Below, piece by piece: positions 1 through 46,135 of a stretch of 46,135 nucleotides of DNA. The notes beneath the pieces are model-generated. The model saw nothing but the letters and a program-made list of their open reading frames with translations. It searched no databases and was not told where the DNA came from. Position numbers and translations under genes: made by a program. The stretch comes from Klebsormidium nitens (Eukaryota; Plantae; Klebsormidiophyceae). How positions within the stretch are numbered: position 1 is the first letter of the stretch; each line of letters starts with the position of its first letter. The DNA lies in the NCBI GenBank assembly GCA_000708835.1, contig DF237173.1:90855-136989 (forward strand), written 5' to 3'.

Positions 1-157
1 AGTGGAAAGAAGCAACTCTAACGTAGGAGCAGGTAGGATTTCGGAGAGCGCTGTCGTGTCAGCAACGTCAGCCGCCAGGAGCTAGAGACGTGATTGTTTT
101 GTTGCCCCGACTAGCAAAGTGCTGCAAGTGCTTTCTTGGGACTGACTGCTGCACACA

Positions 158-2683
158 ATGGATATTCATGAAGAGCGTGCAGAATCCTCCGGTGCTGGGC
201 CTTCCCACAGGGCAGCCGGCGTTGCATATGACGTCTTCATCAGCCATTGTGGGGCTGACTGCAAGCGTGACTTTGCTGTCCAGCTCAAGAACGAGCTGGA
301 GCGGGCGGGGTTATGCTGCTTCCTGGATGACAGGGACCTGCGGTTGGAAGACGATGCAGCAAAAACAATCTGCGCAGCAATGGAAACAACAAAGTTCGGG
401 GTGGTTTTGGTCACAGAGGGGTTCTTCAAGCGGGAGTGGCGTATCAAGGAACTGGAGACGTTCTTGAGGAGGGGAAACTGCACACCAGTGTTCCTGGAGA
501 GGTCTATGGAGAGGCAGGGGGAGATTGTGGAAGAATGCAGATCCAGCAGGGTCTGGGAGGGGTTTGGGAGATTCTTGTGGTCAGAGGAAGAGTACTTGGG
601 TTTGGTGAAGGGGGTGTTTGGCTTTGTGGGCCTGAGGCTAGATGCATCGGACGGCTTTTGGGACACCTGCTTTGCCAAGCTCAAGCAAGAGCTGCTTCTC
701 CAGTTGGGGAGAATCGAGGGGCCACCAATGCTGCCAGAACCATCGCTCCTAGTCGGGATGGAGGAGCATGTTGAGGCAGTCAAGGTCCTGATGGGATTCA
801 GGACAACGCCGCAAAGTGGGGAGGGAGGGAGCGCTCAAGAGGTGGGGATCGTTGGCGTGAAGGGCATGGGCGGAGTTGGGAAGACAACGCTGGCAAAGCT
901 TGTGTACAACGACAAAGAAGTGAGGGCTTTCTTTGGGAAGAGGGTGTGCTGGTTAGAAGTCAATCAGAAGCCAAGCCAAGAAAAGGTTTGCAAGCTTCAG
1001 GAGCAGATATTGCAGGCTTTGGGGGACGCAGGATCAGTTTCAAGAATAGCCGATCCTACGGTGGGCAGGGCAGAGATCAGGAAGGCCTTGCAGAGTGGCG
1101 CACCTGTTCTGATCTGCTTGGACAACGTGTGGGTGGACGGACACACCCCGGTTGTCTTTAAAGAGGACCTAAGCCCGGGTAGCTGTATTCTGAAAACCAC
1201 AAGGGATGCCAACACCATAGCGCCTGGGGGCCAAAAACATGACTTGGACGTCCTGAGCCCTGAAGACGCAGAGCGTCTCTTCCGTGCGACAGCATTGCGG
1301 GGCCAGGAGCCGTCTGCTGAGGTCGAGGCTCTGATAGGCCGAACCCTGCCCTTCTGCGCCGGCTTGCCTTTGGCCCTTGAAGTTGTGGGCGCATCAGTGG
1401 CGAGACTGTTAACAAAAGAAGATGGTATCTCACTATGGGAGACTCTCTTGGCTGCCATGAGCGGGGCAAGTGTGGGCGTAGTGCAAAGTGGGGCCACAAT
1501 TATGAACGCTCTTAGAACCAGCTACAATATACTGCCAGATCAAGAGCACAAGGACGCGTTCCTTTTCGTCGCTGGGCTGTTGCTTGGCAGTAAAACCCAC
1601 TTGTACGGGCTCCCAAGCCGTACATTATATGATCTAGTTGTTTCACAGCTAGCTTTGAAGGTATTCTGCCAGAGGGAACGTGACCGCTCACTGTCTATGG
1701 CAGCACTGGTCTTGAGGGAACTGGTAGACCGGTCACTGGTGAAGCACATTACGCCGGAATCTCAAGCTTACTCGTTTGGCGTTGCTCAAGTAACTGTCCA
1801 TGATCTCCTTATAGATGTCGCAGTTGGAGTCGTAGATACCGAAGACACCAGATTCTGCAGGTGGGTAGAGTCAACCGAGCCTTTCTCGGAGGCGGCTTGG
1901 AAGCAGGGGTGGGAGCATGTGGTGGTTTGCGATTCTCCACCATTCCAACTTCCTACCAGCTTCTTTGACAGCAACCGGGTCCTGTCCTTCCGCATTGAGA
2001 ACTGCTCCTTTCAATTTTCGCAGCCATGGTTGTTTTCATTCAGCAGCAGGCGCAGTGAAGTGGTCAACGAGTGTAGACAGCTCGAGCTCCTGGGTTGCGA
2101 GAAGCTGCAGGGCTTGCCCGACTCAATCAAAACGTTCACCAAGCTCATGAGCTTGACTTTGGACTTTTGCCCAGAGCTTCGGAGTTTGCCGAGGTCCTTT
2201 GGACAGCTACGTAGTCTGACAGAAATCTCCATATCCCATTGCCCTCAACTACAGTGCTTGCCGAATTCACTTGGGCAGCTTAGGGCTCTTGAAGCCCTGA
2301 CTTTGGACTCCTGTCGTGGTCTGCAAACTCTGCCACAGTCCATTGGGCAGTTGGAGGGCCTGCAAATCTTGGTGGTGACGCATGCGGCAATCAGGGTGCT
2401 ACCAGAGTCGTTTGGCCAACTGGTTGGGCTTGGATGGCTGGACTTAGCAGATTGCAACGACCTTCGGTGGCTGCCAGAGTCTATTGGACAACTTACTAGT
2501 CTCAAGATGGTGGATTTAGAGAATTGCAAGGCCTTACAAAGCCTACCAGCTTCCCTTAGTGAGTTGACGGGCCTTGAAACCCTGGATTTAACAGGTTGTG
2601 AAAGCTTGGCGGGGTGTGAGAATCTGAAATGTATAGTAGAATCCCTTGATGAGGGCACGGTGGTTGGGCACAAAGGATTGTAA
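158..2683 (+). CDS. Intronless TIR-NB-ARC-LRR (TNL-like NLR) protein, 841 aa
   Basis: One uninterrupted ORF. TIR start YDVFISHCGADCKRDF..FLDD and EWRIKEL (Glu at 449-451). P-loop GMGGVGKTT (863-889), kinase-2 LICLDNVW (1109-1132), RNBS-B ILKTTRD, GLPL motif CAGLPLAL (1361-1372), MHD-like VHD (1796-1804). The C-terminus has repeated LxxLPxS(I/F/L)GxLxxLxxLxL LRR units. Confidence 0.95.
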   Translation: MDIHEERAESSGAGPSHRAAGVAYDVFISHCGADCKRDFAVQLKNELERAGLCCFLDDRDLRLEDDAAKTICAAMETTKFGVVLVTEGFFKREWRIKELETFLRRGNCTPVFLERSMERQGEIVEECRSSRVWEGFGRFLWSEEEYLGLVKGVFGFVGLRLDASDGFWDTCFAKLKQELLLQLGRIEGPPMLPEPSLLVGMEEHVEAVKVLMGFRTTPQSGEGGSAQEVGIVGVKGMGGVGKTTLAKLVYNDKEVRAFFGKRVCWLEVNQKPSQEKVCKLQEQILQALGDAGSVSRIADPTVGRAEIRKALQSGAPVLICLDNVWVDGHTPVVFKEDLSPGSCILKTTRDANTIAPGGQKHDLDVLSPEDAERLFRATALRGQEPSAEVEALIGRTLPFCAGLPLALEVVGASVARLLTKEDGISLWETLLAAMSGASVGVVQSGATIMNALRTSYNILPDQEHKDAFLFVAGLLLGSKTHLYGLPSRTLYDLVVSQLALKVFCQRERDRSLSMAALVLRELVDRSLVKHITPESQAYSFGVAQVTVHDLLIDVAVGVVDTEDTRFCRWVESTEPFSEAAWKQGWEHVVVCDSPPFQLPTSFFDSNRVLSFRIENCSFQFSQPWLFSFSSRRSEVVNECRQLELLGCEKLQGLPDSIKTFTKLMSLTLDFCPELRSLPRSFGQLRSLTEISISHCPQLQCLPNSLGQLRALEALTLDSCRGLQTLPQSIGQLEGLQILVVTHAAIRVLPESFGQLVGLGWLDLADCNDLRWLPESIGQLTSLKMVDLENCKALQSLPASLSELTGLETLDLTGCESLAGCENLKCIVESLDEGTVVGHKGL

Positions 2684-5600
2684 GCACTTTGTCAAGCCGG
2701 GGGTGCAGGATACCAGCCCGCTTCAAATGTAAGTGCCACAAGCCACAACAATGAATGCACTTCTGTGAAAACCCAGTAGTCCAGATCCTACGACCGCTGC
2801 ACTGCTTTTGCTCTTAGTTTGCGCTTTTCCAGTCCTCTTGACTTTGCTGCTTCATAGTATCTCCCTTTTCATGCCACTTCTTGAGTTCTGCCCAGGCCTA
2901 TGCCGTCTGTCCTGCTTGGAAGCTTACCTTGTCCTGTGAGCTTCACTCGGTTTCAAGCATCGTCACAGGGTTCGTCCTTTCGTTTTTCCGTGAACTCCTG
3001 CGGCCACGTTGTACAGGTCGTTCAGGCTACAGCAATGGCCCGCACATTCAAACGTCCCTCTAGCACCTGATCCTACGCCCGATGCTTCCTGTTGGCATGC
3101 AATGCTGCGCGCGACTCTTCAGGCAGGTACGTGCACGTACTGAGAGCTGAACTCGTCCAATGCTGCAACTGGGCTTGCCTGCCTTCTTCGCGTGGGTCTC
3201 TGGATTGATCTTGATTATCATGCAATCCATGGGAAGAATCTTGCAGCGTACAATCGTGTGCTTCGTGGTTGTCTCTGAAAGAGGCAGCTTTTGGGATATG
3301 GGTCGAGCTGTTCCTTCTTGCGGAGTCGGCACCCAATGCAACACTGTCAGAACGTTCAAGATAAGGAAGGAAAGACATACCTAACTAAGCGTTTTGGGCA
3401 AAATCAAGCATGCTCAATGGTGGCAACTGCTCAGTACTGAAGTCAAGTCCCTTTTTGGTGTTCTGATGCAGGTGATGTGCTAAGGCGATTCCAGGAGTGT
3501 TAAAAACGAACAACTTGTGGTGGGGTCTTTTGGCTTTCGTCGACGTTCTGAAACTCGGGGCGAGGTGAGCCATGGATCTATACTTGCTCGTCTGCTTCTT
3601 TCCACTTTCTGATAAGTTGCGAGGAGTCGCCCAGAAGAGGACAGGATTAGCAGTGCTGTTTCACAGGAGCCTTCGTGAAATTGCTAAGCACATTATCAAC
3701 TGAGGGGAACTCTAAAGCCCAGAGTCCAAGTGGAAAATCAGTGCCCCGGATATGACAAAGCTCTTATCACAGAAGCCTGCTCTATATTGGTTGCAGGCCC
3801 TCAAGAGCGGCGCTTTCGAGTGTGCACTGAATCTGTTGGAAGGACGGAAGCTTCATGGATGCAAGCCTTTGTACCTTCTAATCGCAATTGAGCCGAAATA
3901 CAAAGTCCAGTGTTGCGAGAACGGATCTGCAGTGTGCTTAGGCTGATTTTTTAGACCTGCGTTCCTTTGGTCGATCCTCCTAGCTGCGTGTTCCTCCGAA
4001 TGCATTTTAGCCTCCTCCGTATGCAGGAGCCTCGTCGTCGGGAGTGTCGGTCCTTCTGACGAAAGCGCCGCCGCTGACTAGGACATGATCGGGCCAACAA
4101 ACCAGCCAGGGCTGTCTCACGTGAGTACTTCTGAAGGCACTGCGTGACAGCGGCGCAAGGAGACCTAATGGCGATCAAAAGTACAGGCCTTGGTATGAGA
4201 AAGCGTTATGTTGCCTAATTGATGGACACTGTCGGCGGCTCGACGTTGGTTGCACCACATGCTTCTGAATGGCAGTCATCGCACGAGATCGGGTCGAAGA
4301 TTGTGAAGGGCCCATGCTTGTCGACTTCTTGTTTCTTCGATGTTTACAAACGCCTGCTCTCGAAGTATCAAGCACACGACGTACTGGCCCACGTAAATAG
4401 CAAATCCAATCAGCTTTGTTCTTTTGTGCTCTCAAAACTAAGACCTGGTATCTCTCCTGCAGGCGTCAGACTAGCCCATTCCCTAGCAGCCTGCGGTCTC
4501 TGCCCACGCTGCAGCCACGACCCGGATTGAGTTCCTCGGGGGTTCGTTCCCCGAGCGTACCGGTCGGCGCTCGTTTGCTTCGTCGTTCCGGGGAGCTGAG
4601 GTATGCGCACATCTCAGCTTACTCATACACTTAATGCAACATACGTAATTGTTGGAAAGGGAAGATATGTTTGAAAAGGTCAAGTCGACCCGTTGAAGAG
4701 GGCTACCTACCGTGACTCTTCCTTGACAAGTGACCGTCGAGCCCGTCCCGGCTCTGCCTTGTTGATAACCTGTGCAATCAACATGGTGGCATTCAAATAT
4801 CTCTTCCCGCCGCTCCTTGTCCGTTTTACATGACAGGCCTTAGCACCAATTGTTGGCCTCAAGAAATGTCACTCCTTCAGAAAACCTTGACGACCCTTCT
4901 ACTAGTTGAGTGTTCAAAGCTTCTCAATAGCTCAACAGATGTTGGCTGTTCGATGCAGATTGATGTGTCAGGCTGGTTGTACGCGCCACGACTCCTCTTC
5001 CGAGGGGCCAGTATGGATCAGAACTGTGACATGGCGGGGAGCCGTTCTTGTTGAGCGACCTAGTAAGTCGGAAACCGAGCCTTCTCTGCGCAGTTCTCTC
5101 TCTGTTTATTTTCTGACGGGCGATAAAGAGTCCGTTTAAAAGGTCTGCTTGGTTGACTACGCTTGCAAATGATGGTATCTTCCCAAAAGATAGTCTGCTG
5201 GCTGAAGATGTGCGGAGTCTGAAAGGATGCGCGACTCGGGTGAGGCCTTGGTCTGAAGGCCTCCCGTTTCTTCATTCGTCTTAGTAGAAAGCAAAGCAGT
5301 CTTGAGAACGGCAGAAACGGGGTAACGCAGTCATTCTCCTTGGAACGTTTTCGAACGTTATTTGTGTCTGCCCTCGTAATATCCAGTAGCGGGCGTTCTA
5401 TTTAATAACCGTGGGTTGACACCGGTTCCTAGTCAGCTCACATCAGATCAACGATGCACTTCCGTCTACGTCCGGTCGAGAAGCAGAGACGGCCTCAACG
5501 AACACAGGACAGAAAGTCGGCCAGTCTTCTTGGTCGACATTTTTTCATCTATTCAAAGCCCAAGCCTCTCCATTGAGGCACTCGTGATGGCCCGTCAAAA

Positions 5601-5959
5601 CCCAAAGATTTTTGAATCTGAATAACTGCCTTTCGTTTCGCATTGCCTAAGAATGGTGGGTTTCTTTCTCCAACAGGCGCGGCCCGGCGACCACGCCACC
5701 CGCTGCCTCACTTCCAAGCGACGGCTGCGTGGCGGCTTCTGGAGGCGGCTTTAGCGACCAGCCGAGCTGCAAGTCGGCTGCCGACCGGAGTCTGCCTCGG
5801 GCGTCGCCGTGCCTCGCGGCGTGATCAATCAGGTCAGCCTTTCTGCACCCAACCTTTGTTACCGAAGTCTCTCTTCAAACATGGAATCCGTCAAGTTTTG
5901 CTCCAGCAAATCAAAATGTATAGATTGCTAAGCAAGATTCCGCAATCAACCATGCGGTT

Positions 5960-7400
5960 TGTCAGTTCTCGACTTGCGGAACATTGCACATCTGTTTCAT
6001 ATTCTTGGGAGTGTGTCTTCAAAGCTCGGAGCTAGCAACAGGCTTGCTTCCAGAGTTCGAGAGCCCTGATTACTGAGTGAATCATGTTCCCGTACCGGTA
6101 AAAGGGTCGGTGTGCCATGAGATCAGCATTTTTGATATGTGCAGGTGCATCGCAGCGAAGCGGTTCCCCATCGAGAGACGGACCGGGACGGATAAGACTG
6201 GTCTGGTAGAGATCAGCGCCCTCGGTGCCGGTGACGAGTTGGGCACCCTTGGCTACGTCCGCGCGTGAGTCACAGCGCTCGAGAAAAACCCTTTCTTTCC
6301 TTACAAGGTGAGCAGAGGCTACTTTGCTTCCGTCTCGCGAAGTACTTCGGATGGAGTGTTCTCTTTGATTCACAAGCCGTTTTGCAGTCTGGTGAATCTC
6401 AGTTCTGCACCAGACTGCTTCTGTGGGTGAATCTCAATCCTGCACCAGACTGCTTCCGGGGGCAATCCTGGAAGAAGTGATGTGTCCTCAGCCAGCTAGA
6501 AGTATGTTCTTGACGAACAGGAAGTGGTTTTCGTGACAGGCCAGTGCTTCTGACCGGTGCATAAGCAGACAGTTTCCGATTGTACGTCGTGCCTCATTAA
6601 GAAGACGAAAGAAAGGACGGAAGAAAGAATATTTTTCCATCCTGTTGCTTTCCTGTCGCCTTCCTGTCGCTTTCCTGAGGAAGCGACTGCTGCCTTCGAG
6701 AAGAGATTCGTCAATCTAGCTTTCTTGTGAAAAAGGGATGCGTTTCCTGATGAGGGACCGTTTTCCAACACGTAGGCGGTCATTTGTCGAATCGGTTTGG
6801 CTTCGAAAATGAACCAGTGTGCTCAGCTGTCCTTCTCCCTTTATAACTTTAACCTCGGCAGAATCGAAGAGCCTCGATTGGTAAGAAAGATTCCTCGACC
6901 ACCCATGCAGGCGGTCAGATCGGCTTGATTTGCGGAACACGGCAAGTCTTTCTCAAATACTAGGGAGTATTGTTCAAAGGTCGCCGTAGCAATAGGGTTG
7001 CCTCCACAGTTGGAGAACCCTATGTACCGAGTGAAATATGTACCCGTGTCCCTAAAAGAGTCGGCTTTGGAATGAAACCATCGATCAGCATGTCTGATTC
7101 CGCTGCAGACGAATCCGCATCAAGAGACGGACTGGGACGGATAAGACTGGTCTAGGAGAGACCAGCGCCCTCGGTGCCGGTGATGAGGTGGGCACCCTTG
7201 GCCGCGACCGCGTGAGAGTAGAAGCGCTCGAGCGAACTCTTCCTTTCCTTACGAGGTGAGCAGAGGCTATTCTGCTTCAATTCTCGCGAGTGCTTCGGAA
7301 GCAGTGTGCATTGTGTTTCCTTTACGGGCCGTTTTTGCGGTCTGGAGACTGTAAATCAGGCATCAGACTACTTCGGTGGGCACTGCTGGGAGTCATTAAA
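5960..7400. repeat. Diverged ~450-500 bp direct duplication (about 5960-6460 vs 6910-7400)
   Basis: Shared blocks visible by eye: gggacggataagactggtct, cagcgccctcggtgccggtga, gggcacccttggc, aggtgagcagaggcta, ttgcggaaca. Offset is about 950 bp. Confidence 0.85.
6391..6460. repeat. 35-bp tandem repeat, 2 copies
   Basis: ggtgaatctca(g/a)t(t/c)ctgcaccagactgcttc occurs at 6391 and 6426. Confidence 0.85.
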
Positions 7401-7485
7401 CGCCTCATGAGCTAAATACTGTTCGCGATGATACAACAAGGTGGTATGAGCGACAGGCGTTGCTTTCGAATGATTGAGAATCAGG

Positions 7486-7570
7486 CAAAGTCCGTGTACG
7501 TTTTGTGCATCAGGGAGGAAAAAGACAAAGTCCGTGTACGTTTTGTGCATCAGGGAGGAAAAAGACAAAG
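7486..7570. repeat. Perfect 40-bp tandem duplication
   Basis: caaagtccgtgtacgttttgtgcatcagggaggaaaaaga occurs at 7486-7525 and 7526-7565, followed by caaag. Confidence 0.95.
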
Positions 7571-10500
7571 AGAGGACGGGAAAAGCATTCGCTAGACTCA
7601 CTTCGGACCATTTGCGCAAGCGAGTGATCTCTTCAGGGTATGACCAGCTTGCTGACGTCGGTCATAGGGCGATGCTTCACAGCGGTTGCTGGTCCATCAC
7701 TCTCTAGTTTGTTCTGTGTGCACCTATCAATAAGATCAAGCATTATCGTTTCGATGTCGTGCAGATTGGCCGTGCACGCCGCGCCTCCCTGTCCGGGGGC
7801 CCACTTCGAAGCAGAAGGCGCCTGGCGTTTAATTTCTCGGTTTGGCAACCCTGTAAGTCGGACGCTCTTCCCTTCTCTTCTTTTCTTTCGTCAAGGAGAC
7901 TTAAGTCAGCAAAGGCAGATGATAAAATCTGTCCAAGATTACTCGCAGAGTACGGGAGGATTCAAAACCGTCTTGTGACTCGGTGATCGTGACATGAGGA
8001 ACTCTCTTTTCATTGAAATTTGAGGACGAAAACGAAGCAAAGTGACGCGGTCACAGGTTCCCATTCTTCATCGAGCGGAAGCTGCATTGGCGTGCGCCAA
8101 AGAGTCGTGTTTACGATCGTCCGGTCTTAACCGCTGTTCACTTTTCGAAACCGCTGGATGGTCATCCGTTCCAAGACCAGTTCTTGAACCCGCACGTAGT
8201 GCTCGCAGCAGAGTCGGTTGGAACAGCAACTCGAATCTATCCAGAATTTACGCAGGCCACAGACGGGATTTGCTGATAATAACGGTAGGATTTCAGGCCA
8301 CGGTTACTGCTCTCTCCTGAAAATTTTCGCAAATTCGTCGAAGTCACGACGCCTTCCAGGCTTCAAATCCGCAGTTCCTCAGTCGAAGCGCTTGTGGTTT
8401 CTTGTCAAGCTTTCATACTGGCTCCAACTTCGTTTCTCTCTTCAACAGGGCGACCCAGAAAGCCACGCCGCAGTTGCGGCTTCGCGCTGCTTGCCCTGCC
8501 GACCGATCGAGGTGGTGAACGGCTGCGATATCCACCACGGTCGCCAACCGCTCGGGGGCTTGCAGAACAGGTCAGCACTTTCAGACGCACTTATAATTTT
8601 CAGTCGGTCAATTGATTCGAAACTTGTCAGATTGTGGGGCCTCCGCTGAACGTTGACCTCCCTATCGGACGGCGCTTTTGCAGAAAATGAAAGCTTTCTA
8701 ACAGCTTCTGGTCGCTGGGTGCAGACAAAAGGCTGCCGCACAAGCTCCAACGACCTGATTTCGCCGCTTCACTTTTCATGATGCATACGCTCTCGTCCAA
8801 CCTGATTATCATGGTTCAGTGGTGGCGATCAACCGAGTTGGTCCGGCCGTCCATCATACTCTGTGCCTGATCAGCCAGTAATTGGCTAATTGGTCTCGAA
8901 AAGTTATGTGACCTTTGGTGGGGAGTCGAGGTGTCTTTAAAGGCCCAACCAACCGAGACTCGGAGGTCCGTCAATTCCGATCGGCGCTCTCCATTCAGAG
9001 AGAGGTTCGACTTTGACATTCATGCGCAAACCGGGGTTTATCTCTACAGGGCCATGCGGAACCTGCTCCCGCATTCTGGTGGTCTTTTTGCAACGGAAGA
9101 GCCGAAGAAGCCTCGGACTTGCTGCTCCCCAGGCGGCAAGTTACGGAGCCCCGCCCAGCAGCGGTCGCCGCCCGTTCTACACGGAGAGCGCACGATGCTG
9201 ACGTGCATCAGCTAAAGGTACGTTTCTTTGTTGAAGCTGCGTGTCGTCACATGGGCTACTCAGCAGCCAGGGTTGTTGCTGTCTAGTCACGGACTTGCAT
9301 ACACGCATTGTGGAGACTAGCCTTCGACAGAACTCTGCCGTGATGTTTCATAACCGTAAGCTGAATCAAGTCGAAGGACACCTCCTTTCACAGTTTCGGG
9401 GGCCCCGCTCAAAGTTGCCCGACCACCAACACTTTTCATCAGTATGGCAAGCACAACTATCGATTAACAATCGAGATCGGAACGGCGTGCCCGAGTCTGC
9501 TGAGTGACTGTAAGACGCGCTTGTGAGCTTCGCAGATCCACTCTCTACATTCTGGCCGCAAACTCGACGGCTTGTTCGTTCTTGGTGCAGGCGTCGCAAC
9601 GCCTCGGCTGGTTCCTCGAAACGCACGGCGGGAGATCACCCCTTGGGAGGCCTATGTACAGCCGTTCCGTCTGTCGGGCGGAACGGAAGGCGGCCGCCAG
9701 CTTTTACAGTTGCCACGGGTTCACGCCGTGGGGTTTGCCTCAGCTATTGTGGCGGAAAGATCTGGATTTGTATTTATGGCCGGCCGTGTTGGAAGAACGA
9801 ATAAGTGCTCTTTAGCAGCAGGAGTTGAGCAGCCTGGACGGAGGCGAAGCTCGGTGTTTGCAATGTAGGCTCGGGCGACTTGGCGCTCATTATCGAAAGT
9901 TGGATATAGAAGGAGGATAGTACTACTTTCCGCTTTGAAACGTAGTGATTTTCGGGTGGAGCTCAATTCCTAAACCCTGCTATTAAGCAGGTTGGAGAGT
10001 GTTTGCTTTTTGAAGCTCCCATGCACTCCACTCAAGTGCAACCTGCAATGCAAATCGTAAGGCCGGGCCGTCAAGCAGATCATGCACTCCTGGAGCGTAC
10101 TAAGCGTGTTACACATGCCTTATTCAATCTAGCGGTCTCTTCCACTTTGTGGCCAAGTCGTGCAAGCGCTCGTACACATGATACATGTAAGCTTGATTCT
10201 ATCGAGGCGGTCTCATTAATGCGAAGTCTCCCTTATACGCTATAAAGGTTGTCGTGGGAGGGTTTGCATGCTTCTTCTCAAGTTGATTTGATGAGTTGAT
10301 GATGGCTCGTGCACATGACCATGGGCTTCATTTGTCCAAGCTTAGGCTGCAAATGATCAAGCTCAGTGCAGCGCCTTTGTATCTTTGTCGGACGGTACAA
10401 GAGCTCTTGTAGTACTCGTACTATAACACGAAGCGATCGGACATTTCAAGTTGTTGCACCTATAGGCGCCGCCGCGCGGGCCCGGATCAGGATCTTAATT

Positions 10501-11142
10501 GCTTCACAAACATTGGGCTTATGTCCATATGCAGCTGATTACATATTTGAGGAAAAGGGACCAGTCTGGCGAATAATCAGTTGAGCTTAGACTAGCTCGG
10601 CCAAGTATGCATCCAATATATAAGCATAAGAGTTGCTCACTAATCGGATCGACTCAAAAAGCAGCATGCACTACCATAAAGCCCGTTTGAAGCTGGTGGC
10701 CTGCCCTGCACAAGCGCAAGGCTTCTGTCCTTATCTTCAATTGTGAAAGTCCAATTGCGGACCGTCAGCTGAAAAATTAGGTTTAGGTTGACAATCTGAT
10801 TGAGCTCGAACTAACTTCTGCTAAGTAAGTCCAGATGTTAAGCCTGCTTTTTGTTTGGAAGCAGGAGAATTGGCGGCAAAGTTGTTTGTGGCGTGTTCGA
10901 CATCGTCGGGCTTCCTGACTGCGAAAAGGATCCACCGCCGTTGACACAGAGAGACAATGATGCAAATATTCAAGAAGTTGACTGCTAAGCAGGCTGACTC
11001 TCTGACTTGAGTCTTCGTTTGTTGGACAAGTAACCGGGCTTTGACCTTGCCTCAAGGCTGGTTCAATACCGCCCAAGTCTGGTAATACTAGACATATGAC
11101 CACTTTCTAACCAGCCCAGAACTGGCCAAGAACCAGCCTTGG

Positions 11143-11991
11143 TTAAATGCTACAAAAACTCCTGTGGTTAACCGGACACCTCATTTCGGGGGCGGCGGAG
11201 CAGGGATCACGGCCCGGAGGGGGGCAGGGCGCGGGCCAATTTAGGGAGGCGGAAATGACAATCGCCGGTGGGGGTGGAGCAGGAGTGGAGCACCGGTTGC
11301 AGGGGAAGGGTTGGCGGCGCTGCTTGTTGGAATTGGGGTGGGTGCGCTTGTCGTTGCAAGTGGGGAGGGTGTCAACTTGGCAGTCGGGGCGGGGGTAACT
11401 GGCGGCGGTGCCCCGGCATTCGCGGGCGGTGGACTCCCAGTCCCGGTGGGGGGGAGGCGGCAGCCTTGCCAAGGGGTGGGGGCGGGTTGACGGACGGGGA
11501 TGGAGCACCGATTGCAGGTGGCGGGCTGGCACTTTTGACGGGAGGCGGTGCATTTGAAGCAACTTGAGGGGGGGGTGTTTGAGCCACTTCCAAGGGGGGG
11601 TGGCGGGACGGGGGTGGGTGTGACGAGGGGCGAGCCGCTCGTTGGAAGGGGGCTGGGTGTTGGACGGGGGGTGGGTGCGCTTGTCGGCTTGGCAGTTGGG
11701 GCGGGGGTAACCGGCGGCGGTGCAACGCCTTTTGCGGGCGGTGGGTTCCTGTTCCCGTTGGGGGGTGGAGCGGCAACCGTGCCAACGGGGGGGGCGGGTT
11801 GACGGAAGCTTTCGGGGGCGGTTGCGCAAGCGGGGGGGAGGAAGTGGGCTTGGGTGGGGGGGATCCCTTCAGGGGGAGAGTTCTGGTCGGGGTTGTGACT
11901 AGTGGAGGAGCGGACGGCTTGTTTGGAGGAGCGGGGCTAGAAAGAATCGCCGGGGGGGGTGGGTTGGAGGCCTTTGCCGGAGGCGGAACGC
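11143..11991 (-). pseudogene. Proline-rich (extensin/AGP-type HRGP-like) coding segment with several frameshifts; pseudogene or assembly errors
   Basis: Acceptor tccttacag at 11992, then GVPPPAKASNPPPPAILSSPAPPNKPSAPP... and APPPVKSASPPPAIGAPSPSVNPPPP. An internal ~120-bp repeat (about 11690-11815 vs 11375-11495) only aligns in one protein frame if 1-nt shifts are allowed at G7-G8 runs (about 11790, 11572, 11450). Further shifts occur near 11285 and 11240. No 5' exon or signal peptide was found. Confidence 0.55.
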
Positions 11992-14435
11992 CTGTAAGGA
12001 ATCAAGACCCTGAGCAAGAAGCCCACATGGACACGACTTTGCTGTTCAGTCTGGAGTAACAACTATTGTGACTGCATTGCGACTATTGAACGGACTAGGG
12101 CACGCCGAAAAAGCCGTTTAATAGCCTGATTTTGACAAAAGCCACAGAAATTTAGAGACCCGTTGCACGAAGTCAAGCTACTTTACCCGCACCCTTCTCG
12201 GTCGGAATCTTTCGTAACGCTCTGCTCCTCTGCTCGGTGCTTTCAATGGATTGATCTTGGCGGCTATGTGCTCATATGAACCCTCCGAACTGAGATCGAT
12301 CCGATATTTTTCCAAGACGAAAGGGAAGTCTCGTCTCAAATCGAAGGGAAGATTCCTTGTTTAAAGAGAGGAAAATTCCGTGCAGAGAAAGTTCTAGGCC
12401 ATCAATAGAAAAGCTCTGGCTCCGAACTTGAATAGCCTACTCGCGATCGAGCAGGGAAAGCAATATTCTCCGCCGCACAAGAGATGAACGCGAACGAGAC
12501 GATCAACCTTGCCAAAGCAGATTTGAAAACACATCGGTTTTCCCTGACCTTTCAATTGAAAGAAACACAAGATGGTTTTGTACTCTACTCGAGGGTCAAT
12601 CGCATCCACGTTCGCCGCCCGCGCATAGCAAAGGGCATATACTGCGGACCAGTCTAGTTGACAAAGCTTACCTTATGTGGATTTAAGACAGGCAACTTGT
12701 GGTCTTGGCCGACGAATGTGAGATGCACAATACGGTGACTTATGATGCGAAGAATGCCGAGCTGCGCGAGTAAATGCGATGAACGAAAACGCTCCAGCTG
12801 GCGAGTCCTGCACGATGCCGTACGCTCAAGAATCAGAACCTGCACCGCAAATCCAGAGATCCAGCTTGACTGCGACGAACCCGTTCGGATGATCATGCAG
12901 GGTTGCATATGATCCATCATGGCTCGAGGGTTGTTCATATTGCCAATCGTTCATCGTTGCACCATATGAGACTCAAACATTGGAAGCCATGCAGCTTTTC
13001 TGACGTCTGCAGGTGGCATATTCTGGCACTAGGCCAGTCACTCTCCGGTGATTGCCAAGTTGTTACTGCCTTGCAGAGGCTCTCTCCATTTCTCCGCTTG
13101 CGGTAACTTAGTAGCGTACGGCTGCTGCCGCGGGAGCACTGCGTCCGTTCAAGTTCAATCAATGTTTCATATGTACTGCGCAAACTTGAAGCTATAAAGT
13201 GACCAAGTCTGTCGCTCTCGACTCGGAACATCTCGACATGGGAGTCTCGCTAGCAGGAGCTCTGGGATCCTGAACACCTCGTATGGGTTATCTTTATCTA
13301 GCTCGTACTCCTTTCTAGTATGATGTGGCTCACCAGGCTGCTCAGCGTCAAGTCAATAATCGACGACTAATTCGACCGATCTTTGCCCTTGTGAGCGCAG
13401 GCTGCATGAAACAACAAAAACACGTTACCGAGCCGCTTTCGCATGCTCTCAATTGTGTAATTCGGCACCGTGTTGACCACAATCACGTAGAATTCTCTCA
13501 TGTTCCATCAAATGCACGCGTTTCCGGATGCAAGCGCGGGCACAAATGATTTTTTGTTCATTCAAGAAGTGAGAAATTGCAGCACGTCATGCTACGTACT
13601 CACGATTATCAGCAACGATTATCCAGAAGTGTCACATGCAATGATATTGCTTGACTTGAGAAGCCTGACACGGCGCCTTTTTGGCACGTCTCGGCTGATC
13701 TTGGAGAAATGTCAGATGACGTCAGTCATGTCTGGGTCTCGAGTCCGCCAAGTAAATGTCGTGGGTCGGGCCGGCCAGAGTGAGAAGAGTTTGTTATCGT
13801 TCTACTGACTGCGTCTGACGTCAAGAATGTGTACCCATCTACCGTAAGCACCACGAAGAAAGCCGATGCTTTTGTTGTCACTAGCCTGCAGCTCTTTTGA
13901 GTAAACGCATAAGTCTGTTGAGGCGTACAGATTTTGACTTGTTTCGTCGGCGTGGGTAGCCTACTATTTTGACTTACTCGGGCGTGCAACGTCCTTCTAG
14001 ACTAGCTGCAGCTTTTCGAACGGTCGAACGGTCCTACCGTAAGCTCTGCGCGTGGTGTAACTTTGACGAATCAGTGTACTTTGAACGTAATCTGCAAACC
14101 GTTGCCGAAAGTGGACTAGTACACTTCCTGTAAGGGGACCCTTCAAAAGGGAAATATACCATGTCTACAAGGACGAACTCAGCCACAATTGTTGGGCCGA
14201 ACCTTATATGCAAATTCCTATATTTTTGGTACTAGTGACGCCGTTGCGGACGTAATATCTCTCACTGCGGATTCGAGACCTTTGGTCACAGTCTGTGTCA
14301 GGCTCGATTTACCATGACGAATTGGCCGGAGTATTGCCGTCGCTTAATCTCAAACGAGTCATGCCTTGATCAAGTTTATATAAGTGTTCCCCCGCAGTGG
14401 GCACTGCTCCCGCATAAGCTATACCTCGGGGGCGG

Positions 14436-17400
14436 TCACGCGCTCGTGGGCTTCCCTCCCGGCCGCTGCCATAGCTTATGAGTCTCGGGGTAAAGCGTAA
14501 CGTTCCATTTATGCCGCCGGTGCCGAATCTCCCTGTCTTGCTGCGCCACCCGGTTGGGGTCCACGCTGCTGACGTGGGCCACGTCCATGATGGCCAGTTT
14601 CGGGTACGCCACGCGCACGATCGTGCCGTTCACTGCACCACACGTGGCAGAGGGTGACGTCAGGACTTGAAGTTAGCCGCCTAGAACTTTCATGACAAGC
14701 AGGGAGGAACCCAGTTCCGAGAGACTTTTATATCAGATCTCCGGCAGTAGAAAAGCTGAACGTGACGTAGAGATCCGGGAAGACGCAGAAACAGAGCAGC
14801 AGTAACCCTGGCGGAGTACTTTCGGCGAACAACGGCAAACGCTGCCGTCCGCTTAGGATATCGTGAAGCGGCTTTTTGAGTCCAAAAAAAGTGTTGCCTG
14901 AAACTGAAATGAAACTCGAAAGTGGGCTCTCAAAGGGCTGGCTTCTCAGAAAGATGGAGGCTTGGTAGGATGCTGGGGAGTCAGTAAAGTCGACACAGTT
15001 TTCAACAAGCCCGTCGACTGGAAAGACTGGAAAGACGCTAGCGAAGTTCCAAATTGTTCCAGCCCTTGTTGTCTACATCACGCGGCTGCGACTGCGACTC
15101 CAGCAGCGTGTTGCTTTGAAAGTCGATCTCGTACGCACGCTTCCGACATTGCTGCAAAACGCCCACAAGTACCATTGCTCAGCCGGCTTGGATTCCAGAA
15201 GACCTGGTAAAACGGCCTCTGAAGGAAGCAATCGTGCGGCTTTGATAGCAGAGTTTAGTTTTGATTCCGGTGTCCTTACGTGTTATGTGCTTGAACACGT
15301 GGTCGAAGGGGAGGGATCCCCCGGCCAGCTGCCGGTTCGCCCAGTCAATCAGATATTGATACGTGTGCTGACTGTACAAAACGGCGAATGAGCCATACGA
15401 TCGCAGATTGGCGTTATAACACAGCTTCCCCGACGCATCGTAAACTCTGTGCTGTATCTCGTCCTCGACCCAGTTCCACGTGTCGGCCCGCCATTCGCTG
15501 GCGCCCAGCTTCAGGATGCCGCCCCTGCGGGCAATACAATCTTGCTCGGAGTCAGCTCCAGCGTGTTTGCTTTGAATCTTAACGGGCCAGCCTAAATCAT
15601 CCATCCAGGATTGAATCCTCTGTACAAGCAGAGTGGCAAGAAACTACCCATGAGCCTTTAACACTCTTGTGCAGGTCTCGGAAGAGCGTTTCACCGTTCT
15701 CCCACTACTAGAATTACCGGGCTGCGTTGCTGCCCTCAAGAAGTTAGCTTTGTCTAGTAGTCGTCTTTGTATCGTTCAGAATCAACGAGCGACCGGTTGA
15801 AAACCCGGTACAGAAAGAAGGCCTCACAGTCCCCCTCCATCAAGAATCCCTTTGGTGCAACAGCGAACGTCCATCCACAAAGAAACCGCGGAAAGGGATC
15901 GGTAAAAAGCAATGCCCTCAACGCAACCCCTCTTCCGGGTCGTTAAGAGGCGACCGGAAAGAGGGGTCAGCAAAAGCGAGGGCCTGACCCCACTTCTTCA
16001 ACAAGAAGCCGCCGCACCGGTCGTTTTCACCGAGTACATGCTCCTTCGCTACCTACTTTATGGGTTGCACAAACCTTCACAAAGTGAGCGGCGACATTGG
16101 TTGATAAAAAAGGAGCACCTTCTCAGGAAGTCCGCGCATCAATCACTATTGTCTCTCCAGCAACTGACCAAGCGTGGCTTAGCAACGCCTTTTTCTTATA
16201 CGCAATTGAAGAAATGGACTTGGGAAAAAGCCAAGGCCTTACATCCCCCCCCCCATCAAAAAATCCGTGCACCGATCGCTGCTCCTGAGTACGTGCTCCA
16301 GCCGCCGGCCGGATTCTTGGTGCAACAGCGAACCTCCATTCACAAGCGACCGAAGGAAGGGGTCGGTAGGAAGGATGCACTCAATCCGACCGCGAGAAGG
16401 GGGCTTTTAATCACAAGGGCCTTACCTTCCCTCCTCCATCAGAAACCCAGCACACCGGTCGCTGCTCCTGAGTATGTGCTCCAGCCGCCGGCCAAACTCT
16501 TGGTGCAACAGTGCATCGTCGTCGAACACCAGGAGCGCGCGCGCGCGCCGCTGCTGGGCGTCCGCCAACAGGTCCCGCATGGTCGCCAGATAGCCCACCT
16601 CGCCCGGCTTGAGCCGATAACCCGGGCGACCTGCATGCTAGCGTGCAAGATTTGTTCGTGTAAACTTCGAACCATGGGTTCGGGATTGCATTATGATTGT
16701 GGCCTAGTAGGCTGGACGCAGACAGAGACAGCTTTGAAATGGTGCGTTGCGGCGTTCTGGTCGCCTTATGCCAGCCATGTTTAATTCTCGCGACTTTAGC
16801 GGACTCCTCGCACATCCACCTCACACGACCTTGATCTGTGCCGTCAACAACACATGTGAGCATTCGAGCACCCACTGAAAAGCATCCGACGGCCAAAATA
16901 CTCTGATCAGTCCCTTGGCAGACGGTGCACTCTCGAGCAGCAAAAGCCTGCAAGAATCAAAGAACCCACTTTCACGATAAGAGCGGTACCTACCGGGCGG
17001 GATCGGATCTCTCTTCTGGTCCAGCGCAGGCACGTAATCTGGTTTGCCCGGGGCCTCGGTGGCTCGGGAGCCGTACCAGGGGCTCACTTTGATCCCGTGG
17101 GCCGCGGCCGCGGCCGCGACTCGCTGCCAGCGCTCCTGTAGAAAACGAGGCGAATGCAACTGTAGGTCAATACTCACGGGCCGTAAACATGGTTTGGTCA
17201 TCCAAGAACAATCGCATTCTTTATACTCCTGTACAAAGAGTGTTCGTTGCTGTCCAACCTTAACCTTCTCGTTGATGATTGGGAACGACAGGACAGGAGA
17301 GTTCTTTGGAGCGCTCGTTTAAAATGTGCGGCTGCCTTTGCGCGCTTAGTCGCACTTGTTTCGAAGACGAACTTTCCTCAATTTGTTTTCGGAGCCGATG

Positions 17401-20400
17401 CTGGGCTTCTTGATAATATTCGTGCAAGGAGGTGAATTCCAAGTCTTTGCCTCGATTAGTAGTTCGGGATCAACGGTAGAAGATCAAACTTTTGGTGGAG
17501 TTTGTATCGACCAAGCTTGGCAGGGACCACATCAGCGACTCGAATGCCACAAATTCCTGCCACCCACACTGTGAGAGTCCGTGTTCGTGGCCAGTAAAGT
17601 AAACAGACTTCGGCTGCCGGTTGTTCGAGGAAACTTGTTGTCAAGCGTCCTTGAGGATTTTATGGCGGACCAAAGAATTGCGTGCACGAGAAAGTGAAAA
17701 CCAGCAGAAGTGAGTCAAAAGACGAAAGCTCGCTGGTTAACGATCTTAGATTGACGTGTTGCTTATTACCTGGCCAGGCAGTGTCAAGACATACGCCTCG
17801 AACCCATCCAGGAAGCCTTTGACACTTCCGCGCGCTCCGCTTTCCGGTGGGCACTCCCTCGGCCGGAAGTCCAGCTTCTCTCGGAACAGAGTGGAGTAGC
17901 CTCTCCGCTCCAAAATATCCTGACTAACCGCGATCGGATTAACGTGACACGCGGGTTTGGGAGCCCCGGCTCCCTGTAACACGACTTTGGTCGAGCTCAC
18001 GACGCTAACCGTAGAGTTAACTACCTTGAGCACGGTTTGCTCAAATCCGCCCTCGACCACCAGCTGCCGGACTACGTGCTGACTTAGTGGGTTATGGCTT
18101 AACTCAAGGAAAAGTTTGACGAAATCCTCGAAGAAGTGTACATTTGACCCAAATCTCAGTTGCTCTAAATTGGGTAACCCTGGAGCGTCTAGAAACAGCT
18201 TTCGGCGGCCGTTTGCTGCTTCGTCCGGTGCTGACGTCAGCAGCAACGAAAGCGCCGCTCTTCCTTCGGGCGTCAAGACGTTTTCAAACGTAATCCTAAC
18301 GGCGTCGTAATAACCCAGGGTTTTTCTAATGGACGCAACTAAGTTGCTTAGGTTGACTGCAGGCAAAAGTTTCGGGGTAGCCCCCTGAGGGGCCACGGGG
18401 ACCGCCCTGACGTCAGCGCTTCCCCAGCAGAGCGCAGAGTGTGGCAAACCCTTTGGTTTGTTCCCCTGGTTAGCGCTAACCCTAACGAGCGCCGGAGCAC
18501 TTTCGGCTCGAATCGCCAGCTGGACGCTCCGTACGAACGTCCGGTTAAGCCCCGGTTTAGGCCTAACCTCCATCCTCGCACTCGACGTGGCCGCCCATTC
18601 CGCAGAGTCGCTCAGGATGACCCGTTGCTGAACGGAAACGGACTGGAGGTCAAATATTTCGCCGATTGGCACCACGTGGCAGTCTGCGGACTGGAGGTGC
18701 GCGAGCGAAGCCCCGTTTCGTGGGGAGGCCCTGTTGGCGCAGCCGCTGACTGAGACGTGGGAGGGCATAACGAAGGTGCGGTTCAAAAACAGGGCCTCGG
18801 TTAGGCCGCAGACGAGGCTGGAGTAGAGGCCGTCGAAGCCGGTCAGGCTTGAAAGGTGGATGTCTTCCCAATATAAGTACCTGCAAGCGGCAGAGAAACA
18901 GTATAGGTGATTGAGTAAGGCGTTGTTCGATCAAGAGCACTTCACATCTTTACAATCTCGTTGCCCAAACGCAAAAACAAAGAACCGACTAGTGCCAGGT
19001 TGCACAATCTGAAGAACCGGGCTGCGTTACACAGCTTCTCCATCGTTTCCTTGCACGGGCACGACACAAGGAGAATCCCACCATGGCATGGACAAAGTCT
19101 TTGCTAAGAAAAAATCCCCATTCGAAAACACAAACTTTCCATCACTTAGATGTTGGCGGCCGAAGACGAAGCCGTGCTTGACCTTCTGCGCAAATACCCG
19201 AACAGCCCACAGGAAAACGTCGCATGCAATCTCGCTAGCTCTGACACAGCTCTTACGCCGTACTAAATCAAACATGTCGCACCACATCTGCTGACGTCCC
19301 TTCAAAAGCTCACCTGGCCTTCTCCGTCACTTCCCGCATCTGCCGCCGCACGCTCTCCACGTGATCCGTCAGAAACCCCGGCGCACGCGGTTTCACAGGG
19401 TGCAGGCTGATCGCACCGGCGAGGGGGGGTGGGAGCACCGCCGGAACGACCCCCTGTTTCTTTCTCGCGGGCCCATCGTCACCCGTGACGTAATACTGCA
19501 CGAAGAGCTTCTTGAGGTCCCAGTGAGTGTACGGCTCCGCCTCGCAGCCGATGCCCACGTGGCGCGCCACGCACCGTCCGATCTCCGTGTCGGAGTGCTC
19601 GCTCGCCCAGTCGGCCTTGCAGGCCGCCACGTGGGGGCCCATGGCCGCGAGCGCGCGCGCGTTGAGGAGGTAGCCGGGGCCGCCCAGGCAGTACGGGATG
19701 ACGTCACCGTATCTGCATGGGAAGGTCCCAGGAAGTTCTGGACGCTTGACAGAACGGCAAGTTCCTTCATCCGGAACAGCGTGCTCTTATGAAACTCAGC
19801 GTGCCGTATCGTTGCGACGTATACTGCTAGTAATTAAAACAACGCCTAACGGCCCCCTTGCCTCGGAAGCCAGCAGATGAAGGGGAATAGAGACGAGCTT
19901 TGAGTTGCGAACACCTCAAAAATGAACCTCGGAATAGACACCTCCTCGCAGTCGGAAGAGGGCCGCTAAATTTTGCTGTCCTTTCCCGGAGCAGCCGGCA
20001 CTTCCAGAACGGTTTAAAGCAGGCAAACGCTTCACAAGCATCTTCGACATGACATGTCTCGTTACATTGCGTTCGAGCAAGATCCAAAACGAAAGGAAAG
20101 GGGGACGAAGTGGTCAACACATGAGGGTAAGGTACCCAACGACGACGCTGCAACAAGCAGTGTCAAATTTAGACCGTAGACGACTTCGACAACAGATGTC
20201 GCTTGAAAATTCCGTCCTACTTTGATCCATACAGAATCCAGACCACACAGGATTTCTGATGTCTAACAAGCTCGTATGGAAATTTTTTTGTCAACTCACT
20301 TTCCGAGGGGTAACCCGAGCTTGTGCCCCTGCCGGTCGCTCGGCCGCCCCTGCCCAGGGGCGCCCACGTAGAGCGGTCGGTTGGACCTCCCGGCCGCCGA

Positions 20401-23400
20401 AAAGCCGTGCAGAAAAGCCCGCAATCTGCCCGGTTCCACGTACGTGTCATCGTCGAGATGCATGAACCAGTCAAAGGCCCCCTGGAATTGCTGGTGTAAA
20501 TACTCCCACATCGCGAGGTCCTTGAGTCGGGGAGGGTACTCGTCGCTGCAGAATGGGCGGCAAATGAAACATAACGGAAAGCAGTTGGGTACTGTACTAT
20601 ATCTGAGGTCAGGGTCGAGCCGAATGGCTGAGGGTTGATCTTCGAGAGCGAACAAGGTCAAGAATCAGCTTTTAACTGCACGTGGCACGATTCTATTTTA
20701 GCAAGCCCGGTCCTCGGAGTCCCACACTTCGAGCGCAGGAGGGAAATGACTCATCATTTGGCCTCCTCTGAGGCTTCTCAATAACGAGGCCTATGCAATC
20801 CCCATACGCCTCTTGTGTCGTAGTCCACTGAACGAAGTGTTCCGTCTCAACGGACAGAAGCAAACAGACGGTCCAACAGAACATCCTCGCGGCGCTAAAA
20901 CCATAAGTCTGGATGAAAGAAAGAACTTCGTACTCACCTGACGTTCAGCCAGACTAAACGAATGCCCCCGTGCGCGCGTGCGAGCGCGTGCGCGCTCTCG
21001 TTGCTCGTGCTGTTGCCTACGAACACGATGACGTCAGCGTGCGGCGCCAGGACCGAGTAGAGCGGCACGAGGCGCTCGCGGAACTGCGACTCGGTCGCCG
21101 TCGAGAGCACGCCGATCAGGAGCGTCACGGGGGCGTCCGGGCTTGGGACTGCGGACGGACGTCCGGCGAGCTTCTGGACAACGGCGACCTGCGGGGGGGG
21201 GTTGTGAGGGGCTTAATATCTTCGAGGAACTGCGACTCGGTCGCCGTCGAGAGGACGCCGATCGGGAGCGTTATCGAATTGGGGGCCGCAGACGGCGGTC
21301 CGGCGAGCTCCCGGACAGCGGCGACCTGCAGGTGAAGGTTACCGGTGTTACGGGCTGTTAGGGTCACTAAATGAATCACGCTTGGTCGCCGTAGAGAGCA
21401 CGCCGATCAGGGTCCGTCACGGGGGCGTCAAGGTTCGGGACTGCGGACGGCCGTCCGGCGAGCTTGCCAACAACGGCGACCTGCGGATGGAGATTACGGG
21501 CTCTTAGGGTGTCAAGGAAATTACTTTCGGTCGTCGTCGACAGAACGGCGATCATGAGCGTCACGGGGGCGTCCGGATTTAGGGCCGCGGACGGCCGTCC
21601 GGCGAGCTTCTCGGACAACGGCGACCTGCGGATGGAGGTTTAATGGGCTATTAGGGTGTTAAGGAAAAAATTCTCGGTCGCCGTCGAGAGCACGCCGATC
21701 AGGAGCGTCACGGGGGCGTCCGGGCTCGCAGCCAAGGATGAACGTCGGCGGCTTTCGGACACTGGCGACCTGCGGATGTAAATTTGGGGTGTTTTGGTCG
21801 CAAAGAAATTGCAAACGGTTCCCGTCAAGAGCACGCCGATCAGGACCGTCGCATGGGGAACGGGGCCGCAAACGGCCGTCGGGCGGGTATTCAGATGCTT
21901 GCAATCCGCGATATCAGTTCTCAGAGCAAATAGTACGCGGTGTTCAAAGCGGGTTTAATGTTACTGTCCGCAAAAGCTCCCCAACCATGAGGTTGATACG
22001 GATAAGCTGCGAGATTTTACGATCTCAAAGCGACTTTGCGTCGGTAGTCGACAACGAGCTGGCCATGACCTTGGTGGGGCCGTCCGAGCTCAAGCCCCTG
22101 GACGATCAGGAGTCCTTGGATGAGACTTCTTTGAGTCCGCAGTCGCAAATTCGGAGCGTTAGGGAATGCTGTCGTGTCCAGATAGACTAACAGGATCTTT
22201 CAAGAAAGCCGTTGTTTGTACAGAAACAGATTAAAAGCACCCATTCCTTTAAAAGCCCGCGAACAGCCTGAGAGCACGCCTTCATTTCTTTTGTCATTAT
22301 CATTCTTCGGCGCTCAAGCAAAAGCAATAAGAGTCTCCACCCTCTTCCTCTCACATCTCAGAAAGTAACACCGTTACTGAACCTGCAACGTGATATCTGT
22401 ACAATGCGCCACGACACTATACAACAAAGAAGAAGAAATGCAAAACCGCAGTGGCATCAGAATTGCTGCTTTTGGCTAATCGTTCCGTGGCAAGAAGGAA
22501 GCATGCGTTCCGGTTCACGTCGAAGACAGGAGACTTTCACCTCCTTTCAACCCCAGGATTGCAGATGGTATATTATGGTCCCAAAGCCACTCATGCCCAA
22601 CATCGAAGCTGCTGAAACAGAGTGAATATAATAGAGATGGCTCTGCCAAGGGAACGGTCTGGAGCTCAATTACATCCCAATCTCTGCCAGAGACACTCGT
22701 TTGACTTGGGTCGGATTGTCTCACGCCGAACCCCACTACTCTCTTTTCAGTCTGAAAAGAAAGAGCGCTTCTCTTATGTCTTGAGAGACTGCAACTCAGG
22801 CGCGCCTACATTGTAAAGCCAAGAACTACACGAGTTTTTGGTACTTCACCAGGGATGGTTCTGGGCTGAGAATGGGCTGGTAAGAAAGTGGTTATACATC
22901 TGATAAACAGACCTGGGCGGAAGCCCAACCTTGGAACAAGGTTAAACCCACTGTTAATTGTCCAATAACCTGAGAATTAAGTCTGGTTATCAATCTGGTT
23001 AGCAGCCAAAACTTCCACTTCGGACGCACTAACCTGAGACTCGAGCATCTGCTGGCTGGCTGGCAGCCTCAGACTCAGCGCATCGAGTGCCAACAGCGCC
23101 GTCCCCCCCCCGCGATTGCGAAACTCGAGCCCCGCCCACAATTGCCACTCGAGGCCCCTGAATGCAACGCCGACCTCAGCCCAGCCCTCCGTCAGTCGAA
23201 CCTCCACCTCCCCCCCTTTCACAACGTGAAACCTCCTCTTGTCCCACGAATGTAGTACCAACTCAAATGGCGACAAACCTGAGCCGCGCAGGCGTAAGGC
23301 CACCCCTATGATACTGGGGAACGCGTCGTTCGATTCTAGCAGGAGAGACGAGCCCCCCGGAACAGAAACCTGCAGCGGTCCCACCAGGCTCGTCTCTAGT

Positions 23401-23801
23401 TGCTGCCCCCCCTGAAGGAAATACCGCCAGCCGTCGGCAAGCGTACCCCCCCGATAAACGGTGCGCTCCGCAACGTTGCCCTCGGAGCAGCACTCGGCGC
23501 CCTCGTCCCGACACCCGAAGAGCGCAAAGCGGGGGTGGATGGTGGCGAGACACTTGAGCAACACGACGCACAACAACACTAACCAAAAAAGACGGCAGCT
23601 GCGCCGGGCGCGGGACTCGTGCCTCGCCGTTTTGGGGGGGTCTGTCGCCAGGTGTTCCAGGGGGGGGATGCCGTAGTGAACCAGGCGGCCCGAGGCGCTT
23701 AAGCTGCGGGGGAAGCCCCTTTTGCGGGAGACCTTAACAGCGATCGAGGTCCACACCGACAAATCTCGAAGTGGGGGGGACTCAGACATACTGGCGCGCA
23801 T
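14436..23801 (-). CDS. Type II membrane multi-domain glycosyltransferase: TM + putative CBM-like domain + GT31 (Fringe/CHSY N-terminal-like) + O-fucosyltransferase-like + GT25-like, ~1187 aa
   Basis: Nine exons with consistent phases and GT-AG ends: 23801-23034, 21188-20938, 20545-20300, 19712-19314, 18880-17770, 17135-16994, 16630-16426, 15524-15280, 14632-14436 (3564 nt). GT31 motifs: LLIGVLST, DEYPP, FDWFMHLDDDTYV, YCLGGPGYLL, EHSDTEIGRCV, ISLHPVK. O-FucT-like: EALFLNRTFVMP, YDAVRI, KLFLDA. GT25-like: AYVLTLPGQERWQRV, LKPGEVGYL..LLVFDDDALL, YGSFAVLYS, LPFDHVF, VAYPKLAI. The start codon and the exon-1 link are less certain than the rest. Confidence 0.8.
15815..16520 (-). repeat. Imperfect tandem array of exon 3' end + splice donor (4 copies)
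   Basis: Donor-like sites GTAAGGCC (16425, the real one), GTAAGGCC (16242), GTCAGGCC (15988) and GTGAGGCC (15827). Each is preceded by a variant of ctgttgcacca...gagca(c/t)(a/g)tactc...ttt(c/t)tgatgg. Confidence 0.85.
21095..21910 (-). repeat. Tandem array (~137-155 bp units) of intron 3' end + acceptor + exon start (5 clear copies plus 1 degenerate)
   Basis: CAG|GTCGCC acceptors at 21188 (real), 21325, 21480, 21625 and 21769. Each is followed by ~90 nt encoding a variant of VAVV.KLAGRPSA...DAPVTLLIGVLSTATE. A degenerate copy lies at about 21820-21910. Confidence 0.92.
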
Positions 23802-24905
23802 GGTGTCTTGGCCTCTGAGCTGGGGCAATGGGATGTACTGTTTCTAGTCAGGGGGGTGCCTCATGCGGTGGTTGTTGGCGTAATAGCTAGGAGGGCCATG
23901 GGACATGACATGCTGATGGTGACAAAGAGGGTGGTTAGAAGGTTTGGTTGACTGCTTTGAGCGAACAGCAAAAGGTGTGCTTTTGACTTGAAGTGATAAA
24001 CCAGCGTCAGGAGAGACACAAAACCTGCTGCTTTTTGCTCATGACATCCCTCAGCCTCAGATCTTGATCAAACTGCAGCTTCTATGCTAGGTTGAAGTGT
24101 ACACATTGTTGACATTGCTGCCAAAATCTTCCTCTGGCCCGAGACGCCGTACTGAGAGAGCCGCCTGAGCTGCGCGAGGGGTGCCCCTGACCTCAGCAAA
24201 GCGCCCCACTTTGTGATCTGCAAAGATCCCGCCTTGGCAATCAACCTCCTACATTGGCCGCCAAAGAACCCTGTGCCGACACTTTCGTGATTGGGTGCTT
24301 CATTCTTCCTCGTTGGTATGTGTGCTAGAGCCACCGACATGATGGGGCCGTGAGCACAATGCTACCACTAGATCAGTGGTGCGTAGACGATAATATTGGA
24401 ATCTGCTCTAGTGATCACGCTTGGAGGCCGTCGGCCCGGCCCCGCGGCGTCGGAGAGATCGTTTCACACCACAGATCTGCCAGCAGATGTGCGACTATGT
24501 TAGAGTACCGTTGTCATCCAAAGATGTACATTGGGATCTGCTACCTGCAGATCCGGTGAGGATTTTGACATCAATGCTTTCGTCCAAGGTTGGGTCAAGC
24601 GCCATGGCATGTCAAGTGTTGAGCTGACGCCTATGTTGTTGATTTGAATGCTGGCCCCCGCCAGACTTGAACGCCATCTTCTAGCGAGGGAGCTCGAAGA
24701 AGGTCGCGTCTTCCGAGACCAGTATGTGTGGGACCGCACCAGTGTACAACAACCACTGAAAAGTACTGCGCAGTACGGTACAGCTACAGGTCCAGGGTTC
24801 CTTCGGTACTTTTAAGTATTATGGTCCTGCCGGCCGCAGTACGTACTCCGAGTCCAATGCAGTTCTTCGGAACAGTGAACACTCGATAAAATTGGACAGT
24901 ATTAA

Positions 24906-26208
24906 CCCTTTAACAGCGGCTGTTGCCTTTTGTTGCCCTTCGTAACACCACCCCTAGAAACGTGTCCAAGAGCCCTCAAAAAAAGCCCGATGACCCTAGC
25001 ACTTGAAGATAGTGTGTCAAAGACCCAAAACAAAAACATAAAAAAAAGATTCGAAAATATTTCGGGGGGTTCGGGCCCCGTAGGAACTGGGACCCCCAGT
25101 ACGCCTTGTTGCCCTAAGCAACATGACTGCCGGCTGACAACAACCGGGCAACAGCGAGGCGTGATCAAGCCGGAGGTGCAGGGGTAAACTTTGCCAAGGG
25201 TCCCGGCCCCCGGGACCCCGGTGCATGGAGGAGGCGCCCGGGTGCGGCTGGTGACGTCATGCTTTAGGTTGTTGCCATGTGGCAGTCATCGCAACGCAGG
25301 GCAACAAACGGGACTCCATCTCACCGTTGGTACATGGCAGGTGACCAGAGGGCAAAACAGCAACAACGGGGCCCTCGCCGCCACTCCACGGGCAGTCGAG
25401 AGGGAGCCTGCAGGTGCAGGCCTCCGTTATCTTGTTGCCTTTCTACCAGGCAAAATGGTCAAAAGGGCAACAATAGGAATGGGGCCTAGAAGGCAACAGA
25501 CTGGCTGCAGACTCGAATACTTAAGCAAAATGTAGAATGCCAGGGAAGCAACAGAGAGGCCCCGTTTCTGCAGAGCTTGCAAATGAGGAGAGCGCGGCGC
25601 GGCGCGCCAGCCGCCCGGCTGGCGATCTGGCTAAAATGGATAATATATAGCAACATGTATGGGTTTTGAGGCCGGCAACGCCTGGCTCAGCCTGGCTACC
25701 AGCAGTAGCAACAGACTGAAAGAAAAGCAACACTGGCAATAGGTACTCGGCTAGGAAAACCCTGTATGAGATACCATAAGCGAGAAAGCCAACATACAAT
25801 AGCATATTACCCGAAACTAATACCTATGTAGTGGTACGTTGCCCTTATATTGACGTGTTGCCATTCCCAGCAACAGGGGCAACAGCAGCATCGGGGCAAC
25901 GGGGCCTTCCAAAGATTGGCAAAGGTAGACCTGTCGAGTGAAATCAATAGTCTGACCTGAAAGGCCTCGTAGAAGCAGGTTACCGCAGCGCCTGCAAGCC
26001 GCCCCGCCGTGGTCGGAAGCTCCGGACCCGGAGTCCGAATGCGTCAAAGTTCAAACCGTCATCGACCGGCGTGCCGGACCGTCAAATTTTATGACCCGCG
26101 CCGTTCGATCGCACGAGGCCGGCCGATCGTACGGTTCGCTCGATTTTTGCGATTATCGATAAATTCGATTACGGCGGTTTTGACGGGAAATTCCCCGCTG
26201 TTAAAGGG
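24906..26208. mobile_element. piggyBac-like non-autonomous DNA transposon (~1.3 kb)
   Basis: TTAA at 24902-24905 and 26209-26212 flanks perfect 14-bp terminal inverted repeats CCCTTTAACAGCGG...CCGCTGTTAAAGGG. No transposase ORF inside. Confidence 0.75.
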
Positions 26209-26789
26209 TTAATACGTGCTCGTGCCCGCCGTGCTTCGCGCAGTCATGTCGCACACAAAGCGAATCCAACTGTCGGCGACATGTTCGGTCATGTGGATCA
26301 CGTGTCACGCTCAATCCGAGGGGTAGGTACCTACACCTTTCAATGTAATTTCGAAAACTTGAACGCGCGCTTCGTACGCGTACGGTGCCGCCCCTGCCGA
26401 CGAGATTTGGTAGTGTATTGCAAGAATAAGGTCCGCGACTCCGCGCCACAATTAACCGGGCACAGATAGTGACTCGCTGGTCAGTCATTGCGTCAGTCCA
26501 GCACCCAGGCCAGTTGGAGCAACCCATCGTCGGTTCTACTTTAACGAATCTGACCTGCGATCCACACCGGTTGACGTGCATTGACTGGCCGGTTTGCGTT
26601 CCCCTCTGCTCCTGTGAAAGACGGTGGGCGTAGGCGTCACGCCGGCGGCATGGCCGAGGCGTGACGACGGCACAAGTTAGGCAAGCGAGCATCGTCCGAT
26701 AAATTCAACTCGTGGCTTTCTGCCGTCCGATTTGAAATGCACGGGCGAGTGCATACCCCCACTTCAAAGTTTATTAAGCAGATCCATGC

Positions 26790-27009
26790 CAGTGCTTGCC
26801 ACGAACCGGTGTTTTAAAGCTGGACCTGGCCGGCAGAAATAACAGATGCACCGGTGCCGAAGGCACCCCACCGGCTGGACAGCCGGCAAAAAATGCTGTG
26901 GGTCTTGGGAAAACCGGCGCCCGGTGCTTTAGCCCGCGCGGCCAGCCGGTAGAAATGTAGGAGGGCCGGTAGACAGCCGGCACCGGTGAAAGTTGGTGGC
27001 AAAGCACTG
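26790..27009. mobile_element. MITE-like element with CAGTG-type termini
   Basis: The left end CAGTGCTTGCCAC and the right end (reverse complement CAGTGCTTTGCCAC) match apart from one indel. There are 11 CCGG motifs in 220 bp. No clean target-site duplication was found. Confidence 0.45.
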
Positions 27010-27374
27010 AAATCTGCCATGCACGGTGCACCACTGGCACCAATGAGTCTGACCGTCGCAGTTGATGCTCGCAAGCAGGTGAACGTCAGACGCTGATGGT
27101 GGTCGCGAATCTGCAGAGCGCCAGCAAGAGGCAGGCTGTGTCCCCGCTCTCGTCTTTGCCATTGGAGCAATCTGTAAGGCAGCCAATATCTCTCAGCTTT
27201 GGATGTCCGCAGGTCTTCCGGAGGCCATCATCCTTGAGTACACAGAAGCCCCACACCTGTGAGAAAGGCAGGACAAACCCTAAATTTGCGCTTCAGAAGG
27301 TTGCCGGCCGCCGGAGCTTGAAAATCTTCTCATCAATCGACACTGGTGTGCTTTCTCCATCAGAAGAAGCCGCC

Positions 27375-30300
27375 ATGGCCGTGAATGTAGTGTCGCCGAG
27401 CTCAGCGGGCGACATCATCAAGTCGGCTGAGGATAAGAAACTCTATAGAAGGCTAGTTCTGGACAACGGGCTGACAGTTGTCTTGATTCACGATCCGGAG
27501 ATGGCTGAGAAGCTTGCAGACCCTGCGGCAGATCGCAACGGAGAGTCTGTCGAAGAATCGGAGGAGGCTGACTCAGACGAAGATGAAGATGGTGAGTCTT
27601 TGGACAGTGCTGCCGTCCGCAGCTTCAGTTAGCCTGCTGTGTTCGCAAAATGCTGCCGGAAAGATTAGGGCTCAGACATTTACTACGAGGGTTGTTCATA
27701 GTCCTGTATCATGGTAATGGGTAATGGTCTTTTGAACAAGTCCAGTCTGTGGTCAATGAAACACCACCACTTTACCTGCGGATGTCTGCAACCAAGTCTT
27801 TGGAAACTGATTGCCAAGGTTTTTCCTGTTCCGGTTGATTGAAATAGGGGGTGGTGCAATTATCATTGGACTGATTCAATGTCTTTCGTAAGCCCCGATT
27901 GGATATGACCACTTTTGGAGTATAGTCGCAGAGAATATCAGCATGCACATCTTAAACAAAACTTCACCGGGGGTCAGTATGTATTGTCTTGTTGTGAACA
28001 CCAGCATATGGCGCTTTAACTAGTTGTGTACTTTTTCTTGGTCCTAACGTAAACAACGTGTATCCTTCAATACACACGTTTCCTTTAGGATCCGTTTGTT
28101 TCTCATCTTTAGGAGAAATGGTGCCTTGTATGCTTGTTTGTTTTGCCTCTCATGTGGAGTTTCACCACCGCCTGAATGTTTGCAGATTTATAGTTGTTTC
28201 TGATGTTCTTTGGACACTTGTAGAAATCCATCTGAGTCCAAACATCAGAAATTTTCTAGATCGAAGGTCCAATCAGTGTAGACGAGAAAGATCGGGAAAC
28301 AGGCCTAAGGGTTGCTCAAGTCTCGATGGGAGTGTGCTCCAACATCATCACGTTAAGCTGCTTAGGGTCTCCTAGCTTGTTGTAGGTACAACTTCTTTCA
28401 GCAACTTGGTCTGGCCTGTACTGAGTGCTTTCTTACGCTCCTGCGATTGCTGTAAGCACGGGTTTCAAAACCACGGACAGAAGATGGCTTCGGTTGCAAC
28501 GTTGTCTGCCAGAACTTGAGATCGGCACTTTCGTTGACAGAGATACGTTGATTTGGCTTGATGATGGAAACCGCATCGGCACTCGCTGGCCTGTGTCCAA
28601 CACTGTGTGCACTTTCGCAGACAACGAGTGGGAAAGTGACGAGGATGAAATGGACGATGATGAGTCTGGATCGGACGAGGAGGCCGGCGAGGGGGATAAG
28701 AAGAAGGAGGGGCACGGCGGAGCGTCAAAAAAGGTAATTGCCTTTTCGGGAGGAATGAAATTGACGAAGCTACGGGCTTGGACAGCGAGGTTGTTTGCCA
28801 GAAACGTCTCTTCTTTGTCTTCAGACCTTTTGCGTTTGGTGTTTGCAAAGTTAAGGCATTATTATTTTGCCACACGTTTGAAGGAACCTGTGGAAGCGTT
28901 TATCTTTCGATGGCTTTGCTCTAGAGCAGCATTTCGTCCTATCTGTTAACATGGAAGACCGGCCAGTGCATGCATTTGGCAGTATGTCACCAAGTGCCAT
29001 TTATCTATCTGCTGTGAACCCTGAAATCCCTGTGTTCTTCTTGAAAGTTCTCGGTAGACCTCCGCTTGGCCTTCTTTCTACGGTAGTCTTTTTCTTGATC
29101 TGGTGATGACAACGTCGGCTCTTGGCTTGCACTGCAGGCTGCGGCAGCCATGTGCGTTGGCGTGGGGAGCTTCTCAGACCCCATGGAGGCGCAGGGTCTC
29201 GCTCACTTTCTAGGTTGGTGACTTGAACAACAGAAAGTCTGGGACAGCTTACTGCACCGTTTGGGTTACATTCGAAGCAATACAGAGCCTCCAAAGAGTT
29301 AATTGCGAACTGTGTGGTTGAAAGGGAAGCTGACGACATTATAGTGGGTCCAAACGAATCAGTGGTCTCCGGTTCAGCGACATCTATGCAAGGTGGTGTG
29401 CGGAAAGGCAAGCCAACGGCAGTATTGTTGGCAGCTGTTGAGGTTCGTCAGCGAGGTGCGGCGTTGGTCTGATGATGCCTTTCATCTCGCTTCCTGCAGA
29501 GCACATGCTATTCATGGGCAGCCAGAAGTTCCCTGACGAGAACGAGGTGAGAGCCGTTGTGCAACCCCCTTTGCCACTTGACATCTTGCGTCTTCACTAC
29601 TCCAAGAAACGGCTGGCGCGGGATGTGTTTGGAAAGTTTTCTGATAGCCCGGTCACTTGTGAGCAGTTTGACTCTCCAATCGTCCTTGTATTGCGAGATT
29701 TCATAGAGAAGGGTTCTTGGTGACCCTCCTCATCCACAGAGCTCGTTTCTGCCCGAGTCGCCTTTTTCCTCGGGCCCTTTCAAATCGGAAATCTCCATTC
29801 TACTACCTTGAGACGTATATTCTTTCTCCATAACGCCCAATTCTTTTCATTGCAGTACGACTCATATTTGTCCAAGCACGGGGGAGGCTCGAACGCATTC
29901 ACAGAGGCTGAGTACACCTGCTTCCACTTCGATGTGAATAGGCGCTTCCTGCAGGGTGCGCTCGACAGGTGAGCCTTTGGGGCCACAGGATCGGCTTTGC
30001 AGCCCTAGTGAGAGGACTGGTAGGAAACCTGAAGCAGATTGTCATGAAATGCCCTTCGAAGCCTGGCAACACCCCTCAGAAACAGGCCCCTTCTCATCAG
30101 AAGTGAGCCGACATGGTCTCAGCTCGCATCGTCTGCCAACGGCTTCAATGCGCAGGCTCTGCTCAAGTTTCCACTTTTGGAGACCGCAGCTTGTGCGGAA
30201 CTCGCTGACGTCAGGCGGACATCATCCGTTGGTTCCCTCTTAGGTTCGCCCAGTTTTTCATCAACCCGCTGGCCAAGGTGGAGGCAATGGACCGGGAAGT

Positions 30301-33300
30301 GCAGTCGGTTGACTCAGGTGAGGCATTTCAGAAAGAGTAGGTTTGGGGTCAATTGCGATCCTTACGAACGGATACAATGGCTTCATTTGATGACGCGAAT
30401 TGGGAAGTAGATACGTGGTGCACCTTTCAGCTGGAGTTGAACTGTAGATGCTTCTACCTTGAACAGAGAGGCGAGGCTGGTTCATTGATCGAGCAGTCTC
30501 ACTGAAACCACTTACGGCTTTCTATGCTGGTTGGATCTTCTCATCATTCTTGATCTTTGGATTCAGAGGGCCAGTTCTCAAGCGAGGCTCTCTGTTCCGC
30601 TTTTCAGAGGCCGGTGCGCAATGCAGAATACGCAACCCTGACAAAAGTTTGACTTTTGCGTTGAAACAATCTTGGCAGGATTCAGGGTCTCTTATTTTGG
30701 AACCCAGAGAGTCGGTTCTTGGCTGCAGAGTTCAATTCAGGCGCAATTTCCCCGCAAACGCCGATCGTGCTCAACAAGCGCTGAAGATTTCTAGATCGTA
30801 ATCTTTCAGGAACTCAGAAACTTTGTTTCTCCGCTGCAGAGTTCAACCAGGTGCTACAGGACGACAACGCGCGCCTCCAGCAGCTGCACTGCTCCACCGC
30901 TGACGTCAGCCACCCGTTCCACAAGTTCATGTGGGGCAACAAGAAGAGCCTCAGCGGGGGGGAGGGCACGGGGGGGCCCGACATGCGCTCGCTGCTCATG
31001 AAGCTGTACCTGGAGCACTACCGGGCGGATCGGATGCACTTGGCGGTGCTCGGGGGGGGTGAGAAGCGCTATCTTTCACCTGAGATGGGGTTTTCTTGCA
31101 CTTTCTGATTGTTAATGTGCTCAGGCTTGGTATGTGATCCCGTTAGCTTTTCTGTTGTAACATTCTCCACATCTTGGTATTGATTTAACGGAGCTGAAGC
31201 ACTATCGTGCTGATCCAATGCACTTGGCTGTGCTGGGGGGTGCTGAGGAGTGCAGAAATTTCATCCCAGAAAGCAGTGTTGTGCGGTAGTATAAAGTCGT
31301 GTTGCGGATTTGCGTCTTCACACGTGCGTTGAGACGCTTGCGTTGGTCCAGATATCGTCGTTCAAGTAAAGACGGCCGCCAGAGCATACAGTTGCTTGTG
31401 TCATGCATTTCTTCGTTTGGAGCGGCGTCTCTCTCAGATGTATACTTCAACGACAAGACCTTCTGTCTTTCAAACCTGGTCTTGGTATGCGGTGGAGTTT
31501 CCAGCTTCCGGTGCGTTACAAGTAGTGCTGCTTTCGGTATGTAATGCTCCTGATCCACGTTGGATATCAACGCTTCCCGTCTTTATACAATATTTGGATG
31601 AGCTCTTACGTTTACAGTATTACGCTTACAGTAAATGCAGACCTTCTTTTAACCAACTGTGCGCCTCGGCAGACTCGCTCGACACACTGGAGGAATGGGT
31701 GACAAAGCTCTTCAGCCCCATCCGCGGGCAGGGGGGTCCCCGCCCCAGCTTTTTGCCGCCCCCTGGCGCACCCCCGGCGTACCAACCGGGGCTCCTGTAC
31801 AAAGTCGAATCGGTGCGAGACCAGAACCTGCTTTCGCTGACGTGGCAGCTTCCCTGCTTGGACGCGCACTACCAGGCCAAGCCGGCAGACTACGTCTCGC
31901 ACCTGATAGGGCATGGTGAGCCTTCCAATGGGTTGCTGCCAAGTGGCAGTCGTTTTCTTGGACGGTCGTGTGGTTGTCTCCCGGCGTGACGAGCCGCCCA
32001 GACGTAATGCTCGAACGCTTGGGCTGGGCCTTGTCTCTTCAAACAGGTTCGTAAAGCGCTGCAACGGGGTATGGATCCTTTGCCCCGAGGTCCGCTTTCG
32101 TTGAGTTTGCACGGCTTTTCTTATCTCGGGCTCTTTCGGTAGTCACCGTCAATAAGGCGTGACAGCTGGACACGTATCGGGCAGCCTATACATGCCTTTT
32201 AAAACCTTCCCCCGTAAGGAATACAAAACCACACTACACACGGCGTAAACAGACTACGCAAACTGAATCATTCGCTCAAAGGTTTGCCGCTCCATACATC
32301 TGCTGTTCCAACTTGGTCCTTCCGGTCGCTTAAACTGCTTGAGCGACAGGTCTACTGAAAGCCGTGGGGCATTCGAACGACTATCCAAGAGTTGTTTGAG
32401 CTCGACCCCAACCAGCTCCCCTTTGGAGAGGTCCGCTAACCCGGGTTTCGATTTCGCTGAAACTTTTGTCGTGACCCGTGCTCTCCATTATCGCAGAGGG
32501 CGCTGGGAGCTTGCTCTCGTTGCTGAAGGCCAAGGGGTGGGCCACCGGTTTGTCGGCAGGAGTGGGGGATGGGGGCCTCGATCGGAGCACTGCCTGCTAC
32601 ATGTTTGAAGCGCACATCTGGCTGTCGGTGCTCGGGTTGGAAAAGGTGAGACACCTGTCCTAAGTGTGCTGCTGTATGCGTGTATGGATCCCCCTCGCAG
32701 AAGGTTTGCTGGCCCTTCCTGGCTGGGAGAAGCTTCCGGAAGAGAAGGAATGTTATGTGGGCCTTTTCGAAGAGGCATTGGTTCTTGCTTTGTCATGGAT
32801 TGTTCTTCTGCTCCGGCACTTGACGTCCGTTCTTTCATATCTTGCGAGTGTGACGCATCAGACTGCTATACCACAAGATTGCTTGTTACTGCCTCGACCG
32901 TTCCAATCGTTGTGTGCAGGAGCGCAAACAAAAAATACGAGGTCATCAGACTGCTGTACTTGACTTCTGATCATTTCAACGCCCCTAGCGAGAAAACTAA
33001 GTCCTTCTTGTCGCATTTCGTGAACCAGACGAGCCCTCTTAGTGACGTCAACATCGCTCATTTCCGCAGGTGTATGACGTCATCGGGCTATTGTACCAGT
33101 ACGTTGCGATGCTGCGGCGGGAGGGCCCCCAGGAGTGGGTGTTCCGGGAGCTGCAGGCGATTGCGGAGATGGACTTCCGGTTTGCGGAGGAACGAGAGGC
33201 GGAGGACTGTGTTGTATCCGTTGCACGTGAGTCCATTGTGGCCTACCTTTGAATCTGGAACGCGGTTCGAGCTCGTTTCAACTTTGTAGGCTTGCTCGGG

Positions 33301-36300
33301 AGTTGCTTTCATCGCAATCATAAAGAAACAATAATAAAGAGGTTCTCATTCTAGGCGCGGCAAACGACTCGGTGCCCATTGGCATCACCCCTGAAATGAT
33401 TACTTGGCAGAAAGCGCGCTTCATGAGACGGCTTTGGGAAGTTGTTCAGAGTGCATCATGCATGACCATGATGATGCATGATCATGCATGACATGCTGAA
33501 AGTTGCATACAGCGGAAAGGATTGGGTTTGTTTGAGGTGTTGATGATGATTGGTCCTGGTTATCACACCTGATTATAGCTTTCGGAAGGGGTTTCAGGAT
33601 AATTTGGGGGCAGGAATTTCAACGGGATCATTGGAAACCGAAGCAAGAGCTCAAGAGAGTTTCAGAAAGGAATGCAGACGGTATTGCTTGTATTCATTGA
33701 CCTCAAAAGTGGGATGGTGGCCACAGACATTGCAAGCCTGCGCTGCCCCAATAACACCTTCTCGTCATCCGAAGAGCACTTCTTGCAGGTGCTTTCATAG
33801 CGCTTCTCATATCACCAGGAGCAACGAGATTTAAGCTAAGTTCACATTCATTGCAGACAACATGAGCTTGTACCAACCGGAGCACACCCTCTACGGCGAC
33901 TACATCTACCGCGACTGGGATCCTCGCCTGGTGACGGACGTTTTGGACCGTCTGACGCCGTCCAACATGCGCGTCGACATCGTCACCCAGCACTTTGATG
34001 CCAGCGCGCCAGGTGGGTTTGGCTAACCCACATGTGAAGCAGGCTGCTAACCCCTCGGTCAGAGGGTAGGACAATGAATGCAGTCGGATCCGGAGACTGC
34101 GTTGTGGTAAAAGAGTGCGAACGGCATTGCACGGAAGGGCTCAGGCCTGGATTGTGGTCGTTAGCTCATAAAAGTCGTTTCGTCATCATGTGATGCTTCA
34201 AAAATCTCCATCTCGAGAATTCGACACATTCAGCGATGTTCTTATTTCAGTTTCGGGTCTGCGACTCTGGTCACGGATGACAAGCCCTATCTCAGATTTC
34301 ATCATCCCTTGGCATTCAACACAAATTGATGCACTACCTTGGCTTTTAATCCTGGGTACCCTCCTTTCCCAGGCGTCTTGAAGGAGCCATGGTTCGAGGT
34401 CCCCTACACCGTCGAACCCCTTCCAAACGACCTCCTCCAAACTTGGTCTCAGCCTCCGGGGGTCGATTCTGCGCTGAAGATGCCCCCCCGGAACGAGTAC
34501 ATTCCGCTCGACTTCTCCTTGAGAGCGGAAAAGGAACCCGAGAAGGCTGGGGCGAACGGGGCCGCCGCAGCCAACGGCGTGGGGGGACGAAAAGAGGGGA
34601 AAGTGGAACCCCCCGTGGTGATACACGAGGATGAGTCGCTCAAGTTATGGTGAGAGACGCACCTTGGATATGTCGGTTGAGGTGCAAAGGATTTGTAAAT
34701 TTCGGTGGCATGATCCTGGTCTTTGATTCCTTCGCGCATGTTTTCTTCCGGAAGAAAGCTTGTGCCCTTTCATCGTAATCAACAAACACTCTACATGTCG
34801 CCAAAGTGCCCGCTTGCATTGCGCACAGACAATCTACGGTGTGAAGGAGGGCGTCAGCCGCACATAACATTTGTACGTCTGGCGAAAGCAACTTGGGACT
34901 TGCACCGAATATTTTTGCTCATTCACGCCTGCAGGTTCAAGCAGGACACTCAGTTCAAGACTCCGCGCGCCAACATGTACTTCTCCATCACGAGCCCCGT
35001 CGCCCATTCTTCCGTTGACAACTGTGTCATGACAGAATTGTTCGTAAAGCTGGTGGAAGATGCGCTCAACGAAACGCTCTACCTGGTGAGTGGCTTTTCC
35101 AGTGGGTTCTTGAATCTATGTTTGTGGGATATAGTACCAGCTTGTCTGCGAACTCTGTTACCGTTTGATATTCCAGCTTTTTGCCCTTGTTTTCATTGCT
35201 GTCATTTCGTACGCTTTGCCGTGCTGAATCTGGCTTCGACGTGCCTGAGAGAGAGACGTCTCAGAAAAGATGGTTTGGAACTTTGGATCCCTGCAACCCT
35301 CTGACCCTGATCGTGGGGCTGAATCGCAAAGCATCGTCCACCGTCTAACTCCGTTTTCAGAGAAGGGCAGACTCGAGATGAAGACTGATGTCATTCGGTT
35401 TGACCGCTCTGCTTTTCTTCCTATTCCGCCCGCCAGATAGTGTTAGCGACTCTTGAACTCTCGGTTGTCAAACTCGAAATAACGTTACGGCTGTCCATCA
35501 ACAACATCAATGTGAACCTTCTTTGACACTTTAGCTCGGCAACTTCTAAGCTTGTAAGATACGTTGCGAACCCGAGAGACCCTTGAACCGTTAAAGAGTG
35601 ATTCTTTTTCGCGCACAGGCGAACGTCGCCAAGCTGGACTCGTCAATCGCGATTCACGCGGACAAGTTTGAGCTACGGGTTGGCGGCTTCAGCGACAAAC
35701 TTCTCAAGCTCGTGTCCAGACTGTTCACGGAGCTTCGGTGAGTCCCTCGCTCACTTTCTTCCAACGCTTTGCGAAGTTGCTCGATCATTATGACATTTGA
35801 CGAGCTTGCATTGGGCTGCCCTGCTTTCCCCGTTCTTTCCAAAAGCTGTGAGACTCATGAATTCCACCTGTTCCCGAGCAGCGGGGATCCTTACGCACCG
35901 TCGCTACCCCCGCAGGCGCTTTGAGGTGCGGCCGGACCGGTTCTTGGTGATGCGCGAGGCGAGCGAGCGCGGGTACCGCAACGTCAACATGAAGCCGCTC
36001 AAGCACAGCGCGTACCTGCGTCTCGCGCTGCTCAAGGAGCGCCACTGGCCCTTCGAGGACCGGCTTGCGGCGCTTGGGCGAATCACCGCAGAGGACGTCC
36101 GAAAGTTCGTACCAAGCCTCTTCGAAAAGGTGAGTTAGTGATTATAGTTGGTCTGTTTCTGAGCATTGTGGTTCGTTCTGACCCCTTCAGAACGTTTGGA
36201 AGGAGCGCTCCTGGCCCTCTGAGGACCGCCTTGCGGTGCTCGGGCATATCACCACGGAGGGACGTCCGGAAGTTCGTACCCACGTTGTTCCAAAAGCATA

Positions 36301-39300
36301 GTACGTCCAAAATTTGCACCGGACCTGTTCGGAAAGGTCCGTTTCCAGTTATTTGTGGTCCGTTCCCGATAATGTTGGTCTATTTCATTCACTATGGGTC
36401 CTGCCTTGATTACTCAGGAGCGTTCGGAAATTGCTCTGTAGGTCAGAACATCTTTGAACGTAATGTTAGTTTCTGCGTCTCCTGACAAGAAGTTTCGAAG
36501 TATCAGGTGCGGTGTACACCCGTCAAAAGGGTGTGATTCCACCAGGTACCCGGTCGGAGACATTTCAAGGCCTCCGACCAGATTTGATGCGCTTGATGAC
36601 GCCATCTTGAGAGTGAAGCTGACACAGAGCCAGTTAGAGCCCAGTCGGTCCAATTTCTGCCAGCTGTCAATCGGCTTCGCGTCCTTTTGTCTCAACCGAC
36701 GCCGTCTCTGACACAGGGCGCTTCGCGCTTCGCGCCATTTGCAGACTGAAGCCGACTCAGAGTTAGATCAGCCCAGTCTTTCGCCAGCTGTCAAGCGCTT
36801 TCACGCCCTTTGACACACTGCTTTCCGGTTGACACCCACATCTTACTCACAGACCTTCGTCGAGGTGTTGGCGCACGGCAACCTGACCCGCAGCGAGGCT
36901 CTCCAACTCGTCGGCATCGTTAAGGAAGCGTTCCCCGGTTCCCCGCTTTCCCCCGAGGAGCGACCGGTTGAAAGGATCCTGCGGCTGCCGGAAGGCGTAC
37001 AGTATCTGCACGAGGTGGAGACCAAGAACGACGCCGAAGAAAACTCAGTCGTGGAGGTGGGCTGGGGACAATCTTGAGTCGAAAAGGTTGAGAGCCTAGT
37101 TGGAAACATGCCGAGAAAGATTGCAGCTTTGAAGACACGCCTCGATACGGTGCTCGCAGTCGGCTTTGACGGGTTTTGATGCGAGATCGCTTTATGGCAC
37201 CCTTTCAAACAGGTTTCGAGATATCACACCTTTACAGACTTGCATTCTGGTTCTTTCATAGACAGTTTTTTACGCACCTTGAGCTTTGGTGGGTCAGTCT
37301 TTTGTAAAGTTGTTGCTGCCTTCTTTCAGGCAAAGAAGGTGACGGTCGCTCAGCAGATTCACATTCCTGCTGACGTGCTCCCATTCTTTGTCGCAGATGT
37401 ACTATCAAGTTGGGCTGCCGCGAAAGCAGTCTTACGCCGCTGACTATGCTCTGGTGGATCTCTTGGAGCAACTGGCATACGAACCCTTCTATGACCAACT
37501 CAGGTGAGCAATGGTACTACTTGTTTGGATCGGACGCCTGTGACAATGTGGGGGTGTGATCGTTCTGTCTCTTGAAGCATATAAAGCCGCGCTGCAATGG
37601 TGCTTACCCAAGGCTTGGAGCACGGGAAATCGAGATGAGCACTCTCTTTGGCTACAGCAAGCTTGGAGGTTGACCATCTTCCGTGACTAATCTTTTTTGC
37701 TACAAATGTTTTTCATCCTGTCCCAACTTTTTGAGACCATTCATAGCGTTGAGCAAGTTGGCCTTAAAGGTTGATTCACTCAGAAGTCACTCAAAAACCT
37801 TTGCTCGCCGTACTCCTTCGTACAATTCAGGTACTGCGTCGACTGCAGATATCCATCGGTTCTACGCTTCTTTTCTTTCTCAACCTTCTCAAAGTGTCGA
37901 TTTGCTCTTCAGCTAAACATCCTTATAAGCCAGTGTTCTACGTTATGCTGTCCAGGACCAAGGAGCAGCTGGTTACCCCGTCGACTGCTAGCCGGTGCTC
38001 CGCTTCTGTTTCTCTAATCTTTCTCACCGTTCTAGTTTTCTTTCTTTTCCAGGACCAAGGAGCAGCTCGGATACCGAGTCGACTGCGGCGTGCGTGCAAC
38101 GCACCGCGTGCTCGGCTTCTGTTTTCGGGTGCAGTCCGCCGACTACGCTCCCGACCACTTACACAAACGCGGCGAGGCGTTTCTGACCACCTTCCGAAAG
38201 CAACTGGTAAGGTCCGGGAGTCCTATACCTTCGCGTATCTTCGTTGTCCTTTTTCATGCTCATTTGGCAGGGAGGGTTCTGCGGGTGTATAGTCAGTCGG
38301 GCGAAAGCGGAGCGGCTGACTTTCGTCAATGGCCTGTGGATCAAAAGAGTTGTCTCTAAGGATCTCAGTATCTCTAAGAAGTTATCAAGGGCATCTCAGG
38401 TTCAGGAGCTTCTTTGTACAAGGTCGCTCTTTCACCTCCTCTTCCTCTTGTAGGTCGTCCTGTAGTCCCGAGGAAATGAATAAGACCTCCGGTGTTTCAG
38501 CTCGTAGTTTTGAAATTTTGAGTTTGGCATGCTGGTCAAGAGGGAACCGCTTCAGAAAACCTGCTCACGTGAATGACAAAGAGAGTGTCTCGTTCTCAAA
38601 ACCGTCCGTTTTTGAATCCTGACCTTTTGTGTGTCTCTCAGGCTGAGAAGCCGGCGGACGAATTTGACGAGTAGCGCTTTATCCCCTTGATGCCCCGGAC
38701 TTTTTGAAACTCCGGAGAACTACATACCCAGTTGAAAACATCTTTTAGACTCACCCCCCCACTATGTTCTGTCCCTCCAGGCTGACATGCCGGCGGACGA
38801 GTTCGACGAGCACCGCGAGTCGCTGATCGACGAGAAGCTGCAAAAAGACCACGCGCTGCGCGAGGAGAGCGACCGTTTCTGGGAGCAGATTTGGGAGCCG
38901 CGGTTAGTTACTTGCCGCGTTTCCTTTTTAGTCTCCTGTGCTGCATGCTTTTCAGAGCGGTCTGACTTAGGCTTCTCTTGCTTCTGCTTTGCTTGTTCTC
39001 CGCACTGGCCAGAATGTGGTGAAATTTAATGGAGTCTACTTCTTCTTTGGGTCCGCTGAGTAGCGCTAATTTGGATGGAAACAGCAAGTGCTGTCATTTG
39101 GATTGCGTTGTCCCCTGGGTGCGTCAAGTTTGCAAGCAAAGTAGCCCGTGTAGGTATCCGCCACTAACTGCCATATCTATCAGGGCGAGGCGTTTCGATC
39201 GTGCAAGCATTGCCGATTGCCTAACATCAAGCCCCGGCCTCGTGAAGAGGTAGCTCAACACCTCGTCCATATTCGTATTAGAAGCGGCCGGCGCCCGAGC

Positions 39301-39721
39301 AAGCGTTTTGACTAGCGGAGAACGATGCTATATTGTTCCCAACCCCTCTGCTCAGCTCATTGTGCTGCTTCACCTGCATCTGAGCCTGCGTGCGAACCTG
39401 CCAGCGATGATGGTTTTGCTCTTACTCGGGTTCAGGTACATGTTCGACGCACGGCAACAAGAAGCCGCCGCGTTGCAAACGGTTACTAAGGAACAGGTAT
39501 TAGAGTGGTTTGACGAGCACATAGCACAGACTTCGGGGCGACGAAAGCGGCTGAGCATACACGTGTGGGGGCGCAAGGCAGCGGAAAAGCAAGGGGGGAT
39601 TGCAGCGGTGCAGAGTAAACAGGTTGAGGTTGCAGGGGATGAGAAGCTCGTGCGGACGTTGGACGGGAGCGAGTTGAGAACGGGGCTGGAGTTCTTTCCG
39701 GTCCCCGAATTGACAGCTTGA
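27375..39721 (+). CDS. Nardilysin-like / insulinase family (M16A) zinc metallopeptidase, ~1065 aa
   Basis: Twenty phase-consistent exons: 27375-27591, 28621-28733, 29138-29213, 29500-29546, 29856-29968, 30244-30317, 30840-31058, 31673-31915, 32497-32645, 33070-33226, 33857-34012, 34373-34649, 34935-35085, 35619-35737, 35916-36129, 36853-37056, 37397-37503, 38053-38206, 38781-38902, 39436-39721 (3198 nt). Inverted zinc motif GLAHFLEHMLFMGS, KHGGGSNAFT, an N-terminal D/E-rich insert typical of nardilysin, and QLRTKEQLGY. Confidence 0.95.
33451..33498. repeat. CATG/ATG low-complexity tract in an intron
   Basis: gtgcatcatgcatgaccatgatgatgcatgatcatgcatgacatgctg. Confidence 0.7.
36599..36812. repeat. 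Diverged ~85-bp intronic direct repeat, 2 copies
   Basis: cgccat..gaagc(t/c)gac(a/t)cagag..agcccagtc..gccagctgtcaa occurs at about 36599-36690 and 36732-36812. Confidence 0.7.
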
Positions 39722-40703
39722 TGTTGACTAAGTGCTTGTTACGATGCACGCGAAATCAAGGGCTTACATCTCGTGAGTTTTCCCGATGGTTCTTGGCGGT
39801 AAGAGATGTTTCACAAAATATCTTGTCACACCGTTATAGACACACACCTGCGCGCTGAGCATCGCAAACATGAGAGCATTGGGCTCGCTAAATGTCAATC
39901 CGCAGCTTGTCGAGTCACTCATTCAGTGTGCAATGCATGCAGTCCGCCTGCATCTCAAAGCTTTGAATCGTGAGTCGCATGCAATCTCATGCAAGATCCC
40001 GCCCACTGATTCGAATTGGCTCAATGCAGCTAATTCAGGATCTGATATACGCACGTGATTTTGGAGGGCAACGTATGCATACAGCTTTCAGAATGCAAAG
40101 CGGAAACTGTGCGCTGAAGGCAAGCCTGCAGATCGATCATTTCAATTTCAGATCTGACTGTCAAATATGTGATTGCCAGTCTTTGCGCATGATGTATACT
40201 GGTATGTAGAGCATGTGATGACAAGTGCCAGGTGAGATGCATGCAAGTTTTAACTGGCATGGCGGATCGACAGCATTTCATGGAGAGCACGCTCAAGGAG
40301 ATGGCATTCAACTATTCAATTGATTGCAACCTACAAACTTAGATGCTTTCATCTGTAGACACAGCGTGCTGGATCATTGTGAGTGCGTATATACACACAT
40401 GGATGTTGCAGCTCAGGTTTACTAGTTGTTGGTCACGGGTGCAGAACGACCCAGAGTAAGTTTTTCCTGACTGCACGTCGCCGCAAGCATTGATCGTGCC
40501 AGACCGATGTTAGTGCTAATATCGCAAATTGAATGGCAGGTTAATGATCCGCGGACATAAAGCTACAGCTTGAAAGCTGGTTAACTTAGCAAAACTTCCG
40601 AGAATCGTGAGTAGATTTACTGTACATGCATCTTGTCACCTATATACTGACGTGGGTGTTGTCGTATTCTCAATCACAGCCTATATACAGGTCATTCTTG
40701 CAG

Positions 40704-41570
40704 CTAACACCTTCCATATCTATCCCTCTTCCTTCTAGCAGCTGGAGGGCCCTCGTCGTGAGGCACCTTGTTGTGAATCCGCGCTTTCAGGCCCATCATC
40801 AAGACTGGAAGATCGTACTTTCTTCCACCAACCACTTCCAGACCATCAAACTCGTTGTTAGGTCCAAGAGTCAACTCTGCATCCAGAATCTCTTCTGGCT
40901 CCCAGCAAAGGTACTCCTGACCAGACTCAGCTGGTTGCTCGCACTGCTCCAGTTGCAACCCGTCTTCTCCCTCTAAGGAACCTTCCATAACTGGGGGCAA
41001 GCGAACAAACCCGTTTCTCAAAACCTCGTCAAAAGCAGAGGCCAGACTCTCGTTAGAAAGACCTTGACAACTTTCCCCCTCGACACAACTGCAGCCCACA
41101 TTTATCTCGGCAGAATACTTAGGTCCTCTTTCTGACATCAATGCCACATCAAACCAGGCTGCCGTCTCTTCTCTTGACAGCTGACGGAAGAGAGCCCCCC
41201 TGACCCTCTTCCTTTTCGTTGCCGCCCCAGGGAAGGCCCAGGAAGCCTCAGGGGCGCCTTGTGACATGCCCAACCTGCCTCTGCTGACGTCTTTCTGAAG
41301 GCTGGGTGTGGACGAGCTGACGTCATCTGGGCGCACCACCCCGAAGCTGGCAAGAAAGCTGCCCAACGAACATTCTTCCTGACTGGGGCTCCTTTCAAAG
41401 CAGCGCGTATCCCTGCTCCCTGCAGTCCCACATGAGCTTCCAGAGCACCCCTGGGGTGACGTCACCTTTTCGTCAGCAGCTGACGTAGGAGCTCCAGAGA
41501 GCTGCTCCTTCCGGAAGGCCTCCCTCAGGAGCTCAAACTTGAACTGGCCCCGGTACACTGCAGCCGCCAT
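40704..41570 (-). CDS. Hypothetical protein (288 aa from ATG 41570; may be the terminal exon of a larger gene)
   Basis: A long open frame with good start context (gcgATGGCG) and protein-like, acidic composition. A possible upstream acceptor (catcgcag, about 41625) means it could be a spliced exon. No secure family match. Confidence 0.5.
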   Translation of the reverse strand: MAAAVYRGQFKFELLREAFRKEQLSGAPTSAADEKVTSPQGCSGSSCGTAGSRDTRCFERSPSQEECSLGSFLASFGVVRPDDVSSSTPSLQKDVSRGRLGMSQGAPEASWAFPGAATKRKRVRGALFRQLSREETAAWFDVALMSERGPKYSAEINVGCSCVEGESCQGLSNESLASAFDEVLRNGFVRLPPVMEGSLEGEDGLQLEQCEQPAESGQEYLCWEPEEILDAELTLGPNNEFDGLEVVGGRKYDLPVLMMGLKARIHNKVPHDEGPPAARRKRDRYGRC

Positions 41571-43355
41571 CGCGACTTCCGCTTCAGAGCAATGAAGGCC
41601 TCTCCTGCAGTTTATATGGCTACCCTGCGATGTCAAGTAATCCGCTTTCTTCTTCTTTGGGGATAGAACTCTTCAGCCTGTGGAGCTGTGAGCAGGCTCG
41701 TAGCTGGTGGGACTCTAGGACTCTTTGGTTTGCAGCGGCAGGGAGAATGTGTGAACGTCGCAGGTTTTTAGAGGAGCAGGCAAATACGCAAGCGCAGCTG
41801 GTATTGTGATCAAAGGATGGCTGCAAGGAGATTCACAAATGCTGCAGGGGCGTAGCTTCCACTTCTGCTTCTGGCAAAAGCTCCTGAGTTTGCAAACGCT
41901 GGGTCACATTGGCAAGGGCTGCTGCCAGCTTATGTGTCTACCACAAGCGAACCTAATTTGTATTGCGCTCTCAAATGACAATGTGGAGGAGACTGAAGAT
42001 TCAGCTTTGTAGGGTAGAAGCATACTGCTGGCAAATCAGAAAGACCTCTCGCATCTATTCTTGAAGGGAGAGCTTGCTGTGTCATGTAGGGGAGTTCCGA
42101 GTTCGTCACCGCCAGCAACTGCGGTGTCGCAACCGAACCCATCGCGGCAATCGCGGCGGTCCGAAGTTAGGCTTCAGATCCATCGGACGGTTCAGGATTC
42201 TCCATCACCGATGATCCCTTGCACGGTTGCGAAACCGCGAGACTCGGAGTCAGCAGGATGATCCCCCTTGGCCAGCTTTGCCCATGCGTGTTCCGAGATT
42301 CTTAAGATTCAACCATCGCCCAAAGCATGCCATACCTATTACCATGCCCATGCAGTGGTGATGGTGCACTTATTGAGTGCGAGGTACAGGACCACCTAGG
42401 TGCTTGGTTGGAGGATACGACGGGGTGCACTGTAAGCCGGCAGAGTTTCGCTTGGAAGCTCACGAGGCAAGCAGGCTGCAGCTTGCTCGCCCAGCTGGTC
42501 GAGCTACTATCGCCCCGCTGCTGAAGACGCCGGACTGGACTCGGAATCTTCGATCGTAGTGAACGAATCATACTACCTTGCTTGTACGTTAGAACAATGT
42601 GGCATCTGCATATATTTGCAGGGGCGACCGGCCAGGCAATCACAGCCTTCAATCAAATTCAATCGCACAATCAGATTGAGGGCAATTCTTATGTTCTTAA
42701 TTCTACTGGCATCTACCAGTGTGCACGTACTATGATATTAAAGACTCCAATCAGCTGAGACTTTCGGCTCCACAGCGTACATGTGCCTTGAGAGCTCATG
42801 CAGACAATTCGTTGATTGCATACTTCACTTGCATGATAAGCAATATGTGCTTCCACTTATATAACCACTGGCACCACTCTTACAGGCGCCCTTTCGTTAC
42901 GTTGAGGTTTTTTGTCCAGGTTGTCATAGGAGTTTCACCTCTTGGATTGTCTCCTGCATACTGCCTAATATGAAAGCATCTCATCACGCGCTGACTGACA
43001 ACTTCACACTGGCACATCAAAGCTGGCAAGACACGAATGTGTCGCAATGCATCCGACAATCTGATGTATCTGGGGCCTGGATGACTCGACTCAAGGTTTG
43101 GACCAAAATCCTGAACATCCTGCAAGAGAATGACTCTCACATATGCAAAAGCCCTTCGAGAATCGACGAGGAACCCATGCCGAGCCCTCGTTCGGCCAAA
43201 GAAAGCTGCCCGGCGGCCAGAACGCGTTTTCACTTCCGCTTTGCTACACTTGCGAACGCATATTGGATTTCGGGTCCGCTCTAATGATGACCGAGTGCAC
43301 GCCGGTTTATTCGTTTAAGCTGGGATTTGAGAACAGCGCCACTCTTTGGAGAAGA

Positions 43356-45094
43356 TCACTTTGCTCCTTTGCAGACGTCCTTGTGCCCTGCCTTCCACGC
43401 ACTCTTCTGGCACTCTGCAATAGGAAGAAGGCTGCTTGAAGGCTGATTGCAGGTTGATTGATCGATGCCTATGCAAGTGGTACCCCTTGAACTCGAAGCC
43501 GACAGTCAACCCACCTCAATCCTGAGCTCCACACAGGATCCATGTCCTCAACCAAGCATTCATCAAGGAAATTGACCGCTGAGGCCGGGCCAGTAAGCCA
43601 CTCAAGGACGAAAGAAGGGAAGAGTTAAGAATCAGGTCAGACAGTCTCAGACCAGTGTGAAACCATCACAGCTAAAACACAAGACCGTCTCGTGATCTCG
43701 CAGCTAAGTTTCCTCCTTTGTTCTACAGGGTACTCGCTTATGGGACCTGTTTGGAGAAGACGTACCGAAACCATTCGCTGTTGGATGGATCCAACTGCTC
43801 ACGGGCTTCCAATCTGAGCGATAGCAGGCAGAAGATTCTTACCTCTCCCGCAATACACTGCATTTTGGCAGGCCGCACACTTTCGGAACTCCCCTCGTTT
43901 GGTCTCGACCTTCTCGCACCCTGAGCACTTCTTGGTCCCTTTCTTCTCCTTCACTTTGGAGGCCCCCCTCTCAGCCCCTCTCAACTCCTTCCCCGCCTCG
44001 ACATGCTCTTCTTCAGTGGAACCAAGAGCCTGTCGCAGTTTCTGCACCTTTTTCTGAGCCACAGGGTCGTTCTGAGCCTGCTTTTGCATCTTCTGAGTCA
44101 GCATTTCATGATCCTCTTCACCTAGGGCTGTCCCCTGGCCAGCATCTGAGCTAAGCAAGGCGGCAAGCTTTGTCACCAAAATCTGATTCTCGCGGTCTAG
44201 TTGCTTGGGACAGAGTACCAGGGCAAGCATCGCCGACCTCAGATCAGCAGGGAAGTCATAAGGAGTAGAAGATGACGCAGAAGCTGACGCAGGCCACTTG
44301 CTCTTATCCAGTGACCTGCCTGAGAGAAGCCTCTGGAGCAGCTGCAGCGTACGGCTAATGGTCACCTTGTCATCAGGAAGCAGGAAGACCCTTTCTGCCA
44401 GCAGGAGCAGGCCATATTCTAAGGAGGCAAAGTCAGCATATTGTTGAACGGAATGCAGCAGCGAGATGGCGCTTTGGTGATTTCGAAAGCCGCTGACCAG
44501 CGCGGCAACTAGGGAAGCGTGCTGCAGAACAATTGCAAGGAAAGCGGTGCTCTTCCCAATCTCTTTGCACGCCGACTCGCAGAGGCACAGCTTGGGTAAC
44601 GCGTTGATCAATTTATTCATCGCGTTGTGCTGGACGACAAGAGTGTTCGAGTCCTTGTCTCCGACCGTCTGCAACTTTTGAGCAAGAGCTTTCAGAAGGG
44701 GTACAAAGCAGGGAGAAGCTTTCAGCATGTAATCGACAGAGTGAGCGTTGACTGCAAGGCCTGAAACGGCTCCCAGAATGACGACAGGCTTGAAGAGAGC
44801 AGCAACCTGGCGGTTGGATGTCAGAGTATGTGAACTTGGATACACCAGCCATGATCCATAAACGGACTCTTCCAACCCCTTTGTAATTGCTTTCATGAAT
44901 CCTTTCCGCAAGACAAACGCCGCAGCTTGGATGTCTCCCTCCGAAGGCTCTGATCGTTGTAGCGACTTGGAATGAACATCTCCAAACCTTTTGATTGCCA
45001 GCATCCTCGTTGCTTCCCTATCTGAACCAGCATCCTCCAGGATTTTTCGCAAAAACGCCCAATTTGGTGGTTTGAGCCGATCGCCATCACCCAT
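43356..45094 (-). CDS. MYND zinc-finger protein with a helical N-terminal region, 436 aa
   Basis: Exons 45094-43843 and 43414-43356 (donor G|GTAAGA, acceptor ttgcag). The join gives CSGC..RKCAACQNAVYCGRECQKSAWKAGHKDVC, a complete zf-MYND signature. Confidence 0.88.
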
Positions 45095-45872
45095 TTTTGA
45101 CAGGTAAATCCTTCTCGATGCTTCTCCCCTTGAGCCTCTCCTTGCTCGCCTGAATTATGCCGTTCACGTGCATGCACCCTGTCTCATAGCGCAAGAAGCA
45201 GATACACGTTTGTCCGCTGCACCTACTCGGAGATGCGTCGCGGCCTCTTGCCAGCTAGGTACGATTATTCTCCTTGTTACTCGATCTTGCATTGCAGATT
45301 AGGGAAATGAAAGCCTGATCCGACGAATCCTGCTTCCTTTTTCTGCCGCGCCTGGAGTGCCTGTGTAATGCGGCTGAAGCGTCCTACATGAAAGGCAAAG
45401 CTTTGATTGCGGCTTGGTCCAGGAGTGGGACCACCAGGACGCGCCTCGACGCGCAAGGCGCTTCGTCACGATGCAGAGCAACCATTCTGACTCTGTTCGG
45501 ACTCGTTAAAGTCTACGACGATACGCAAAGCTAGCAACGAGTCAGGACGCCGGTTAGGCCTGCCAGATCACGCCCTGAGCTGTTCAGTTCTGACGAGCGA
45601 CAGGACTTCGTGGACTGCGCTCTACGCAGACTGCTCTTCGGAGACTTCGCGGACTCGCTCCAAGAATACAAGGGGCAGGCTGATAAGCATGGAGATTGCA
45701 CCTCTTTTCGTCCTCTTTTCTTGCCCACGAGATCCATGTTCGAGTCTGACGAGCTCAGAGGCGTCACTGACCTTCATATCGGTCTGAGCTGTGCCCTGAT
45801 GTTCTAAATATCTTGCATGATGGTCTGGTTGAAGTCCGGGTTCTCTTGTTGCTTGCTTTGAAATAAACAAGC

Positions 45873-45895
45873 ACAACACACACACACACATACAC
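45873..45895. repeat. (CA)n microsatellite
   Basis: acaacacacacacacacatacac. Confidence 0.8.
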
Positions 45896-46135
45896 GAGTG
45901 AATGGCAAATGAATAGGCAAGCGTGCTCGTGGAGCTACAGAACGCTACGTATACAAGTAGCGGCCCGGGCCCACGATCACGAATCAATTAAAATGTGGCA
46001 CATAGTGCCGAGTTCAGCGAATCAATGAATACCTAACAACGAATCGGGATTGGTTCCCACCAATCAAGCGTGTGCTAAACACAGCTTCTGACGCCCGTCA
46101 GCTCTACACGTGTTCGAAACAGTCTACAGAAGGAC

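Follow-up and report, generated by a model that had tools for sequence, protein, structure and literature searches.

A Multi-Domain Glycosyltransferase of Klebsormidium nitens Joining GT31, Fucosyltransferase-Type GT-B, and Predicted GT25 Domains in One Chain

Introduction

In Klebsormidium nitens, a real and expressed gene encodes, on a single transcript, a protein in which three glycosyltransferase-type domains follow one another. The gene lies on the minus strand of the window, which is the whole stretch of 46,135 nucleotides that was analyzed, and all features given below are on that strand. Its product is predicted from the sequence to be a Golgi-type type II membrane protein, organized in the order of cytosolic tail, anchor, stem, GT31 domain, fucosyltransferase-superfamily GT-B domain, Cys-containing linker, and GT25 domain. 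No published description was found of one chain joining GT31, a fucosyltransferase-type GT-B fold, and GT25, in agreement with an earlier note on this DNA that had not recognized the architecture as described, and the protein represents a variant of the known multi-domain glycosyltransferases. The arrangement is interpreted, with moderate confidence, as a noncanonical, likely non-catalytic GT-B module set between two inverting GT-A modules that are both competent.

Gene Structure and Transcript Evidence

The coding sequence extends from 23801 to 14436 and, after the splicing of nine exons, forms one open frame of exactly 1187 amino acids, matching the frame of about 1187 residues that the earlier note had put together. 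Translation starts at the ATG at 23801, just upstream of which an in-frame stop is located at 23844-23846, and terminates at the stop codon at 14436-14438, the end of exon 9. Transcriptome contigs from four runs, each belonging to a different study, were aligned to positions 14430-20429, where six of the eight introns (14633-15279, 15525-16425, 16631-16993, 17136-17769, 18881-19313, and 19713-20299) are seen as joints, all canonical GT..AG on the minus strand, including the joint 14632/15280, the shorter side of which is covered by only 30 letters. Across exons 4 to 9, 765 codons stand in one open frame. Since single contigs run across exons 8 to 3 (X8 record 18) or across exons 7 to 3 and onward for about 2.2 kb in the 5′ direction (X1 record 3, 4073 nt), the three domains are carried by one mRNA. 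Tandem copies of the start of exon 2 were considered as alternative exons and rejected, as their lengths are not divisible by three and their reading frames meet stops.

It is highly improbable that the gene is an artifact, whether of two or three neighboring genes misread as one or of a chimeric assembly. This reading can appeal to introns 1 and 2, which lie outside the aligned interval and were deduced from frame-keeping CAG|GT and polypyrimidine-AG sites, and to the nature of the transcriptome contigs, which are assemblies rather than single molecules. However, the joints between exons 4 and 5 and between exons 5 and 6, which are canonical, in frame, and supported by four independent studies, span both domain borders, and the existence of three separate genes was rejected for this reason. 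In addition, the first strand of the GT25 domain shares exon 5 with the middle domain. The same order is colinear over the whole model in three further independent loci (L001, L002/L003, and L004/L005), as well as for exons 2 to 7 in L007, a partial orthologous contig of 4.4 kb, as far as that contig reaches. The positions of the exon 1 donor, the exon 2 donor, and the exon 3 acceptor are kept in L001, and that of the exon 3 acceptor is also kept in L007.

N-Terminal Tail, Anchor, and Stem

The 5′ part of exon 1 (23592..23801) encodes, in the gene model, the start codon and an Arg-rich cytosolic tail of about 70 residues, which is homologous in L001. It is followed by a single transmembrane signal anchor of type II (aa 71-89; 23535..23591), assigned by hydropathy, which is the only 19-residue window with a Kyte-Doolittle mean above 2, only one other window, at aa 296, exceeding 1.6 (1.63). 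Basic residues are carried on the N-terminal side of the anchor, and this single hydrophobic segment behind an Arg-rich tail agrees with the type II anchor given in the earlier note. The lumenal stem domain (aa 90-256; 23034..23534), which shows 34-68% identity in alignment A6 of the paralogs, retains the motif W..SSL.L..LH..S..W.GLEFRN.G..LDAL.L among them, and a Pfam scan and a PDB sequence/profile search with the stem returned no match.

GT31 Domain

The GT31 domain starts in exon 2 (20938..21188), the boundaries of which are inferred and which is colinear by tblastn in L001, L002, L004, and L007. Its nucleotide-binding part is encoded by exon 3 (20300..20545), whose 3′ end is seen as a joint, and its C-terminal half, including CLGGPG, by exon 4 (19314..19712), for which both joints are seen. 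In Pfam, exon 3 matches Fringe (30.4 bits against a cut-off of 21; 3.3e-7) and exon 4 matches CHGN (30.7 bits against a cut-off of 23; 1.9e-7), and both exons match the animal chondroitin synthase CHSY3 in colinear order, at 5.9e-11 and 4.7e-9, respectively; matches to Manic Fringe (5.8e-4) and C1GalT1 (0.013) were also obtained. In the spliced model, the motifs YPP (aa 343), WFMHLDDDTY (aa 366), CLGGPG (aa 430), HSDTEIGRCV (aa 461), and LHPVK (aa 525) are all present, so that the assignment of a CHSY-like GT31 as the first domain stands.

The alignment to CHSY3 extends to the catalytic residues. In exon 3, which carries DEYPPRLK (20521-20544) and the DDD motif (aa 371-373; 20446-20454), the positions of CHSY3 D231, Y233, and K238, which contact uracil and pyrophosphate, and of D261-D263, the metal-binding DxD motif, are all identical (PMC12748766). 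In exon 4, the catalytic base D342 (at 19589-19591) and H394, which serves as the second ligand of the metal, and the associated Lys K397 are likewise identical (PMC12748766), HSDTEIGRCV lying on HEDVEVGRCV and LHPVK (19391-19405) on LHPNK. Because all nine alignable donor, metal, and base residues of CHSY3 are kept, the domain looks catalytically competent and of the chondroitin-synthase type, as judged from sequence comparison.

Middle GT-B Domain

Exon 5 (17770..18880) encodes the fucosyltransferase-superfamily GT-B domain (aa 556 to about 860), the conserved Cys-containing linker (17848-17949), and the start of the GT25 domain. When exon 5 was submitted to AF2 as a single sequence, the pLDDT was 35, and a usable model of moderate confidence (pLDDT 68) was obtained from an alignment of 34 rows. 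The top fold matches of this model are exclusively fucosyltransferases, upholding the proposal of an O-fucosyltransferase-type GT-B as the second domain, in which LNRTFVMP is present at aa 587; the fold in the model is the GT-B variant of the fucosyltransferase superfamily (GT65/GT68/GT23/GT37; Pfam PF10250). A Pfam comparison of exon 5 with PF10250 gave no match even at E 10, and the plant relatives of the domain score 30-37 bits on this profile (cut-off 31.5), so that the link to PF10250 is a transitive one, via plant proteins near the threshold. PDB profile searches with the middle domain and with the plant homolog P0005 returned nothing meaningful.

The nearest named relatives are land-plant proteins of about 400 residues described as 'O-fucosyltransferase family', together with the SUB1/SUL group (DUF7074 + DUF7075), which are reached at 2.5e-5 by phmmer and at 1e-75 to 1e-89 by profile. 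By length and description only, the former group is probably the At3g56750 group. The blocks YLYW, LNRTFVMP, YDA, and GRT.F are shared between the algal domain and the land-plant O-fucosyltransferase-family proteins, which are predicted to be fucosyltransferase-type GT-B enzymes (PMC3522684). These are stand-alone type II proteins of putative activity, whereas in the alga the domain has a GT-A domain on either side. A scan of a viral contig collection with the middle domain found no relative, so that within this collection nothing hints at an origin from giant viruses.

The differences from the plant relatives concern the catalytic signature. In the alignment, the plant proteins retain GLGHQ, HVRRGD (IHVRRGD), and FIASNE, whereas the algal copies show GFDGL, a varied motif I, and FLDA. 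At the position of motif I, the protein of the window reads VRITFEN and its paralogs read RIDFAE, KIDSYV, KLMVKV, and KVVVKV; as aligned, the middle domain has neither HxR at motif I nor G-x-(H/N)-Q toward the N terminus, and the corresponding positions vary even among the algal copies. The chief catalytic residue of the superfamily is the invariant Arg within motif I, represented in CePOFUT1 by R240, with His238, while motifs II and III, which contact GDP, are poorly conserved superfamily-wide (PMC3522684). In the region of motifs II and III, the GR(T/K).F block persists, its Arg (R226 of exon 5) being invariant, and the plant ASNE is not kept. Another Arg, R750 of the model, lies on the same strand two positions ahead of the missing one and is R/K in the copies, and R781 is invariant; either might stand in for the missing Arg. 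Because the two signatures, both kept by the land-plant relatives, are lost at positions that are variable within the algal family, a third transferase activity is considered doubtful, and the earlier suggestion of three catalytic domains that build a trisaccharide is not supported in that form.

The middle domain is still constrained, with a dN/dS of 0.20 vs 0.03-0.23 for the GT31 exons, and its identity between paralogs is 25% vs 40-62% for the GT31 and GT25 exons. Purifying selection of this kind is equally consistent with a catalytic role. The polar residues of exon 5 that are invariant in the algal family are D77, Q79, E94, W95, R133, R226, N314, R333, R341, and E342, and R226 is also invariant across plants and algae.

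GT25 Domain

The last domain, at about aa 915-1150, is predicted to be GT25-like and of the GT-A type. Its first strand, AYVLTLPGQ, is encoded at the 3′ end of exon 5 (17770-17802) and is followed by the N-terminal part with a low-complexity loop in exon 6 (16994..17135; joints seen), which is weakly conserved, with 50% identity to L001. The core is contained in exon 7 (16426..16630), with GEVG (16593-16604; aa 982) and LVFDDD (aa 1006; DDD at aa 1009-1011, 16515-16523). Exon 8 (15280..15524; joints seen) provides the C-terminal half, with GASEW..D.W.W..DE, YGSFAVLYS (aa 1084 in the spliced model), and PFDHVF, and exon 9 (14436..14632; joint seen) provides the C-terminal tail and the stop, which are kept in L001, L002, and L004.

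Exon 7 scores 13.1 bits over profile positions 80-115 of PF01755, below the cut-off of 24, and the homologous exon of L004, which is 46% identical to it, reaches 34.7 bits (E 2.1e-8); precomputed PF01755 matches also exist on L004/L005. A profile of four exons of the exon 7 type aligns to the GELG...LVFEDD region of GLT25D1 at E 0.2-0.3, and also to the bacterial GT25 protein 8xc8, the range being E 0.2-1 overall. The essential motif of GLT25D1 at 461-463 falls within the aligned region (PMC12987934). A Pfam scan of exons 6, 8, and 9 found nothing, and a PDB profile search with exon 8 found no GT25 chain. In alignment A3, exon 8 shows 47-84% identity and 31 invariant columns, among which the acidic residues D14, D21, and E22 of A3 are candidates for the catalytic base (D522 in GLT25D1). 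When metagenomes were scanned with the exon 8 profile, one locus, L008, was obtained; it was discarded because AT-rich DNA there matches by chance over 21 residues. The GT25 signatures named in the earlier note are all present, as GEVG, LVFDDD, and YGSFAVLYS, and its reading of the third domain is supported as GT25-like, but the exons of the window itself stay below the PF01755 threshold.

Comparison with Known Systems

The closest overall counterparts are CHSY1/CHSY3 (PDB 9o4g, 9q8z), which share the type II layout of a Golgi protein (tail, anchor, stem), an N-terminal GT31 domain, and a second inverting GT-A domain, the algal GT31 domain aligning over CHSY3 residues about 231-398 (PMC12748766). 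In CHSY1/CHSY3, a GT31 GlcA-T is combined with a GT7 GalNAc-T, whereas the second GT-A domain of the algal protein is predicted to be GT25; moreover, the algal protein contains a whole GT-B domain between its two GT-A domains and an extra stem domain, and belongs to a green alga without known chondroitin. The C-terminal GT25 module, with GE(L/V)G...LVF(E/D)DD, resembles GLT25D1/ColGalT1, in which a non-catalytic GT2-like domain stands ahead of GT25 on one chain (PMC12987934), a precedent for a GT module without catalysis. The similarity is weak when exons are compared, and no position could be aligned with the catalytic base. Unlike the membrane-anchored algal protein with its GT31 and GT-B partners, GLT25D1 is a soluble ER enzyme acting on collagen hydroxylysine.

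Other multi-domain glycan builders include LARGE1 (GT8+GT49), EXT1/2 (GT47+GT64), Dictyostelium PgtA (GalT+FucT), and A064R of chlorovirus PBCV-1, with three modules. The algal protein resembles them in carrying several transferase modules per chain for successive action on one glycan, and to our knowledge none of them combines GT31, a fucosyltransferase-type GT-B fold, and GT25.

Proposed Function and Alternative Explanations

In the favored reading, the outer GT31 and GT25 modules would both be active, Mn-dependent, inverting transferases, adding two different beta-linked sugars in turn to one acceptor, and the outcome would be either a two-step decoration or an alternating polymer as in CHSY, EXT, and LARGE. 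The central GT-B module, having lost the canonical GDP-fucose signature HxR, would most likely be a spacer or a module for ligand binding, constrained but not catalytic, for which precedents exist in GLT25D1, whose N-terminal GT domain is inactive, and in the likewise inactive CHPF subunits. Any assignment of the product as a repeat, a branch, or a wall or mucilage glycan is purely conjectural.

A role of the middle domain as a third transferase is less likely than that of a spacer or ligand-binding module, and the corresponding reading, in which all three domains are active, the GT-B module works through a noncanonical active site or with a donor that is not GDP-fucose, and one chain assembles a three-sugar unit or a branched glycan, is given roughly a one-in-four chance. 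It gains from the apparently true fucosyltransferase-type GT-B fold of the model, the purifying selection on the domain, its invariant polar residues with R226 shared by plants and algae, and the fact that some plant PF10250 proteins without HxR are still thought to be transferases, with other GT activities suspected (PMC3522684). However, an essential active site should be conserved, whereas HxR and G-x-H-Q are absent and variable among the copies, and the middle domain diverges fastest of the three between paralogs. A single-activity enzyme, in which catalysis is confined to one of the outer domains and large accessory domains act as scaffolds, as in GLT25D1, where GT25 alone is active, is unlikely. 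Inactive GT domains are indeed known in GLT25D1 (PMC12987934) and CHPF (PMC12748766), and the unaligned GT25 catalytic base fits such a reading, but the GT31 domain keeps all nine alignable CHSY3 residues, which the inactive paralog CHPF has lost, and the GT25 domain keeps DDD and GEVG as well as the invariant columns of exon 8.

Significance

Multi-domain glycosyltransferases are rare, and the known ones, such as CHSY, EXT, LARGE, and GLT25D1, make biologically central glycans. GT25 is not known among the Arabidopsis GT families. It belongs to the families without land-plant entries, and a survey of green and red algae reported it from Micromonas only (PMC3797821); the presence of such a module in an alga closely related to land plants therefore suggests a wall or matrix chemistry that is absent from land plants. 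As the gene is expressed and multi-copy, it is directly testable. As a long shot, Klebsormidium-type streptophyte algae may possess lineage-specific single-chain synthases, in which GT31 and GT25 alternate to produce an undescribed beta-linked (glycosaminoglycan- or galactan-like) wall or mucilage polymer, with the recruited and catalytically remodeled fucosyltransferase-fold domain holding the chain or adding a third sugar. The middle domain is also the closest known relative of uncharacterized putative Golgi transferases of land plants (probably At3g56750-like; SUB1-like), and its role in the alga could inform that of these land-plant relatives.

Gene structure and transcript

Three-frame translation of the minus strand, which carries all features of the gene given below, reveals nine coding blocks in changing frames, the layout of a eukaryotic gene. 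Splice evidence came from contigs of four runs in four studies placed on 14430-20429. The run records do not state RNA; since their contigs skip introns and the four runs contain 40-60% of the words sampled from the 9.5-kb stretch, these behave as transcriptome assemblies. Six splice joints, each present in all four, define introns at 14633-15279, 15525-16425, 16631-16993, 17136-17769, 18881-19313, and 19713-20299, every one of the canonical GT..AG type once ambiguous joint bases are allowed for. Splicing of exons 4-9 yields a single open frame of 765 codons with its stop at 14436-14438. A contig of 2142 nt covers exons 8 to 3, and another of 4073 nt covers exons 7 to 3 and continues for a further 2.2 kb toward the 5' end.

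Introns 1 and 2, outside the contig-covered 14430-20429, were predicted from the only strong frame-keeping sites, namely donor 23034 (CAG/GTTAGT) and acceptor 21188 (a C-run followed by CAG) for the former, and donor 20938 (CAG/GTGAGT) and acceptor 20545 (TTCTGCAG) for the latter. The positions of the exon 1 donor, the exon 2 donor, and the exon 3 acceptor with its split Ser codon are the same in related loci. The spliced model, with its ATG at 23801, comprises 1187 aa, exactly the length proposed in the earlier note, and contains all the motifs quoted there; aa 71-89, the sole strongly hydrophobic segment, preceded by an Arg-rich tail, are consistent with the type II anchor claimed for it. 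If the predicted exons 1-3 are right, the transcript contigs reach some 0.9 kb beyond the ATG on its 5' side (23802 to about 24750), implying either that the 5'UTR is unusually long or that further 5' exons have escaped notice.

Two introns contain copies of neighboring exon ends. Within intron 1, the exon 2 5' end is repeated six times in tandem over 21076-21900, in units of about 145 nt that each include the exon 2 acceptor (AG/GTCGCC) and the start of coding, 'TLLIGVLSTATES'; the reading frame is preserved only in the unit next to exon 2, and the others meet stops. Intron 7 holds decayed partial copies of the exon 7 3' end with its donor (15852-15897 and 16235-16362); in one pair, 16235-16328 versus 16418-16511, identity is 84%. 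This intron is covered by low-depth contigs and looks like a retained intron or pre-mRNA.

The stem, GT31, and GT25-like domains

Following the anchor, the stem domain (aa 90-256) is conserved among paralogs at 34-68% identity, with the pattern W...SSL.L...LH..S...W.GLEFRN.G...LDAL.L. It gave no match in Pfam and no sequence match in the PDB; a beta-rich fold resembling a sugar-binding module is our guess.

In the GT31 domain (aa about 275-545), exons 3 and 4 match Pfam Fringe and the CHGN N-terminus, respectively, both over the cut-off. Of the solved structures, human chondroitin sulfate synthase 3 (CHSY3) aligns best, the two exons pairing with successive stretches of it (5.9e-11 and 4.7e-9); CHPF, Manic Fringe, and C1GalT1 match less well. 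In the alignment to CHSY3, whose chain index and native numbering differ by 31, the algal protein is identical at the uracil/pyrophosphate contacts D231, Y233, and K238, the DxD motif D261-D262-D263, the catalytic base D342, and the Mn ligand H394 together with K397, the residue roles being those of the structure paper (PMC12748766). As these donor, metal, and base residues are absent from the inactive partner CHPF (PMC12748766) and kept here, the GT31 domain is taken to be a putatively competent inverting enzyme.

The C-terminal domain (aa about 915-1150) has its first strand (AYVLTLPGQ), kept in all algal copies, at the end of exon 5. That exon also encodes the middle domain, which ties the two together. 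The L004 paralogous exon, 46% identical to exon 7 of the window, matches PF01755 with 34.7 bits (E 2.1e-8), and the contig tables of L004 and L005, which represent one locus, carry precomputed PF01755 hits. A profile built from exon 7 of four copies aligned GE(L/V)G...LVF(E/D)DD to human GLT25D1 and a bacterial GT25 protein, weakly (E 0.2-1); within the aligned stretch, GLT25D1 has its essential 461-463 motif (PMC12987934). Conservation is high in exon 8 (31 invariant columns), whose profile found no relative among solved structures. The domain is called GT25-like with a kept DxD, a sequence-based assignment in which the window's own exon 7 stays below the PF01755 threshold (13 bits, profile positions 80-115). 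GT25 is listed among the families without plant entries and, among surveyed algae, in Micromonas only (PMC3797821).

The middle domain

Between these modules, in exon 5, lies a domain (aa 556 to about 910) predicted to adopt a fucosyltransferase-type GT-B fold; it matches no Pfam family. An exhaustive phmmer search of 1.84 billion cluster representatives matched only six proteins, four of them algal-type ORFs on Logan or JGI contigs (85, 54, 28, and 28% identity) and two from land plants (2.5e-5 and 4.9e-4). No long annotated protein with the domain was among these representatives, which is weak evidence; the neighboring TNL-type gene (158-2683) likewise matched no named protein of the organism, whose own annotated proteome is seemingly not visible in the searched databases.

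A profile search brought in two further algal ORFs together with about 25 land-plant proteins some 400 aa long, named "O-fucosyltransferase family protein" or "DUF7075 domain-containing protein" in UniRef, which cover nearly the whole of PF10250 at about threshold score. It also reached two SUB1-like proteins (DUF7074 + DUF7075); these, too, register on PF10250 O-FucT and share a remote family with the algal domain. SUB1-type proteins were reportedly once described as Ca-binding and light-signalling. The plant relatives agree with At3g56750 and SUB1/SUL as described in a study that predicted a FucT-type GT-B fold for these (PMC3522684); judged by length and naming, those of about 400 aa would be the At3g56750 group.

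The earlier note regarded this domain as one of three catalytic-looking units. Plant relatives retain GLGHQ, IHVRRGD (motif I, HxR), and FIASNE, where the window protein has GFDGL, VRITFEN, and FLDA; motif I reads RIDFAE, KIDSYV, KLMVKV, and KVVVKV in other algal copies. In motif I, the Arg (R240 of CePOFUT1) touches the beta-phosphate and is the key residue for catalysis, and the His contacts guanine (PMC3522684). Judged from these residues, the middle domain is devoid of the canonical active site, whose positions vary within the algal family. Deep paralogs share 25% identity here versus 40-62% in the GT31 and GT25 exons. Nevertheless, the domain is under constraint rather than decaying, as indicated by 39 columns invariant in seven algal copies and a dN/dS of 0.20 against the partial orthologous contig L007 (about 85-92% protein identity), compared with 0.03-0.23 for the GT31 exons. 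It is rather unlikely, though worth keeping in mind, that the domain supplies a third transferase activity; this constrained module is probably either non-catalytic or strongly remodelled.

Distribution

A tblastn search recovered the model, full-length and colinear, in three independent loci (L001, L002=L003, and L004=L005) from two JGI metagenomes, and the Logan genomic contig L007 is colinear for exons 2 to 7, its whole reach. Exon borders are mostly common to the related loci and the window gene, and the three-module genes form a small multi-copy family. The middle-domain scan found no relatives in viral contigs; the sole match of a metagenome pattern scan was judged to be chance. In the literature on Klebsormidium/streptophyte GT25, GT31, chondroitin, At3g56750, and DUF7075/SUB1, the architecture was not found described.

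Other features of the window

Elsewhere, 158-2683 (+) is a single ORF of 841 aa with TIR, NB-ARC, and LRR, resembling a TNL-type immune receptor; it is closest to sequences on Logan/JGI contigs (68%) and next to NLRs of land plants and Marchantia. That both this protein and the middle domain lean toward land plants is in keeping with a streptophyte source. At 7486-7570, a 40-nt unit is perfectly repeated in tandem (2.1 copies). The internally repeated block at 11100-11880, G-rich on the plus strand (GC 0.65, GC skew 0.38), overlaps a Pro/Cys/Arg-rich minus-strand ORF (11143-11829) with no Pfam match. The ORF at 31396-31989 (+) matches the Peptidase_M16 inactive domain (1e-6) and is probably one exon of a neighboring M16 peptidase gene.

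Proposed function

The observation in the earlier note was confirmed, and its interpretation holds in part. The gene product is most likely a Golgi enzyme in which a CHSY-type GT31 and a GT25-like module, both putatively competent inverting transferases of GT-A type, are separated by a fucosyltransferase-fold module that has lost the canonical catalytic motif. By analogy with GLT25D1 and CHPF, which have inactive GT domains of their own, the middle and stem domains may serve as spacer or binding modules. The GT31 and GT25-like modules would add two beta-linked sugars in succession, possibly alternating, as in CHSY, EXT, and LARGE.
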